From the NCBI GenBank assembly GCA_003136635.1, contig PLFD01000054.1, positions 1 through 55,698 on the forward strand: a stretch of DNA of 55,698 nucleotides. Reading direction: 5' to 3'. The first letter of the stretch is position 1. The number at the start of each line of letters is the position of its first letter. Below are positions 1 through 55,698 of this stretch, piece by piece. The stretch is from a candidate division FCPU426 bacterium (GTDB taxonomy: Bacteria > Oederibacteriota > Muellerivitia > Muellerivitales > Muellerivitaceae). The notes beneath the pieces were generated by a model. It saw only the letters and a list, made by a program, of their open reading frames with translations, searched no databases and was not told the DNA's origin. Both the position numbers and the translations under genes were made by a program.

Positions 1-23
1 ATGCGCTTTGCGGATAGGCATAC

Positions 24-209
24 TTGATTTGGATTGAACCGCAATTTAATCTAAAGGGGTGGCCCGAGGAGTTTATTATTTATGGGGGCGGCTGGGGGCA
101 CGGGGTGGGCCTGTGCCAGGTGGGAGCCCATGGGTTGGCTGATGCGGGTAAATCCTATGATGAAATATTGAAACACTACTTTCCCAAAGCGGAGATTGAA
201 AAACTTTGA
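24..209 (+). CDS. SpoIID/LytB-domain protein, C-terminal fragment (gene body lies upstream of window; in-frame TAG at 15-17)
   Basis: Translation ...YGGGWGHGVGLCQVGAHGLADAGKSYDEILKHYFPKAEI matches the conserved C-terminal motif of SpoIID/LytB amidase-enhancer proteins. The ORF track only opens at a TTG because an in-frame TAG sits at 15-17, so this may be a frameshifted remnant or a sequencing error. Confidence 0.45.
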   Translation: MIWIEPQFNLKGWPEEFIIYGGGWGHGVGLCQVGAHGLADAGKSYDEILKHYFPKAEIEKL

Positions 210-778
210 AAATAAAAATAAACAAAAAACCTCTTTTTTTTATCGGTGTTTATTTGTGTTTGTCGATGGTCGTTCTTTTTTCCGTTTCCTGCGCTGAAAT
301 GGCCAGAGACATGGGGATTGATGGCGCCACCGATGTGCAGCTTCGCTCCGGGTTAACAGGCACGCAAAACAATCCCGCGTCGCTGGATCCTTTTAAACGG
401 TATGACCTGGTCATGACGGCCAATGAATCCCGCTTTTTTACGATGAAGGTTCCCTCCGGCTGGTATTGGAAAGTTTATGTGACGGCCGCGAGCCGCAAAG
501 AAAACGCGGAAGGCCGTCTGGCGGCGGATATCAGCCAGCCAGACCCGCCCTGGTCGCCACTGGAAGGCACCAGCTTTGATAAAACGATGGTTCTTAAAAA
601 TGACGGCGACCAGGCTTTGCTGGCCGTGGGCAACACGGTTCAGACCCGTTACGCGGTTTTACGCCTCAGCCAGGAAGGCGCTCCCGTATACGTCACGATT
701 GAAAGCCAGGTTTCAACCACAACCAATCTTTTGGGACCGAACCCGAGTAATTCGGACCTCAAAGGGTTAAGCCAATAA
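206..778 (+). CDS. hypothetical lipoprotein
   Basis: N-terminal signal peptide ending in a lipobox-like FSVSC; no recognisable catalytic motif. Confidence 0.45.
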   Translation: MKIKINKKPLFFIGVYLCLSMVVLFSVSCAEMARDMGIDGATDVQLRSGLTGTQNNPASLDPFKRYDLVMTANESRFFTMKVPSGWYWKVYVTAASRKENAEGRLAADISQPDPPWSPLEGTSFDKTMVLKNDGDQALLAVGNTVQTRYAVLRLSQEGAPVYVTIESQVSTTTNLLGPNPSNSDLKGLSQ

Positions 779-779
779 C

Positions 780-1241
780 ATGGCCCTTTACTTCGCCTAC
801 GGCTCCAGTCTTTTGCGGTCCCAAATGGAACGGCGGTTGATGGGCAACAAGCCGGTGACCCGCGCTTACTTAAAAGGTTACCGCCTCGCTTTTATGGGCA
901 ACTCGATCGATCGCAAAGGATCTGTGGTAAATCTAATTCCCGATTCGAGCGGAATGGTTCCCGGTACTCTCTACGAACTCAATGACATCATGATCCAATA
1001 TCTGGATAGGGCCGAAGCCTGCGAAAAGGGCGTTTACCAAAAACTCGAAGTGGAAGTGGAAAAAGACGACGGTGAAAAGTTGAAAGCGGATTGCTACCAA
1101 TTAGCTGAAGCCCATCCTGCTTTCGGCAAACCCAATCTGGGTTATCAGATGCAGGTAAAGCAGGGTTATAAAGAATGGGGTCTGCCCGAAGAGGTTTTAG
1201 AAGAAGCGTTAAAGTGGAGCGAAGAAAATACGGTGAAATAA
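780..1241 (+). CDS. gamma-glutamyl cyclotransferase-like (AIG2/GGCT family) protein
   Basis: N-terminal LYFAYGSSL motif, the hallmark YGSNL box of AIG2-like/GGCT-fold proteins; size about 150 aa. Confidence 0.55.
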   Translation: MALYFAYGSSLLRSQMERRLMGNKPVTRAYLKGYRLAFMGNSIDRKGSVVNLIPDSSGMVPGTLYELNDIMIQYLDRAEACEKGVYQKLEVEVEKDDGEKLKADCYQLAEAHPAFGKPNLGYQMQVKQGYKEWGLPEEVLEEALKWSEENTVK

Positions 1242-1284
1242 GCTGGTTTTATTCGGTTTGAGTCCTGCTTGGGAAGGCATTCGT

Positions 1285-1785
1285 ATGAATAAAAAAATTG
1301 TCATAGTTTGGGGGTTGGTTTTTTTAGTCATGGTCGGTTATTTAATGTTTATCCAAAGCGATCTTCCAGATCGTTTGGCGGTTCATTTCGACATCAATGG
1401 AAACCCCAATGGCTTTCAAGACAAAGATGTTTTTATAACCACGTTTCTTTGTTTTATTTTTTTTATGAACGGCGTGTTTGCCGCTTTTTTTTTGGGAATC
1501 AGTTTGATGCCGACCGCGATGATTAACATTCCCTGGAAAAAATACTGGTTCGCCACCGATGAACGGAAGATGGTGGCGTTTGACAAACTCCGCTCGGTCA
1601 TGGGCTTAACCGGGATTTTTATTTGCACAGCCTTCCTATTTACGGAACAGGTCATTTATCAGGGCAATACCAAAGACGCTCTATTCGAAATTCCTATCAA
1701 CGCGGGAGTGTTTGGTATTCTGGTTTTGTCGGTATTTTTAATAGCGTTGGTCTTCATTGTCACTAAGCCGCCAACGGAAGATTAA
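1285..1785 (+). CDS. DUF1648-type integral membrane protein
   Basis: TM helix followed by HFDINGNPNGF, which resembles the DUF1648 'HFN..G.PD' motif, then 3 more TM helices. Start moved to the ATG at 1285, preceded by GGGAAGG. Confidence 0.45.
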   Translation: MNKKIVIVWGLVFLVMVGYLMFIQSDLPDRLAVHFDINGNPNGFQDKDVFITTFLCFIFFMNGVFAAFFLGISLMPTAMINIPWKKYWFATDERKMVAFDKLRSVMGLTGIFICTAFLFTEQVIYQGNTKDALFEIPINAGVFGILVLSVFLIALVFIVTKPPTED

Positions 1786-1811
1786 ACCCGTAAAATAACT
1801 CCGCGTTTTTA

Positions 1812-2795
1812 CTAGAAAAGCCTTACGGTCATGTTGACCCGGGGGCCTGAAAAATCTAAATAAACATTGTTGCTGTTGCCGTTAATCAGAGTGGCGGAAG
1901 TTCCGTTGGTGGAAGTAGTGTTTTTGTATTGAACCGGTGTAAAAGTCAGGAACCGATAGCCTATTCCAATGTCCAGCGACCAGCCGCCTTTCTCCAGCCA
2001 TTCGGTTTCGATTTCCAATAAACCGCCGGGATTGTCGGCGCTCAGGTTGCCGGTTTGAACCAGAGTGCCGTTATTCCCGTTTAAGTTGGAACTGACTAAA
2101 TCATAAATGCCGCCTTCGCCGTGTAAAACGAGGTTCAGGTCCGCGCCTAAAGAAATTAAATACCGGGCGGATAAGGCCGCACCCAGGCTGGTCTCTGTAT
2201 AGGTCTGTGTGACGCCCGAATTGCCGAAAGTGATAATTTCGTCATCCTTAATGGTTCCTTGAAGCTGAAATCCCAATTGGAAATTATGAGAAAGGGTGTA
2301 ATCCACGCCCAAATCAAATTCTATTCCTAAAGGAGAGCCGGTTGGGGCGCTAAAGGTGGCGGGGGCATAAGCGTTGGTTAAATCCTGCCAGCCAAAACTA
2401 TTCAGGGCGATACCTACATCCCATATCCATTTACCCGGGTCCGGCAAACTAACGGACTCGTGAACCGGGGTGACGCCTGTTTGTGCCAGTTGGGTCATGA
2501 AGCTTTGCAAACCCGGATTGTTGGGGTGCAGATTTAAACTTTTTTGAAAGTCATTCACCGCGTTTTCCCTTTGGCCCAGACCGTATTCGCAGTTACCCAG
2601 GGTTTGATAAGCGATCCAATCCTGTGGATCGGCTTGAACCGCCGCTTTGTAATACAAAAGGGCCTTATTCAAATCTTTTGATTGGTAAAGCTCATTGCCC
2701 ACAGAGCGGTATCGATCGGATAAGGGGGAGGCGAAAAGAAACGAAGAACCTGAGAGGAAAAACAAGGTTAATAAAAAAACGATTTTATTTTGCAT
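1812..2795 (-). CDS. secreted TPR-repeat protein fused to a C-terminal outer-membrane beta-barrel-like domain
   Basis: Signal peptide; two TPR-like repeats (YYKAAVQADPQDWIAYQTLGNCEY...); Gly/Thr/Asn-rich alternating C-terminal half ending ...VRLF, typical of OM beta-barrels. Confidence 0.45.
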   Translation of the reverse strand: MQNKIVFLLTLFFLSGSSFLFASPLSDRYRSVGNELYQSKDLNKALLYYKAAVQADPQDWIAYQTLGNCEYGLGQRENAVNDFQKSLNLHPNNPGLQSFMTQLAQTGVTPVHESVSLPDPGKWIWDVGIALNSFGWQDLTNAYAPATFSAPTGSPLGIEFDLGVDYTLSHNFQLGFQLQGTIKDDEIITFGNSGVTQTYTETSLGAALSARYLISLGADLNLVLHGEGGIYDLVSSNLNGNNGTLVQTGNLSADNPGGLLEIETEWLEKGGWSLDIGIGYRFLTFTPVQYKNTTSTNGTSATLINGNSNNVYLDFSGPRVNMTVRLF

Positions 2796-2939
2796 GAAAC
2801 TTCTTTTAGACTTTTATTTAGAAAATAAGCCCAGCCAGAATTTCCAAGACAACATTTTACACCGCAGTGAAACGATCAGCGATGGATTAAGTGAACAATA
2901 AAGTTAAGAATTTTCTAAAGGTTATGGTTTGTTGGTTGA

Positions 2940-3548
2940 TTAAATGACAAAGAAGGTTAAACCCACCTGAATGGGAATGAAGATTGAAGGTGTTCCGTCG
3001 GCCATTCCTAAAGCGTTGTTGGCCCGATAGTCCATGTCCATCCGGCCCTCCACAAACAGGGCGGCTCTGGGTGAAATGACTTGAAGGAAACCGATGGCGG
3101 GCGACATAAAAAAGGAAGTTTCGTAGCTAAAGGTAGCGCTCGATAGGGTGTAGGTGTTGAAAGCCGCGCCAATGCCAAAGGACACATAAGGACGGAAAGA
3201 CCCGTCGCCGAAATTGTAGGAGAAGACGGTTTCTAACGGGACATAAGAAAAGAAACTTCCGTTGTTCGCCGCCGAAGAGTTTTTTGTATCGTATTGGTAG
3301 TAACCGCTGGCGATGGAAATACTGAAATGAGGAGCCACCCGGTATCCAAAAGCCAGGCCGCCGCCGAAACCCAGGTTTAAAGCGGAAGATGTATCCGAGC
3401 TGGCGGGAATCCCGAAAGTTCCCTCGACCCGTTCAATCCACCTTTGATTGGGACCTAATTGGTCCGGTTGATCAGCAACAATCTCATCGGCCCATAAAGG
3501 GGATATGGATAAACTGGTAAAAAAAGCGAGAACAAGAATCTTTTTCAT
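2940..3548 (-). CDS. small outer-membrane beta-barrel protein (OmpA-like/opacity-porin family)
   Basis: Signal peptide MKKILVLAFFTSLSISPLWA; about 180-aa alternating amphipathic beta-strand pattern rich in G/Y/F/S. Confidence 0.45.
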   Translation of the reverse strand: MKKILVLAFFTSLSISPLWADEIVADQPDQLGPNQRWIERVEGTFGIPASSDTSSALNLGFGGGLAFGYRVAPHFSISIASGYYQYDTKNSSAANNGSFFSYVPLETVFSYNFGDGSFRPYVSFGIGAAFNTYTLSSATFSYETSFFMSPAIGFLQVISPRAALFVEGRMDMDYRANNALGMADGTPSIFIPIQVGLTFFVI

Positions 3549-3701
3549 GAGACGCTCCTGTATTCGATTCTTACCGACACTCTCATCATAAGCTTTTAGA
3601 CGCAGGATAGTAAGATACAGGAACTCTAATTAGAATAAAAATATCCCCTTTTAAGGATGTAGAATGAAAAAGTTGACTATCAACCTGAGATGGAAGACTA
3701 A

Positions 3702-4862
3702 ATGATTTATCTCGATAATGCCGCGACCACCCCTCTGGACGAAAAAGTATTTGAGGCGATGCTTCCTTACTTCAAACTCGAATACGGAAACCCCTCCAGT
3801 GTGCATGAGGCGGGCCGCCGAAGTCGGGCCGCGATTGATCAGGCACGGCAAACCATCGCGTCAACCCTTCACGCCAATCCTAAAGAAATTGTCTTTACCA
3901 GCGGCGGCACCGAAAGTGTCAACGCGGTCCACAAAGGTGTGGTGCTGGCCTCGACCCAAAAAATCAAACACATCATCACCTCCACTATTGAGCATCACTG
4001 CGTGGTGGATTGTCTGGAGTGGCTCAGACGTCAAGGCGTTCTCGTTACCCATATACGTCCCAATTCGGAAGGCTGGATTGATCCCAAAGATATTCAAAAG
4101 GCGATCCGGCCCGACGAGACGATTCTTGTCTCGGTCATGGCGGCAAATAACGAAGTGGGAACGATTGAACCCTTTGGCGAGATAGGGCGGATTGTCCGGG
4201 AACAGGGAATTCTTTTTCATACGGACGCGGTGCAGGCCTACGGCAAAATTCCCATTGATGTTCAAAAAGACCAAGTGGATTTTTTATCTGTGTCGGCCCA
4301 CAAAATTTACGGCCCCAAAGGGACCGGGTTTTTCTATCAGCGCCAGGGTGTTCCTTTGGTCCCGCTCGTTCATGGCGGCGGTCAAGAAAGGGATTTAAGG
4401 GGAGGCACTGAAAACGTGGCGGGCGTCGTGGGCATGGCCGAAGCGGCCAAGCGGATTTTTGAGCATTCCGCCGAAAGAGACCGTCTACGGAATTTGACGG
4501 ATGCTTTTTGGAAACAGCTCAAGTCGGTTTATCCGGATGTAAAGTTAAACGGACCGGAGGATTCCCAGAAACGAGTGCCTGGTCTGATCAACATTACTTT
4601 TCCAGGTATCGAGGGCGACCGGTTGGTTCAAAGTCTGGACGGTTTGGGTTTTGCCGTTTCTTCCGGCGCGGCCTGCGCGGCGGGCACGGCGCCGCCTTCT
4701 CATGTGTTAATGGCCATGGGCCGCAGTCCGGTCGAGGGCAAGCAGGGCTTGCGCATCAGCCTGGGCCATTTCACGACCGAGCCGGAACTTCAACAGTTCT
4801 TAAAAGCTTTAATCGGCGTGGTCACCAGACTCAAAAATCCTGCTTCCTTTTCTGACGATTAA
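3702..4862 (+). CDS. cysteine desulfurase (class V aminotransferase, NifS/IscS family)
   Basis: MIYLDNAATTPLD... N-terminus; PLP-lysine motif SVSAHKIYGPKG; catalytic Cys loop SSGAACAAG; 386 aa. Confidence 0.85.
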   Translation: MIYLDNAATTPLDEKVFEAMLPYFKLEYGNPSSVHEAGRRSRAAIDQARQTIASTLHANPKEIVFTSGGTESVNAVHKGVVLASTQKIKHIITSTIEHHCVVDCLEWLRRQGVLVTHIRPNSEGWIDPKDIQKAIRPDETILVSVMAANNEVGTIEPFGEIGRIVREQGILFHTDAVQAYGKIPIDVQKDQVDFLSVSAHKIYGPKGTGFFYQRQGVPLVPLVHGGGQERDLRGGTENVAGVVGMAEAAKRIFEHSAERDRLRNLTDAFWKQLKSVYPDVKLNGPEDSQKRVPGLINITFPGIEGDRLVQSLDGLGFAVSSGAACAAGTAPPSHVLMAMGRSPVEGKQGLRISLGHFTTEPELQQFLKALIGVVTRLKNPASFSDD

Positions 4863-4893
4863 TATCTAGTCCACGCTCAAACCGGAAGGGTTC

Positions 4894-6354
4894 ATGAAAA
4901 CCAAAAATTCGGTTTTGATCGAGAATGTTTTGCTGAGTTTTTTAACCGGATTTTTGCTTTTTTGGACTCTGAAACTTTATCTCTATTTGCCCTACACGGA
5001 TAACGAAGGCGCCTTTGTTTTAATCGGCAGGGAAATGGGCCGGGGCGCCAGGCTTTACACCGACCTCTGGGACCATAAGCCGCCTTTACTGTTTGTTCAA
5101 TCCTGGTTGTTGCAATTGGGTTTTCCCCTTACCGAAGTTCATCTGCATCTTTACGTTTTTTTCATTCATGTCCTCAACGCTCTTCTTATTTATCGTGTGG
5201 CCAAGCGACTTCAGTTTTCCCGCAGGGGTGCCTGGGTTTCAGTTTTGGTTTACGCGTTTTTTTTATTTCCGCCTTTATTTCAAATCTGGGCAGTTGAGGC
5301 TGATTTGCTGATTCAACCTTTTTTACTTTTGTCCTTCTGGGCGGCTTTTTCCAAAAATAACTGGCTCCACATTTTGTCGGGCGCTCTTTGGGCCGCGGCT
5401 TTTTTCACCAAACAAAGCGCCTTGTTTCTTCTGCCGGTCTATTTAATGGCGGGGTCTTTCTCCAATATCCCCAAAATTCTCAAATGGCTGGCGGGAACGG
5501 GGCTGGTCACGGCGGTGGTGGTTTTACCGTTCGCGCTGGATGGCCGATGGGTCGATTTTTATGACGCCTTGATCGGGTTTAATCAACATTACATCGAAAA
5601 GGGATGGCTTTTTTTCTTCGCCACTCCGGCATTCCGCGATTTTTTGATTCAGTGGGGTAAGACCGTTGTAGGAATCTATGGTCTGGCTTTTTTGATTTTA
5701 ATCGGGGGAGCCATCGGGAAATTTTCGAATCCGCTCCATCCCCGCGCTCTATTTTTTTTGACCGTTTGGTTATTAGGGGTATTGGTTTCCTGTTGTGTCA
5801 GTGGATATTTTTTCACTTATTACTTCATTGCTCTTTTGCCGCCCCTGGCTTTGGGTGTGGGTCTGGGCTGGATGAGAATCACCGAAACCCGCCCTTATTG
5901 GTTGACCGCTTTTTTTGTTTTCCTGCTGGTAGTGCTGGCGGTAATCGGGGTGAATGGGGGGGGTCTTCGGGACAAGGTCTTCGCTTACGCCCAATATCCC
6001 TGGCCCCGGTACTTCGCGGATAAAGCCATGGGCATGGCCATTGCCAGTGAGGCCAAGCCCGATGACCGTCTTTTAGTCTGGGGAGATGATCCCCAGATCT
6101 ACGTTTACGCTGGTCTCAGTCCCTCGATCAAAACGACCTTTATCAATCATCTGGATGGCAGACCCGCCGACGCCTTGAAAACCCTTTCGGACTTTGACCA
6201 TCAGCCGCCCCGCTATTGCGTGATGAGCCGGATGGACCAGGTTCTTCAGCCGCCTGACTGGTTTAAGACCCGGCTGAAAAACCGTTATACCCCGGTAAAA
6301 ACGATAGGGGATTTGGACCTTTACCGCCGCTCGGACAAACCCATCTTGAAATAA
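4894..6354 (+). CDS. GT-C fold glycosyltransferase (ArnT/PMT_2-like, GT39/GT83-type)
   Basis: About 12 TM helices. First periplasmic loop has YTDNEGAFVLIGREM...LWDHKPPLLFVQSW, matching the DE...REM...KPPL..W signature of ArnT/PMT family transferases. Confidence 0.6.
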   Translation: MKTKNSVLIENVLLSFLTGFLLFWTLKLYLYLPYTDNEGAFVLIGREMGRGARLYTDLWDHKPPLLFVQSWLLQLGFPLTEVHLHLYVFFIHVLNALLIYRVAKRLQFSRRGAWVSVLVYAFFLFPPLFQIWAVEADLLIQPFLLLSFWAAFSKNNWLHILSGALWAAAFFTKQSALFLLPVYLMAGSFSNIPKILKWLAGTGLVTAVVVLPFALDGRWVDFYDALIGFNQHYIEKGWLFFFATPAFRDFLIQWGKTVVGIYGLAFLILIGGAIGKFSNPLHPRALFFLTVWLLGVLVSCCVSGYFFTYYFIALLPPLALGVGLGWMRITETRPYWLTAFFVFLLVVLAVIGVNGGGLRDKVFAYAQYPWPRYFADKAMGMAIASEAKPDDRLLVWGDDPQIYVYAGLSPSIKTTFINHLDGRPADALKTLSDFDHQPPRYCVMSRMDQVLQPPDWFKTRLKNRYTPVKTIGDLDLYRRSDKPILK

Positions 6355-6425
6355 AGCGGGCGTAAGGATTTAATCAGAGGCGGTATTAGACAGACATCTT
6401 ATTTTTGACGAAGGGAAATTTCATC

Positions 6426-7769
6426 ATGCCAGACAAAACACCCAAGGGAAAAACAGCTAACGCCGAAACCTTATCGCTGGATCTTTCCTACATCTCCGAA
6501 GTGGTCACTGAACAAGACATTACCGCGCTTTACCCGCAAGTGAAAAGCGCCCTGGAAAGTCTTCTTAATAAAACCGGCAAGGGCTCGGACTTTTTAGGTT
6601 GGATCAATTTGCCTTTCACTGTGGAAAAACAATTGCCAGCGATTAAGAAAGCCGCGGCGAAGTTTGAAAAATGCGACGCGGTGGTTTCTATCGGCATCGG
6701 CGGTTCCTATCTGGGCATCCGGTCCACCATCGAGGCTTTGGGCGGCTCGGAAAAAATTCATTACGCGGGCAACCAGCTCTCGCCCACGGGTTTCAACCAC
6801 CTCATAGAACAACTGGAAGATAAAAAAGTCGGGTTGGTAGTCATTTCCAAATCCGGCACCACGACCGAGCCGGCGGTGGCTTTTCGTATTTTGAAATCGT
6901 GGCTGGAAAAAAATGTCGGTAAGAAAAAGGCGACCAAACGCATCGTGGCTATTACAGATGAGTCCAAGGGCGCGCTCAAGGAAATGTCTGACCAGGAAGG
7001 TTATGAAACTTTTGTGATTCCGGACGATGTGGGAGGCCGTTACTCGGTTTTGACGCCGGTAGGCCTGCTGCCCATCGCCATCGCGGGTTTTAACATCGCC
7101 CAGCTTTTAAAAGGCGCCCAGGCGGCGGCGAAGGATTTTCAATCCACGGATATTTCCAAAAATATGGCGGCCCGCTACGCGGCGGCCCGGTATCTTCTCT
7201 TTAAGAAAGGCAAGACGACCGAGGTGCTGGCGAATTTTCGTCCCGAATTGCATTATGTCAGCGAGTGGTGGAAGCAGTTATATGGAGAGTCGGAAGGAAA
7301 AGAGGGAACGGGCTTGTTTCCGGCCAGTGTGGATTTGACCACCGACCTTCATAGCATGGGTCAATATCTTCAGGAAGGTCAGCGCAATCTGATGGAGACC
7401 ATTCTCTGGATCAAGAGCGAGAAGAAAGACATCATCATCCCCAAGGATAAAGACGACCGGGAAGGGCTTAATTTTCTGGCGGGCAAAAAACTGTCCTGGG
7501 TCAATGAACAGGCGATGAAAGCCACCAGCGTGGCCCATCGGGACGGCAATTTACCCAATATCCGCCTGTCTTTAGACGGTCTGAACGAGTATTCACTGGG
7601 TTATCTCTATTATTTCTTCGAGATGGCCTGCGGTATTTCGGGCACCCTGTTGGGCATCAACCCTTTCAATCAACCGGGGGTGGAAGCCTATAAAAAGAAC
7701 ATGTTTGCCCTTCTGGGCAAAAAAGGCTTTGAGGATTTAGGGGCCCAATTGCGTCAAAAAGGCGTCTAA
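6426..7769 (+). CDS. pgi: glucose-6-phosphate isomerase (short archaeal/bacterial type)
   Basis: Motifs GIGGSYLGIRSTIEAL, VISKSGTTTEP and GGRYSVLTPVGLLP. Start moved from the TTG at 6405 to the ATG at 6426, which is preceded by AAGGGA. Confidence 0.85.
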   Translation: MPDKTPKGKTANAETLSLDLSYISEVVTEQDITALYPQVKSALESLLNKTGKGSDFLGWINLPFTVEKQLPAIKKAAAKFEKCDAVVSIGIGGSYLGIRSTIEALGGSEKIHYAGNQLSPTGFNHLIEQLEDKKVGLVVISKSGTTTEPAVAFRILKSWLEKNVGKKKATKRIVAITDESKGALKEMSDQEGYETFVIPDDVGGRYSVLTPVGLLPIAIAGFNIAQLLKGAQAAAKDFQSTDISKNMAARYAAARYLLFKKGKTTEVLANFRPELHYVSEWWKQLYGESEGKEGTGLFPASVDLTTDLHSMGQYLQEGQRNLMETILWIKSEKKDIIIPKDKDDREGLNFLAGKKLSWVNEQAMKATSVAHRDGNLPNIRLSLDGLNEYSLGYLYYFFEMACGISGTLLGINPFNQPGVEAYKKNMFALLGKKGFEDLGAQLRQKGV

Positions 7770-7781
7770 ATCTCAAGTGGG

Positions 7782-7815
7782 GTTGATCTCTTCTTTGAGG
7801 GGATCAACCTTTTTT
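7782..7815 (+). terminator. rho-independent terminator downstream of pgi
   Basis: GGTTGATC...GATCAACC stem (8 bp) followed by TTTTTT. Confidence 0.5.
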
Positions 7816-7855
7816 GAGTCTTGAATCTCATTCTATTTCTCAGAGGTTTTTCCCT

Positions 7856-8854
7856 ATGCAATTAAAACTCGCTGTCACGCTTTTTGTCTTTTCCGTTCTT
7901 TCCACTTTAAGTATTCCCGTTTACGCCATTGATGAATCAGCCGCCGACTTGGTGGCCCGCGGGCAGCTGCATCTGGCCGATATTACCGACGCGATCAACA
8001 AAAAATATTCCGGCCAGAAAGAAAATTATTGGGACATCGCTTCAATCGCCTATCACGATTTTACCGGAGTGCCTCAAGTGGATGTGGTGGTGGGACTGGA
8101 AGGCTACCGCGACAAGGGCGGTATTTATAACGACGGTAAACAAGTGGTGGAAGACGCCGGCGCGGGCTTTGGTTATTTTCATAAAGAAAAAGATAACTGG
8201 AAATTAAAACAGGTGGAACTGGTCCGCGGAAAAAAGTACGACGGCTTTGAAGGCGCGGACTTGATCGGTTTGGGAAAAGATCAGCTGGTAGTTTATTCCT
8301 CCGAGGACCGCGACAAGATCGCGACGGTTTTCATGATGAACATGAGCCATGTTTTGAAAAAAGTGGAAGAAATCGTGGGAAAAGATTACGGCCCACGGGT
8401 CGCGCAGGACAATGGTAAATCCTTGATGGTCAATTTCAGCCGCGCGCTGGTCAAGGACTGCGAAGCCTGTCAAATTTATGAGGGCCTGGCTTATCACTGG
8501 GAAAACCATAAGTTTGTTCCCGAGAATAATGATTTCCTGGACGCGGTCGAAAAATATTCGGACCCGGGTTTAGACAACACGGTCAAACAGGCGGGCTTGA
8601 CCTGGTTTGAAAATTATTTGAGCGCCCACCCCAAAGATTTTTGCGCTTTAGCCGATTGCTATGAGTTGAGCTTGAGTCTTGATTTGACTGAGGAAGCCGC
8701 GGATTTCAAAAAAAAACTTATCCAGCTGGGCATGAAGTCCGATCTCAATTTGAAATATTGCGACCAATGGTTATCGGATAAAAATCGCGCTTTTCAACAA
8801 CAGTATTTGAGTGAGTTGGAAGGCAAAGCAAAAAATCTGGACAACAACAATTAA
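7856..8854 (+). CDS. secreted hypothetical protein
   Basis: Start placed at the ATG at 7856, after the pgi terminator; signal peptide MQLKLAVTLFVFSVLSTLSIPVYA; no known motif. Confidence 0.4.
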   Translation: MQLKLAVTLFVFSVLSTLSIPVYAIDESAADLVARGQLHLADITDAINKKYSGQKENYWDIASIAYHDFTGVPQVDVVVGLEGYRDKGGIYNDGKQVVEDAGAGFGYFHKEKDNWKLKQVELVRGKKYDGFEGADLIGLGKDQLVVYSSEDRDKIATVFMMNMSHVLKKVEEIVGKDYGPRVAQDNGKSLMVNFSRALVKDCEACQIYEGLAYHWENHKFVPENNDFLDAVEKYSDPGLDNTVKQAGLTWFENYLSAHPKDFCALADCYELSLSLDLTEEAADFKKKLIQLGMKSDLNLKYCDQWLSDKNRAFQQQYLSELEGKAKNLDNNN

Positions 8855-8947
8855 TCTGTTTTTGTACAGAGTTTTTTCGCTGACATTTCGTTCAAAAACC
8901 CTTTTAAAAAGCCCAAAACTTGATTAGAAAATTAATAATAATTTTCT

Positions 8948-8998
8948 TTCATAGCACTAAAGCTAGTGGTATAAATGCACAACTGTCTAAATATGGTG
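8948..8998 (+). promoter_or_regulatory. putative nrdJ promoter (TTCATA-N16-TATAAA) overlapped by two NrdR-box-like palindromes
   Basis: gCACTAaagcTAGTGg (8954-8969) fills the spacer between the -35 TTCATA (8948-8953) and the -10 TATAAA (8970-8975). A second half-palindromic CTAAATATGGTGTG sits at 8983-8998. Both resemble the acaCwAtATaTwGtgt NrdR box. They lie about 400 nt upstream of the nrdJ start. Confidence 0.3.
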
Positions 8999-9381
8999 TG
9001 AATTTACAGGTTTTTCCATCGTTTTTCAGGGGATGGAAAGGCCGGTTTTGACCAAAAAAACCACCTGGTTGAGACAACATTTTTAACGTGAATGGGGAAG
9101 CTCTTGGATGAGCTCAAGTTTCCGAGTCTCTCAAAGAGAAACAATGAAACGTTAAAGATGATTTTTGGGAGGGGTAAATCGGGGGATCCGACGACCGCAT
9201 TTTTTAACTACTGATAGCTTGTTACCCACAGACGCTGTACTCGGACCGGCTTCCGCCGGAAATTAACTCCGAGAATTTGACCAACATCACCACAACCTAG
9301 AATTCCCACCCGAGTTAACAAACCGTTAATCTTGGCCGGAAGTTCATGGCTCATTTTATAGAAATATGTTCAGGAGGATCT

Positions 9382-12156
9382 ATGTCCAAGTCTGCTCAAT
9401 CCGTTGTTGCCGCCCCAACCTTTGTGAGGCCGAATACTTTTACCCGTGAAGGTGGTTTGAAATTCAAACGTTTCTTCACCAAGAAAGGCGTTCATCCTTT
9501 TGATGACGTGGAATGGGAATTGCGCAGCGCGGGAATCACCGATGAAAAAGGAAAGGTGATCTTTGAGCAAAAGGACGTCGAGGTTCCCAAGACATGGTCC
9601 CAAACCGCTACCAACATCGTGGTCTCCAAATATTTCCACGGCCAGATGGGTACGGAGCAGCGTGAACGCAGTGTCAAGCAATTGATCCGCCGCGTGGCTG
9701 ATACCATCGCGGAATGGGGCAAGGACATGGGTTACTTCGCCGCCGATGAAGACGCGGAAATCTTTCACAGCGAACTTTTGCACCTTTTAGTCCACCAGAA
9801 AATGGCGTTCAACTCGCCGGTGTGGTTTAACGTCGGCGTCGAACCCCGTCCCCAGTGTTCCGCCTGTTTCATTAACAGCGTCTCGGACAACATGGAAGCC
9901 ATTCTCGATTTGGCGAAAACCGAAGGCATGCTCTTTAAATACGGATCGGGAACGGGAACGAACTTCTCCAACCTTCGCGGCAGCAGAGAAAAACTCTCGG
10001 GCGGCGGCACGGCCTCCGGCCCCGTTTCCTTCCTCAAGGGTTACGACTCCTTCGCGGGCGTCATCAAGTCCGGCGGTAAAACCCGCCGCGCGGCCAAGAT
10101 GGTTATTTTGGACGCCGAACATCCGGATATCGTAGATTTCATCAAAACCAAGTCGGACGAAGAAAAGAAAGCCTGGGCGCTTATTGACGCCGGCTACGAC
10201 GGCGGGTTCAACGTTCCGGGCGGCGCTTACGATTCCGTCCAGTTCCAGAACGCCAACCACTCAGTCCGCGTGACCGACGAGTTCATGACCGCCGCCACCA
10301 GCGACGGAACCTGGACCACCAAAGCCCGCAAAGACAACGCTCCCATGGATACCTACAAGGCCAAGGACCTATTGCGCATGATCGCCGAATCCACCTGGAT
10401 CTGCGGCGACCCGGGCATGCAGTTCGACACTAAAATCAACCAATGGCACACCTCGTCCAACACGGCGCGTATCAACTCCTCCAATCCTTGCTCCGAGTAT
10501 ATGTACCTGGACGATTCGGCCTGCAATTTGGCGTCCCTCAACCTCATGAAGTTCCGCAATGAAGACGACGAGTTTGATATCGAAGCCTTCAAGCACGCCG
10601 TGGATGTCACCATCCTGGCGCAGGAAATTACCGTGGATAACGCCAGCTACCCCACCAAGCAGATCGAGCGCAACTCGCATGACTACCGTCCTTTGGGCCT
10701 GGGCTACGCCAACCTGGGCGCCCTGCTCATGTCCCGCGGTCTGCCTTACGACGGCGAAAGCGGCCGCAACTATGCCGCGGTCATCACCGCTCTCATGCAG
10801 GGCGAGGCCAATCTCATGTCTTCCCGCATCGCTAAAGAAGTGGGTCCTTTCCAGGGCTATGCCCGCAACGAAGAACCCATGTTGAAAGTCATGAAGATGC
10901 ACCAAACCGAAGCCGCGAAGATCAAGCGCGAAGGCGTCTCCGACGAGCTTTTCATCGCCGCCCAGGCGGTCTGGAAAGAAGTCCAGACCCACGGTAAAGA
11001 ATGGGGCTTCCGCAACGGCCAGGTTTCCGTTCTGGCGCCGACCGGCACCATCGGCTTCCTGATGGATTGCGACACCACCGGTGTCGAGCCGGATATCGCT
11101 TTGGTGAAATACAAAAAGCTGGTGGGCGGTGGCGTCATCAAGATCGTCAACCAAACCGTTCCGCACGCCTTGAAGCATTTGAACTACAGCGAAAGCCAGG
11201 TGAAGGACATTTTGGCCTACATCGAAGCGCATGACACCATCGAGGGCGCGCCGCACCTGAAGGCCGAACATTTAACCGTGTTCGATTGCGCTTTCAAGCC
11301 GATGAACGGAACCCGTTCCATTCATTACATGGGCCACATCCGCATGATGGCCGCGGTTCAGCCGTTCCTGTCGGGCGCGATTTCCAAAACGGTCAATCTG
11401 CCCCACGAAGCCACAGTGGATGACATCATGCAGGCCTATATCGAGTCCTGGAAACTGGGCTTGAAGGCGGTCGCTATTTACCGCGACGGCTGCAAACGGT
11501 CCCAGCCTCTTTCCACCAACCTGGAAAACGGCAAAGCCGCCACGGCCAAACTGGCCCGCCGCCGCCTGCCGGATGAGCGCGAAGCCATCACCCACAAGTT
11601 CTCCATCGCGGGCCACGAGGGTTATATCACCGTCGGCAAGTTCGAGGATGGAACCCCGGGCGAGGTCTTCATCACCATGTCGAAAGAAGGTTCGACGGTT
11701 TCCGGTCTCATGGATTCCTTCGCCACCGCTATTTCGCTGGCGTTCCAATACGGCGTGCCGCTGAAAGTCTTGATCAACAAGTTCAGCCATAGCCGTTACG
11801 AGCCGTCGGGTATCACCAACAACCCGGAAGTTCGTTTCGCGAAATCCATCACCGACTATATCTTCCGCTGGATGGCGTTGAAGTTTTTGCCGGCCGGTGA
11901 AAGAGGCTCGGCGGAATTAGCCGAGGGTGTGGAAATCGCCCCGAAGCACGCGGCTGCCACGGCCCATGCTCCGGTGGCCGAGGCTCCGCATACCCACGCG
12001 AAGGGTGAAGTTCACAGCGATTCGGAAAAGCGGGAAAAGGGCGTGTTTCAGTCCCAGTCCGACGCTCCGCCTTGCCCCGAATGTGGCACTATCATGGTCC
12101 GCAGCGCTGCCTGCTATAAGTGCCTGAATTGCGGTACTTCCAGCGGCTGCTCTTAA
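9382..12156 (+). CDS. nrdJ: class II adenosylcobalamin-dependent ribonucleoside-diphosphate reductase
   Basis: Active-site stretch NPCSEYMYLDDSACNLASLNL, GTIGF and AIYRDG blocks, and a C-terminal CxxC...CxxC zinc ribbon. Start moved to the ATG at 9382, which follows AGGAGG. Confidence 0.9.
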   Translation: MSKSAQSVVAAPTFVRPNTFTREGGLKFKRFFTKKGVHPFDDVEWELRSAGITDEKGKVIFEQKDVEVPKTWSQTATNIVVSKYFHGQMGTEQRERSVKQLIRRVADTIAEWGKDMGYFAADEDAEIFHSELLHLLVHQKMAFNSPVWFNVGVEPRPQCSACFINSVSDNMEAILDLAKTEGMLFKYGSGTGTNFSNLRGSREKLSGGGTASGPVSFLKGYDSFAGVIKSGGKTRRAAKMVILDAEHPDIVDFIKTKSDEEKKAWALIDAGYDGGFNVPGGAYDSVQFQNANHSVRVTDEFMTAATSDGTWTTKARKDNAPMDTYKAKDLLRMIAESTWICGDPGMQFDTKINQWHTSSNTARINSSNPCSEYMYLDDSACNLASLNLMKFRNEDDEFDIEAFKHAVDVTILAQEITVDNASYPTKQIERNSHDYRPLGLGYANLGALLMSRGLPYDGESGRNYAAVITALMQGEANLMSSRIAKEVGPFQGYARNEEPMLKVMKMHQTEAAKIKREGVSDELFIAAQAVWKEVQTHGKEWGFRNGQVSVLAPTGTIGFLMDCDTTGVEPDIALVKYKKLVGGGVIKIVNQTVPHALKHLNYSESQVKDILAYIEAHDTIEGAPHLKAEHLTVFDCAFKPMNGTRSIHYMGHIRMMAAVQPFLSGAISKTVNLPHEATVDDIMQAYIESWKLGLKAVAIYRDGCKRSQPLSTNLENGKAATAKLARRRLPDEREAITHKFSIAGHEGYITVGKFEDGTPGEVFITMSKEGSTVSGLMDSFATAISLAFQYGVPLKVLINKFSHSRYEPSGITNNPEVRFAKSITDYIFRWMALKFLPAGERGSAELAEGVEIAPKHAAATAHAPVAEAPHTHAKGEVHSDSEKREKGVFQSQSDAPPCPECGTIMVRSAACYKCLNCGTSSGCS

Positions 12157-12235
12157 GACGTAGCTAATTCATCGGAGGTTTTACCTCCGTAGGGTCGGCG
12201 AGTCTTTGTTGGGAACATAAACTAGTAACCAAAAA

Positions 12236-12268
12236 CCCTGCCTTCCAAAGGTGGGGTTTTTTGTTTTT
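12236..12268 (+). terminator. rho-independent terminator of nrdJ
   Basis: CCCTGCCTT/AAGGTGGGG hairpin followed by TTTTTTGTTTTT. Confidence 0.6.
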
Positions 12269-12366
12269 GAGAGGTTTTTTGACGCTCTTTAAGCTTTTTT
12301 TGAAAAAAAGTTCAAAAACGGCTTTTTTAAAGGAGAATTAGCTATAATTTATTGTATGACAATAAC

Positions 12367-12394
12367 TTGATATAAGTTTTTTACGTGTTATAAT
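12367..12394 (+). promoter_or_regulatory. near-consensus sigma70 promoter of the low-GC cassette
   Basis: TTGATA (12367-12372), 16-nt spacer, TATAAT (12389-12394), then AGGAG and the ATG at 12420. Confidence 0.45.
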
Positions 12395-12419
12395 AAAAGA
12401 ATCAAGTTTAGGAGAAAAT

Positions 12420-12974
12420 ATGATGGAAGAAAAAAAGCCTTACAAATTACGCATTAAAATCGGTCAAGCTGAATTTGAAGCCGAGGGCTCAGAAGAGACG
12501 GTCAAAGCTCAATTTAAAGAATTTCAGGATTTAATAGTTAAAAAGCCCAACCCATCAGAACAAAGAGAAAGTGTTTCAAACACTGAAAATATGGGTGATT
12601 CAGAGACCCAAAGGTTTGTTGAAGAATATGAAAGTATTTTCAAGATCAATGATGATAAAACTTTGAGTTTGAGAGTTTTACCTAGTGAAAATGATGGGAA
12701 ATTTAAACAAATAGCCGATTCTGCTCTTGTTCTTCTTTACGGTTTTAACAAGGTTTTTTCCCGGACCGATGTTACGGCTTTAACGCTTACTCGCGTTTTG
12801 CGGGAATCGGGAATAGGTGTGATAAAGCGTATTGATGTGCCACTTTCGCAGTATTTAAAAGATGGTTTTATAACGCGAGCTGGGAAGGGTAAGGGTACTT
12901 CTTATAGGACTTCGAATAAAGGAAATACCCAAGCAAATGCTTTGATACAAAAAATGATCGAGCATCTTTCTTAG
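12420..12974 (+). CDS. hypothetical protein with C-terminal winged-helix-like DNA-binding region (low-GC cassette gene 1)
   Basis: Strong SD; C-terminal ...LKDGFITRAGKGKGTSYR resembles the wing 'G.G+GT.Y' of wHTH domains; no other family recognisable; about 35% GC. Confidence 0.5.
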   Translation: MMEEKKPYKLRIKIGQAEFEAEGSEETVKAQFKEFQDLIVKKPNPSEQRESVSNTENMGDSETQRFVEEYESIFKINDDKTLSLRVLPSENDGKFKQIADSALVLLYGFNKVFSRTDVTALTLTRVLRESGIGVIKRIDVPLSQYLKDGFITRAGKGKGTSYRTSNKGNTQANALIQKMIEHLS

Positions 12975-13281
12975 AATTTTATGGAGAGTTAACTATGACA
13001 ACAGTGCAGGGCTAATTTGGTAGCCCAGGAACAGAAATGGGAGTGAACACCCGCCGGTAAGCTGAGTAATTCACTCCCATCCAATAGCCCCTAGACAGGG
13101 GATAAACTTCGTTCATTTTATCCCCCCAAACAAAAATTGCAAGAGATTGCTTAATTCCCCTTAATTAAAGAAAACCAATGGCACTTCTGTGCTATTTGCA
13201 GGTCTTTAAATATAGGGTTCTATTTGAGCCCTTTTGTTTATTAACTCTAATTATTAGCGCGTATCGCGCAGGGAGAAAACA

Positions 13282-14250
13282 ATGAAGAAAAATTTGCGTA
13301 AGATTCCAAAAGAAATTTTGGAAAAAATAAAAAAATCAAAAGCTGAAACTTTTGTTGCTGGATGTGCAGTTAAATTTTCGGGCGAAGATATTCGAAAAGG
13401 CACCCTAAGTCATTTAGGGATTGTTATGGGCACTGATGTACTACTGGTACCTGATCGGATTGTTCCGCCCGCTACTCAGGGTAAGAATTCGGCGATAAAC
13501 GTAAATGGGGAAGAAATAAGACGAGATGATCTTCCGAAAGAAACTCATTACACTCCAGTTGAAGCGCCTAATTGGGGAGATTCATACAATGGGACTCATA
13601 CCGTTTGGTTGCCGCATGAAGCGTACCCTCGTGAGTTTAATTCACCTAGGCTTTTGGAAATTTCGATGACTTGTGCAAATCCTCAACCTGACCAAAAAGA
13701 ATATTTAATCTCTTTCAGAGTTGAAGAAATTCTTGATATTAAACACAAGAATTTTCATAAGTGGTTATTGGAGGATTTAAATCTTCTTCAAGAAAATGTC
13801 GGTGCTTACGGGATTGAAGAAGCTGAAAAACCTATTGCTGAATATATAAATTCTTTAAATGTAACTTGGGACATTTTGCCTCCGGGTACAAAAGAAGAGG
13901 CCATAAGAAGGATATTTAGTGGCGCCGTACCAAAACAAAAACAAAGGGAAACGGCTGGAGAGCGTTATGATTTTTTTATGAGCCTAAAGCCTATCCGATT
14001 CGTTTTTGGGAAAAGTGGGTTTCGACGTTATTTTGGTGCCAAGATAGAGGAGAACCTCATTATCTTTGAGAATATGGAATATGGTAATGCAATTTATATT
14101 CTCTTTGATAAATGGGAGGAAATGAGTAAAAGGTCAAGACTGGAGTTGCTGTCAGGTAAGTTCGGCACAGACTTTTTCCGGGTTGTTCATAAAGACGGCT
14201 GGGAGGAAACAGTGCGAAGTTATATATCTGAAAAAAAGAAATCGGCATAA
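13282..14250 (+). CDS. hypothetical protein (low-GC cassette gene 2)
   Basis: 322-aa ORF with SD AGGGAG; no recognisable motif; AT-rich codon usage unlike the flanking genes. Confidence 0.5.
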   Translation: MKKNLRKIPKEILEKIKKSKAETFVAGCAVKFSGEDIRKGTLSHLGIVMGTDVLLVPDRIVPPATQGKNSAINVNGEEIRRDDLPKETHYTPVEAPNWGDSYNGTHTVWLPHEAYPREFNSPRLLEISMTCANPQPDQKEYLISFRVEEILDIKHKNFHKWLLEDLNLLQENVGAYGIEEAEKPIAEYINSLNVTWDILPPGTKEEAIRRIFSGAVPKQKQRETAGERYDFFMSLKPIRFVFGKSGFRRYFGAKIEENLIIFENMEYGNAIYILFDKWEEMSKRSRLELLSGKFGTDFFRVVHKDGWEETVRSYISEKKKSA

Positions 14251-14269
14251 TTTAAAACTGGTTGTAATA

Positions 14270-14302
14270 AAAAAATCCGGCTCTCAAGAGTCGGATTTTT
14301 TT
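14270..14302. terminator. bidirectional rho-independent terminator between cassette gene 2 and the convergent SDR gene
   Basis: AAAAAAATCCGGCTCTcaagAGTCGGATTTTTTT: A-tract, imperfect 9-bp stem, T-tract. Confidence 0.5.
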
Positions 14303-14328
14303 ATTGTCATGAAAACCACGCATCTTTC

Positions 14329-15225
14329 CTATATTCGTTTCGAGAAATACTCCAAATGCTTCGCGATTTCGGGGGAGGCCGCAAAATCCAGGCCGAACTC
14401 TTTTTTAATTAGGCTCATGTCAAACAGCATGGGTTTGGCATCCCAGCCCTTGTCTTCCACCACAATCTTGCTCTTAGAACCCGTCATCTCAATCGCTTTG
14501 TGAGCTACTTTTTCCCAGGTCACAAACTCACTGGACAGGCCGAAGAAAATGCGGCGGTTCAGGTTGCTGTTTAAAACGGCGCTGTACAACTTCGCCAGAT
14601 CGCCGGCCCAGATGAACTGGGTGCCGTCGTGCTTTGTGACGGTGATGGGTTCATTCTTTTTTGCCGCGGCGACAATCTGGCTGAAACGTTTATCAGGCTG
14701 GGTGACTCCGTCGGTGAAAGCGGGATTGCCGAAGGTGTAGCCAGGGCGGATGATGTTGCAACGCATGCGCGCTTTGGCGGCGAAGCCCAAGAGATAAGCC
14801 TCGGAAGCGGCCTTGGTGGCGCCGTAAAGGTCCACCGGCCGCAGATCGATGCTTTCATTCATGAGCGGGCGAAATTCACCTACCGCCGCCGTGGAGGAGG
14901 TGTATAGAAACTGCTTCACACCGGCCCCCTCCGCCGCTTCCAGCAAAAAGGCGGTGACCGCCGTGTCGTTTTGAAGCATGGTGGTGGGGGTTTCACCCCA
15001 GCCCAGGGCGATATGCACGCAGGCGTCGCAGCCTTGAAGGGCCTTTTCGATAACCGGCTGGTCGTAAATCGTGCCTTCCACAAGTTCAACGCCCGGCATG
15101 GTTTTCAGCGAGGGGATTTTGCCCGTATTGCGGATTAAAAGCCGCAGGGAATGGCCCTGGGCCAAAAGCTCTTTGACCACCCAATGCCCGATAAAGCCGC
15201 TGCCGCCGGTTAAAAATACTTTCAT
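14329..15225 (-). CDS. NAD-dependent epimerase/dehydratase family protein (extended SDR)
   Basis: MKVFLTGGSGFIGHWVV Rossmann motif (start moved to this ATG at 15225, with AGGCGG upstream); SDR-like YxxxK region. Confidence 0.7.
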   Translation of the reverse strand: MKVFLTGGSGFIGHWVVKELLAQGHSLRLLIRNTGKIPSLKTMPGVELVEGTIYDQPVIEKALQGCDACVHIALGWGETPTTMLQNDTAVTAFLLEAAEGAGVKQFLYTSSTAAVGEFRPLMNESIDLRPVDLYGATKAASEAYLLGFAAKARMRCNIIRPGYTFGNPAFTDGVTQPDKRFSQIVAAAKKNEPITVTKHDGTQFIWAGDLAKLYSAVLNSNLNRRIFFGLSSEFVTWEKVAHKAIEMTGSKSKIVVEDKGWDAKPMLFDMSLIKKEFGLDFAASPEIAKHLEYFSKRI

Positions 15226-15436
15226 GGATATTCCGCCTTTTTGGATTTTCGTTTGATTCAAACCAGCGTAGTTTAGTGCGGCTTTTAAACGCTTCGGGAA
15301 CAAAAAGTGGTTTCGGGCCAATTTTCCCAAGCCATAGGTTGTAACCTTTAGCTTGTTTTACTTAATGAAAGTCTCGAGTATTATTTATTCACTTAGATAG
15401 ATGTCTGGCATTTTCTAACTACGGAGCGCCAAAACC

Positions 15437-15937
15437 ATGAATGAATGGACGGATTTTCTAGTAGCGTCGTCGGGCGCGTCGGCGGCCTTGTTGGGCCTTT
15501 TGTTTGTGGCGCTGGCCATCAACCTCAAAAAAATCCTTTCCGTCCCGCTTTTGCCTGGCCGGGCCTTCGCGGCCATGCTTTTACCGGCGACGATGCTGGT
15601 GGTTTCCCTCTGCGCGCTGGTGCCGGGGCTTAATCCAAATACTTTGGGGTGGGTAACCTTTCTGCCGGGCGTGCTGGACTGGATATTCGGCATGAAGGGT
15701 TATTGGGCCAGTTTTAAATATTTTCGTTCGAATAAAAAGAAATTGGCGATACCCTTTTATTATTTTTTCCTGCGGTTCTCGCTGGTACAGCTGGGCACAT
15801 TGCCCTATCTGGTTGCGGGAATTCTGTTCTGGACCAACAATTCCTCCGCCCCCTATTGGCTGGTGCCGGCTTTTCTCTTTTCAATCCTGACCGCCCTTTA
15901 CGACACCTGGGTTCTTTTGATTGAGATCAACCGGTAG
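15437..15937 (+). CDS. hypothetical integral membrane protein (4 TM)
   Basis: Four hydrophobic helices; no motif. Confidence 0.4.
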   Translation: MNEWTDFLVASSGASAALLGLLFVALAINLKKILSVPLLPGRAFAAMLLPATMLVVSLCALVPGLNPNTLGWVTFLPGVLDWIFGMKGYWASFKYFRSNKKKLAIPFYYFFLRFSLVQLGTLPYLVAGILFWTNNSSAPYWLVPAFLFSILTALYDTWVLLIEINR

Positions 15938-15955
15938 GGTTTAAAAAAGGGTAAG

Positions 15956-16180
15956 TTAGCGGCTATGAGCTGTTTGAACCTTGGCGAGTTTAATTAATGA
16001 GCGGAGAGCCTGATTGACGGATTCGGCATTGTTGAAGGCTTTGGCCACCTCCGCATCCAAATGGACGAGATTGGTAGTCGCCTTATTCGCGTCCCAATCG
16101 AAAACAAGAGCCAATTTATCCGCCTTTAAAAAAGCCGTGATGATGGTTTGAAACTGCCAGGACAAACCAGGCAATCCCAA
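15956..16180 (-). CDS. small orphan ORF with ribbon-helix-helix (ParD/CopG)-like C-terminus
   Basis: ...VHLDAEVAKAFNNAESVNQALRSLIKL resembles RHH antitoxin/regulator cores; no partner toxin gene adjacent; start uncertain. Confidence 0.2.
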   Translation of the reverse strand: MGLPGLSWQFQTIITAFLKADKLALVFDWDANKATTNLVHLDAEVAKAFNNAESVNQALRSLIKLAKVQTAHSR

Positions 16181-16321
16181 GTATTATCAATTAAATCAAG
16201 ACGGGCAAGCGACGCGGGACTATGGCTTTTCCGTTTGGTCCGCGATAAAAAAACCTATCTTGCTATCAATTTCAATACGGCTTTATTGTATCCAAATTAA
16301 ATTTGTTGTAAGAGGTGCTTC

Positions 16322-17257
16322 ATGTTACAAACCATCTTAGGATCCAGCGGGATCATCGGAATTGAGCTGGCGAAAGAACTCAATAAAAGGGGAAAACCGC
16401 TTCGGCTGGTCAGCCGCAAACCGCAAAACCTTGAACTGGGCGGAGAGCATGTGGCGGCGGACCTTCTGGACGCGGACGCGGTCAGACGGGCGGTGAGCGG
16501 TTCGCAGGTGGTCTACCTGACGGCGGGTCTGCTTTACGATTCCCGAGTGTGGAAAGTGCAGTGGCCGAAAATTATCCAGAACACCATTGCCGCCTGCCGG
16601 GAACATGGCGCGCGGCTGGTGTTTTTTGACAATCTCTACCTCTACGGCCCCGTGGAGGGCTGGATGACGGAACAGACTCCCGCGAAACCTCTGTCCGAAA
16701 AAGGAAAAATCCGCGCCGAACTTCAGCACACGCTTCTGCAGGAATCCCAGAAGGGCAACCTGGATGCCCGCATCGCCCGGTCGGCGGATTTTTACGGGCC
16801 TGGCGCCAAAAACGGCATTCCCAATATGATGATTTTCGCCAACCTGGCCGCAGGCAAAAGCCCCCAATGGATGGCCAGCGGCAAGTACCGCCATTCACTG
16901 ACCTATACGCTGGACGCGGCAAGGGCCACCGCCGAGCTGGGCCTGAGGGACGACCTGCCGGGAGGCCAGAGGGTATGGCACCTGCCCACCGCCCCGGACC
17001 CGCTGACCGCTGAAGACCTGGCGCTGGCATCGGCCCAGGCGATGGGGGTAACCCCCAAGTCCCTCCAGCTGTTACCACCCTGGATGATCAGGGTAGCGGG
17101 GCTGTTTAAACGGGAGATTAAAGAACTGGGGGAGATGCTTTACCAGTACGACAGGGACTATCTTTTCTCGTCGGCCGCCTTTGAAAAGGAATTCAAGATA
17201 ATGCCCACCCCCTATGCCGAGGGTATCCGGGATACGGCGAAAAGTTACCGGCATTAA
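16322..17257 (+). CDS. NAD(P)H-binding NmrA/epimerase-like SDR protein
   Basis: ILGSSGIIGIELAKEL glycine-rich Rossmann N-terminus; about 310 aa. Confidence 0.65.
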   Translation: MLQTILGSSGIIGIELAKELNKRGKPLRLVSRKPQNLELGGEHVAADLLDADAVRRAVSGSQVVYLTAGLLYDSRVWKVQWPKIIQNTIAACREHGARLVFFDNLYLYGPVEGWMTEQTPAKPLSEKGKIRAELQHTLLQESQKGNLDARIARSADFYGPGAKNGIPNMMIFANLAAGKSPQWMASGKYRHSLTYTLDAARATAELGLRDDLPGGQRVWHLPTAPDPLTAEDLALASAQAMGVTPKSLQLLPPWMIRVAGLFKREIKELGEMLYQYDRDYLFSSAAFEKEFKIMPTPYAEGIRDTAKSYRH

Positions 17258-17482
17258 ATAAACAGGGTCTGTGATTGGATAGGCTTGGCTTACTCACCAA
17301 TTGCCCGACAGATTAAACTTTAACCGGTAAGACTTATCGGTGATTTTATGAAGAAATCCGTAAACTCCTTAAAACCCGGCGTTCTCCGTGAATGATTTAA
17401 ATATTTTCGCGGAAACAACGGAGTGACTGGGAGTTAAATATATTATTCCCTTCATTTCCAAGATCTGAAAATGTGCGTAAAC

Positions 17483-17527
17483 CAGTCATATCAAATTGAT
17501 ATGAAAATTCTCGATTTGATATGACTG
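17483..17527. promoter_or_regulatory. perfect 14-bp inverted repeat with 17-bp spacer upstream of the lpxL-like gene
   Basis: CAGTCATATCAAAT (17483-17496) ...17 nt... ATTTGATATGACTG (17514-17527), about 160 nt upstream of the ATG. Confidence 0.4.
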
Positions 17528-17686
17528 TCACTAAATAAATTTTTCAACCCGTTTTAAGGCCAATTAAAAAGCCATTTTCCGTAGTTGGGATTGTAGTGAT
17601 GAGGGAATGTTTCTTGCTTTCATTTTGAGCGAGCCGGTTTTTTAAAAAAAACTCGGCGACGTTCAAAAAAAGTGAGAGACATTGAA

Positions 17687-18637
17687 ATGAAGAGACCTCT
17701 TCGGAAAATTAAAAACGATCTCATCTATTACGGTTCCAGAACCCTTATTTTTTTAATCGGGTTTTTGTCGTACGAGCAGGCAGGGCGGTTGGGCCGGATA
17801 TTTGGAGTTGCCATTTTCAATTTGGCCGGTGGTGAGCGCCGCAATACGCTTCACAGCATTCGAACCGCCTATCCGTCAGGTTTAAGCGATGAAGAAGTAG
17901 AGCAATTGGGAATGCGGGTTTGGGAAGGGCTGGGGCGAAACCTGTTTGAGGTGGTCCGGTGGATGAACATGCCCCGCCAAACGGTCGTCTCCCAAATCGC
18001 GCAAGTGGAAGGCTGGGAACATCTGGAAAACGCGATCAACCGGGGCAAGGGCGTTTTTTTGGTGACCGGGCATCTGGGAAACTGGGAATTGCTGGGGGCC
18101 TATCTGGCCTCGCGGCATCCCACTTCGGCTGTGGCCAAAGCTGTTTATGATCCCCGCTTTGATACGCTGATCACTTCGCTTCGCACGGAAAAGCTCAAGG
18201 CCACTATGATCAAGCGGGGCATGGCGCTTCGGGGCATTATTGAGGCGCTGCGTCAGAACCACGTCATCCTGATGCTATGCGACCAGGACACGGGTAAGGA
18301 TGGGGTTTTTGTGCCGTTTTTTGAAAAGCTGGCCTGGACCCAATCGGGCGTGGCCCGCATTGCCCAAAGGCGCGGGGCGGCCATTGTGCCGGCGTTCGCG
18401 GTTCGGGGTGAAGATCACCAGTTTAAAATTCAGGTGGAAAAGGAAATCCAAATTCCGGTTACCCATGACCCCGAAGCGGATGTGCTGGAAACGGTGAACC
18501 GCTACACCCGGGTAATCGAAACTTATGTGAAAACCTATCCCAATCAATGGATGTGGATGCACCGCCGGTGGAAGACCAGGCCTGAAATAGAGGCAGTTTC
18601 TACAAGGGGTCAGAAAGAGTTCGCGGGCATCAATTAA
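17687..18637 (+). CDS. lipid A biosynthesis lauroyl/myristoyl acyltransferase (LpxL/HtrB family)
   Basis: KGVFLVTGHLGNWELLGAYLA, the HtrB/MsbB catalytic H-box, and overall about 310-aa architecture. Start at the ATG at 17687, which follows GAGAG. Confidence 0.7.
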   Translation: MKRPLRKIKNDLIYYGSRTLIFLIGFLSYEQAGRLGRIFGVAIFNLAGGERRNTLHSIRTAYPSGLSDEEVEQLGMRVWEGLGRNLFEVVRWMNMPRQTVVSQIAQVEGWEHLENAINRGKGVFLVTGHLGNWELLGAYLASRHPTSAVAKAVYDPRFDTLITSLRTEKLKATMIKRGMALRGIIEALRQNHVILMLCDQDTGKDGVFVPFFEKLAWTQSGVARIAQRRGAAIVPAFAVRGEDHQFKIQVEKEIQIPVTHDPEADVLETVNRYTRVIETYVKTYPNQWMWMHRRWKTRPEIEAVSTRGQKEFAGIN

Positions 18638-18779
18638 GTGAAAATGGGGTTACGCTGGACTTCCCCTGATTTAGTGGACACCCAGTAGTTCGACATAACC
18701 GCCATCTCCCCTATGCCTAGGGTATCCAGGATAGGTGGAAAGCTACAAAACCGCACCCTAAGGGGCGCTTAAACCAAAC

Positions 18780-19037
18780 TATGTCAGTAGCCTATTCGGC
18801 CATGTCAGTAATAAATCGGGCATATTTCAGTAGGAAACCGGCAAATGATACCGAGAATTCGCGAAATGATACCGAAGAACCGGATGAATGATACCGAGAA
18901 AACCCGAGATGCTACTAGGTAATCGGGTCAATGCTACCGAGGAATTGATCCAATGATACCGAGAATTTCCGAAATGATACCGAAGAACCGGGCTAATGAT
19001 ACCGAGAAATTCCCCAATGCTATCGAGGAACCGGTCG
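18780..19037. repeat. array of about 12 contiguous 21-22-bp direct repeats (two related families)
   Basis: Nine units with core AATGATACCGAG(A/G)A..., each 21-22 nt, at 18844-19037. They are preceded by 3 units of (c)ATGTCAGTA...CGGC at 18780-18843. The arrangement has higher-order structure (A B A' D E / A B A E). Confidence 0.7.
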
Positions 19038-19104
19038 TCTTCACCGAAAATTGACTATTCCGGGAGTAGGACCGGTCATGCCGATTGAACCTATCCCTTA
19101 ACCC

Positions 19105-20481
19105 TTAAAACCGGCCCAATTCCCAGCGCAAGGCCGACCCCAGGTCGGGGTAAAGAAACTCAAAGCCTTCCCGGGTCAAGCAGGCCGGGGTGACCCTCTG
19201 GCCTTCCAGTAAAAGCGCCTCGCCCATTTCGCCGAATAAAAGCTTTACCATGAAACCCGGAAGAGGGAAAAAAGTCGGTCTTTTTAAAACCTTGCCCAAA
19301 ATCTTGGTAAAGTCCCGGTTGGTCACCGATCCCGGCGCGGTGGCGTTGACCGGGCCTGACAAGGCAGGGCTGTGGATGGCGTAGTTGAAAATGCCGACCA
19401 GGTCTTCCAGCGTTATCCAGCTCATCCACTGCCGGCCTGTGCCGATAACGCCGCCGGCGCCCATCAGGGTGGGCAAAACCATTTTGGGCAAAGCCCCGCC
19501 GTTGGCTGAAAGCACAATGCCGGTGCGCAGATGGACCACTCGAATACCCGCCTTTTTCGCCGGTTCAGATGCCTCTTCCCAGGCCTGGCAGACTTCAGTC
19601 AAAAAGCCCTTTCCTGCCGGGCTGTCCTCGGTCAAAATTTCATCCTCCCGGTCGCCATAAAACCCAATCGCCGAGGAGGTGATAAAAACCTTGGGCGGAT
19701 TTTTAAGCGAGGCCAGAGTTTCAGCCAAAAACTTTGTTCCGGCAATCCGGCTTTCCCTAATCCGCTTCTTGCGCCCGGGAGTCCAGCGGCCCGCCCCGAT
19801 GTTCTCGCCGGCCAGATGAATGACCACGTCGGCGTTTTCCAGGGAGTTGGGATCAATTTCGCCCTTGTCCGGGTTCCAGAATATATCACTGCCTTTCGGC
19901 TGGCGCCGTACCAGCGCGCGCACTTCGTGACAGCCGCCGGTTAAAAACCGCGTCAGGGCGGTGCCGATCATTCCCGAAGCGCCGCTGATGATAATTTTCA
20001 ACGGACCTTTTGAGGCAAGGGGCAAAAGGCGCTTCAAATCATGCTGGGTTCTGGTGTGGCGGAAATTAAAAGTTCTTTTGAGTTTCGAGGCGATAAAGCC
20101 TCCGGCCACAATGTCGCCAAATGCGCCCAGGGGCGCCTGGTATTCCACCTGATCGGTTAGTTGACTGGTTTTTTCCGTGATGGGTTGAAACTGATGGCTA
20201 TGAATCCACTTGGCGAAAGGGCCTTCGACCTGGGTGTCGCGAAATAGTTTTCCTTCAATAAAGCCGCTGTGTACGACCACCCAGCGGATAGGCCAAAACC
20301 ACTGTTTCATTCGCAGAACCAGGCGGCTTCCATCCGTGATACCGCCCTGTTTTTCCAAAACCTCAATCTTCTCCCAGGGAGGGGTCAGGCGTTCAAAAGC
20401 ATGAGGGCATTGATGCCAGGCAAAAAGCTCTTCTACCGGCGCTTCCACAACGGATGTTTTTTCAAATAGGGACATTTTCAC
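19105..20481 (-). CDS. SRPBCC-domain / TIGR01777 (YfcH-like) NAD-dependent epimerase fusion protein
   Basis: N-terminal roughly 140-aa polyketide-cyclase/SRPBCC-like region; central KIIISGASGMIGTALTRFL Rossmann motif; C-terminal DUF1731-like tail. Confidence 0.6.
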   Translation of the reverse strand: MKMSLFEKTSVVEAPVEELFAWHQCPHAFERLTPPWEKIEVLEKQGGITDGSRLVLRMKQWFWPIRWVVVHSGFIEGKLFRDTQVEGPFAKWIHSHQFQPITEKTSQLTDQVEYQAPLGAFGDIVAGGFIASKLKRTFNFRHTRTQHDLKRLLPLASKGPLKIIISGASGMIGTALTRFLTGGCHEVRALVRRQPKGSDIFWNPDKGEIDPNSLENADVVIHLAGENIGAGRWTPGRKKRIRESRIAGTKFLAETLASLKNPPKVFITSSAIGFYGDREDEILTEDSPAGKGFLTEVCQAWEEASEPAKKAGIRVVHLRTGIVLSANGGALPKMVLPTLMGAGGVIGTGRQWMSWITLEDLVGIFNYAIHSPALSGPVNATAPGSVTNRDFTKILGKVLKRPTFFPLPGFMVKLLFGEMGEALLLEGQRVTPACLTREGFEFLYPDLGSALRWELGRF

Positions 20482-20753
20482 CTCAGGGAGCGGTTTTCTG
20501 TCTTTGAGTCTAAGGAGCCGGCTGTTTTATTGATATGACATCGGTCAATGTTTCCAGAAAACCGAGTTAATTTCGCTAGGGAAACCGGTTGATGCCAATG
20601 AGAAAGCGACCTATTTCGGTGGAAATGCCTTATGCCAGTGGATAAAAACGAGTTGCCGGTAACAGGGTTAGAATTGGGCGGGTTATATTAAAGGCGATAG
20701 TTGATCGGTTCGAGTCCAACTCGGGGAGCCATATTTAGGAAGGACCCTAAAAT

Positions 20754-21359
20754 TTATTTCAAAACCGTGGTTCTTCTTGTTTTTACGGGTTTGTCCTCAA
20801 TCCGATTGCCGATGTTTTCTTCCGGGACTTCGGGAAATATTTTTGACGCGAATTTTTCCAGAACCTCTTCCAGAGGAACGGTCCGGTCGGCGGCGATCAT
20901 CAACTCCCTCGGCTGGGAATCATGAAACAAACCCAATTCCACTTGCCGTCCCATTTCCTTCACGTGGGACAGGGCCACGGCCAAATCCGTGTCGTCTGTA
21001 ATCACGATGGCAGTGTCATAAAAATCCCTGGCGGCGTAATAAACGATGTCCGAAGCGAGTTTGATGCCGGCGCCTCTTTCTTTATAGCCTCCGTCATGGT
21101 TGGGAACGAGGCGCCCCATTCGCAATTCCAAATAGGGTGTTTTGGATAGGGAATCCAAAAAGGGCTGCTGGCTTTTGTGCTGGTCGGGGGATAAAACCGA
21201 ATCGTAGGCGGAGTTGTAATAGTAAGTTCTGACCAAGCGGCGGTCAGGCCCGGTGATGGCTTTGGAAAACTCGTAATAGTCCACCCGGGTATTTTGATTA
21301 TTCCGCTTGAGGCCGAAATAAAAATTACTTCCATCCACAAAAACGCAAACCCTATCCAT
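20754..21359 (-). CDS. NYN/LabA-like domain protein
   Basis: VCVFVDGSNFYF motif at the N-terminus. Start moved to the ATG at 21359, which follows GGAGGC. The upstream 80 codons of the ORF lack a start signal. Confidence 0.55.
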   Translation of the reverse strand: MDRVCVFVDGSNFYFGLKRNNQNTRVDYYEFSKAITGPDRRLVRTYYYNSAYDSVLSPDQHKSQQPFLDSLSKTPYLELRMGRLVPNHDGGYKERGAGIKLASDIVYYAARDFYDTAIVITDDTDLAVALSHVKEMGRQVELGLFHDSQPRELMIAADRTVPLEEVLEKFASKIFPEVPEENIGNRIEDKPVKTRRTTVLK

Positions 21360-21626
21360 GAAAAAAGCCTCCGAGACCGAATGTCCGATTTTTCGGTAAT
21401 ATTTAGTCCTCTTAATTTTAGACGACACTTGGGGCGAATGAGAGTCTTTTTTTCTGACACGACTTTTACCCGCGATCAAAATGAGAATATCTTTTCGGGT
21501 TGTCGATTTATTCGAAAGGGTATGGGCCGCAAAAAATCCATAAAGATGCCGACACCTTCCGGTTGCAACTCCGTCTAAAACCATAAGAGCGTACATAGAC
21601 GCAAAGAAGGTCAGGAAGTTCGGTTT

Positions 21627-21968
21627 ATGCGAAAACCCGTCACACTGTTAAAACTTATCTTTGTTTTTCTGTTTTTGCTGGCACCGGTGGTTCGGCCCAT
21701 CACGTCTTTCTATGTGAAAAACGGCCCGAATAATCCGATTCTTTTCGCTTCCGAAACTTCCTCCGGCTCGCCGACGGCCTTTATCCGGCATGTTTCCAGT
21801 CCGCATCAAAAATCTTCGGCTTTTTTAGGAAGAGAGGAATCGGAAACCGCCCGTTTACCCCAGGGCGTTTATAAAACTCTCGTGATGTTGGAAATGCATT
21901 CATTTGAAACCAACCGCACTGCCGGTGTGGATTCATTTTCATTCCGGTCGCCCATCCTCAGAATCTGA
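21627..21968 (+). CDS. hypothetical small secreted protein
   Basis: ORF with N-terminal hydrophobic segment; no motif. Confidence 0.25.
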   Translation: MRKPVTLLKLIFVFLFLLAPVVRPITSFYVKNGPNNPILFASETSSGSPTAFIRHVSSPHQKSSAFLGREESETARLPQGVYKTLVMLEMHSFETNRTAGVDSFSFRSPILRI

Positions 21969-22020
21969 AAACCTCCGTTCCGTTGTTTCGCTGAGTTTTT
22001 TCTCTTGAAAGGAGACCCCC

Positions 22021-22311
22021 ATGAACATGAGCAAAGAAGAAATAACCCTCATCATTCTGTTTTATTCTCTGATGGTCATCATCACCTGTACGAGGCCGTT
22101 TTTAAAACACCTCAGTTCCTATGCCTGGGTTCAGGAATTGGTCGTTCAATGGCAGGAACCGGTCATTCCCGGAGGGCCGCTTAAGACTACGGGGGTTATA
22201 CCGAACCCTCCGGTAAAGGCCACTCCCCAACGAGTTTTTCGTCAAAAGCACTTCTGCCGGGTTAAAAATTCTAAAAAAGAAAATCTTTTGAGTAAAAGTT
22301 TGGCCAGTTAG
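22021..22311 (+). CDS. hypothetical small protein
   Basis: Good SD (AAGGAGAC, 7 nt before the ATG); one TM; no motif. Confidence 0.3.
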   Translation: MNMSKEEITLIILFYSLMVIITCTRPFLKHLSSYAWVQELVVQWQEPVIPGGPLKTTGVIPNPPVKATPQRVFRQKHFCRVKNSKKENLLSKSLAS

Positions 22312-22567
22312 GGGAGTTCATCGATTTCTGACCGTGCCTTGCCTTACCCCGGGTTTGATGTGTCGGTTTCCGGAAACGGATGCCTATGGCCCTTTAAACA
22401 AGCCCGATTTCCTTCTAAAAACACTAACCAATTACAGATTATTCGTACCTGCTGGGGTGCGAGGCTAAATTACCCTAGGCGATCAACGGGATAAGCCTTA
22501 TATTTTTATCCCCAGTGCGGGCCTGAACAGGGCTTGGGTATTTGATTCAAAAATTAAGGGAGAAATT

Positions 22568-23080
22568 ATGCGTTTAATGATTTTGGGTTTGGTTTTGATG
22601 GCCACCACGGCGGCGATGGCGAAGGATTTTACGATCGCGACAATCGACTTTCAGCAGGTTTTTAACACCTATCCCGGCACGGTGAAGGCCCAGAAAAAGT
22701 TAACCGATCTGATCCAGGAAAAGCAGGATGACCTGAACGACTCGCAGAAGGTTGTCGTCGCTCTTCAAAAAGAACTGAAACATCCGGCGGCTCCCTTGTC
22801 CCCGGCGGATAAGAAGATGAAGGAAAAAGAAATTAAAACCAAAGAACAGAAACTGTTGGACGAAAAGAATGTTTTGCAGGATGAGATCGCCACCCGGAAG
22901 CAGGAAATGATGCGCGAGCTGATTACCGAAGTGAATGACATCATCTCCAACGCCGCGATCAAAGATAACGTGGATATGGTGGTGGAAAGAAACAGCGTTC
23001 ACTACATGAAAACCCCCAACGACTTGACCGCCGAAATTTTGGCCGGCTTTTCGAAGACGAAAACAGGCGCAGGTAACTAA
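22568..23080 (+). CDS. OmpH/Skp-family periplasmic chaperone
   Basis: Signal peptide, then KDFTIATIDFQQVF... and a long coiled-coil Lys/Glu-rich body typical of Skp. Confidence 0.65.
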   Translation: MRLMILGLVLMATTAAMAKDFTIATIDFQQVFNTYPGTVKAQKKLTDLIQEKQDDLNDSQKVVVALQKELKHPAAPLSPADKKMKEKEIKTKEQKLLDEKNVLQDEIATRKQEMMRELITEVNDIISNAAIKDNVDMVVERNSVHYMKTPNDLTAEILAGFSKTKTGAGN

Positions 23081-23234
23081 CCGCCGGTTTTGGGATTTTG
23101 GCTTTCTGTTTTGCGGGAAGCCAAAACCCGTTCCTTTGGCTAAAGGTTGAATCGAATCGGATGGGCTATAATAAAACAATAAACAGCCCGGCGATATCGC
23201 GGGCGGTGAATGTTTAATGGTCTCAAAGGGTGAT

Positions 23235-23885
23235 ATGAAAAAAGATGAATTTAAAATTTTCTTCGTTTTGTTTTCAGTGCTCGGGGTCATTACCTGGCTG
23301 AGCACTGCCTGCAGTTCCGGCAACAATCCCGCGGGGTCGGGCGGCACACCGACGCCCACACCGGTTAACGCGCAAACGATTTGGGCTAATGGAAACTCTG
23401 GCGTGTTTTTTAGCCAAAACGTGGCCCTGGTCCCCTATGTCGGAGCCGTCACAAATGTAAGTGCTCCTGATACGATTTCGGGTGACAACACCACCCTGCA
23501 ATTTTCAGCGCCTGCTGTTTCTACTCCGGTGACAGGAGAATTTTTAATAGCCGCGCCTGAAAATCCCGGAATCTATTACGCTTCGGGCCATTTACAATTC
23601 GACATCAAATTGAATCAGGCGGTGACGGGTAACTTTTCAGTGGGATTTGGTTATCAAGCGAATCCTCCAACGCCTACTACCACTAATACGTCGTTCTATC
23701 CCCTTCCGGCGACTTCATTGAGCATGACTACCTTTACTCATATATCGATCGCTCTTTCGACTTTTACTCCCAATTCCGCCAATGTGATCGAGCCCTTTTA
23801 CATTTTTGGCCCTTCGGGCGTTCCGGCTCAGCCCAACGCGGGACCGGCCTTTACGGTGGATAACATCCAGTGGACTTCCTATTAA
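23235..23885 (+). CDS. hypothetical lipoprotein
   Basis: Signal peptide with lipobox LSTAC; Thr/Pro-rich beta-rich body. Confidence 0.4.
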   Translation: MKKDEFKIFFVLFSVLGVITWLSTACSSGNNPAGSGGTPTPTPVNAQTIWANGNSGVFFSQNVALVPYVGAVTNVSAPDTISGDNTTLQFSAPAVSTPVTGEFLIAAPENPGIYYASGHLQFDIKLNQAVTGNFSVGFGYQANPPTPTTTNTSFYPLPATSLSMTTFTHISIALSTFTPNSANVIEPFYIFGPSGVPAQPNAGPAFTVDNIQWTSY

Positions 23886-24032
23886 AATTTAAAAAGTCTC
23901 GTTTATTTTTGTTTTAATCGGCGTGACCGCGGTCGTCTGGTTCGGCAACAAAACCCGCAAAGGCTGAAGCTCCATTTGCGGTCAGCGGGAAACCAAAATA
24001 TTATTGTTCATCTTTTGTAAAAATCATCGGGT

Positions 24033-25070
24033 TTACTGATGCTTCAGAATATTACTGAAAGTCACCGCAGCATTACCATTTAGGTCGTTCACTAACACTT
24101 TTATGGAAAAGTCCGCATTAACATTAGAAGTATCAATCATCATCTGGTGGTCATAAGCGAATGGTGTATTTTCGGTGATCGCCTGCAAGGTATTGCCGGT
24201 GGAATCCAAAATTAAAATCTGACCTTTAGTCACTAAGTTGGTTTCCCAGTTCAACTGGTATTTATCAGGGCCTATTTTAATTGTTTCAAACTGATTGAAA
24301 ATTGGTTTTGTGTTTTGGACATCTGGCGGGACACCTTCAACAGAACGCGTGTTATAAGCCAGATCGGGATTATTGCTTGAATCATTCTGTTCTGTATTTA
24401 AAGAAACTGGAGGCGCGGAAGAGGCTGCGCTGGCGTTAGCGTCAAAGTTTCTATTCTCTACCATAGCCTTTTTTTTGCTCCGCTCTATGGATCCCATGGC
24501 CAAAACCACGGGAGGTGCGGTAACGGGAACGGCTTGTTGGGCCAAGACGGCATTATCGGACGAACTCACTTGAGTTTGATTGGCCTTCGCGGTGATTTCC
24601 TGCATCGGCGCATATAAAGCGATCTGCTGGTTCGCCGAGCGATTTGTTTGCGGCTTGGTCATATCCAATTCAGGGGGGACCGGGGAAGAGACTCCGGTTG
24701 ATGAAGCCGGGCTGGTAGGTTTCAGGACGATTTCGAAATTTTTATTTCCCGGCGATTCAGAATTTTGAACAAAGAAAACAAAGGCCAAACTAGCCGCAGC
24801 GGCCAAACCCCAGGAAGCACGGGGCCAAAAGGGTTTTACGTCAGGGGGTTTGCCGTGAAGCCGGCCCATGATTTTGTCGTGAAGGTCGTTAGGCATTTTG
24901 GGTTCGGGAATGGATTTCAAAGTTTTGCCCAGACGCTCTAATTGTTTTAATTCCTCACGGGCATCGGGACAGCCTTTAATGTGTTTTTCCACCGCCGCTT
25001 TTTCACGGGCCGAGAGCTGGTTTTCCTGATAAAGAGGCAGGAGGGGATGTGTTTTTTGACAGTCTTTCAT
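24033..25070 (-). CDS. anti-sigma factor (zinc-finger-like N-terminus, single TM, periplasmic C-terminal domain)
   Basis: ATG overlaps the sigma gene's TGA (ATGA). N-terminal C...H...C cluster (MKDCQKTH...HIKGCPD) resembles a zf-HC2 anti-sigma domain. A TM helix sits at residues 90-110. Confidence 0.55.
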   Translation of the reverse strand: MKDCQKTHPLLPLYQENQLSAREKAAVEKHIKGCPDAREELKQLERLGKTLKSIPEPKMPNDLHDKIMGRLHGKPPDVKPFWPRASWGLAAAASLAFVFFVQNSESPGNKNFEIVLKPTSPASSTGVSSPVPPELDMTKPQTNRSANQQIALYAPMQEITAKANQTQVSSSDNAVLAQQAVPVTAPPVVLAMGSIERSKKKAMVENRNFDANASAASSAPPVSLNTEQNDSSNNPDLAYNTRSVEGVPPDVQNTKPIFNQFETIKIGPDKYQLNWETNLVTKGQILILDSTGNTLQAITENTPFAYDHQMMIDTSNVNADFSIKVLVNDLNGNAAVTFSNILKHQ

Positions 25071-25810
25071 AACCAATCCTTTAATTGTTCACGCAAGAGC
25101 GACCGGCCTCGGGAGATACGGGATTTGATGGTGCCCACCCCGGCTTTCAACACTTTGGCGATTTCCTCATAATCCAAATCTTCCAAATCCCTCAAGATGA
25201 CCGCCTCCCGGAAGTCTGGCGGTAGTTCGGCCAGAGCCGCTTGAATGGCTTCGCGCATGTCACCGCTTTCGATTTTTCGAGAAGAGCTAACCGCTTTTTT
25301 ATCCGTCACCTTATCCCAAAAACTCCGGCGGTCATCCTCTCCCATCTGGGGAGCCAGGACTTGTACTTTCGCCCGATTCTTTTTTGACCGGATGGCATTG
25401 CGGGAAAGGTTGGCGGTGATGGTGTAAATCCAGGTGGAAAGCGCGCTGTCGCCCCGGAATTGGGACAGAGATTTGTGGACTCGGATAAAAACTTCCTGGG
25501 CCACATCGGCGGCATCGGTTTCGTTGTTGAGGAAACGGTAAGCTACCCGATAAACCATCTGCTCGTAAGTCTTTACCAGTTTCTCAAAACCGGGGTCGCC
25601 CGAAAGGGCTTCCTGAATTATTCGCTGGTCAGTTTCGCGTTCTGATCCGGGCGACGCGATGCGGGAAAAGAGTAGAAGGATTTGTTCTCTTAAATAAAAA
25701 ACCAATTGTGGAAAAAGATTATTACCGGCGAGAAAAAATGGAAAGGTTGGAGAGAAGTCAAACATGCCGCATTTTAACATAGGAATAAAATGAACCCGAC
25801 TTGGAAACAA
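25067..25810 (-). CDS. ECF-type RNA polymerase sigma-70 factor (start codon uncertain)
   Basis: Region 2 (YEQMVYRVAYRFLNNETDAADVAQEVFIRV) and region 4 (AVILRDLEDLDYEEIAKVLKAGVGTIKSRISRGR). The first 50 or so codons of the ORF lack an SD and look non-native. Confidence 0.8.
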   Translation of the reverse strand: MFPSRVHFIPMLKCGMFDFSPTFPFFLAGNNLFPQLVFYLREQILLLFSRIASPGSERETDQRIIQEALSGDPGFEKLVKTYEQMVYRVAYRFLNNETDAADVAQEVFIRVHKSLSQFRGDSALSTWIYTITANLSRNAIRSKKNRAKVQVLAPQMGEDDRRSFWDKVTDKKAVSSSRKIESGDMREAIQAALAELPPDFREAVILRDLEDLDYEEIAKVLKAGVGTIKSRISRGRSLLREQLKDWL

Positions 25811-25836
25811 GCCGGGTTCTTCCGGGGCATATAGCT

Positions 25837-26730
25837 TCAGCGTGACGGCATCTCCGGCGCGAATTCTTCAGCCGGAAAAGGGTTGGGGCTGGAGATATTG
25901 GCAAAGTCATAATAAACAACCAGGGCTTGATCCACAGAGTACATCCCGGTGTCGTAGTTAAAGGCCACCTGAATGGTAGGGTTGGATTCCTGTTCTCCCA
26001 TTCCCGTACCGGCTTTCTCTTGAGGTTGAGGTGCGGACAAATTGAAGTTGCTGTCCACTGCGGCACTTGGTGCGCAGGCGGATCCATTTGAAATCATCGG
26101 TACGCATTCTTTTTTGGCGCGTGAAGGGGAAAGCGTTGAAAAGCTCTGGCTATAGCGATAGATGGGGTGATTGTCGTAATACTGGTCCAATTCCGCCTGA
26201 TTCCAAAAGTAAGCCGCGCCGATCACGCCGCAGTTGGCTGATAAATCTTTTTCCATCACGTCACCCTGCCACTGGGCGTAGGATTTGGGTTTTTCCGTAA
26301 AGAAGAAACGCCGGGCTTCCCCTTCGCTCACCTGCCAGCCGGGGATGGTGATGGAACTATAGGGATCGATCATCCATTTTTGACCGTCCGTGATGCCGCT
26401 GGGTTTGCCGGTGATGGAATTGAGCCCATCTACCGTTAGATTGACAGCGACTCTTACCGGCAGCGGATTATAAAGCCGCACGGAGTACCGCTCTCCTTTG
26501 GAAGCCGTAACGAATGGATGTCCGTTTTTAAAAATCTCGGGTTTAGTTCCTTCCGTATCATTCACAATTTCCATTTGGAAGCCGTAGGATTGATGTTGAA
26601 TTTGGTGCCGCAATTGGTCGTCCTGCATGACGGCGAGACGGTATTTGACGTTAAAATTTTGCTCGGCGGCCTGAACGGTTGAGACCGCTAAGGCGAAAAG
26701 CCCCAGCACTAATATTTTGCTGAATCTCAT
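25837..26730 (-). CDS. secreted hypothetical protein, first gene of the ECF sigma operon
   Basis: Signal peptide MRFSKILVLGLFALAVSTVQA; SD AAGGAG; no motif. Confidence 0.5.
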   Translation of the reverse strand: MRFSKILVLGLFALAVSTVQAAEQNFNVKYRLAVMQDDQLRHQIQHQSYGFQMEIVNDTEGTKPEIFKNGHPFVTASKGERYSVRLYNPLPVRVAVNLTVDGLNSITGKPSGITDGQKWMIDPYSSITIPGWQVSEGEARRFFFTEKPKSYAQWQGDVMEKDLSANCGVIGAAYFWNQAELDQYYDNHPIYRYSQSFSTLSPSRAKKECVPMISNGSACAPSAAVDSNFNLSAPQPQEKAGTGMGEQESNPTIQVAFNYDTGMYSVDQALVVYYDFANISSPNPFPAEEFAPEMPSR

Positions 26731-26772
26731 GATAATTCTCCTTGTTTGAAAGCTTTATACAGCCACTTGTTT

Positions 26773-26801
26773 ATTGGACACAGCGCCCGCGAAAAGGTTC
26801 C
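26773..26801 (-). promoter_or_regulatory. putative ECF-type promoter driving the secreted-protein/sigma/anti-sigma operon
   Basis: On the minus strand, GGAACC-N17-TCCAAT lies about 40 nt upstream of the ATG at 26730 and resembles GGAAC-N16-17-TC motifs. Confidence 0.3.
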
Positions 26802-26940
26802 CGAGAGGCAGGTTTTCGATGAATTGGCAGGTATTTGGGCAGAGCATTTCATTGGAAAGAATCCTCAAGTTGGGGAAATCCATTATCATATCCGCTCTAG
26901 GTGAGTCGTTTTCTGAAGCAACCCAGTAAAGTCCATTAAT

Positions 26941-28440
26941 TTGACGAACGGCGAATCCATGCATCCCCAACTCAAAACCTGCTTCCCCCGCTGTTTTTTT
27001 CTTTTGATCCTGTTTTTACTTTGTTCCACCCAAAGCCGGGCGGGTGACGACCCTCTGCAAAAATCCGTGGTCAAAATTTTCACGACTATGGAAGAGCCAA
27101 ACTACTATGAACCCTGGAGAACCGGCACCCAGGAATATGTCAGCGGCAGCGGCTGCGTGCTGCCGGGAAACCGGATTTTGACCAACGCCCATGTGGTTTC
27201 CAATGCGATTTTCATCGAAGTTCTCAAGGAAGGCGACAGCCAAAAATACATCGCCAAAAAAGAATTTGTGGCCCATGACTGCGACCTGGCCATTCTGAAG
27301 GTGGATGACCCCAAGTTTTTCGAGGGGACTGCCCCTGTGACCTTCGGCGACTTGCCGTTCAAGCGGGACAAGGTGGCGGTTTACGGGTTTCCGGTGGGCG
27401 GGGAAGAAATGTCCATCACCGAAGGGGTGGTTTCCCGTATTGAACTTTCCACTTACGCCCATTCGATGCGGACCCTGATGGATGTGCAGACGGACGCGGC
27501 GATTAACCCGGGTAACAGCGGCGGACCGGTTTTTAAAGACAAGAAAATGATCGGGGTGGCTTTTCAGGGATACAACGGGGCGGTGGCCCAGAATGTCGGT
27601 TTTTTTGTTCCCATTCCCATCGTGAAGCGGTTCCTGAAGGAAATCAAAACGGGTGTTTATCGGGGCATTCCCACTTTGGGCATATGGCAAGAGACCATGG
27701 AGAACGATTCGCTCAGGGCTTATTACGGATTGAGGCCGGACCAGACGGGGGTTTTGGTTACCGAGGTGCTTTATCAATCCTCGGCCTGGAACGCGCTGAA
27801 AGTGAATGACGTGTTGATGTCGATCGACGGTTATCCGATCGCCAATGACGGAACCATTTCTTTCCGGAAGGGCGAGCGGATTGGATCGCAGTACCCGCTG
27901 GGAGTTCACTTTTTGGGGGATCAAATCCCCTTTAAAATTTTGCGGGACAAGAAGCCGATGACGGTGATGGTGACCCTGAAGGAAGACGCCCGTTTAGTGC
28001 CTCTGATTCAATACGACAAGCAGCCGACCTATTTCATTTATGACGGTTTGATTTTCACGCCCTTCAATTCCAACTATCCCGGGATCACGAAGGATACGCC
28101 GGTGGATTTGAAAGCCCTCTATTTCCACGACATGCCCTCCCCGGACCATAAGCAGATTATTTTGATCAACCACATTCTTTCCAGCCCGATCAACCGGGGA
28201 TACGATTCGAAATTCAACAATCTGGTGGTGACCAGGGTGAACGGACATTCGATTTCAGACATGAAAGATTTAATCGCGGCCTTTGACGATCCGCAGGATG
28301 GCCGCCACGTGATCGGGATTGATAAACCGAAAGAAGTGGGGACTACCATCGTTCTGGACGCGGTGAAATCCAAACTGGCTTCACTGGAAATATTGGAACA
28401 ATACGATATTCCCAGCGACCGATCGGATGACCTGAAATGA
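26941..28440 (+). CDS. Deg2/Deg9-type trypsin-like serine protease (S1C) with PDZ and C-terminal Deg-C domain
   Basis: Catalytic triad motifs TNAHVV, DCDLAILKV and GNSGGPVF. Overall collinearity with plant Do-like 9, including the C-terminal ...IPSDRSDDLK tail. Confidence 0.8.
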   Translation: MTNGESMHPQLKTCFPRCFFLLILFLLCSTQSRAGDDPLQKSVVKIFTTMEEPNYYEPWRTGTQEYVSGSGCVLPGNRILTNAHVVSNAIFIEVLKEGDSQKYIAKKEFVAHDCDLAILKVDDPKFFEGTAPVTFGDLPFKRDKVAVYGFPVGGEEMSITEGVVSRIELSTYAHSMRTLMDVQTDAAINPGNSGGPVFKDKKMIGVAFQGYNGAVAQNVGFFVPIPIVKRFLKEIKTGVYRGIPTLGIWQETMENDSLRAYYGLRPDQTGVLVTEVLYQSSAWNALKVNDVLMSIDGYPIANDGTISFRKGERIGSQYPLGVHFLGDQIPFKILRDKKPMTVMVTLKEDARLVPLIQYDKQPTYFIYDGLIFTPFNSNYPGITKDTPVDLKALYFHDMPSPDHKQIILINHILSSPINRGYDSKFNNLVVTRVNGHSISDMKDLIAAFDDPQDGRHVIGIDKPKEVGTTIVLDAVKSKLASLEILEQYDIPSDRSDDLK

Positions 28441-29903
28441 GATTATTCAAAAATAAAAACTTAAAAGTCATTCTTGGTTTGTGTTTCACACTCTTTTTAT
28501 CCACCCGGGTTTGGGGCGATGACGAGATTTTGAGGAAGTCGGTGGTCAAGGTATTTACGACCACGCAAAATATCGATTATTACGAACCCTGGAAGCCCGG
28601 AGCGCAAATTCCACTGCAGGGATGCGGCACTATCATTCCCGGCCACTTCATCCTCACCACCGCTCATTTGGTGAACAAAGGCAATTACATCGAGGTTCAA
28701 AAATTCGGCGAGGCGAAACGCTATGTGGCCAAAGTGGAGCAAGTGGGCTATGACCTGGACCTGGCCCTCTTGAGCGTGGACGACCCGGACTTTTTTACCG
28801 GCACCCAGCCGGTCGTGTTCGGCGATTTGCCCAACCACGGCGACAAACTTTTAATTCAGGGCGGAGACGAGCTGTCGATTAAAGAGGACTCGGTTTCCAA
28901 CATGGAAATGGTTCTGGGCAATGAGGGAGGCCGCTTGATGCCGGCCATTCTGACCGACGGGCCGATTGACGGTTCGAACAACGGCTGTCCGGTGTTTAGC
29001 GGCGGCAAGTTTGTCGGCATTCCTTTTGACTGTATCGGAAAACCGGATAAAACCGGATCGATTATTCCCATCAACGTGATCCAGCGTTTTTTTAAGGCGA
29101 TTCAGGGAGGACGTTCTTACGACGGCTTGCCGGACCTGGGTTTCTACACCCAGGATTTGGAAAACCCCACCCTTCGCGGCTACTTCAAAATTTCGCCCAA
29201 ACAGTCCGGGGAAATCATCACCAAGATATTTAAGGACGGATCGGCGGACGGAATTTTGAACGAGGGCGATGTTTTGACCGCCATTGACGGCCATCCGGTC
29301 GATGACGAGGGTTATATTAACCTTCCCAAGATAGGCCGGGTTCCGGAATGTTATCTCGCTACCTTTTATTTAATGGGCGAGAAAATGAGCCTGGATATTC
29401 TGCGGGACGGCAAGCCCCTTAAAATTCAAATGCCGCTCAAACCCGTTTCACAGCTTCTGACGGACCGGCAGGACGCCCGGCACCCCACCTATTTCGTGAC
29501 GGCGGGATTTGTTTTTGTTCCGCTGACCGTGAATTATTTTTCCACCGCGAGTTGGGATTCCTTCAAACCCGAATTACAGGACATTTTTTTCCACGGTCTG
29601 CGCTCGGACCAGCAAAAACAGATTATTCTCATCAGCCATGTTTTGCCTCACGAAATCAACAAGGGCTATGACAAGCTGACCAATGTGATGGTGACGAAGA
29701 TCAACGGCAGGCCCATTACGGAAATGAAGGATGTTTTGGAGGCGTTTGACCATCCGCTGGACGGGTTTGATGTGATGGATATCGACGATCACGACTGGTT
29801 TGGCTCGACGATCGTGATTGACGCGAATAAGGTCAAACAGGCCACCGATGAAATTAATCAAACGTTTAAAATCCTGTCCGACCGCTCCCAGGATTTAAAG
29901 TAG
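28437..29903 (+). CDS. Deg2/Deg9-type protease paralog, predicted catalytically inactive (Ser to Asn)
   Basis: Collinear with the upstream gene. His (TTAHLV) and Asp (LDLALL) are retained, but the GNSGGP box reads SNNGCP. ATGA overlap with the upstream stop. Confidence 0.75.
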   Translation: MRLFKNKNLKVILGLCFTLFLSTRVWGDDEILRKSVVKVFTTTQNIDYYEPWKPGAQIPLQGCGTIIPGHFILTTAHLVNKGNYIEVQKFGEAKRYVAKVEQVGYDLDLALLSVDDPDFFTGTQPVVFGDLPNHGDKLLIQGGDELSIKEDSVSNMEMVLGNEGGRLMPAILTDGPIDGSNNGCPVFSGGKFVGIPFDCIGKPDKTGSIIPINVIQRFFKAIQGGRSYDGLPDLGFYTQDLENPTLRGYFKISPKQSGEIITKIFKDGSADGILNEGDVLTAIDGHPVDDEGYINLPKIGRVPECYLATFYLMGEKMSLDILRDGKPLKIQMPLKPVSQLLTDRQDARHPTYFVTAGFVFVPLTVNYFSTASWDSFKPELQDIFFHGLRSDQQKQIILISHVLPHEINKGYDKLTNVMVTKINGRPITEMKDVLEAFDHPLDGFDVMDIDDHDWFGSTIVIDANKVKQATDEINQTFKILSDRSQDLK

Positions 29904-29912
29904 ATCTTAATC

Positions 29913-30284
29913 ATGGGAAAAATTAAAACTCAGCTGACCATCTTTACGGTTTCACTGGATATGGTGCGAGCCGGCAATTTTGAGCGAAAAAACCAGTTTG
30001 AAAAACTTTATGAAACTTATGCGCACTTGTTAACGCGTATGAGAAAACCGGGGGTAGATCGAAACTATCCGATGATCCGTTTATTAATTCTTACCGTGAC
30101 TAAAAACGTCGAAAAGCTTTCGGTTCCTTTAAAAAAGTCGGATGCGGACGCGGAAGACATTCGGCATTCCCTTGAGACTTTAAAAGGGGTTCCGGGAGTT
30201 TCTCAACCCACGGGGAGCGCGGAAGACCAGCAATGGATCGCGGGTTTTGAAGAACGTCTCAAGAACTTCCCGACACAACCGTAA
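29913..30284 (+). CDS. hypothetical protein
   Basis: ORF 9 nt after the Deg paralog; no motif. Confidence 0.35.
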   Translation: MGKIKTQLTIFTVSLDMVRAGNFERKNQFEKLYETYAHLLTRMRKPGVDRNYPMIRLLILTVTKNVEKLSVPLKKSDADAEDIRHSLETLKGVPGVSQPTGSAEDQQWIAGFEERLKNFPTQP

Positions 30285-30289
30285 TTTTT

Positions 30290-30988
30290 TTATAGAAGCG
30301 CGGCGAAGCGAGAGAAAACTTTTTCAGAAATGCCTTCCAACTGACGGCTGTTTTCGGACAGATGGTCTTCAATCCGCTCGGGCCGGACGGGGCCGCCCTG
30401 CGGGGTTAATTCTTTCGCGTACAAAGCCGCCCAGCTTTTGACCATCTCCTCCGTCACTTCCAAATGGCATTGAAAGCCAAAAGCGTTTTGGCCGATTTGA
30501 TAAACCTGCTGGGGATAATAATGACTGCCTGCCAGACGCACCGCGTTCGGGGGCAGGGTGAAAGTATCACCGTGCCAATGAAAGACATTTAATTCCCCCG
30601 GCAGACCGAGAAAAAGGGAGTTGTAATGGCCTTCGGGAGTCAACTGAATGGGATACCAGCCGACTTCCGGAATGGCGCCTCGAAAAACCTGGGCCCCGGC
30701 GGCATGGGCCAGCATTTGTGACCCCAGACAAATCCCCAGAATGGGTTTTTCTTTTTTTAAGAATTCACGGATGGCGTTCAGTTCTAAAGTCATCCAGGGA
30801 AATTTTTTCTCTTCGTAAACACCCATAGGACCGCCCAGGACGACCAGCCCGTCCCCTAAATTTTCGGGAATCGGATCGCCCTTGTAGGTTTTTATGATTT
30901 CGACCTGGATGTTTTCGGATTTGAGGACGTTGAGAAGTGTGCCGGGACCTTCACAGTCGATATGTTGAAAACAGGTTATTTTGGACAT
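30290..30988 (-). CDS. class I glutamine amidotransferase-like protein
   Basis: Nucleophile elbow ILGICLGSQMLA. Start moved to the ATG at 30988 (MSKITCFQHIDCEGPG...), which follows GAGGG. Confidence 0.65.
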   Translation of the reverse strand: MSKITCFQHIDCEGPGTLLNVLKSENIQVEIIKTYKGDPIPENLGDGLVVLGGPMGVYEEKKFPWMTLELNAIREFLKKEKPILGICLGSQMLAHAAGAQVFRGAIPEVGWYPIQLTPEGHYNSLFLGLPGELNVFHWHGDTFTLPPNAVRLAGSHYYPQQVYQIGQNAFGFQCHLEVTEEMVKSWAALYAKELTPQGGPVRPERIEDHLSENSRQLEGISEKVFSRFAALL

Positions 30989-31159
30989 AAGACCCTCGCC
31001 ATGGTTGCTGGAAACTTCGCCGTATTTTATCGGCTGACCGCAAAAAATGCTTTGGTTTATCCAATTTTTATGGGTTTGGAGAGAGGGGAAACCCCGGTTG
31101 GGGTTTTCTTGAAACAAAGCGGGTAATGCCGTAAGATTTTGAGGTCGATTACTATTTAT

Positions 31160-31213
31160 TGGTGATGGAGTTCGCCAGAACCGTTCCCCCTGAGGGAGCT
31201 AATGACTCCTACC
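31160..31213 (+). ncRNA. fluoride riboswitch (crcB RNA motif)
   Basis: GGUGAUGGAGUUCGCCAGAACCGUUCCCCCUGAGGGAGCUAAUGACUCCUAC matches the crcB-motif consensus (GGnGAUGGnGUUCGCC...AAcCG...GCUgAUGAnUCCUAC), directly upstream of crcB. Confidence 0.85.
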
Positions 31214-31241
31214 GGCCAGGCTGGTAGGAGTTTTTTGTTTT
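31205..31241 (+). terminator. riboswitch expression-platform terminator
   Basis: CTCCTACC...GGTAGGAG hairpin overlapping the aptamer 3' end, followed by TTTTTTGTTTT. Confidence 0.6.
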
Positions 31242-31276
31242 ACCGGCCAAGCCCATTTGACGCGAAGGAGAGAGCG

Positions 31277-31651
31277 ATGGACAAACTGATTTGGATCGCC
31301 CTGGGAGGCGTTTTAGGCGCATGGAGCCGCTATTTTATGGGGCTGTGGGCGGTGGAGAAATGGGGCAGTGATTTCGCGGTGGGGACCTTGATGATCAACA
31401 TCATTGGTTCTTTTGTGATGGCCTGGGTTTTGTATTTGAACGCCTCCCGGGGAGTTTTTTCGCCGAATATCCGGCTTTTTCTCACGGTGGGTTTTTGCGC
31501 CACTTTTACCACCTTCTCCACCTTTAGCTGGGACACCCTTCGCTATCTTTCGGAGGGAAATTTTAAATATTTCGCGATGAACATCACCTTTAACGTAGCC
31601 GGATGCCTTTTGGGCAGCTGGTTCGGAATCATGCTGGCGAAACTTTTATAA
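31277..31651 (+). CDS. crcB: fluoride ion channel CrcB/Fluc
   Basis: MDKLIWIALGGVLGAWSRY... four-TM, about 125-aa CrcB architecture. Start moved downstream of the riboswitch and terminator, with SD GAAGGAG. Confidence 0.85.
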   Translation: MDKLIWIALGGVLGAWSRYFMGLWAVEKWGSDFAVGTLMINIIGSFVMAWVLYLNASRGVFSPNIRLFLTVGFCATFTTFSTFSWDTLRYLSEGNFKYFAMNITFNVAGCLLGSWFGIMLAKLL

Positions 31652-31669
31652 TATTTAATAAAAACCATT

Positions 31670-31777
31670 AACCACCAAGACACCAAGGGCATCAAGAACG
31701 ACGAAAGACGATAATTTTTTGGGAATGGTTTAAATCAAAGTTTTGCTTTTCTTAGTGCCTTTGGTGTCTTGGTGGTT
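31670..31777. repeat. 22-bp inverted repeat (long hairpin) between crcB and the DUF190 gene
   Basis: AACCACCAAGACACCAAGGGCA (31670-31691) and TGCCTTTGGTGTCTTGGTGGTT (31756-31777), with one G-U-compatible mismatch and a 64-nt loop. Confidence 0.55.
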
Positions 31778-31824
31778 CAATCATCTTTTTGATTTTGTTT
31801 GATTCTTAAATAAAGGAGCCGGAC

Positions 31825-32169
31825 ATGCAGCCATTTGGAAAGTCGAAAGTTTTACGGATCTATGTGGATGAAAATATCAAAGTGGAAAACGAATTGCTTT
31901 ACCGGGCGATTGTTAAAAAGTGGCTGGCGATGAAATTAAAAGGCGCCACTGTTTATAAAGCGGTTGAGGGTTTCGGATCTTCGGCGCATATCCGTGACGC
32001 TGGTATTTTGGAGATCAGCGAAAATCTTCCGGTGGTGATTGAAACCATTGATATCGCGACCCAGGTGGCCAAGGCCCTCAAGGCGGTGGAGGCTTTATTG
32101 CCGGTCCATTGTCTGGTGACTTTGCAGGATATTAACGTGATCCGTTACCACCGTCCCAAAGGAAAATAA
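31825..32169 (+). CDS. DUF190 (PII-like fold) fluoride-associated protein
   Basis: KVLRIYVDENIKV...GATVYKAVEGFGSSAHIRD...LPVVIETID...VIRY matches the DUF190/COG1993 pattern commonly linked to crcB. Confidence 0.8.
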   Translation: MQPFGKSKVLRIYVDENIKVENELLYRAIVKKWLAMKLKGATVYKAVEGFGSSAHIRDAGILEISENLPVVIETIDIATQVAKALKAVEALLPVHCLVTLQDINVIRYHRPKGK

Positions 32170-32185
32170 GCTGAAAACGGGGAAG

Positions 32186-33517
32186 ATGAAGATACTTTTT
32201 AAAATTTCCATTCTTATTCTCCTCTTCGCCGGTGCCGCGCCGCTCTGGGCCCAATCGCAAAAGTATGTCGTTTCGGCCGAACTCCATATTTCGATGACCC
32301 ATCCTTTGTGGCCCGATGTGTTCCTCAACGGGCATCAAATTGTTGACTCGCAGGAACATGTTTTTGACCGAACCAGCAACATTGACCAGCTTTTTTCAAA
32401 AGAACAGCTTTGCTACTTTTCCAGCGTTAATTGCCTCGCCATTGAGGTGCCGCAAACTTTGGGAAGCACCACCGGCACTAACGCCGCCATTGGACTGGCT
32501 TATGTTTTAAAAGTGATTTATTCGGATCACACCATCGATTGGATTACCAGCGACCAGGGCAAGACGCGCCAGCATTTCGTTAAAAAGAACGGACGGGAAC
32601 CCGCGGGTTGGACTATTTCGGGTTTTGACGACCATGTCTGGGCGCTGGCCAAACCTTTCGCTCCCCCCTCCCTCGGAGTGACTCTGATCAATCCCCAAAC
32701 GGGCTTGATGGCCAAGTATTTCCCCACATTTCAAGATAACGCCCGTGTTTATTCCACGCTGGGCGAAAAAATGTATTTCCGAAGAAAATACCTGAGGGAT
32801 GTCACCGCGCCGCCCGATTGCGGTGAACCCAGTCAATTGGCGCCGCTGAAAGTTCAACCGATGCCGAAACCACTTTGGACGGGGGTCATTCCGCCGACAT
32901 CGACCTTTACTCCTCAGCCGATTTTTACACCGGCGCCCACCGCGACGCCAATGCCGCAGATGTCAACAGCGACATCTAGATCAGTTTGGATAGCTACCGC
33001 ACTCGCGACCGCAACGCCAACACCGGTTTGGACTAATACGCCTTTACCTACCGCTACACCGCGTCCCCTGATTCACCATAAGCCGAAGAAACATAAACCT
33101 GTGGTTACGATGACGCCAACCCTTACGCTTCCCACCCATACGCCGACTCAAACTGCTTTGTCTTTGGTTCCGGTTTTCACCGCCACCGCTGTTGTTACAG
33201 CCGGCGTTCCGCAGGACTCGAGTATGGCCGCGACAATTGTTTTCGCCAAACCGCCTGTCAATATCAACGCCAGTTTTGCCGATGGTCCGGGAGTTTATCG
33301 ATTGGAAATTGTGGATGCCAGGGGAGCTCACATCAATACGCTTTACAATGAACAGGTGGTGCTTGAAAAGGATACCTGGATTATCTGGGATGGAACGAAT
33401 GATCAGGGCCAGCGGATGGGTTATGGAAACTATCAGGCTCTTTTAAGCAAAGACGGAGTGTTAATTGAAAAAATCGCTTTGGTTTGGATCACTCCATGGA
33501 CCACCGGCTTTGAGTAG
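32186..33517 (+). CDS. secreted protein with Pro/Thr-rich linker
   Basis: Signal peptide; low-complexity PT-rich stretch (residues about 215-330); no catalytic motif. Confidence 0.4.
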   Translation: MKILFKISILILLFAGAAPLWAQSQKYVVSAELHISMTHPLWPDVFLNGHQIVDSQEHVFDRTSNIDQLFSKEQLCYFSSVNCLAIEVPQTLGSTTGTNAAIGLAYVLKVIYSDHTIDWITSDQGKTRQHFVKKNGREPAGWTISGFDDHVWALAKPFAPPSLGVTLINPQTGLMAKYFPTFQDNARVYSTLGEKMYFRRKYLRDVTAPPDCGEPSQLAPLKVQPMPKPLWTGVIPPTSTFTPQPIFTPAPTATPMPQMSTATSRSVWIATALATATPTPVWTNTPLPTATPRPLIHHKPKKHKPVVTMTPTLTLPTHTPTQTALSLVPVFTATAVVTAGVPQDSSMAATIVFAKPPVNINASFADGPGVYRLEIVDARGAHINTLYNEQVVLEKDTWIIWDGTNDQGQRMGYGNYQALLSKDGVLIEKIALVWITPWTTGFE

Positions 33518-33521
33518 TTAG

Positions 33522-33917
33522 TTAAAAATACCCCAGGATCGTGATCGGGACTTGACCACCTATTTGATAATCGGGCTGCTGGAAAACCGAGTTATCTTCC
33601 AAAACAGTGATGGTAATGGAACTGCTGGTCGTTGTCGGCGCGTCATTAATAGCGGACAAAAAAACATAAGTTCCCTGATAGCTTCCTTCGGTCTCGTAGC
33701 CGGTAAATTTAGTTTGCCAGGGAAGGGTTTGACTGACCGCGGTAGAATTGCTGCCGATCCCACTGACGGCGTAGGTGATATTGGCCACAACGCCGGCTGA
33801 TCCGGTCACTTCATAAGTGCCGGAGATTTCTTTGGGACCGCCGCAGCTGATGAGCCCGAAAAAGACCAAGGCGCAGGTAAAAAGACAAAAAGAGGCGTTT
33901 TTCACGTTAATTTCCAA
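33522..33917 (-). CDS. hypothetical lipoprotein
   Basis: Signal peptide with LISCGG lipobox. Confidence 0.35.
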   Translation of the reverse strand: MEINVKNASFCLFTCALVFFGLISCGGPKEISGTYEVTGSAGVVANITYAVSGIGSNSTAVSQTLPWQTKFTGYETEGSYQGTYVFLSAINDAPTTTSSSITITVLEDNSVFQQPDYQIGGQVPITILGYF

Positions 33918-34017
33918 TCAATTCAACCGATTCCACGGTAGTTTTGCTTCTTCCCTTATGATACTTTCGACGTCTGGGAATACCAACTAGGGTCTTCCGT
34001 TTGTTCCGGAGAAAGAA

Positions 34018-34587
34018 ATGCGCAGTTTTCGCCTCATGAACCGAAATGATACGGGTCTGCTGGTGATTGATCTTCAAATCAAGCTCGTGGACAAGATCCC
34101 CCCTAAAGACAAGATAATTGCCAGGACGGTTCAATTGGTAGAGGGGGCTGGAATATTAGGGGTTCCGGTTTTTGCGACCGAACAATACCCCCAGGGGTTG
34201 GGGCCCACGGTGGCCGAGCTGGCAGACCGATTACCGAATAAATTGGAAAAGGTTTCCTTTAGCGCTGGTGTTTTGCCCGCGGTGATTCGATTTTTTAAAT
34301 CGAAGTCAGTCAAAAAGATATTGCTGGCGGGGATAGAAACCCATGTTTGTGTTCTTCAAACCGCGATGGATTTATTGGAGCAAGGGTTTGACATTTATCT
34401 GGCGGTCGACGCGGCGGGAAGCCGCCACGAGCAGGACAGGGAATGGGCGTTGAGGCGATTGGAAACCGCTGGGGTGATTTTAACCACCGCGGAAGCGGCT
34501 TTGTTTGAGTGGGCAGAAAAGGCGGGAACGCCTGAGTTTAAAAAAATCAGCCGGTTAGTACTTGAGATGGACGAGAAATTGAAATAA
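34018..34587 (+). CDS. isochorismatase-family cysteine hydrolase
   Basis: LLVIDLQ... N-terminal strand and ILLAGIETHVCVLQTAMDL catalytic Cys region. Confidence 0.7.
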   Translation: MRSFRLMNRNDTGLLVIDLQIKLVDKIPPKDKIIARTVQLVEGAGILGVPVFATEQYPQGLGPTVAELADRLPNKLEKVSFSAGVLPAVIRFFKSKSVKKILLAGIETHVCVLQTAMDLLEQGFDIYLAVDAAGSRHEQDREWALRRLETAGVILTTAEAALFEWAEKAGTPEFKKISRLVLEMDEKLK

Positions 34588-34617
34588 GTCGTTTTTGAAT
34601 TTGAGCGGAGGTGAAAG

Positions 34618-35472
34618 ATGATTAATTATATTTCGGGTTTAATTTTTGTGGTTTTGCTGGTGATCGGCGGAGCGGTGACTTATTCGATCAGTTCGTCCAG
34701 TATCGTGGCGAGCGTGGTAGTCGCTTTCTTTTGGCTGTTGGGCGACATTATTTTGTCCTCAGGCGTCCAACTAGCCGCCCAGTGGGAAAAGGGCGTCGTT
34801 TTTCGTCTGGGGCGGTTTGAGTCGATTAAAGGGCCCGGACTTTTTTTTATTGTTCCTCTCGTCGATCAGGTCAAGCTGGTCGATACCCGCATTCGGGCCA
34901 TGGATATTCCGGCCCAGCAAATGATTACCAAAGATAACGTGCCGGTCAAAATCAACGGGGTTATTTTCTTTAAAGTGGATCAACCCGCGGACGCTCTCAT
35001 TAAAGTTCAGGATTACCGCTACGCCATTTCCCAGTACGCGCAGACCGCTTTGCGGGATGTAATCGGACAGATGTCGCTGGATCAATTGCTCAGCGAGAGG
35101 GAACAAATCGCCAAGATGATCGAAACGGCTGTGGAAAAAGACACGGTGGGCTGGGGTTTGGAAGTCACCGGCATTAATATTCAAGATGTGGATATGCCCG
35201 AAGAGTTGAAGAAGATGATGTCCCGCCAGGCTTCGGCGGAAAGAGAAAAACGGGCGACGATTACCAAAGCCGAGGGTGATAAAGAAGCGGCGATTAACTT
35301 AGCCGCCGCGGCTTTAACGATGGCGCAAAGTCCCGGAGCGATGCAGTTAAGAACGCTTCAAACCATCGATGGACTGGGGCCAACCCAATCCAATACGGTC
35401 GTTTTTGCCGTTCCGATGGATTTGGTAGAAGCGGCTAAAGCCTTTACGCAAAAAGTAGCGCCAAAGGCCTGA
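34618..35472 (+). CDS. SPFH/band-7 (stomatin-prohibitin-like) membrane protein
   Basis: N-terminal TM, then VVFRLGRF...GPGLFFIVPLVDQV...DIPAQQMITKDNVPVKINGVIFFKV SPFH core and a coiled-coil tail. Confidence 0.8.
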   Translation: MINYISGLIFVVLLVIGGAVTYSISSSSIVASVVVAFFWLLGDIILSSGVQLAAQWEKGVVFRLGRFESIKGPGLFFIVPLVDQVKLVDTRIRAMDIPAQQMITKDNVPVKINGVIFFKVDQPADALIKVQDYRYAISQYAQTALRDVIGQMSLDQLLSEREQIAKMIETAVEKDTVGWGLEVTGINIQDVDMPEELKKMMSRQASAEREKRATITKAEGDKEAAINLAAAALTMAQSPGAMQLRTLQTIDGLGPTQSNTVVFAVPMDLVEAAKAFTQKVAPKA

Positions 35473-35588
35473 AAAAGATAAAAATCATGGGATTTTTTAT
35501 GTTTTTTAAGGATAGATTTCATCCCTTGCTTGCCATTTGAGGATAAAAAATAGAATATAAAGACGTCCTATTTTGAATCGAGGAAGCT

Positions 35589-36347
35589 ATGCCCCGTAAG
35601 AAAAAAGAAGAGAATTCTCCCGCTTCTAAGCCGGTTCGAAAAACCTCGGCCGGTAAACCGGTTAAAAAGACCGCCAAGAAGGCCGCTAAAGCCTCGGTTA
35701 AAAAAACTTCGGCCAAGGTCAAAAAGCCATCCAAGTCCGGTTCGGTTAAAAAAGCGTCCTCCGCTAAAACAGTTAAGATTGCGGCCTCGGCAACGCCGGC
35801 GACCAATGAGTTTAGGTCTCTTCCACGCCACGGTGAAACTCAAATCGTGGCTTTTGTACGGGACCCCCATTGTGTTTTTACCTATTGGGAAGTGACGCCC
35901 GAACGTTTTGAGGAGGTTAAAAAGGAATTAAAAGAAGAGTTTAAAGACAGCCACATGGTTTTGCGCCTCTTTACTGTCGGGCCCAATGGGGAAAGAATTC
36001 TGTCCGATGAAATCAGGATTGAGCCGGGACAGATCAACCGTTATGTGGAGTTGTCCCAAACCGGCGGTTCCTATGTTCTGGAGATCGCCCAAAAGACAGG
36101 GAAGGGCCGATACACGGTCTATGCCAAATCCAACACCATCGTCACCGCTGTTCAGACTTATAGCGTGTCCAGCTTGGATGTGCAGGACCCGATTTCGGCC
36201 GCGGAAGTTTCCCAGGAAATGCTGGATTATTTTTATGATCAGGGTTATGACCCGGATTCTCCGGCGTTAACGGAATTTATTTCTTCCGCTGAGAATGAAA
36301 AACGCCTCAAGCGAAAAAGAGAGCATTATAAAGCTTCGTTTTTTTGA
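35589..36347 (+). CDS. DUF4912-domain protein with histone-H1-like Lys/Ala-rich N-terminal tail
   Basis: N-terminal KK..AKK repeats. C-terminal roughly 170 aa (QIVAFVRDPHCVFTYWEVTPERFEE...) resembles DUF4912, which is typically adjacent to GH57 genes. 4-nt overlap with the next gene. Confidence 0.55.
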   Translation: MPRKKKEENSPASKPVRKTSAGKPVKKTAKKAAKASVKKTSAKVKKPSKSGSVKKASSAKTVKIAASATPATNEFRSLPRHGETQIVAFVRDPHCVFTYWEVTPERFEEVKKELKEEFKDSHMVLRLFTVGPNGERILSDEIRIEPGQINRYVELSQTGGSYVLEIAQKTGKGRYTVYAKSNTIVTAVQTYSVSSLDVQDPISAAEVSQEMLDYFYDQGYDPDSPALTEFISSAENEKRLKRKREHYKASFF

Positions 36348-37963
36348 CGCCTCAGGAGAAACCTTTGCCTCATCCCCCGTCGGGTTTTGTTTCGCTGGTC
36401 CTTCATTGCCACCTTCCCTTTGTTCGACACCCTGAGCATGAGTACTTTCTTGAGGAAAACTGGTATTACGAAGCGGTATTTGAGACTTATCTGCCCCTGT
36501 TGGAAGTGTTTGAGAGTTTAGAAAATAAAAAAATCCCCTTCTCGCTGACCCTTTCGGTTTCGCCCACCCTGCTTTCGATGTGCCTGGATCCGTTATTGCA
36601 AAAAAGAGCGCTCCGCTATGTGGATCAGCTGTTAGCCCTGTTAAAACGGGAAAAAAAGAGGGTGGGACAGGACGATTCCTTCGGTCCGGTTGTTCAAATG
36701 TACGAGGAAAAACTTTCGCGCTACCGGGATCTTTTTATGAAGTATCACGGCAATGTGGCGGAGGGATTTAAGCGCTTTCAAGACTCGGGGCATTTGGAAC
36801 TGATCACCTGCGCGGCAACACATGGTTTTTTACCCCTGCTGCGGGTTTACGAACCGGCGGTTCGGGCTCAAATCGAGACAGCGCTCCAGCTTCACCGTGA
36901 TTTTTTTGGAAAGAACCCCGTGGGTTTTTGGCTTCCGGAGTGTGCCTACGAGCCGGGAATGGATAAAATTCTCAAAGAATACGGAATCCAGTTTACCTTT
37001 TTAGAAACCCACGGAGTTCTTCAGGCTACACCCCATCCCTCATTTGGGACTTTCGCTCCGATCGTTTGTCCCTCGGGCGTGACGGTTTTTGGAAGGGATT
37101 TGGAAAGCTCGAAACAAGTCTGGAGCGCCAAAGAAGGTTATCCCGGCGACCCTGTTTACCGTGAGTTTTATCGGGATATTGGTTACGACCTGACAACCGA
37201 GGAATTACACCCTTATCTTCAACCCGAAAATTTCCGCCGTTTTACGGGACTCAAATACTATCGGATTACTGGCGGCACGGATCAAAAGGAACCCTATAAC
37301 CCTCAGTTAGCCCAGGCCAAAGTCCGGGTGCATGCGGGTGATTTTTTAAGCCGCCGCCGCCATCAAGCGGAAGAAGCCCATCGGTGGATGGACCGGCCGC
37401 CTTTGATGACCTGTCTTTATGACGCCGAGCTTTTTGGGCACTGGTGGTATGAGGGGCCGTCTTTTCTTCAGGAGTTATTTGAGCAAAACGCGGGAAGACA
37501 AGAGTCTTTAAGATTTATTACTCCGTCCGACTATTTGAAAATATTCTCTGAAAATCAAATCACTCAGCCGGTTTTTTCCACATGGGGAGTAGGCGGCTAC
37601 TCGGAATTTTGGCTCAATGAGACGAATGATTGGATTTATCCCCCTCTTAATAGCGCCTGCGCGGAGATGATTCGCTTGGCGGATTTAAAGCACACTTCCG
37701 GAAAACTGGTTCTTCGGGCTTTAAATCAGGCGTCGCGCGAACTCTTGCTGGCTCAATCCAGTGATTGGGCTTTTATGATGAAAGCCGGCCGTTATGCCCC
37801 TTATGCCGAACAAAGAATCAAAATTCACTTAAACCGCTTTTATCAACTGGCCGATTCCATCCGCACGAACCGTGTTTCGGAAGCCTATTTGTCTGATTTG
37901 GAAGAACGGGACAATCTTTTTCGAAAAATGGATTATCAAACATTCAAAAAAGACCCTCGATAG
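36344..37963 (+). CDS. GH57-family 1,4-alpha-glucan branching enzyme
   Basis: GH57 conserved regions: LHCHLPF (region I), WLPECAYEPG (nucleophile Glu) and LAQSSDWAFMM (region V); about 540 aa. Confidence 0.85.
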   Translation: MTPQEKPLPHPPSGFVSLVLHCHLPFVRHPEHEYFLEENWYYEAVFETYLPLLEVFESLENKKIPFSLTLSVSPTLLSMCLDPLLQKRALRYVDQLLALLKREKKRVGQDDSFGPVVQMYEEKLSRYRDLFMKYHGNVAEGFKRFQDSGHLELITCAATHGFLPLLRVYEPAVRAQIETALQLHRDFFGKNPVGFWLPECAYEPGMDKILKEYGIQFTFLETHGVLQATPHPSFGTFAPIVCPSGVTVFGRDLESSKQVWSAKEGYPGDPVYREFYRDIGYDLTTEELHPYLQPENFRRFTGLKYYRITGGTDQKEPYNPQLAQAKVRVHAGDFLSRRRHQAEEAHRWMDRPPLMTCLYDAELFGHWWYEGPSFLQELFEQNAGRQESLRFITPSDYLKIFSENQITQPVFSTWGVGGYSEFWLNETNDWIYPPLNSACAEMIRLADLKHTSGKLVLRALNQASRELLLAQSSDWAFMMKAGRYAPYAEQRIKIHLNRFYQLADSIRTNRVSEAYLSDLEERDNLFRKMDYQTFKKDPR

Positions 37964-38191
37964 GCCAACATCTCTTGGGCAGCTGTTTCGTCAAGGGCAA
38001 ATTGTCTGATTTTGTCAAAATGAGAAATCAGTTTAAAACAGGCCTGTTTAAAGCCCCTCTATTCCCGAAAATACCGCAAAATATGGGCTTTTTAGGCGTT
38101 TTTACCATAAAAACAGTTGAATTCCCCATAATCACTCCTTAGAATGTGCGACTTAATCGGCTAATACTTGGGTATGAAGCCGGTTGGTTTA

Positions 38192-38219
38192 TTAAGAATA
38201 GCGGTACCGCTATTGTTAA
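38192..38219. promoter_or_regulatory. 28-bp near-perfect palindrome immediately upstream of the small-protein RBS
   Basis: TTAAgAATAGCGGTACCGCTATTgTTAA, with a perfect 18-bp core at 38197-38214 and a central GGTACC; ends 6 nt before AAGGAGG. Confidence 0.4.
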
Positions 38220-38238
38220 ATTTTAAGGAGGCTGTGTA

Positions 38239-38445
38239 ATGAAGCGTTTTATCGTCGCTGTGTTGGCTGTGTTGTTTGTTGGAACTGGTGTTTCTATGGC
38301 GCAAGATGCTACGACCGCTGCTCCGGCTGCTGCTGCTCCGGCTGCTGCGACCACCCCGGTTGCCAAAGCTAAGAAGCACAAGAAGCATAAGAAGGCTATG
38401 GCTGCTGCTCCGGCTGCCGCTGCTACTACTCCTGCTGCCAAGTAA
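38239..38445 (+). CDS. small secreted Ala/Thr/Lys-rich low-complexity protein
   Basis: Consensus SD AAGGAGG 7 nt upstream; signal peptide MKRFIVAVLAVLFVGTGVSMA; mature about 47 aa of AAPAAA/KKHKKHKK repeats; followed by two terminators. Confidence 0.5.
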   Translation: MKRFIVAVLAVLFVGTGVSMAQDATTAAPAAAAPAAATTPVAKAKKHKKHKKAMAAAPAAAATTPAAK

Positions 38446-38496
38446 TATTGGTTTAAGCTTGAGACGGTTTCGGGCTCGCGCCTGAAACTCAATGCA

Positions 38497-38532
38497 TCGG
38501 GTGGGCCTTTCGAGGTTCACCCGATTTTTTTT
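38497..38532 (+). terminator. rho-independent terminator
   Basis: TCGGGTG...CACCCGA hairpin followed by TTTTTTTT. Confidence 0.6.
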
Positions 38533-38540
38533 GCCCAAAT

Positions 38541-38580
38541 AAAAAGCCGCCTTCCTTGAGGAAGACGGCTTTTTTGTTTA
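38541..38580. terminator. bidirectional rho-independent terminator (small protein / convergent ilvD)
   Basis: AAAAAGCCGCCTTCCttgaGGAAGACGGCTTTTTTG: A-tract, 11-bp stem with one mismatch, T-tract. Confidence 0.6.
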
Positions 38581-38631
38581 AAACCAACCGGTTAATACCG
38601 CTCATGCGGTTGAAATGAGCTATTTCAAAAG

Positions 38632-40329
38632 CTATTTCTTAAATTCATCCGTAACAGCCCCTTCACTCGCGGAAGAAACCAAATAAGCGTATTTGGCCAA
38701 AACCCCTTTAGGATAGGGGTTAACAATAGGCTTCCATTGGGATTTTCGTTTTTTAAGCTCCGAAGCGCTTATTTTGATTTCCAATTTTTTCTTTTCCGCG
38801 TCGATCGTAATGAGATCACCGTTCTTTATCAAACCGATAGGTCCGCCCACTTGGGCTTCGGGAGAGATATGACCCACGACTAAACCGTGGGTTCCCCCGC
38901 TAAAACGACCATCCGTCAGGAGTCCAACGCTTTCGCCCAGACCCTGACCCACCAAAGCGCCGGTGATAGCCAGCATTTCTCTCATGCCGGGGCCTCCTTT
39001 GGGACCTTCGTAACGGATGACAACCACATCTCCCGCTTTAATTTTTCGTTTTTGAATGGCTTCATAGGCGGCTTCTTCCCCGTTAAACACTTTGGCGGGA
39101 CCGGTGATTTTGATTACCTTGAGCCCCGAAATTTTAGCCACCGCGCCTTCGGGCGCCAGATTGCCGCGCAAAATAACCATGGGGCCGGTGGGATGCAGAG
39201 GATTATTCAAAGGGCGAATAATGGGCTGATTTTTGGATAGGGGCTGGGCCAAGTTTAGGTTTTCACGAACGGTTTTGCCGGTTACGGTTAAACAATCGCC
39301 GTGCAGCAATTTGGCGTCCAAGAGCAGTTTCATGACTGCCGGAATACCGCCAATGCGGTCTAAATCCACAGCGGCGTATTTACCGCTGGGTTTCAAGTCC
39401 GCCAGGTGAGGCACTTTGTCGCTGATGCGGTCGAAATCATCAATCGTTAGTTTCACGCCGATGGATTTCGCGATGGCGATCAGGTGCAAGACCGCGTTGG
39501 TTGAGCCGCCCAGGGCCATCACCACGGTGATGGCGTTCTCAAAAGCTTTCTTGGTCATGATGTCTTTAGGAAGAATGTTTTTCTTGATCAGTTCCACCAC
39601 CGCCTGGCCGGCGCGGTCGCACAAGAGACGTTTAGGTTCGCCGATAGCGGGCTGGCAGGAATCGTGAGGCAAAGCCATGCCGAGAGCCTCAATAGCCGAG
39701 GCCATGGTGTTGGCGGTGTACATGCCGCCGCAGGAACCGGGGCCCGGAATGGCATTTTTTTCGACTTCTTCCAAACGGGCATGGTTGATTTTGCCCGCGT
39801 CATATTGGCCGACCGCCTCGAAAACCGAGACGATGTCCAAAGGTTCGCCGTGGCAGATGCCCGGCATGATGGCTCCGCCGTAAACGAAGACAGCGGGAAT
39901 ATTCAAACGGCCGATACCCATTAAAGCCCCGGGCATATTTTTGTCGCAGCCGCCGACAGCCACGATGCCGTCAAAACGCTGGGCAGAAGACACCACTTCA
40001 ATGGAGTCGGCGATGACTTCGCGGGAAACCAGAGAAAACTTCATGCCAACGTGACCCATGGCAATACCGTCAGAAACAGTGATGGTCCCAAAGATCTGGG
40101 CCATACCGTTGGCGCTTTGGATACCGGACTTTACCCGTTCAGCCAATTCGTTCAGGTGCATATTGCAGGGGGTAATTTCGCTCCAAGCAGAGGATACACC
40201 CACGATGGGTTTCTTGAAATCCTCGTCCTTAAAACCGACGGCACGCAGCATGGCGCGGTTGGGAGCGCGTTTATCTCCTTCGGTCATCAGGGAAGATTTC
40301 TTTTTCAGGGGATTCATTTTCTCGGGCAT
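38632..40329 (-). CDS. ilvD: dihydroxy-acid dehydratase
   Basis: IlvD/EDD signature stretches ([27 protein letters not shown], Fe-S cysteine ligands). Start placed at MPEKMN (40329). Confidence 0.85.
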
Positions 40330-40399
40330 AGCGACCTCTTCTGGGAGATGGAAAAGCATTTGAAACAGATGGGCATTTTAGTCACTTTGAGGGACCGAC

Positions 40400-42793
40400 T
40401 CAAGCGATGAGGAAGAAACCTATTGAGGTAGCGAAAATGGCTAAAAAGAGGAAAAACAGGAAGAAACCCAGGCGAAGACTGACCGGTGAAAAAGTTAGTT
40501 CAATCTGATTGACTCCCGCTTGGAGAGGCACGGCGGTTAAGACTAAATTGCAAATCAGGGGTTGAACAGGAACCCCGTTGACTGTCGCCTGCCAGCCGGG
40601 CAGAAAGGTTTTTTGCAGGACTAGAAGCGCGGGGCCCTGGGTCTGAGCCGTGAAACTTAAATGAGTTTCGCCCCATAGGCGGACTTCGGGTTGATCCATA
40701 GCAAGCGTTTTAGGTGAAGAGGCGAAGCCCGGATCAGATTCCAATAAAACTTCTTTTTGGGGATTAAAGCTGAGCGTTTCGAGTTGGTCAATGGATTGTG
40801 GCCATTGTGCGATTTCGTACTGGTTGACCAGATAGGCTCGGGGCAAGGTGTTGGGGGAGCCATAAACATAGGGTGAATGATTCTGAAGAGTTTTAAAGAT
40901 ATGCGGAAGAGTGAAAGGCGTATCCGAAACGATTTGATCCACGCCCAGCACCGATAAAAGATGGGGATGATGAATAAATCCCAGAAGGTCCCGATCTTTA
41001 TAAACCCAGGCAAACCAACCCAACTGGGACAAAAGGGTGTTGTAACGGCTTAAAAAAGGATTGGCGTCAAAGGGTAAAACTGGCCTGTGAAAAATTAAAT
41101 TGATGTTGGGAAAAGCGTATTCACCGTATTGAGGCGGCAAGGGTGAATTGGTTTGAGAGATGAGAGGCAGGGAACGGTTTTCCGCGACGGGTATTTGGGG
41201 ATCGTCAATTTCTCTTATTTCATAAAAAGAATTACCCAAAGGCATGCGGAAAATCATCAGGTCGATGAACACCAGAGTGATCAGCAGCCCTTTTTGAAAC
41301 GAGAGATTCCAACGATACCGGTTAAATACAGCGATGTTTAATCCCGAGAGAAATAAAAACGGCATAAAGATTCTTGGACTCAAAGGGTTCAGGTTCGCGG
41401 CAATAGCGTTTAATTTAGACGGCAAACGTTCCAAGTAAGCGCTCAAACTTTGAGTATGAAGCGTGTCACCCAGTAAACAATGTTGAATAAACCAGGAAGC
41501 GGCGGATTGGATGAGCGTTTGTCCGTGAGTCAATATAAGCCAGCCGAATAAGACAAAAGAAACAGCAATGGCTAAAAGACCCAAAGATAAGTTGCGTCCT
41601 TTGCGGGACAAAACCTCATTTTTAAACCAGTCATCCCAGGCATAAGCGGCGCCAAGGCCGACAGCCCAGGTAATTAAAAACCAGTAGCGGGCGGGGTCTC
41701 TGAAAAAGGAAAAGAAAGGCAATGACTGAACAAGAGGGTAGACGATAAAAAACTTACCGAAGGCCATGGCGAGTCCGAAAAAAGTGGTTATGGTAATCCA
41801 GCGGCGTTCCGGCTTTTTTGAAAAGAAAAACAGCAAAACGAAAAATAATCCAACGATGGACAGGGCGATCTGCATTTCTAAAAACTGGTATTGCCACCAG
41901 TAATCCAAACCGGCCCGATCATATTGATCTTTCCCGAAAAACCATGGAAATAATAAAGTAATGAAATTCACGGGTGTCCAAGAATGAAAAAAACGGTCCA
42001 GATCGCTCCACTTTTCGCCGGATAGATAAGTTGAAGTGAATAGAGTGAGAGGCGCTGTAAAAACAAGAGTGCCAATAGTCATGCCGAAGAAGGATTGGAG
42101 TCGTTGTTTGAGAGTGAACCGGGGATAAATCCAAGCCCATAACAGAAAGAAAAGACCCTCCAGAAAGACCACTTGGGGGTGGCCGGAAAAAAGGCACAAA
42201 CCCCATAAAAACGAGGCGGATAACAGCCAAAAAGCCCGGTTTTGGGCCTGATAACGCAGCAGACACAAGAAAGCCCAGGGAAAGAAGGCATGGGCCCACG
42301 CGACGTTCTGGTGATCCAGTTGGGCCATTTGATGGCCATTGTAGGTCCAAAGAAAGGCTAAAAGTACCGAAGCGGAAGTGGAGAGTGAAAGTTCACGGCC
42401 TAAAAAATATGCGCCGAATAAATAAAAGACAAAAGGAAGAACGAACAAAAAATTAACTAATAGCAGACCCGAGGCCACGGAGTAAATGAGCGAGAGGAAA
42501 GGCGATAAAACTCCGGCCATGGAAGTGGCGGCTACCGGCGCGCCGTTGTAAAGAAGGTCGGAAATGAGAGGAAGTTTTCCCTGAGTCAGATGATCGTGAA
42601 CCCAAAGGGTGATGGGATAATAAAGAACGGTTGAATCCAGCGAGAGAAAAATTTTTGAGGAAAAAAGAATCCAGTTTTTAAAACAAAACAACAGGGATGC
42701 GGTTAACACCAGAAGGACCAAACCTTCTTTTTGCCAGAAGGTTCGGGTGGAGTGAATGACAGGCTTAGGCTTTAACAGGGGCGTTTTTTTCAA
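40400..42793 (-). CDS. YfhO-family membrane glycosyltransferase-like protein (paralog 1)
   Basis: About 13 TM helices in the N-terminal 470 aa with a YfhO-like 'YY...GVLSP' region, and a C-terminal extracytoplasmic beta-rich domain; 797 aa. Confidence 0.55.
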   Translation of the reverse strand: MKKTPLLKPKPVIHSTRTFWQKEGLVLLVLTASLLFCFKNWILFSSKIFLSLDSTVLYYPITLWVHDHLTQGKLPLISDLLYNGAPVAATSMAGVLSPFLSLIYSVASGLLLVNFLFVLPFVFYLFGAYFLGRELSLSTSASVLLAFLWTYNGHQMAQLDHQNVAWAHAFFPWAFLCLLRYQAQNRAFWLLSASFLWGLCLFSGHPQVVFLEGLFFLLWAWIYPRFTLKQRLQSFFGMTIGTLVFTAPLTLFTSTYLSGEKWSDLDRFFHSWTPVNFITLLFPWFFGKDQYDRAGLDYWWQYQFLEMQIALSIVGLFFVLLFFFSKKPERRWITITTFFGLAMAFGKFFIVYPLVQSLPFFSFFRDPARYWFLITWAVGLGAAYAWDDWFKNEVLSRKGRNLSLGLLAIAVSFVLFGWLILTHGQTLIQSAASWFIQHCLLGDTLHTQSLSAYLERLPSKLNAIAANLNPLSPRIFMPFLFLSGLNIAVFNRYRWNLSFQKGLLITLVFIDLMIFRMPLGNSFYEIREIDDPQIPVAENRSLPLISQTNSPLPPQYGEYAFPNINLIFHRPVLPFDANPFLSRYNTLLSQLGWFAWVYKDRDLLGFIHHPHLLSVLGVDQIVSDTPFTLPHIFKTLQNHSPYVYGSPNTLPRAYLVNQYEIAQWPQSIDQLETLSFNPQKEVLLESDPGFASSPKTLAMDQPEVRLWGETHLSFTAQTQGPALLVLQKTFLPGWQATVNGVPVQPLICNLVLTAVPLQAGVNQIELTFSPVSLRLGFFLFFLFLAIFATSIGFFLIA

Positions 42794-43661
42794 GGAATTG
42801 CAACAGCTCTCCGGTAACAGTTCCCAGGGCTATTTCTTCGACCGGGCCGCGCATGGTGAGGTCGAATTCAGGACTGACTTTGAGCGATAACTGTCCTCCG
42901 GGCATGCGCAGGGTCAGGTCGCCATTGGTGCGGCCGGTTTTCACGCAGGCGGCGGCTACGGCGCAGGAAGAGGAACCGGAGGCCAGGGTATAACCAGCCC
43001 CTCTTTCCCAGATGCGGATGGTGACTTCGTGATCGTTTTCTACTTTGGCGAACTGAACGTTGCTACGGTTGGGGAATTGAGGATGATTCTCCAAAAGGGT
43101 CCCCAAAACGTGAATTTCTTTTTCAGCTAAATTAATGTCATCATAAAAAACCACACAATGGGGATTGCCGACTGAAACGCAGGTTACTTTGAGCTCGCGG
43201 TTGAGACTGGCGATAATTAACGGCTTTTCCACCACTTCGCCGGTAAAGCCCGATACGGGAATGAGGGCTGAATCAAAAGTGGCCTTACCCATTTCGACCG
43301 TCACCAAAGGAGCTTTGCCTAAAACTAAGTGAAGCTGGGCCTGCACCTTGCCGCCGGCCGTTTCGATTTCAAAAAAGGATTTCTCGGTATAACCATGCTC
43401 AAAAAGAAACTTACAGAAAATGCGCAGGCCATTGCCGCTTTTTTCAGCCTCGCTGCCATCCGGATTGTAGATGCGAAGCTTGGCTTCAGACGAGGCGGAT
43501 TTTTCCAAAGCCAGAATACCGTCCGAGCCGACGCCGGTATTGCGGTTACAAATACGGATAATATTTTGAGGTGTCAGCTTAAAAGAGACAGAGGCGGGAT
43601 CCATGACGATATAGTCGTTTCCCAATCCGTGGGAGCGGACAAATTGGTTTTGGGTAAGCAT
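42765..43661 (-). CDS. dapF: diaminopimelate epimerase-family protein
   Basis: HGLGNDYIVMD N-terminus, GNPHCVVF and ASGSSSCAVAAA (second catalytic Cys) motifs. The first catalytic-Cys loop is atypical (KSGNGLRIFC). Confidence 0.65.
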   Translation of the reverse strand: MLTQNQFVRSHGLGNDYIVMDPASVSFKLTPQNIIRICNRNTGVGSDGILALEKSASSEAKLRIYNPDGSEAEKSGNGLRIFCKFLFEHGYTEKSFFEIETAGGKVQAQLHLVLGKAPLVTVEMGKATFDSALIPVSGFTGEVVEKPLIIASLNRELKVTCVSVGNPHCVVFYDDINLAEKEIHVLGTLLENHPQFPNRSNVQFAKVENDHEVTIRIWERGAGYTLASGSSSCAVAAACVKTGRTNGDLTLRMPGGQLSLKVSPEFDLTMRGPVEEIALGTVTGELLQFLEKNAPVKA

Positions 43662-43808
43662 GAAAGTCCTTTGATTTCCGGAAACGGTGAAACGCCTGGA
43701 GATTTAGACAATGGTTCTTCGCAACCAGAAAATTATAAAGTATCATAAAAATACTTAAAAGAAGAATCCCGCCGCTCTGGCGGGCGATCCGGGTGATTTT
43801 TAAAGATT

Positions 43809-44507
43809 GTGGCGAAAGATTTTCACTCACTCAGAAAACGGAAAACAAATATGGCTTCTTCCGCATTTTTAGCCAACCTTTCACAACGGGAAAGAGGCGA
43901 TCAAGTTGTTATCAAGGAACATCTGCGCCGTTATGTTTCTTATTTCCGCGGTAAGAGCAAAGTCGTCGACCTTGGGTGCGGCAGGGGTGACTTTTTGGAA
44001 CTGTTGAAAGAAGAAAAAATAGGCGCTTTCGGAGTGGAAGATAACCCCTCACTCGCGGCGCAGGCCCAAAAGCGCGGATTGACGGTCAAAAAGGCGAAAA
44101 TTCAGTCCTTTCTGAAAAAATGCAAAGCTGGCAGCGTTGATGGTTTTTTTGTCAGTCACGTGGTGGAGCATCTGACGCCGAAGGAAATGCTGGAAGCGGC
44201 GGACGAAATGAAGCGGGTTTTGAAACGGGGAGGGATTTTGGTGCTGATTACTCCAAATCCGCTTTCCCTGGGAGTGATGACCCATTCTTTCTGGCGGGAC
44301 CCCACCCATGTCAGGCCTTATCCTCTGGATTTTTTAGTCGAATTGCTGGAATCCATGGGGTTTCAGGTTTTAGATAAAGGCGAAACCTGCCTTGGCGTCA
44401 AAAAATCCCTCATTCGGACCGCGGTGAGAAAAATTCGAAAATGGCTAGTGGGGGATTATTTTCGCGATCCGGATATCTATCTGGCAGTCCAAAAAAGTAA
44501 GTCTTAA
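43809..44507 (+). CDS. class I SAM-dependent methyltransferase
   Basis: Motif I VVDLGCGRGDF and post-I acidic residue pattern. Confidence 0.6.
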   Translation: MAKDFHSLRKRKTNMASSAFLANLSQRERGDQVVIKEHLRRYVSYFRGKSKVVDLGCGRGDFLELLKEEKIGAFGVEDNPSLAAQAQKRGLTVKKAKIQSFLKKCKAGSVDGFFVSHVVEHLTPKEMLEAADEMKRVLKRGGILVLITPNPLSLGVMTHSFWRDPTHVRPYPLDFLVELLESMGFQVLDKGETCLGVKKSLIRTAVRKIRKWLVGDYFRDPDIYLAVQKSKS

Positions 44508-45364
44508 CCCTTTTTGCAAAACAGATTAGTGTAATTCCGGTTTTGGACTGTGCATTGTTTTAAAATCTTTTCGACTTGGGCGGGACGCAGAGTTTTTTCC
44601 TTCTCTGAGACTTCAAAAATTTTAAATCCTATTTTTTTCAAGGTTCGCAGATAACTCAGCGGTGAATGGCCCGCCTGATTTATTCCGTAGGGCCAGAATT
44701 CGGTAATCAGCTTAAGCTGAGAGTTTTTCCTTATCAAAATTTTTAAACCTTCCAGGGCGCCAGCCTCTGAGCCTTGTATATCCATCTTGATGAAATTAAT
44801 TTTTTTGTCTGTTTTTTTGAAAAAGTCATCCATCTTCACGGTTCGAATGGGAATAAAGGGGCGGCCGTCTTTGGAATCATAGAGCCTGTGATCGCCCCTG
44901 TTGGTTTTGTTTAAAAAAAGTTTCGCGGTTTTGGTTTTGTTTGAAACGGCCTTGTTTATCAGAGTCGCGTTGTTGTAACCGTTGCTCTCAACGTTTTTTT
45001 TCAGAAGAGCGAAGTTATCCGGATCCGGCTCAAAGGCATAAACTTTACCTTTAGGTCCCACCAGCTTAGCGGCCATCAGGGTGTAATAGCCGATATTGGC
45101 GCCGATATCCAAAACGGTCTGGCCTGGTTTGATCTCTTTTTCGAACAAAGCCGTCTCGAAAGGTTCGTAAACCTCATGGGTGGCCAGTTCCAAAGTATCC
45201 TGATTGTCCAGCCACATCCGGTGGCCTTGTACCATGACGGACTTGGGTTTTAAAAGATGAAAAAGCCAATCGTAAACCGCCCGAATGGGTTTGATCCGTC
45301 CCAAGCCATGGCCGCTGATGGTGACGGCACTTTTTTTGAGAAAGTTTAAAAAAGGATGGCGCAA
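44504..45364 (-). CDS. FkbM-family methyltransferase
   Basis: VLDIGANIGYYTLMAA...VYAFEPDPDNF, typical of the FkbM domain. Confidence 0.65.
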   Translation of the reverse strand: MRHPFLNFLKKSAVTISGHGLGRIKPIRAVYDWLFHLLKPKSVMVQGHRMWLDNQDTLELATHEVYEPFETALFEKEIKPGQTVLDIGANIGYYTLMAAKLVGPKGKVYAFEPDPDNFALLKKNVESNGYNNATLINKAVSNKTKTAKLFLNKTNRGDHRLYDSKDGRPFIPIRTVKMDDFFKKTDKKINFIKMDIQGSEAGALEGLKILIRKNSQLKLITEFWPYGINQAGHSPLSYLRTLKKIGFKIFEVSEKEKTLRPAQVEKILKQCTVQNRNYTNLFCKKG

Positions 45365-45404
45365 AGGAACCTCATAAATTAATGGGGATGAGAGCCGTCA
45401 GCGA

Positions 45405-47696
45405 TCAAGCGACTTTGGGTTCCCGGGAGGCGTAAAGCCAAACGCCATAAATTAAAGCGGACATAATCCAAAGGCCCAGAAATCCAATCAGAGGATAAAA
45501 CCAAGCAGGCTGGTATTTAAAATCCACCTGATGAGTTCCTGCGGTCAGATAGAGGGTACGAAAAGCGTTATTGCCCGTATAAATTTCGGTTGGTTGTTCG
45601 TCCACATAGGCTTTCCAGCCGGGATAGACCATCTCGGAAAAGGTGACGAGACTGTTCTTGTCCAGTTGAATGGAATAGGTTTGCCAATCCGTGTCGTCTT
45701 TTTGCAGGTGGTAGACGAGCTGGGCTCTTTCTTTCGGCAGACGGGCTGTGACTGAAACCGGCAGGGGTTTCTCAAAGAAAACCTCATTGGCCGGGTCAAA
45801 GTCGGGCAAGCCTAATTTGTTTAAGAGTGAAAGATGATCGGGATCGATTTGAATCTCGTTGGGCGCGTTCACATAGGACGACGGATTTTTTTTGAGATAA
45901 AGATGAGAGGTTTGCAGGTCTTCGTGAATGTAATCGGGTTGTTCTCCCTCGTTTTTCCCAAAAAGCATTCCATTGACCGCCAGAAGCTCCATTTGGTTTT
46001 TGATCGGTAATCCGTGAAGTTCTGTGAAAGTACTCAGCACAATCGGGCTGTAGCCCGCGAAATCTTTGATTTTTTCCGCCACTATCATGTTTTCGGGAAA
46101 GGGAATGGCTCCCGTCTGGTTGGCGTTGTGAATCGGATAAAGTAAGCTGCGGTCAAAATAGTAACGGACATCGGTCGGTTCTTGATGAAGGCCCAAAAAG
46201 CTCGGGAAATTATCCTCGAAGTTAAAGTTGGCCGAAGGAGCGGTTTTAAAACCGCTCCAGCCGGTTAGAAGAAGAGGCAGGACCAGAGCTGTCATGAGCG
46301 TCCAACGGCCCAATGTTTTCCAAGATTGGGTGAATCCCCAAAGACTCATGCCGAATAAACCCAGTAGAAGGGCGGTTATTTCGCGCCAGGTTTGATCGGG
46401 TTTGGAAAAGCTAACTACTAACAAAAGTACAGCGTAAGCGCCAGCGGCTAATAGGAGCCCGGGCGATTTTCGTTTTTCGTCCAGGCGGCGCTCCATCGTT
46501 TGAAAGCCATAGGCCAAAAGTACGCATCCAAAAAGCACATAGCTTTCCACAAAACGGAAAGGCGCGCGGCTCAGGTCGATGGTCGGAAGGTAATTGCAAA
46601 GCAGCCGATGCAGGGGAAAGAAACGGCCCCAGGCGGTGAGAATGGAGAAAATTCCGGCGGCCGAAATAAAGTAAAGAAACTTTTTTTCTTTTCGACTAAA
46701 GGCGAAAAAGAAAAAGAAGGGCACCCAGACGCCGATATAGCCAAAGTCGGCCAAAAAGTCATTACCGTAGTTTACCTGGTCGCTGATGACCTGAATCGCG
46801 TTTTCAATCGTGTCCCCCGGAGCTACTCCTAAGGTGGGGAAAAGAAATTCATAGGTGGTATAGGGCTTCATCGAAAAAGTACCGTTGAAGTTATCGTAGG
46901 TTTGACCCTGAGAGCGGCGGTTAGAAAGATCGGAAAATTCCTTGGCGGGAATCAAGTGGATGAAAAGCGGCAGGGTTCCCCAAAAAGCGAAGAGAAGGAC
47001 GAGAGCTGTCTTTTTCCAGGTGACTGGCGCCGCAGTGGGCTCAGATGAATGTTCAGGATGTTCGCGGAAAATAAAACGGAAAAGAATATAGGCCAGGGCC
47101 GTATAAAAAATCCAGCTGGTGGATTGAAAAGAACCGCAGTCAAAAATGACGGCGAAGACCAGCCCTGCGCTGAAAGCCCAGCGGGGTGCCCAGTGCTGGC
47201 GTAGTTTTTCGAGAGTCATCATCAAAACAGGGAACAGGGCGTAATCCGCCAGGATATGTAAATGGATGATTTCCCACCAGAAAAATCCGGATAGGGCGTA
47301 AGTCAGAGCTCCCACCCGGACCGCGTTGTCCGAAAGGTGCAGGGTCTTGAGCCAGGAATGCATGCCGGCGCCCGCGATAGCCATATGCAAAAAACAAAAA
47401 ACGCTGATGCCGTAGGCTGTGGGCAAAAATAAAGTCAGGTAATTGAGCGGGTAACACATCATGCTATTGGGATTGGCGAAAAAGGGCTGGCCGCCGTAAA
47501 GGTAAGGATTCCAAAGGGGGAAATGGCCCTGCAAGAGCTGATTTTTCAAGAATTGGCGGAAGGGACCAAATTGATAGATTAAGTCGTTGGCGTAATAGGC
47601 CTGGCCTAAAAAGAGGCAAGGAAAAAAGGCGATAAGCGCCAAAAGGACGTATAAACCATAAGGTTTAAGGGTTTTCATGCTGTGGGTGATGTTCAT
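45405..47696 (-). CDS. YfhO-family membrane glycosyltransferase-like protein (paralog 2)
   Basis: Multi-TM N-terminus with a DLIYQF...LWNPYLYGGQPFFANPNS YfhO-like loop and a C-terminal extracytoplasmic domain; 763 aa. Confidence 0.55.
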   Translation of the reverse strand: MNITHSMKTLKPYGLYVLLALIAFFPCLFLGQAYYANDLIYQFGPFRQFLKNQLLQGHFPLWNPYLYGGQPFFANPNSMMCYPLNYLTLFLPTAYGISVFCFLHMAIAGAGMHSWLKTLHLSDNAVRVGALTYALSGFFWWEIIHLHILADYALFPVLMMTLEKLRQHWAPRWAFSAGLVFAVIFDCGSFQSTSWIFYTALAYILFRFIFREHPEHSSEPTAAPVTWKKTALVLLFAFWGTLPLFIHLIPAKEFSDLSNRRSQGQTYDNFNGTFSMKPYTTYEFLFPTLGVAPGDTIENAIQVISDQVNYGNDFLADFGYIGVWVPFFFFFAFSRKEKKFLYFISAAGIFSILTAWGRFFPLHRLLCNYLPTIDLSRAPFRFVESYVLFGCVLLAYGFQTMERRLDEKRKSPGLLLAAGAYAVLLLVVSFSKPDQTWREITALLLGLFGMSLWGFTQSWKTLGRWTLMTALVLPLLLTGWSGFKTAPSANFNFEDNFPSFLGLHQEPTDVRYYFDRSLLYPIHNANQTGAIPFPENMIVAEKIKDFAGYSPIVLSTFTELHGLPIKNQMELLAVNGMLFGKNEGEQPDYIHEDLQTSHLYLKKNPSSYVNAPNEIQIDPDHLSLLNKLGLPDFDPANEVFFEKPLPVSVTARLPKERAQLVYHLQKDDTDWQTYSIQLDKNSLVTFSEMVYPGWKAYVDEQPTEIYTGNNAFRTLYLTAGTHQVDFKYQPAWFYPLIGFLGLWIMSALIYGVWLYASREPKVA

Positions 47697-48715
47697 TTAT
47701 CCTCCGACAAGAATTTTAGTTTATAAGCTTTCGCGGTCCATTGAACCTGATAAACCTTCACGTTTTTAGCGGGTTTATGTAGGGTGGTGAAGAGACCGGC
47801 TATTAAACCGATGCCGTAAAAGGAATGGCGTAAAAAAATAAGAATGGGCACTTTAAAAACATCCATGAAACGGCGGTGCCAGGAGGCGGCGGATATCCCC
47901 GTGATGATGGAAAGAAGTATAAAGAGAAAAAGGGGAATCCAGGTCCAAGGCGATTTTAAAAGGCTGAGAAGAAGACAATCGCTATTGATGACCCAGGGCA
48001 GTACTAAAGCGATTAAATAAAACAAGAAGAAGGCTGGTGCCAGATGAATCAGGTCCGATAGACAGGGATAGACTTTCATTTGCTGGGCCCGGCCTCTGCC
48101 GTAGCGGAAGGCCTGAACGCAAAAGGCGCTCAAACTTTTACGGCGGGAACGATAAACTCCCGCGCGGGGGTCATAAATCAGCCGGTAGCTTTTATGAAGC
48201 AGACGGTTCAAGAATTCATTTTCCTCATTGGGGTAAAGATCGGTTCGAAAACCCCCTTCGGTGATAAACGTTTTGCGGTTGACCATCATGTTGCAAAGGA
48301 TCAATTCTTTCTCGGTGGCTTCGCGCACCGAACCGATAGCGGCGTAGCGGGAACGAACTTTAAAGCTTCCCATCCAGGAGGCCAGAACCGCGTTGACGGT
48401 CCGCTCAAAAGAAATAGCGTCAGGCGGCACGAGGTTGGGTCCGCCAGCGACCGCGGTACGGCTGTCCTGAAAATGGGAAATCAAATTGGGAATTTCACCG
48501 GGAATGGTCAGACTGTCATCGTCCAAAAAATAAACTAGGGGAGTTTTACAGTGTTTGACCCCCAGGTTGCGCTGGTACGACGGATTTTGTCCCACGCAGA
48601 CAAAAACAGTTTTGGGTTTTTCATGGGCCGGCAATTGGTTTAAGGCTTTCAGGGCGGCGATATTTTTGTCCGCGTTGATCGAGGCGATGACCACACTGTA
48701 GTTCATGGGACTCAC
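47693..48715 (-). CDS. GT2-family polyprenyl-phosphate glycosyltransferase-like protein (CsbB/ArnC-like, C-terminal TM helices)
   Basis: GT-A N-terminus (VVIASIN..., DDDS acidic motif) with 2 C-terminal TM helices; 340 aa. Confidence 0.7.
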   Translation of the reverse strand: MSPMNYSVVIASINADKNIAALKALNQLPAHEKPKTVFVCVGQNPSYQRNLGVKHCKTPLVYFLDDDSLTIPGEIPNLISHFQDSRTAVAGGPNLVPPDAISFERTVNAVLASWMGSFKVRSRYAAIGSVREATEKELILCNMMVNRKTFITEGGFRTDLYPNEENEFLNRLLHKSYRLIYDPRAGVYRSRRKSLSAFCVQAFRYGRGRAQQMKVYPCLSDLIHLAPAFFLFYLIALVLPWVINSDCLLLSLLKSPWTWIPLFLFILLSIITGISAASWHRRFMDVFKVPILIFLRHSFYGIGLIAGLFTTLHKPAKNVKVYQVQWTAKAYKLKFLSEDK

Positions 48716-49680
48716 GATTTTTTAGAAATGAAAGAGCTTAGTTTTAAAGCCGAGGGTAACCCCAACAGGGAGGCGAAGATAGGACCGACCAGAAGGGTTA
48801 AGATGGAAAAAGACAGAAGGGCGGACGGAGCGACCTGGCCGCTGGAAAAAAGAATAAACAACGCCGCCTCCCTGGTGCCGAATCCCATAACTGAAATGGG
48901 AAGCAATTCTACCATAATGACCACCGGTAGCAGCAGGGCCAGAGATGAAAGGCTGATGGGCAAGCCCAGCGCCAAAGCGCAGAAATATGCCCGGATGGCG
49001 GTGACTTCCCAGGCCAGAAAAGAATAGAGGACTGGGAGAACGAGACGTTGGGGCGGGTTAAATAACTCCTGGAGGCGGCTGTAAAACTCACTCCCATGAG
49101 TTTTGATGTTGTCCGCCAGTGCCTTCGGGGCCAGGCTCAAGAGCAGGGGTTTAATATAGGCCCTCATCCATTCGGGATGCAGAAACAGGAAGATCAAGCC
49201 GATACCCAGTAAAAGGCCCAAAAGGGCGGCTAAAGCGGGTATTTGGTTTTGCGACTGAATCACCAGATTGATCAGACCAATGGAGGCTAGCAGGCCCAGG
49301 GTCAATAAATCATAAACCTTGTCGGACACATGAACGGAGAATGCTGCAGGCAAAGAAAGCTTGCCCAATTTGCTCAAGCCAAATACCCGGACCACGTCGC
49401 CCAGCTTACCGGGGGTGACGGTGGAAAGAGGCTGACCGGAAAGATAAATTTCCACACCCTCGGAGTACTTTAACGGTGACTTTAGTCGTGAGGCCAGGCA
49501 ATGAAGACGCAACCCCTTCAATAAAATTTCAGGAAGAGCAAAAAGAAAAGCCGCGGCCAGCCAGTAGAGGTTCGCGTGTTTCAAAACGTCCCAGGTGGTG
49601 GGCAGGTTTACTTTTTTGGTCAAGAGATAAAAAAACAAAACAAGACCGATTAAAAAGGCGAAATGAGAAAACCGTTTCAT
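48712..49680 (-). CDS. flippase-like multi-TM protein (UPF0104 / lysyl-PG-synthase TM-domain family)
   Basis: About 8 TM helices. Start moved to the ATG at 49680 (ATGA overlap with the upstream stop). Confidence 0.45.
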   Translation of the reverse strand: MKRFSHFAFLIGLVLFFYLLTKKVNLPTTWDVLKHANLYWLAAAFLFALPEILLKGLRLHCLASRLKSPLKYSEGVEIYLSGQPLSTVTPGKLGDVVRVFGLSKLGKLSLPAAFSVHVSDKVYDLLTLGLLASIGLINLVIQSQNQIPALAALLGLLLGIGLIFLFLHPEWMRAYIKPLLLSLAPKALADNIKTHGSEFYSRLQELFNPPQRLVLPVLYSFLAWEVTAIRAYFCALALGLPISLSSLALLLPVVIMVELLPISVMGFGTREAALFILFSSGQVAPSALLSFSILTLLVGPIFASLLGLPSALKLSSFISKKS

Positions 49681-50771
49681 TTTTCGAGAAGTTCCTTTTC
49701 CAATTGTTTCACGCAGTCTTTCCAGTCCCATTTTTTCAGCAAGGCGGTTGAAGGGGAGACGGTTCTTTTTGATTTCAAAGTTTTGACGATGGCTTTGGAA
49801 AAATCAGCCGGGTTGGCCTCACTTAAAACCACGCTGTTATTCAAATGGACGATTTCACCCACGCGGGTGGCGATGACGGGTCTACCGCAGACCAGGGCTT
49901 CCCGAAGTTTCATGGAGGCGCGGTGATGGTTAACCGGAGTGTCGGAATAATAAACCAAAGTCAGATCCGAAATTTTGAGGCAGGCCGCGACCTGGGAGAT
50001 GGTAATGAGGCCGGTAAAGTGAACCGAAGGTTCAATGCCCAGATCCCGGGTGATTTTTTTAAAGTGATTCTCATCAGGGCCTCCGCCCGCGATCAGCAGC
50101 TGGGCTTGCGGTATCTGGTGAAGCACTTCTTTAAAAGCGTACAGAGCCGGTTCCAGATCGCAGGCCACGTTCAGATGGGCCGTAAACACCAGAATGGGTT
50201 TTCGGGGTTTGGCTTTATAAAGCGCCGCTGCTTTAGCCGGCAGATTTTCGGGGTTTAAAGGTTTCTTGTTAAAGATGGTTTCATTGACCCCCTGGGGAAG
50301 TTGGATGGTTTTGCGCGGATCGACTTTAAAAAAGTCTAAAAGCGATTCTTTGAGTTTGGGGTTGTGATAAGTCACCCAATCGGCCCGCCGGGGCCAGGGC
50401 ATTTGAAGCCATTCGTGGATGGTGCGAAAAAGCCCATCGCTATAGGCGAAGTCCAAATCGTCCACGTCGATAACCGTTTTGGCGCCCAGCATTTTTTGCC
50501 AGAGCATGGCGGGAATGACGGTGGGGTATGGCTTGACGGCCAGCACTACCTGGTGCCGGGTGAAAACGGTTTTCCAAAAGTAATAGGGACAGGAAAGCGC
50601 CATGTCGATCCAGCCGGGCAAAGTCGGCAGGGGTTTTACAAATTGAACGCGGTGGCCCCTTTGCTTCAGGGCTTCGGCGATATAAAAGGCCCGTAAGGCG
50701 CTGCCCGTGCCCCAGCCCTTGGCGGACAGGACGAGGATAGATAAGGTTTGGGTAGGCGTCGTTTTTTTCAT
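49677..50771 (-). CDS. GT-B fold glycosyltransferase (GT4/GT1-like)
   Basis: N-terminal LSAKGWGTGSALRAFYIAEAL and a C-terminal half with E-x7-E-like region; start at MKKTTPTQ (50771). Confidence 0.65.
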   Translation of the reverse strand: MKKTTPTQTLSILVLSAKGWGTGSALRAFYIAEALKQRGHRVQFVKPLPTLPGWIDMALSCPYYFWKTVFTRHQVVLAVKPYPTVIPAMLWQKMLGAKTVIDVDDLDFAYSDGLFRTIHEWLQMPWPRRADWVTYHNPKLKESLLDFFKVDPRKTIQLPQGVNETIFNKKPLNPENLPAKAAALYKAKPRKPILVFTAHLNVACDLEPALYAFKEVLHQIPQAQLLIAGGGPDENHFKKITRDLGIEPSVHFTGLITISQVAACLKISDLTLVYYSDTPVNHHRASMKLREALVCGRPVIATRVGEIVHLNNSVVLSEANPADFSKAIVKTLKSKRTVSPSTALLKKWDWKDCVKQLEKELLEK

Positions 50772-50930
50772 GGGTGGAGATTTTAAAGGCAGATGGGGCG
50801 CTAGGCCACATTTCAATTGGCTAAATGAGGCCCAAAAAACGCTTCACGTGGCGGATAAAGCTTATATTTCGCGGGCGAAACTCGGGTATGGGGGCAGGTA
50901 CAGTCAATTGAAGCTGGAAAAACCATAAGT

Positions 50931-51569
50931 TTAGGGATTAACCGAATTACCGGAAGTTTTATCCAGTTTGTCCAGTTCGGCATCCACGTCTTTGAGTACC
51001 AGTCCGGCGATGATCATAGTTTGCCGGCCGCCTAAAATAATATCAATATGAAGATCCCGGGCTGTTGTTTTAAGAAAGCCTTTATTCATTGTGTTTAAAG
51101 GGTTGAAAAAAATGCTTTGGTAATTTTTAACGGCCTGTTCCAAAGAGTTAAGCCGGAAAGTTAAGTCGTCAATTTCTTCAGCCAGTTTAATATTGGTCAA
51201 AGTTTGGTATTTGATTTGGGAAGTAGATTGAAAGTAATTTAAGTTCAGGTTGTTCATGGTAATCGTCGGGTTTTTCACGTCGATAATTCCATTCATGATT
51301 TTGAGGTTGTCCTCCAGGGACTTTTTAAATCCCTCCAACAGGATTCGCTCCTGCTCACTTTTGATTTTTAATTCATGAGCATGTTGGTTGTAAGCCTGAA
51401 TTGTATAAACCGTAAGTCCGGCAAAGATCGCCAGAATTCCGCCCACAAAAGCGCCGATAACCGAATGCCAAAAGCCCTTGTCGGCCATCTGTTCCTGTAG
51501 CCAGGTTTTGGGCGGGGCTGTCGGGGGTGGTGGAGTTGGGGGTTGCTCGATTTTTTTTGTTCTTGGCAT
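50931..51569 (-). CDS. hypothetical single-pass membrane protein with coiled-coil ectodomain
   Basis: Pro-rich N-terminus, one TM (VIGAFVGGILAIFAGLTVYTI), then heptad-like region; lower GC. Confidence 0.35.
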   Translation of the reverse strand: MPRTKKIEQPPTPPPPTAPPKTWLQEQMADKGFWHSVIGAFVGGILAIFAGLTVYTIQAYNQHAHELKIKSEQERILLEGFKKSLEDNLKIMNGIIDVKNPTITMNNLNLNYFQSTSQIKYQTLTNIKLAEEIDDLTFRLNSLEQAVKNYQSIFFNPLNTMNKGFLKTTARDLHIDIILGGRQTMIIAGLVLKDVDAELDKLDKTSGNSVNP

Positions 51570-51774
51570 GGTGCGGTTCCGGTAATGGGTTTGGTTCAAA
51601 ATAAAGCAGGTATTAGTTTAACGCTGGAAAGGGTTTACGCCCATCAATAAGACGGGATGGTTTTGGCCCTTCTAAACGATTTTTGAATCCTTCTTTTCCA
51701 TGTCCGCTTTCTTTCAAGTTGTTCGTCGTAGTGGTATAAGCAGTTGAACTAAAAAAGAAGCAGGGAGGCAGGAT

Positions 51775-52140
51775 ATGGCGGATTTTGTGTATTTGTATTG
51801 GAATCGCCGGGAAGATCAAGCGCGTATGGCAAACTCGACGCCGGAAGAAAAACAAAAGATTACGCAAAAGTGGATGGTCTGGATGGACGGGTTGAAGAAA
51901 AGCGGAAATCTGAAGGACTTTGGAGCGCCGTTGGAATTTGACGGGAAAACGGTGGAAGGCGCCAAGAAGGTCGTCACGGACGGCCCCTATGCCGAGGCCA
52001 AAGATATCGTGGGTGGTTTTTCCATCATCACCGCGAACAGCCTGAACGAAGCGTTCGAGCTTTCCAAAGGCTGTCCGATTTTGGAATTAAATGGAATCGT
52101 GGAAGTTCGGCCTATCCGGCCGCTCCAGGGTCTTAAATAA
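51775..52140 (+). CDS. YCII-related / DGPF-domain protein
   Basis: ...TDGPYAEAKDIVGGF... matches the DGPFAETKE signature; about 120 aa. Confidence 0.65.
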   Translation: MADFVYLYWNRREDQARMANSTPEEKQKITQKWMVWMDGLKKSGNLKDFGAPLEFDGKTVEGAKKVVTDGPYAEAKDIVGGFSIITANSLNEAFELSKGCPILELNGIVEVRPIRPLQGLK

Positions 52141-52156
52141 GAAATGGGAGGCTTTC

Positions 52157-52507
52157 ATGGCGGATTTTATGTATTTGTTTTGGAATAAAGACGGTAAAAG
52201 CAAAATGGAAAAGGCGTCGCCTGAGGAAATTCAGCAAATCATGAAAAAGTGGATGGGCTGGATGGATGCCCTCAAAAAGTCCGGTAATTTAAAAGACGGC
52301 GGCGCGCCTTTGGAAATGACGGGCCAGGTGGTTCATGGGGGTAAAAAGTCGGTGACCGACGGCCCCTACGCGGAAGCGAAGGATGTGGTGGGTGGTTACA
52401 TCATTGTTTCCGCCAAGAACATTCAAGAGGCTGTGGAACTGTCCAAAGGTTGTCCGATTTTGGAAGGTGACGGAATGGTTGAGGTTCGGCCTGTTTTAAA
52501 GATGTAA
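52157..52507 (+). CDS. YCII-related / DGPF-domain protein (tandem paralog)
   Basis: Same architecture (TDGPYAEAKDVVGGY); start at the ATG at 52157, which follows GGGAGGC. Confidence 0.65.
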   Translation: MADFMYLFWNKDGKSKMEKASPEEIQQIMKKWMGWMDALKKSGNLKDGGAPLEMTGQVVHGGKKSVTDGPYAEAKDVVGGYIIVSAKNIQEAVELSKGCPILEGDGMVEVRPVLKM

Positions 52508-52590
52508 GAGACTGTACAAAAAGAATATAAAAACAGTCTCTTGACCCCAAAGAATCCGAAGGAGTCGTGGGGTAAGAGTTTGAGGAATCG

Positions 52591-53862
52591 ATGAAAGAAG
52601 AAATACCCGAGCTGATGGACCATCTTTTCCGCCGTGAGGCAGGGAAGATGGTTTCTTATTTAACCAAAATCTTCGGTCTCAACAACCTGGCCCTGGCCGA
52701 GGATGTGGTGCAGGACACCTTGTGCCGCGCCATGGAAACCTGGAAGTTCCGGGGCCTGCCGGATAACCCTTCTGCCTGGCTCATGAGGGTCGCCCGCAAC
52801 CGGGCCATTGATATCATCCGCCGTGAGCAAAGATTTAGAACTTTTACCCCCGACCTGACCTACTTTGTGAAACTGCAGGAAAGTTTATTGCCCGATGGAG
52901 AAAAATTGGCTTTTGAAAATGAAATCAAAGACGATCAACTGCGCATGATGTTCGCCTGCTGTTCCCCTGCCATTTCGGCGGATGTGCAGGTAACTTTGAT
53001 TCTGAAAACCCTTTGCGGATTCGGTGTGGAAGAAATCGCTAGCGCTTTATTAGTGAGCGCTGACACCATCGAGAAGCGGTTAAGCCGGGCCAAGAAGGTT
53101 TTTCAGGCTTCAGGCGCACTGGAAGAAGTTGAAAGCATTCCCGAACTACAGTCCCGTCTGCAGGCCATTTATGATTCCATCTACCTGCTTTTCAACGAAG
53201 GCTACAACGGCAGCCAGTCTGAAATGATGGTGCGGGAAGACCTTTGTTACGAAGCCCTGCGTTTGGCTTTGTTGTTATGCGACCATCCGGCGGGAAAGTC
53301 GCCCAAAACTTATGCCCTAGTAGCTCTGATGTCTTTTCACGCGGCCCGGCTCAAAGGCCGGATGGACGCCGAAGGCTGTTTGATACTTTTGGAAGCCCAG
53401 GACCGGTCCCTGTGGAATAAGGAACTGATTGGCCGAGGGTTTCAGTATTTAGACCTGTCTGCCCAGGATGGTGAAATCAGCGAATACCACATCGAAGCGG
53501 GAATCGCGTCCATCCACTGTATGGCCGAAACTTATGAGCGGACCAATTGGCGGGAGATTTTGAAGCTCTACGACCTGCTTTTCAAAGTAAAGCCTACGCC
53601 CATTGTGGCCCTTAACCGCGCTATCGCGGTCGGCCAGGCCTTTGGGCCGGAGAAGGGTTTGATTGCCTTAAATGCCATTGAGGATTTGGAAAAGCTGAAA
53701 GACTATCCCTTTTACCCAGCGGCGCTGGGGGAATTTTACCGTTTGGCGGGGCGCGGTAAAGAAGCTGGGGAGTATTTTGGAAGGGCTTTGGAATTGGCTC
53801 GCAATTCGTCGGAAGTTAAATTTTTAGAACGAAAACTGAAAACAAGAAATGAGCGGAGCTAA
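52591..53862 (+). CDS. ECF sigma factor with long C-terminal (TPR-like) extension, ECF42-type
   Basis: Sigma region 2 (DVVQDTLCRAMETW...WLMRVARNRAIDIIRRE) and region 4 (VTLILKTLCGFGVEEIASALLVSADTIEKRLSRAK), plus a roughly 230-aa extension. DGPF genes are immediately upstream. Confidence 0.75.
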   Translation: MKEEIPELMDHLFRREAGKMVSYLTKIFGLNNLALAEDVVQDTLCRAMETWKFRGLPDNPSAWLMRVARNRAIDIIRREQRFRTFTPDLTYFVKLQESLLPDGEKLAFENEIKDDQLRMMFACCSPAISADVQVTLILKTLCGFGVEEIASALLVSADTIEKRLSRAKKVFQASGALEEVESIPELQSRLQAIYDSIYLLFNEGYNGSQSEMMVREDLCYEALRLALLLCDHPAGKSPKTYALVALMSFHAARLKGRMDAEGCLILLEAQDRSLWNKELIGRGFQYLDLSAQDGEISEYHIEAGIASIHCMAETYERTNWREILKLYDLLFKVKPTPIVALNRAIAVGQAFGPEKGLIALNAIEDLEKLKDYPFYPAALGEFYRLAGRGKEAGEYFGRALELARNSSEVKFLERKLKTRNERS

Positions 53863-54179
53863 GTTTTTTACACACAGTAATCAAGTGTGGGTCATGACAT
53901 TGATTGTCATGATCTTTTTTTGGACATCCATTCTTTGAAACCAGCATGCTTACTTTGAATGTCAAAAGAACGATCAAGGATGATTAAGGACTGGATTAAA
54001 ATTTTTTGAGAAGTCGAGTTAGACATTATTAAGTATTCGATTTTGGGAGTGTTGACAGTGCTAGCTGACATAGCGTTTCCAGAGTGAACCGACCAACTAA
54101 ACATTCGATAAATTTGAACATACAATGACTGAATATCTATGTCCTGTTTTTCAATTAAGGCTTTAAAATTTAGCCCTGT

Positions 54180-54710
54180 CTAGTGACACACCTTTTTATT
54201 TCCATTCCAATGCTTTTGAACTAGTTCATTTTCTTTTATTTCCAACTCTTTTAGGTCCCCTGAATAAAATTTTTCAGATCCCATTTTTAAGTTTGTATTC
54301 TTTTGATCGAATTCAACAAAACTTTTTAAAAAACGGATGCTTTCAAGAGGTTGCCAGTCGAAAAATTTTTTAAATCCGATTTCAGTTTTTGATAATTCGT
54401 GTAAATCTACATAAAGCTCTAAGTTCGATCTCGCAATTGATGCACAAGCTTGATAGTCGAAAATGTTTCTTAAGCGGCAGAGAGATTGCACGTTTAGAAA
54501 AAGACGATTAAAAGTTAAAAGTATTGCTGAATTTCTATCTGCTCGTAGATCGACTGGTAACAAAGGAATGATCTCGGTGTGCAATGTCTGAATTAAAAAA
54601 AGAGTAGCGTTAATTGTTTGTTCTATTTTTTGTTCGTCGGTTAGATATGGATCGTCGAGAACCCGTTCTGGGTTGATTTCGAAAAAAGATAAGTTCTTAT
54701 CGGACGTCAT
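54180..54710 (-). CDS. hypothetical protein (AT-rich orphan; 14-nt overlap with rSAM stop)
   Basis: 176-aa ORF at about 33% GC directly downstream of, and overlapping, the rSAM gene (ATGACGTCCGATAA). No motif recognised. Confidence 0.4.
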   Translation of the reverse strand: MTSDKNLSFFEINPERVLDDPYLTDEQKIEQTINATLFLIQTLHTEIIPLLPVDLRADRNSAILLTFNRLFLNVQSLCRLRNIFDYQACASIARSNLELYVDLHELSKTEIGFKKFFDWQPLESIRFLKSFVEFDQKNTNLKMGSEKFYSGDLKELEIKENELVQKHWNGNKKVCH

Positions 54711-55698
54711 GACCTGTCAAAACAGCTGCGCCGCGTTTGGCGACTTCCCAGCCGCCCTTGAGAGTCCAAAGAGGATCGGTGAGGCGGATTTTGGAGAGCA
54801 AATACTTGGGGCGGAAGAGAACTTCACGGTAGGCTTGTTGGCGCATATCCACCAAGTCCTGGCTGGTGAGGGCTTCGGTACGGACCACTGGCACGGGGGC
54901 CAGGGGCGAATACTGGGACCAATCCTTGTGGTTCAGGCAGTTGTGTTTCTCGTACCAGGGGTACATGTCCGTATTCGGGAAAGGCGTGGAGAAACAGAAC
55001 TGAGTATAGAAGGGGTCGATTTCTTTAATAAAGTCGATGGTTTCGCGCCAGGTTTCACGGGTTTCACCAGGCAAGCCCACGATGGTCATGCCGTAAAAGA
55101 GAATGTCCGCTTCCTTACAGGCTTTGGCGCAGGCGCGGATATCGTCTTTGGTCACGCCCTTGTTGATGTTATTCAAAATCACTTCGGAGCCGCTTTCAAT
55201 ACCGACCGCCAGTTCACGGCAGCCGGATTGGCGCATGGTTTTCAGCGACGGCACGTCGGTCAGGTTCGCGCGGGTACAGCAGACCCATTCCATATTCACT
55301 TCGTCTTTAATTAATTGGTGAGCCAGGTCGGCAGTACGGTCGGAGTTAAGGGCCAAAAGATCGTCAAAGAAAAGAACGTTCTTCACGCCAAAGGTGGTCT
55401 TGAGCCATTTGAGTTCGTCCGTGACGTGATGGTGGTCGCGGGGACGGTATTTTTCCAAAGCGTAAGCGCAGAAGCTGCAGCCGAAGGGACAGCCTCGGGA
55501 AGTCTGGATCATGGCGAAGTCTTTTTGAAACACGCCGGTGTGATAGGGGGCGATGGACGGCAGCAGGTCGTAAGCCGGGAAGGGAGCGAAATCCACATTC
55601 ATTAATTGAGCGGGAACTGTCTTTTTAAAGCCGCTCTTGGAGGTGGAATAGGCCAGGCCCGGGATTTCCGAATACCATTCTTCGGAGTGGCTTGGCAG
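54697..55698 (-). CDS. B12-binding-domain radical SAM protein (5' end beyond window)
   Basis: TSRGCPFGCSFCA radical-SAM CxxxCxxC cluster and the downstream rSAM core. The reading frame stays open to the window edge, so the N-terminal B12-binding domain presumably lies outside. Confidence 0.75.
   Translation of the reverse strand: MPSHSEEWYSEIPGLAYSTSKSGFKKTVPAQLMNVDFAPFPAYDLLPSIAPYHTGVFQKDFAMIQTSRGCPFGCSFCAYALEKYRPRDHHHVTDELKWLKTTFGVKNVLFFDDLLALNSDRTADLAHQLIKDEVNMEWVCCTRANLTDVPSLKTMRQSGCRELAVGIESGSEVILNNINKGVTKDDIRACAKACKEADILFYGMTIVGLPGETRETWRETIDFIKEIDPFYTQFCFSTPFPNTDMYPWYEKHNCLNHKDWSQYSPLAPVPVVRTEALTSQDLVDMRQQAYREVLFRPKYLLSKIRLTDPLWTLKGGWEVAKRGAAVLTGHDVR

Follow-up and report, generated by a model that had tools for sequence, protein, structure and literature searches.

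What is a contiguous array of 21- to 22-bp direct repeats doing between the 3' ends of two convergent genes, where no promoter would be looked for? The array lies in a 55,698-nucleotide contig from a candidate division FCPU426 bacterium, and this whole stretch is referred to below as the window. Reading of the sequence at 18780-19038 gave 12 head-to-tail units of 21 to 22 bp each. The core (A)ATGATACCGAG is found in nine of these units, and the remaining three are diverged. When the ATG starts were mapped, they bore out the preliminary description of nine core units with three related units upstream. The parts of the array are as follows.

18845 to 19038, + strand: main array of nine contiguous 21- to 22-bp units, each with the core (A)ATGATACCGAG followed by a weaker R-A-W-T-Y
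18845, 18866, 18888, 18909, 18931, 18953, 18974, 18996, and 19017: ATG starts of the main-array units (ATG(A/C)TACCGA(G/A) units)
18780 to 18844, + strand: three diverged units in register with the main array, ATGTCAGTAG, ATGTCAGTAA, and ATTTCAGTAG
18844 to 19022, + strand: higher-order duplication, in which the block 18844-18914 (extending to 18951) is present again at 18952-19022

The diverged units have their ATG starts at 18780, 18801, and 18823, show the motif forms ATGTCAGTA and ATTTCAGTA, and were recovered in a repeat search as a family spaced 21 and 22 bp. Read on the - strand they are (C)TACTGACAT, (T)TACTGACAT, and (C)TACTGAAAT, and the main-array core on that strand is CTCGGTATCAT, the same orientation as in the "home" arrays described below. 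The unit at 18909 is degenerate (ATGCTACTAGG) and, with the three diverged units, brings the degenerate units to 4 of 12, a proportion that fits partial decay. The exact home-locus core is still present in six units. Spacings from unit to unit are 21 or 22 bp only, 43 being the doubled spacing, and Tandem Repeats Finder (TRF) returned periods of 21, 22, 43, and 65 with a top score of 151. The duplication has an offset of 108 bp, or five units, and its copies are 86% identical in the repeat search. The 12 units, the TRF periods, and the 108-bp duplication agree with the contiguous repeats, conserved core, and higher-order pattern reported previously, and the 21- and 22-bp spacings likewise agree with the period of about two helical turns. 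The mean period of 21.5 bp would place the sites on nearly one face of the DNA. The core AATGATACCGAG lacks dyad symmetry. The conserved part of a unit is 12 bp long and is followed by a variable tail of about 10 bp, and the triplet GGA appears in no more than 3 of the 12. The 11-mer core occurs eight times within the array at two or fewer mismatches; elsewhere in the 55.7-kb window, it gave two-mismatch matches alone, at chance level.

A CRISPR array consists of repeats of about 21 to 48 bp with unique spacers of similar length, usually accompanied by cas genes. We rejected a CRISPR here, since there are no spacers of that kind and Pfam scans found no cas-like domains. No open reading frame of 40 or more amino acids lies over the array, and stops occur in all six frames, so that the preliminary description was correct on both points. 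Some pipelines call a spurious 33-amino-acid open reading frame inside the array.

The convergent intergenic position was confirmed by the coordinates of the flanking genes, which are given here with the other features of the region.

17672 to 18637, + strand: Lip_A_acyltrans (lipid A late acyltransferase) gene, likely true start at 17687, converging on the array
18753 to 18768, - strand: terminator-like hairpin GCGCCC-CTTA-GGGTGC followed by GGTTTTGTAG, 12 bp past the last diverged unit
19030 to 19076, no strand assigned: imperfect 19-bp inverted repeat, 74% complementary, between the array and the SRPBCC-epimerase stop and overlapping the last unit
19045 to 19095, - strand: promoter-equivalent segment, TTCAAT ... 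AATAGTCAAT as against TTGAAA-N18-TACAAT, aligned with the promoter of array types B and C (below)
19105 to 20481, - strand: SRPBCC plus NAD-epimerase fusion gene of the TIGR01777 type, 3' end towards the array

A promoter scan found no sigma-70-like promoter at the window array, and the segment at 19045-19095 is probably a vestigial promoter, judging from its alignment. The hairpin at 18753-18768 is only suggestive as a putative terminator for a - strand transcript crossing the whole array, given that the scan expects 2.2 such hairpins in the region by chance. In the predicted fold of the - strand, the inverted repeat at 19030-19076 pairs into a stable hairpin, with no U-run after it. A search of the whole window against Rfam at the gathering score returned a fluoride riboswitch only, away from the array. 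Around the array modules, a search for mobile-element ends gave only weak inverted repeats of 16 to 17 nucleotides with about 75% complementarity.

The surroundings of the array differ between relatives. Relatives of the acyltransferase at 87 to 88% identity are found in other contexts, one of them beside an IS3-type transposase, and no array was found with them. Relatives of the epimerase at 81 to 82% identity have cNMP-binding genes where the window has the array and the acyltransferase. The genes of the window are housekeeping genes by Pfam, among them a class II ribonucleotide reductase, PGI, IlvD, DapF, and a GH57 branching enzyme.

The core is constrained, and the spacers are not. Between the 108-bp duplicate blocks, the cores differ at 0 of 36 positions and the spacers at 9 of 28 (p=2.5e-4), and identical cores beside diverged spacers call for selection on the cores after the array had reached its present form. 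Information content over 26 units from three array types was 1.2 to 1.8 bits at 12 core positions versus 0.1 to 0.3 bits in the spacers. Array types B and C differ at 4 of 84 core positions and 23 of 70 spacer positions (p=4e-6), and spacing throughout all of the arrays remains 21, 22, 42, or 43 bp despite the scrambled spacers. The window locus is also stable among strains. In 11 independent assemblies from different samples, the intergenic length is 467 bp without exception, and an assembly artefact was rejected on this agreement. There were no substitutions in the array among the 11 assemblies, while the non-array intergenic flanks do vary, and no copy-number polymorphism was found. Position 18784, in the first of the diverged units, is the single variable site in the array; one base pair is deleted there in L043 and in L012, the contig of the latter ending about 20 bp from the deletion. 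Taken alone, this conservation is not significant: about 3.8 variable sites would be expected in 258 bp, and 1 was found. Two strain variants of the type B locus show 6 differences in the 205-bp promoter-plus-array, 2 of them in cores, and 0 in the 2-kb gene; differences inside the cores indicate that individual sites are not strictly constrained.

The preliminary description had allowed for a motif that occurs only at this locus. The motif is in fact shared with related organisms, which have it in arrays at other loci. The same core with the same period and unrelated spacers was found in arrays at two further, non-syntenic loci (types B and C) of related peat-bog bacteria, and the related arrays have 7 to 9 units each. 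The type B array lies between a strong sigma-70-like promoter, TTGAAA-18-TACAAT, and the ATG of a 668-amino-acid open reading frame, and promoter and array are conserved as one module in types B and C. The type C array has a convergent gene for an outer-membrane-type (beta-barrel) protein on the other strand as its neighbor. A 399-amino-acid open reading frame beside the type C array, considered as a flanking gene common to types B and C, proved to be spurious, and the two have no flanking gene in common. As in the window, a terminator-like hairpin follows the type B array, again in a scan with a high chance rate.

Three homologs of the 668-amino-acid protein, at 57, 53, and 49% identity, all have arrays upstream. 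The layout of these home loci is a promoter with a spacer of 18, about 35 bp, the units, and then the Shine-Dalgarno sequence and ATG. Two of the three keep an arrangement of four units, a gap of 42/43 bp, and four more units, and the third (L048) has nine contiguous units. A second open reading frame in L048, of 646 amino acids, was considered as a paralog of the putative binder and found to be unrelated. One further homolog, P0280, has a recognition helix close to that of the 668-amino-acid protein. The three homologs have the lineage-specific cores CTCGGTAACAT, CCCACTGGCAT, and CCTATTGGCAT; that of the 57% homolog already differs by one base. Cores of the arrays other than that of the window include CCCACTGGCAT, CCTATTGGCAT, and CCGTTGAAT. 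Linked inheritance by itself makes an upstream element track the phylogeny of its gene, so the argument from co-variation depends on the spacers not being homogenised. Within each array, the units have their lineage's core in common and different spacers, which speaks for a reader that evolves along with the core and against recombination having made the units alike. Contigs of type A, the array type of the window, and of type B were found together in two metagenome samples, Ga0302155 and Ga0302281, with an identical core. Tetranucleotide similarity did not separate species within the clade, and the presence of types A and B in one genome is not demonstrable by that measure.

By prediction only, the 668-amino-acid protein consists of a ParB/KorB/SopB-type helix-turn-helix (HTH) domain, one transmembrane helix, and a C-terminal region with PH-like and PDZ folds. 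The predicted HTH domain covers residues 8 to 131 (model pLDDT of 86). An hhalign comparison of the N-terminal 130 residues with residues 112 to 223 of Spo0J gave a probability of 84% and E=7e-6. The best PDB matches of the N-terminal domain in Foldseek were Spo0J-parS, Noc, KorB-operator, ParB, and SopB-DNA, with weak E values (0.05 to 1) and a coherent match list. These fold and profile matches are to the ParB-family HTH and not to OmpR/PhoB. The transmembrane helix is at 308 to 326 and has a Lys-rich segment ahead of it. For the C-terminal region, the fold matches were PH-like and HtrA/DegS PDZ, and with the full-length model, Foldseek returned these C-terminal matches only. Pfam and PDB sequence searches with the protein or its family profile gave nothing useful, the HTH domain being recognised solely by profile-sequence alignment and fold. 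The array-linked proteins begin at the HTH domain and have no ParB_N (CTPase) domain. That domain, with its GxxRxxA box, is confined to distant members of the family, and no upstream array was found at these paralogs. No gene for a ParA/SopA-type ATPase is present among the called genes or Pfam matches around any array, and no homolog of the 668-amino-acid protein is encoded in the 55.7-kb window. The family has 392 representatives in public data. Literature keyword searches for membrane-anchored ParB-like proteins with repeats returned nothing describing it, and a full-text literature search for the core returned primers and unrelated sequences only.

On balance, the window array is probably an orphan, phased multi-site DNA platform for a membrane-anchored ParB-type protein, a reading that we hold with moderate confidence. 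Each 21- to 22-bp unit would be one asymmetric site of 12 to 17 bp, (A)ATGATACCGAG-RAWTY. The reader would be a single-pass membrane protein whose gene lies elsewhere in the genome, with an N-terminal cytoplasmic HTH domain, a transmembrane helix, a PH-like and PDZ region outside the membrane, and no ParB CTPase domain. At a home locus, where the array separates the promoter from the start codon, bound protein would hold back transcription of its own gene, a form of autoregulation. At the window locus, many copies side by side may dock a stretch of chromosome at the membrane; the bound copies may also act as a barrier separating the two convergent genes, or the array may simply hold a share of the protein. 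We infer that the reader binds the core, that its gene is carried by the window's organism, and that binding has an effect at the window locus; the second of these points rests on the co-occurrence of contigs and the identical core. Several observations run against the platform reading. Canonical ParB-type HTH domains read palindromes as dimers, whereas the sites here are asymmetric and head to tail, and the window array lies between two 3' ends with no recognisable promoter, which makes a regulatory role less evident at this locus. The absence of the protein's gene from the window, the four degenerate units, the strain differences inside type B cores, the probable transcription of the home arrays, and the weak Foldseek E values also count against it. 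The preliminary description had thought of phased protein-binding sites or a partition element. Arrays of the same design before ParB-type HTH genes, with cores that track lineage, argue firmly for phased sites bound by a protein of partition type; no ParA gene, ParB_N domain, or dyad-symmetric site goes with them.

It is rather unlikely, in our judgment, that the window array is a relic, that is, a once-functional promoter-array module orphaned by rearrangement, perhaps when a mobile acyltransferase arrived, and now a slowly decaying minisatellite. The degenerate promoter-equivalent segment and the 4 degenerate units of 12 would be expected of such a relic. So would a neighborhood that varies between relatives, with the acyltransferase elsewhere and once beside an IS3 transposase, and the lack of an array in relatives at 81 to 88% identity; the 11-strain conservation, not significant alone, is no obstacle. 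Simple decay is harder to reconcile with cores that stayed identical after the 108-bp duplication while spacers diverged by about 30%, with a constant copy number in 11 assemblies, and with the exact home-locus core in six units. An RNA-level element is also unlikely. It becomes possible because the home arrays, downstream of a predicted promoter, are probably transcribed. A - strand transcript with CUCGGUAUCAUU repeats, as a long 3' untranslated region of the SRPBCC-epimerase gene or as a separate small RNA, would be a mostly unstructured multi-site binder or titrator of an RNA-binding protein or a complementary RNA, and at the home loci it would be a regulatory 5' leader. The type B leader does fold better than its shuffles (z=-4.1), while two other home-array leaders have no excess structure (z=+0.90 and -0.54) and neither strand of the window array gives a more stable fold than its shuffles (z=+1.06 and -0.70). 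Together with the absence of any Rfam match for the region even at E≤10, these folds run counter to the structured noncoding RNA that had been proposed for the array. The position of home arrays between promoter and start codon, where they are expected in the transcript, the conserved promoter-array module of types B and C, and the same-strand hairpin after the array in the window and in type B would all suit an RNA. Against this stand the lack of a recognisable promoter at the window copy, the high chance rate of the terminator scan, a strict spacing of 21 to 22 nucleotides (or its double) that has no obvious RNA rationale, and the DNA-binding fold of the linked gene product.

Two other explanations were largely or wholly disposed of. 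It is very unlikely that the array is an iteron-type replication origin or an incompatibility locus, or that it serves a plasmid or secondary replicon as a classical ParABS centromere. The anatomy is indeed similar to that of iterons: 8 to 12 direct repeats of about 22 bp follow one another without gaps, and in each about 17 bp are conserved and a short remainder varies. The linked protein family also descends from ParB. Yet no Rep, ParA, or other replicon gene is close to any array, the array-linked proteins are without the ParB_N CTPase domain, and the window context is housekeeping. Cumulative GC skew, which had been recommended as a check for origin or terminus proximity, climbs monotonically across the window with no switch or inflection, and a distant-mode comparison with 72,556 plasmids and 50,697 phages found no similarity. 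The iteron-like replication element of the preliminary description finds no support in these results. A decayed coding repeat, with AAT-GAT-ACC-GAG read as N-D-T-E as in low-complexity linkers, is refuted for practical purposes. The same 12-mer does occur in coding NDTE-type repeats of unrelated organisms in a genome-collection scan, in which a two-core pattern gave 5 matches among species representatives (a set without the window's own genome), equal to the chance expectation and consisting of coding NDTE-type or unrelated short repeats. At the window locus, the alternation of 21 and 22 bp breaks every frame, and six of six frames have stops. The same core elsewhere stands in non-coding arrays between promoter and ATG, and conservation follows the nucleotide core and not the codon position.

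More tentatively than the platform reading itself, we put forward the possibility of a transmembrane system not described before, made up of the arrays together with the membrane-anchored ParB-HTH/PDZ protein. In such a system, sensing by a PDZ domain in the periplasm would be coupled directly to DNA reading by a ParB-type domain. By coating 8 to 12 phased sites, the reader would draw selected chromosomal loci (its own gene and orphan arrays beside envelope genes) to the membrane and gate their transcription, with specificity re-tuned in each lineage. Putative envelope-gene neighbors of the arrays are the lipid A acyltransferase gene in the window, the outer-membrane beta-barrel gene at type C, and possibly ompH in a relative. 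If the pairing of protein and array is true, it represents a new use of the ParB DNA-binding module, in which the module has shed its CTPase, is held at the membrane with a PDZ region linked to it on the extracytoplasmic side, and would read long phased asymmetric arrays instead of palindromic parS. It would also provide a natural example of defined chromosomal loci tethered to the membrane and a set of orthogonal protein/site pairs: four lineages have at least four cores between them, and the family counts 392 representatives. For annotation, it would account for 21- to 22-bp intergenic arrays of uncultured peat-bog bacteria that are otherwise filed as minisatellites, spurious small open reading frames, or CRISPR-like repeats.

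Several known systems resemble the arrays in part. The sponge RNAs CsrB and RsmZ likewise have many copies of a short motif in a stretch of about 300 nucleotides, perhaps transcribed in the present case; unlike them, the arrays have no GGA-in-hairpin-loop units, excess structure, or Rfam match, and their spacing is rigid. LytTR regulators bind 9-bp direct repeats 12 to 13 bp apart with the consensus [TA][AC][CA]GTTN[AG][TG]. The period of 21 to 22 bp agrees with such sites, and the core, ATGATACCGAG or CTCGGTATCAT, does not fit this consensus. Plasmid iterons (7 x 22 bp in the R6K gamma origin) and the ParR-parC system have contiguous direct repeats of nearly two turns, in which an asymmetric site with a conserved core matched to its cognate protein is followed by a tail that varies, and parC, which occupies the promoter region of the gene for the protein that binds it, is similar in position to the home array. 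The arrays differ from both in having no Rep (winged-helix) or ParR (ribbon-helix-helix) protein, origin features, or replicon context.

Among ParB-type proteins, Noc has the best TM-score for the N-terminal domain (structure 7ng0, 0.55) and resembles the predicted protein in combining a ParB-type HTH with membrane association and chromosomal sites away from its own gene. Noc has single, scattered, palindromic 14-bp sites, a CTP-binding ParB_N domain, and an N-terminal amphipathic helix rather than a transmembrane helix, with no arrays and no extracytoplasmic domain. KorB of RK2, with its OB operators, uses a ParB-type HTH for promoter control, and two KorB-operator structures, 1r71 and 8qa9, appear in the list of fold matches. 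It differs in that each operator is a lone 13-bp palindrome and in that the protein, which is soluble and retains ParB_N, acts together with KorA and IncC. ToxR and CadC have the topology predicted here, in which a DNA-binding domain at the N terminus lies in the cytoplasm and a single transmembrane helix connects it to a sensor-like domain on the other side of the membrane, and the targets of ToxR (tandem TTTTGAT, ctx promoter) are likewise head-to-tail direct repeats at promoters. Their DNA-binding domain is an OmpR-type winged helix that uses 7-bp repeats in few copies, whereas the protein here is of the ParB type, with 21- to 22-bp repeats in 8 to 12 copies.

Comparison with sopC and SopB of the F plasmid shows differences in both site and protein. 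The sopC unit contains a 16-bp inverted repeat, whereas the units here are asymmetric and recur every 21 to 22 bp, and at the home locus the array is placed after the promoter and before the start codon. SopB has ParB_N and the partner ATPase SopA, neither of which accompanies the array-linked proteins, and it is soluble and plasmid-borne, whereas the protein here is chromosomal with a predicted transmembrane helix and PDZ domain. Even so, both systems have about a dozen tandem specific sites and a ParB-family HTH reader, a putative one here, with the array beside the gene of the binder (at the home locus in the present case). The 12 tandem repeats of sopC are 43 bp long, which is also the higher-order period that TRF found in the window array, and the complex of SopB(155-272) with DNA ranks high among the structures whose fold matches the N-terminal domain.

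The array occupies window positions 18780 to 19038, where the preliminary description had placed it, and consists of 12 head-to-tail units of 21 or 22 bp between the convergent 3' ends of two genes.

18637, + strand: end of the lipid A acyltransferase gene flanking the array
18768 to 18753, - strand: terminator-like hairpin past the array, from a scan with a high chance rate
18780, 18801, 18823: three diverged units, ATGTCAGTA / ATTTCAGTA, preceding the nine main units
18845, 18866, 18888, 18909, 18931, 18953, 18974, 18996, 19017: ATG of the nine main units, ATG(A/C)TACCGA(G/A)
19105, - strand: end of the SRPBCC-epimerase fusion gene flanking the array

TRF gave array periods of 21, 22, 43, and 65, and a repeat search showed a five-unit block copied 108 bp downstream with 86% identity. 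Elsewhere in the window, the 11-mer occurs at chance level only. Stops in all six frames across the array bear out the earlier statement that it is noncoding and exclude a coding repeat; a CRISPR reading, which the preliminary description had also dismissed, likewise fails on the array's anatomy. The 467-bp intergenic length was identical in 11 of 11 independent assemblies from different samples, with no substitutions within the array and a sole variable site, at 18784, where the first diverged unit can lack 1 bp. On this evidence the array is neither an assembly artefact nor a minisatellite of variable copy number.

Scanning the species-representative genome collection returned chance matches only. 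The JGI metagenome contigs held 27 loci with the motif, 10 of which were arrays with this core and period; all 10 came from peat or bog samples and are as follows.

Type A (contigs L012, L026, L036): the window's own array
Type B (L020, L021, L028, L033): other genomic context and other spacers than type A
Type C (L011, L025, L032): context and spacers again different

Homology between types B and C is limited to about 250 bp, comprising the array and a 60-bp segment that includes a promoter-like TTGAAA-N18-T(A/G)CAAT, lying antisense to ATGATACCGAG. Intergenic tandem arrays of 20- to 21-bp units including ATG(A/C)TACCGA (for example, ATGATACCGAAATAAATTGGA and ATGCTACCGAATGTGCTGAA) were also seen in unrelated AT-rich contigs (the Bacteroidota-like L029, at about 4090 to 4290; L014, about 1241 to 1416, reverse complement; L037, about 202 to 430; and L023, about 820 to 1000); these may be chance pattern matches or members of a wider class of approximately 21-bp arrays.

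When 26 units from the three array types were aligned, the 12 positions (A)ATGATACCGAG carried 1.2 to 1.8 bits each, the five positions after the core (R-A-W-T-Y) 0.5 to 0.85 bits, and the remainder 0.1 to 0.3 bits. Between the 108-bp blocks of the window array, three unit pairs showed 0 of 36 core differences and 9 of 28 spacer differences (Fisher p=2.5e-4), and because the cores stayed identical while the spacers diverged, the cores have been under selection since the array gained its present form. Types B and C gave the same picture, with cores differing at 4 of 84 positions and spacers at 23 of 70 (p=4e-6). Despite the scrambled spacers, the spacings across all arrays are exclusively 21, 22, 42, or 43 bp, a mean period of 21.5 to 21.75 bp, or about two helical turns. 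Six substitutions, two of which fall in cores, separate two type B strain variants (L021 46 to 250 versus L033/L020/L028) in the promoter-plus-array region, versus none in the adjacent 2-kb gene; therefore, either single sites are expendable or the region is fast-evolving. In 7 kb of flank the variants differ only by a single indel and a single small cluster. The promoter-plus-array region has evolved fast locally or has recombined.

The type B promoter is directed through the array into a 668-amino-acid open reading frame that starts 75 bp past the last unit and for which sequence searches of Pfam and PDB gave no match. A word-indexed search gave about 50 homologues of it, and an exhaustive search 392 representatives. 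Three homologue loci, L048, L049, and L050 (57, 53, and 49% identity), were fetched, and all have a sigma-70-like promoter with an 18-bp spacer and 10 to 11 of 12 consensus matches, followed by about 35 bp, the units, a Shine-Dalgarno sequence, and ATG. The L048 array has nine contiguous units of 21 to 22 bp, and those of L049 and L050 have two sets of four, one on each side of a 42-bp gap. The cores, read on the gene-sense strand, are lineage specific.

Type B: CTCGGTATCAT
L048: CTCGGTAACAT / CTCGGTGACAT
L049: CCCACTGGCAT
L050: CCTATTGGCAT

Within each array the core is common to all units and the spacers are mutually unlike, which disfavours recombinational homogenisation, since the spacers would have been homogenised too. 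A simpler account of the cores would be a lineage-shifted specificity of a reader, for which the linked gene product is the obvious candidate. In type B, the interval from array to gene includes TCGGTA-CTA-TACCGA (L021 359 to 373), where the TACCGA half of the core pairs with an inverted copy of itself; it also scored as terminator-like, and a second hairpin (L021 367 to 404) overlaps the Shine-Dalgarno sequence.

A profile built from the first 140 residues of the family aligned to residues 112 to 223 of Bacillus subtilis Spo0J, its helix-turn-helix (HTH) DNA-binding domain, with an hhalign probability of 84% (E=7e-6). This alignment was treated as a lead. The AlphaFold model of the domain (pLDDT 86) had best PDB matches that were almost all ParB-family DNA-binding domains (Spo0J-parS, Thermus thermophilus Spo0J, Noc, KorB-operator, Caulobacter ParB, and SopB-DNA), a coherent list with weak E-values (0.05 to 1). 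Distant family members carry an additional N-terminal ParB_N with a GxxRxxA box; array-linked members begin straight at the HTH domain, and an upstream array was absent in both ParB_N-bearing paralogues examined. One of these lies in an integrase/RadC island: the neighbours of P0290 (L054 6296 to 8900, GCA_003163255.1) are a tRNA-like fragment, a RadC gene, and a phage-type integrase in split form, suggestive of an integrated element. The array-linked paralogue P0272 (L050) occurs in this assembly too. The 668-amino-acid protein has a single strongly hydrophobic helix (308 to 326) preceded by a Lys-rich segment, and its C-terminal region gave PH-like and HtrA/DegS-type PDZ fold matches. By prediction, a DNA reader on the cytoplasmic side is joined through a membrane anchor to an extracytoplasmic domain.

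The window contains no member of this family, and its counterpart of the B/C promoter segment is degenerate. The core of its array is exactly that of the type B home array, when even the 57% homologue is one base off, and type A and type B contigs were found together in two samples. On these grounds we infer that the window array is an orphan platform for a family protein encoded elsewhere in the genome. Binding there could dock the locus to the membrane, form a roadblock between the two convergent genes, or titrate the protein. The array could instead be a relic, as its degenerate promoter, four degenerate units, and variable neighbourhood would suggest. An RNA-level role is possible in that home arrays lie downstream of their promoters, but the spacing is rigid, the linked protein has a DNA-binding fold, Rfam gave no match, and neither the window array nor two of three home leaders showed excess structure, all of which argue against it; the structured noncoding RNA proposed earlier thus loses ground. 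An iteron or replication origin, likewise proposed, is not borne out, as the window has no Rep genes, GC-skew inflection, or plasmid or phage similarity, and these absences, with that of ParA genes, leave a classical ParABS centromere unsupported as well.

The rest of the window is ordinary chromosomal sequence, including genes for class II ribonucleotide reductase, PGI, IlvD, DapF, and an ECF sigma/anti-sigma pair. It also holds a fluoride riboswitch (crcB motif; 31152 to 31218, + strand; 48.7 bits versus a gathering score of 34) and, between two genes at 38257 to 38438, clustered GCT-rich trinucleotide and 9- to 15-bp tandem repeats (TRF). Because contig L026 matches the window at 97 to 99% on either side but not at 12160 to 14344 and 15256 to 16309, these segments are strain variable; their open reading frames have no Pfam matches. 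Two strain assemblies (L036 7949 to 8924 and L012 4247 to 5222) carry about 975 bp extra relative to window position ~20723 to 20734, between the SRPBCC-epimerase and NYN-domain genes. The acyltransferase appears to be an accessory, mobile gene, since its closest relative (87%; L038 4310 to 5405) immediately follows an IS3-type transposase pair and a PIN toxin module. Upstream of the window's acyltransferase gene, a gap of 414 bp without genes contains a perfect 14-bp inverted repeat, CAGTCATATCAAAT / ATTTGATATGACTG (17483 to 17527, 17 nt apart), with a nested palindrome.

The type C array adjoins an outer-membrane-type beta-barrel gene. In an 81% relative, a roughly syntenic place 200 bp upstream of ompH is taken by another 21-bp array, with a different core (CCGTTGAAT), which may be an orphan array of another specificity. 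This array (JGI 3300025862 / GCA_900291805.1; L007 7235 to 7500, also L008 7254 to 7438) has 13 units alternating CCCGTTGAATCTTGG... and TCCGTTGAATRTTCC..., is 98% regular at period 84, and sits between ompH and an NAD-epimerase orthologue. With the lipid A acyltransferase gene beside the window array, the window, type C, and the 81% relative make three cases hinting that orphan arrays adjoin envelope genes.

No description of the 668-amino-acid protein family or its arrays turned up in the literature searched. The central protein-DNA link is a proposed one, and the gene for the protein falls beyond the window. In its working, the array most resembles a site array of the sopC or parC type, or the operator array of a ParB-family reader. 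In topology the putative reader matches ToxR/CadC-type membrane-bound regulators, with a DNA-binding fold that is not OmpR-type, and it shares the membrane-tethering logic of Noc. Because the sites are asymmetric and head-to-tail, the putative reader has neither ParB_N nor a ParA partner, and its fold is not OmpR-type, the array and this reader belong to none of the sopC/parC, ParB-operator, ToxR/CadC, or Noc systems.

Follow-up and report, generated by a model that had tools for sequence, protein, structure and literature searches.

A conserved tandem of a predicted active protease and a pseudo-protease of the Deg2/Deg9 HtrA type in candidate division FCPU426

The window studied here, a stretch of 55,698 nucleotides from a candidate division FCPU426 bacterium (contig PLFD01000054.1), carries two adjacent genes for Deg2/Deg9-type HtrA proteins. 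The first, G1, has, judging from its motifs, all the sequence hallmarks of an active HtrA protease, whereas the second, G2, is a conserved pseudo-protease, which is not explained by misalignment, by a sequencing error or by gene decay. HtrA proteases are ATP-independent quality-control cages, and the usual view of them is that of homo-oligomers in which all subunits are identical and active. In the reading that we favour, with moderate confidence, G1 and G2 form a two-gene periplasmic module of the Deg2/Deg9 type, being the catalytic and the non-catalytic paralogue of one mixed cage.

Two overlapping genes, one without the catalytic serine

G1 extends over positions 26941..28440 (plus strand) and has 499 amino acids counted from a TTG codon, but the ATG at 26959 is the likelier start, as the resulting 493 amino acids agree with the lengths of the orthologues (492-494). 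G2 lies at 28437..29903 on the same strand, in a different frame, and encodes 488 amino acids. Its ATG is nested in the TGA stop codon of G1, forming the four-nucleotide overlap ATGA (28437..28440, plus strand), which was read directly from the sequence. The initial annotation had described two collinear Deg2/Deg9-type HtrA proteins with overlapping genes, and both points stand. Each protein consists of a protease-fold domain, PDZ1 and PDZ_3, behind an N-terminus that resembles a signal peptide by eye, and Pfam detects Trypsin_2, PDZ and PDZ_3 in both (Trypsin_2, Trypsin, PDZ_2 and PDZ_3 in G1), although the Trypsin_2 match of G2 is weak (33.7 bits). Nearly the whole PDZ_3 profile (PF17815) is covered in G1 (E 8.4e-29) and in G2 (E 4.6e-30), the C-terminal tails read ...SDRSDDLK and ...SDRSQDLK, respectively, and the two proteins are 40% identical over their full length (BLASTP, E 4e-123). 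In phmmer searches G1 matched Deg9 (5IL9, E 1.9e-98) and Deg2 (4FLN, E 8.5e-87), both over the full length, and G2 matched Deg2 (E 3.6e-59) and Deg9 (E 2.8e-57).

The complete catalytic triad claimed initially for G1 is present, and is formed by His84 (numbered from the TTG start; codon 27190..27192, plus strand) in TNAHVV, Asp115 (27283..27285, plus strand) in DCDLAIL and Ser193 (27517..27519, plus strand) in GNSGGP. In a set of 58 active homologues including G1, the His and the Ser are each found in 58/58, and the third residue is Asp or Glu. The corresponding motifs of G2 are TTAHLV, DLDLALL and GSNNGCP. The triad His is retained as His77 (28665..28667, plus strand), which is His in 44/58 members of the G2 clade and R/Q/N in 14/58, and the triad Asp as Asp108 (28758..28760, plus strand; Asp in 56/58), but the position of the catalytic Ser is occupied by Asn182 (codon AAC, 28980..28982, plus strand). 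A trypsin-fold domain followed by PDZ, as in the HtrA/DegP family (MEROPS S1C), is found in both proteins; the triad with the GNSGG box, a further feature of that family, is found in G1 and not in G2. On its motifs G2 is a non-peptidase homologue of this family, since it combines H77 and D108 with N182 in SNNGCP.

The placement of Asn182 at the Ser position is the same in the BLASTP alignment of G1 with G2, in a MAFFT alignment of 118 homologues and in the phmmer alignment with the Deg2 chain 4FLN, where it pairs with Ser268 of Deg2. The exchange of Ser for Asn with retention of His and Asp, as first proposed, was thus recovered in every alignment, including the one with a characterised sequence. 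The possibility raised at the time, that the Ser of GSNNG (Ser180) is the true nucleophile, did not hold, as this residue aligns with a Gly two residues ahead of the nucleophile, in an unconserved column that varies among the G2 orthologues (K/A/S/T/N and others). Over the 58 G2 orthologue clusters, the nucleophile column contains N (25), D (17), Y (9), L (3), E (2), Q (1) and F (1), and Ser in 0/58.

Distribution, origin and genomic context of the pairs

The tandem was originally described for one locus, and its recurrence across the phylum and beyond had been missed. An active copy followed by a dead one was found in 19/19 complete GTDB species loci of candidate division FCPU426, with varying flanking genes. 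Every related locus likewise has overlapping stop and start codons, with ATGA in 18 of 23 related FCPU426 loci, and TTGA, GTGA/TGATG or TAATG in the other 5. Among the loci examined the dead copy always adjoins the active one, in the same order, and the G2 clade is monophyletic (98-100% bootstrap). Judged from the sequences, the conserved overlap fits a coupled, roughly equimolar expression of G1 and G2.

The same arrangement, an active Deg9-like gene and then a dead copy, is present in 7/7 Verrucomicrobiota/Planctomycetota (PVC) loci examined. The PVC dead copy is far more degenerate, with the triad fully lost, and was labelled "hypothetical protein" wherever the source named it; the PVC dead clade comprises at least 379 clusters. 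Many bacteria have a single active Deg9-like gene without a dead partner, and in a search of a representative library with G2 the full triad was found in 135/136 representative clusters. The one dead sequence among the 136 representatives, P0376, has the triad DDR.

In a neighbour-joining tree of whole-length sequences the G2 clade of FCPU426 falls together with the second copies of the PVC bacteria (94% bootstrap), but this grouping fails when analysed by domain, its support being 45% in the protease domain and 0% in PDZ2. The PDZ2 tree places FCPU426 G1 and G2 as sisters (69%), and a four-residue insertion in PDZ2 is common to these two and absent elsewhere. These trees do not uphold one ancient origin shared by all the dead copies. 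The whole-length grouping is likely a product of long-branch attraction, and on the sequence evidence we lean towards independent duplications as the origin of the dead copies.

The divergent minus-strand neighbours of the pair are a 297-amino-acid ORF without a Pfam match, an ECF sigma factor and a zf-HC2 anti-sigma factor. From this operon a link to envelope stress had been proposed; the operon is indeed there, but the link is unsupported, and membership in an ECF regulon was rejected, because the operon is absent beside the pair in every relative examined (at 81%, 77%, 72%, 61% and 47% identity) and the sole ECF-like promoter motif lies on the minus strand and faces away from G1. A scan for generic sigma-70 promoters and terminators gave matches no more numerous than in shuffled sequence, and no consistent functional neighbours of the pair were seen among the flanks of the relatives examined.

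Selection, fold and retained assembly elements of G2

Purifying selection on G2 is strong, and the same as on G1, with dN/dS values in three relatives of 0.067, 0.151 and 0.112 for G2 and 0.095, 0.113 and 0.108 for G1. Within-clade identities for G2/G1 are 0.62/0.74 in the protease domain, 0.54/0.59 in PDZ1 and 0.59/0.60 in PDZ2. The sole stretch of G2 that is clearly less conserved than in G1 is the active-site (L1/LD) loop, at about residues 164-183 (28926..28985, plus strand), where the mean column conservation in paired genomes is 0.57 in G2 vs 0.88 in G1. Residues conserved in G1 only are L179, Q183, A186, A187, P190, N192, S193, V206, Q209 and Y211. As far as these alignments indicate, the relaxation in G2 is confined to the active-site and S1 loops.

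The AlphaFold2 monomer model of G2 (pLDDT 87.7, pTM 0.82) was compared with known structures by Foldseek, and matches the whole Deg9 and Deg2 protomers with TM scores of 0.86-0.91 (0.86/0.90 and an rmsd of 2.5 Å for Deg9), as well as the DegP and DegQ folds. The Deg2 hexamer is locked by a Trp of the LA loop, which stacks on the Tyr of an internal PDZ2 ligand (beta21) that is followed by an (A/G)G turn (PMC3481350). In the alignment these cage-lock elements correspond to EPW, PTYF and DG in G1 and to EPW, PTYF and AG in G2, and they are retained across the G2 clade (Trp 58/58, Tyr 55/58, turn 57/58), as are the Trp (120/120) and the Tyr (119/120) in the PVC dead clade. In the DLG binding loop of the G2 PDZ1, D233 hardly varies and G235 not at all. 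By model and alignment, the fold of G2 is preserved, as are its two PDZ domains and the residues of the cage lock.

Two cysteines are specific to the G2 clade. Cys63 (28623..28625, plus strand), which changes GSG to GCG, is present in 53/58 clade members, and its column in the 57 active homologues counted contains Ser, except for one Thr. Cys184 (28986..28988, plus strand) replaces the second Gly of the S-G-G box in 57/58 clade members, this Gly being found in 58/58 active homologues. Cys184 sits two residues past the dead nucleophile, and the pair flanks the dead site. In the alignment both cysteines are absent from the PVC dead partners, which are nonetheless paired with an active copy, and the pairing is therefore independent of them. 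The two residues may be joined in a periplasmic disulfide, stapling the dead loop, and such a pair at the former active site could make the opening of a putative FCPU426 cage redox-sensitive in the periplasm.

Possible roles of the non-catalytic copy

Since the same pairing recurs in the whole candidate phylum and in the Verrucomicrobia/Planctomycetes, the dead copy probably serves as a non-catalytic, built-in subunit, and a subunit of a mixed cage is the best reading because both dead clades keep the Trp and Tyr that lock the Deg2 hexamer. G1 and G2 would be co-translated at near 1:1, exported through what by eye appear to be Sec-type signal peptides, and assembled into a mixed oligomer. In one candidate form, a trimer of G1 would be capped by one of G2, in the way that two trimers make up the hexamer of Deg2, with mixed G1/G2 trimers as an alternative form. 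G2 would contribute surfaces for oligomerisation, peptide-binding sites on its PDZ domains and a chamber wall that does not cut, and would gate or tune the activity of G1 and hold substrates. The initial annotation had already proposed a hetero-oligomeric cage in which the inactive subunit is a regulator or a trap for substrates, and sequence and model make this plausible. A point against a mixed cage is that the active enzyme needs no partner in general, given the many lone active Deg9-like genes and the nearly universal full triad of the representative clusters, and adjacency and coupling would also fit two co-regulated but separate homo-oligomers.

The most serious rival, though in our view a rather unlikely one, is that G2 works on its own as a chaperone or holdase, independently of any protease; it would be co-expressed with G1, form its own Deg2-like homo-oligomeric cage and share the clients of G1 without ever mixing subunits. 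HtrA proteins whose Ser is mutated continue to bind and hold their substrates, active Deg9-like proteases are commonly alone, and the fold, PDZ domains and cage-lock residues kept by G2 are all that a homo-oligomer needs. Deg2 has also been shown to have chaperone-like activity (PMC3481350). However, the strict gene order and the stop/start overlap persist across roughly 47-95% sequence divergence and changing flanks, which is more typical of the subunits of one complex than of factors that are only co-regulated, and this explanation does not account for a dead copy that, in the loci examined, never occurs without an adjoining active one. Less probable again is a repurposing of G2 away from the proteolysis of G1, as a redox or metal sensor or a scaffold acting through Cys63 and Cys184 near the retained His and Asp. 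The two cysteines are synapomorphies of the G2 clade, and precedents exist in the metal binding of MamO (PMC4794232) and in the flagellar disk lattice of PflC (PMC12222027), but the PVC partners show the same pairing without the Cys pair, the loss of the His in 14/58 members that keep Cys184 speaks against a fixed site formed by Cys and His, the flanks offer no consistent functional neighbours, and the pair may be a mere periplasmic disulfide.

That G2 is still a protease with another nucleophile, either Cys184 or Ser180, is very improbable. His77 and Asp108 are intact in this copy and a nearly invariant Cys follows two residues after the old Ser; however, Cys184 is off the nucleophile position and is kept in the 14/58 orthologues without the His, Ser180 belongs to the highly variable Gly column at the second position ahead of the nucleophile, and G2 shows no constraint on the oxyanion-hole and S1-pocket residues that are conserved in G1. 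Both candidates were discarded on the basis of the clade-level variability and the His loss. We give practically no weight to G2 being a recent duplicate decaying to a pseudogene, or to its Asn being a sequencing or assembly error: the AAC codon is one transition from AGC (Ser), but the 488-amino-acid frame is intact, dN/dS is 0.07-0.15, and the 58 orthologue clusters, which derive from independent assemblies and form a well-supported monophyletic clade, contain Ser in no case, so these comparative data rule out both decay and error.

Extending our preferred reading of a mixed cage, we tentatively propose that the bacterial Deg2/Deg9-type HtrA proteins of at least two deep lineages, FCPU426 and PVC, may be obligate half-dead hetero-oligomeric cages, in which one ring or trimer cuts and a pseudo-protease ring binds, gates and scaffolds. 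Such cages would probably have arisen more than once by tandem duplication, as a free-standing counterpart of Deg7/Nma111, with a possible redox-sensitive Cys pair in FCPU426. Mixed catalytic/non-catalytic HtrA assemblies may then be recurrent, beyond the plastid/fungal Deg7/Nma111 and the magnetosomes; G1/G2 would offer a simple two-gene bacterial system for the role of a dead subunit in gating, substrate capture and oligomer control, and the pairing would give a rule by which to annotate hundreds of PDZ_3 proteins now called "hypothetical".

The active/dead tandem of the Deg2/Deg9 type is a further form of an already known active/dead HtrA theme, although in the literature searched we found no description of a bacterial Deg9-type pair of this kind, and met only MamO, PflC and Deg7. 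The closest relatives are plant Deg2 and Deg9 themselves (PDB 4FLN and 5IL9), of the HtrA clade whose second PDZ domain is unconventional (PF17815). They have the same order of protease, PDZ1 and PDZ2, similarity in sequence and fold over the full length, the LA-loop Trp, beta21 Tyr and (A/G)G turn, and an SxxSxDLK-like C-terminal tail common to both. However, Deg2 is stromal and Deg9 nucleolar, whereas G1 and G2 are bacterial with signal-peptide-like N-termini, and the descriptions of Deg2 and Deg9 are of homo-oligomers built from active subunits, in contrast to an active/dead pair in which G2 lacks the nucleophile. Their closed cages are hexameric (Deg2) and octameric (Deg9), while G1/G2 are known here from genes and a monomer model of G2. 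Assignment to the classical DegP/DegQ/DegS or to MamE/MamO was rejected, as all NCBIfam equivalogs score far below their cut-offs (TIGR02037, 123.6 bits for G1 and 56.3 bits for G2 vs 416.2; MamE, MamO (NF040961), 67.6 and 11 bits vs 800).

In Deg7/Nma111 (Ynm3), an active and a degenerate HtrA unit, each with a protease and two PDZ domains, are likewise present at a fixed 1:1, the active one first. The degenerate protease domain of Deg7 is retained and mediates trimerisation, and its authors cited ClpP/ClpR as an analogy (PMC3194040). By analogy, G1/G2 can be regarded as an unfused equivalent of Deg7/Nma111. Membership in that group was rejected, since G1 and G2 are separate ORFs of 499 and 488 amino acids, with a stop codon and a shift of frame between them, instead of one chain of roughly 1000 amino acids, and show no Pfam match to the Nma111-type PDZ_1 (PF12812) at E ≤ 0.1. 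Deg7, a protein of eukaryotes, belongs to another HtrA clade and is an analogue of G1/G2, not an orthologue. MamE/MamO and MamE1/MamE2 of magnetotactic bacteria also combine active and dead HtrA-family proteins in one gene cluster; such pairs evolved repeatedly by duplication and loss, and MamO promotes MamE-dependent proteolysis (PMC4794232). MamO, however, has a TauE transporter domain, which Pfam did not find in G1/G2, and a di-His metal site, and acts in the magnetosome membrane, whereas G1/G2 belong to the Deg2/Deg9 subfamily outside any magnetosome context. PflC of Campylobacter jejuni resembles G2 in being a periplasmic homologue of HtrA whose triad is lost, and serves as an oligomerising scaffold (PMC12222027), but it is a part of the flagellar motor, neither paired nor coupled with an active paralogue, and has a DegQ-like ancestor, whereas G2 is Deg9-like. 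ClpP/ClpR of cyanobacteria and plastids likewise place catalytic and non-catalytic paralogues in one proteolytic chamber, although the ClpP fold is unrelated and ATP-dependent, and its hetero-oligomer is experimentally established whereas that of G1/G2 is a proposed one.

Architecture and classification of the tandem pair

The gene of the active protease, G1 (26941..28440, + strand), encodes 499 aa from a TTG start, and an alternative in-frame ATG at 26959 would give 493 aa, the orthologues being called at 492-494 aa. The gene of its paralogue, G2 (28437..29903, + strand; 488 aa), follows directly, with its ATG start nested inside the G1 stop codon (AAATGA). Both proteins match the Trypsin_2 and PDZ families of Pfam as well as PDZ_3 (PF17815), an unusual second PDZ domain (E-values of 8e-29 for G1 and 5e-30 for G2). 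They align end to end with 40% identity (BLASTP, E-value 4e-123) and have the C-terminus SDRS(D/Q)DLK in common. The domains, the alignment and the common tail, together with the position of the G2 start, bear out the initial annotation, which described a collinear tandem pair of the Deg2/Deg9 type with genes overlapping by ATGA.

By sequence, domain content and fold, G1 (motifs TNAHVV, DCDLAIL and GNSGGP) is a genuine HtrA-family protein of the Deg2/Deg9 subfamily, and it falls below the NCBIfam cut-offs for the DegP/DegQ/DegS-type families. By descent G2 (TTAHLV, DLDLALL and GSNNGCP) falls into this subfamily too; lacking the complete catalytic triad, it is a non-peptidase homologue. In both proteins a short charged segment at the N-terminus leads into a hydrophobic run, which is followed by a small-residue site (…SRA|GDD in G1 and …VWG|DDE in G2); judged by eye, these N-termini look like Sec signal peptides. 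A gene for a periplasmic chaperone of the Skp/OmpH family (22568..23080, + strand; E-value 1.8e-21) lies about 4 kb upstream of the pair and fits an outer-membrane-bearing, two-membrane envelope in this candidate-phylum organism, so that G1 and G2 are probably located in the periplasm.

Loss of the nucleophile and selective constraint on G2

Three independent alignments, namely BLASTP of G1 against G2, MAFFT with 118 homologues, and phmmer against the Deg2 crystal sequence, where nsggp of Deg2 stands opposite nngcp of G2, all place Asn182 (codon AAC, 28980..28982, + strand) at the nucleophile position. The Ser to Asn replacement noted initially thus holds, and we regard this sequence-based assignment as robust. 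The Ser of GSNNG pairs with a Gly two residues upstream of the nucleophile, in a column that is hypervariable among G2 orthologues (K25, A12, S6, T4 and others). The alignments therefore put no Ser at the nucleophile position of G2, the outcome that the initial annotation had named as refuting its call.

A database search with G2 returned two distinct groups: one, at 40-46% identity, comprises the G1 orthologues, the other some 58 clusters of orthologues of G2 itself, at 47-95%. In the latter, here called the G2 clade, the nucleophile column holds N25, D17, Y9, L3, E2, Q1 and F1, and Ser in 0/58. In 14/58 members R, Q or N stands in place of the triad His, and the triad Asp is present in 56/58. 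The active relatives have both His and Ser in 58/58, the third triad residue being Asp (54) or Glu (4).

Two cysteines flank the dead catalytic centre, and as a pair they are private to the G2 clade, being absent from the dead partners found in Verrucomicrobiota and Planctomycetota (PVC, see below). Cys63 (28623..28625, + strand) turns the GSG of active enzymes into GCG in 53/58 members, at a column occupied in active homologues by Ser, except for one with Thr. Cys184 (28986..28988, + strand) stands, in 57/58, where the S-G-G box has its second Gly, this position being Gly in 58/58 active proteins; one G2 orthologue has neither cysteine. The two residues could be joined in a periplasmic disulfide that staples the loop, or could serve as a thiol or metal site.

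The constraint on G2 is similar to that on G1. Against three relatives with 95%, 80% and 74% amino-acid identity in G2, dN/dS was 0.067, 0.151 and 0.112 for G2, and 0.095, 0.113 and 0.108 for G1, respectively. Across 20 paired genomes the conservation of G2 matches that of G1 over the full length, with the exception of residues ~164-183, the loop with the former active site, where conservation is 0.57 versus 0.88 in G1. Conserved in G1 only are the TDAAINPGNSGGP box and, after it, the GVAFQGY segment, with positions L179, Q183, A186, A187, P190, N192, S193, V206, Q209 and Y211. The AlphaFold2 model of G2 (35 orthologues in the alignment; pLDDT 87.7, pTM 0.82) superposes on whole Deg9 and Deg2 protomers with TM-scores of 0.86-0.91 (rmsd 2.5-2.8 Å over ~465 columns), against only about 0.4-0.5 for DegP and DegQ. 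Since only this loop is relaxed and the fold is retained, catalysis is what has been given up in G2, and everything else is kept. The possibility that G2 is a decaying copy was rejected on the basis of the low dN/dS values (0.067-0.151), the clade of ~58 clusters and the length-wide conservation; it is a conserved pseudo-protease.

Distribution and origin of the dead partners

One genome per GTDB species was scanned. G2 orthologues were found in 20 loci, mostly labelled candidate division FCPU426, a candidate phylum, the others carrying generic labels; protein identity between the window and these MAGs is 73-78%, and the window very probably derives from this phylum as well. In 19 of the 20 loci the gene directly before G2 is a G1 orthologue; the remaining locus is truncated by the end of its contig. 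In 23/23 loci the G1 stop and a start codon overlap, as ATGA in 18 and as TTGA, GTGA/TGATG or TAATG in the rest, often with a purine-rich, Shine-Dalgarno-like run just upstream. The gene calls of public assemblies likewise have overlaps of 4 nt or 1 nt. The genes flanking the pair vary among genomes, and therefore the conserved unit is the G1-G2 module itself.

The same scan gave four distant hits, in Verrucomicrobiae, Limisphaerales, Pirellulales and Planctomycetota. In each, the gene right behind an active Deg9-like one encodes a far more diverged paralogue that has lost the entire triad (ENF, KNQ, WNA and RDN). A search with one of these second copies retrieved at least 379 clusters, in which Pfam recognises PDZ_3 only and which, where a source names them, are almost always a "hypothetical protein". 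In the 120 analysed (P0121-P0240) the His is replaced by D, E or Q, the Asp by Asn in 119 and the Ser by Trp in 91, so that the triad is mostly D/E/Q-N-W. In three further members the active partner is likewise the preceding gene, the two overlapping by 4 nt or lying 5 nt apart, which makes 7/7 PVC loci examined (L026, L028, L029, L030, L037, L038, L039). These proteins are fully degenerate Deg9-type pseudo-proteases; an AlphaFold2 model of one member (pLDDT 86.5) again matches the whole Deg9 protomer, at TM 0.80/0.83.

Among the representative Deg9-like clusters nearest to G2 the triad is intact in 135/136, and the gammaproteobacterial examples are single copy; the dead partners are therefore lineage-specific additions. 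As to whether they arose once, a whole-length neighbour-joining tree joined all dead copies at 94% bootstrap, while support for this grouping was 45% with the protease domain and 0% with PDZ2. In the PDZ2 tree, FCPU426 G1 and G2 are sisters (69%), this domain being 45% identical between them versus 25% to PVC proteins, and they have in common a 4-residue insertion seen in nothing else compared. The whole-length grouping is a probable case of long-branch attraction, and we lean towards independent duplications, although gene conversion between the neighbouring genes could also have produced the likeness of their PDZ2 domains. A further Deg9-like protein of the representative library, P0376, lies outside both dead clades and has a degenerate triad (D-D-R), hinting at additional independent losses.

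Predicted assembly and genomic setting

In Deg2, Trp134 of the LA loop stacks on Tyr440 of the internal PDZ2 ligand (beta21), beside an (A/G)G turn, which gives a rigid protomer and enables two trimers to lock into a sealed hexamer (PMC3481350). The G2 clade retains the Trp in 58/58, the Tyr in 55/58 and the turn residue in 57/58, and the PVC dead clade has the Trp in 120/120 and the Tyr in 119/120. The DLG loop in the PDZ1 domain of G2 has an invariant G235 and a nearly invariant D233. The dead copies have thus kept what assembly and peptide binding need, and have lost only what is needed for cutting.

Considering these elements, the strict adjacency and the overlap of stop and start codons, the simplest interpretation is that G1 and G2 would assemble into mixed oligomers in which G2 is the subunit that does not cut; from this we infer their physical interaction, its stoichiometry and an effect on G1. 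The chief alternative is that G2 forms a homo-oligomer of its own and acts as a holdase. The mixed assembly is made credible by precedents. In Deg7/Nma111 a single chain unites an active HtrA half with a degenerate one, and it is the degenerate protease domain that trimerises (PMC3194040). Active/inactive HtrA pairs arose several times in magnetotactic bacteria, where MamO promotes MamE-dependent proteolysis (PMC4794232), and PflC is a dead HtrA that persists as a periplasmic scaffold (PMC12222027). The present pair is functionally akin to Deg7/Nma111, but is not a member of that group, since the two proteins come from separate ORFs and neither matches PDZ_1. The principle of pairing an active with a dead HtrA is already known; a bacterial pair of the Deg9 type is not described in the set of papers searched. 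The weight of the present pair lies in the breadth and tightness of the pairing and in the large unannotated PVC family.

Divergent from the pair is a minus-strand operon (24033..26730) encoding an ECF sigma factor, a zf-HC2 anti-sigma factor whose C-terminal region is long and Ser/Pro/Asn-rich, and a 297-aa ORF product without a Pfam match. The initial annotation took this arrangement as typical of envelope-stress proteases, a reading that we do not accept as evidence, because none of the operon genes lies beside the pair in relatives at 81%, 77%, 72%, 61% and 47% identity (the closest relative's contig being too short upstream to count), and because the intergenic region has just one ECF-like promoter motif (GGAAC-N16-GTC, near 26801, minus strand), which faces the ECF operon and suggests autoregulation of the latter.

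On the other side, 10 nt beyond the G2 stop codon, begins a 123-aa ORF (29913..30284, + strand) with no Pfam match. Among the relatives only the closest, L033, has it as a called gene (87% identity, dN/dS 0.24); in locus L034 it is missing, and G2 directly adjoins a GATase gene. The operon may have gained this ORF recently, as a third gene specific to the lineage. Further downstream, a fluoride riboswitch (RF01734, 31152..31218, + strand; 48.7 bits, gathering score 34) lies directly upstream of a CrcB ORF and overlaps its longest version (31202..31651), the true start probably being an internal Met downstream of the aptamer. A DUF190 gene (31825..32169) comes after CrcB, an order also found in L033 and L034. 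Elsewhere in the window, whose average GC content is ~0.48, positions 10001..14000 swing from 0.58 (10-12 kb) to 0.39 (12-14 kb), the high-GC stretch lying inside a 936-aa ORF (9346..12156).
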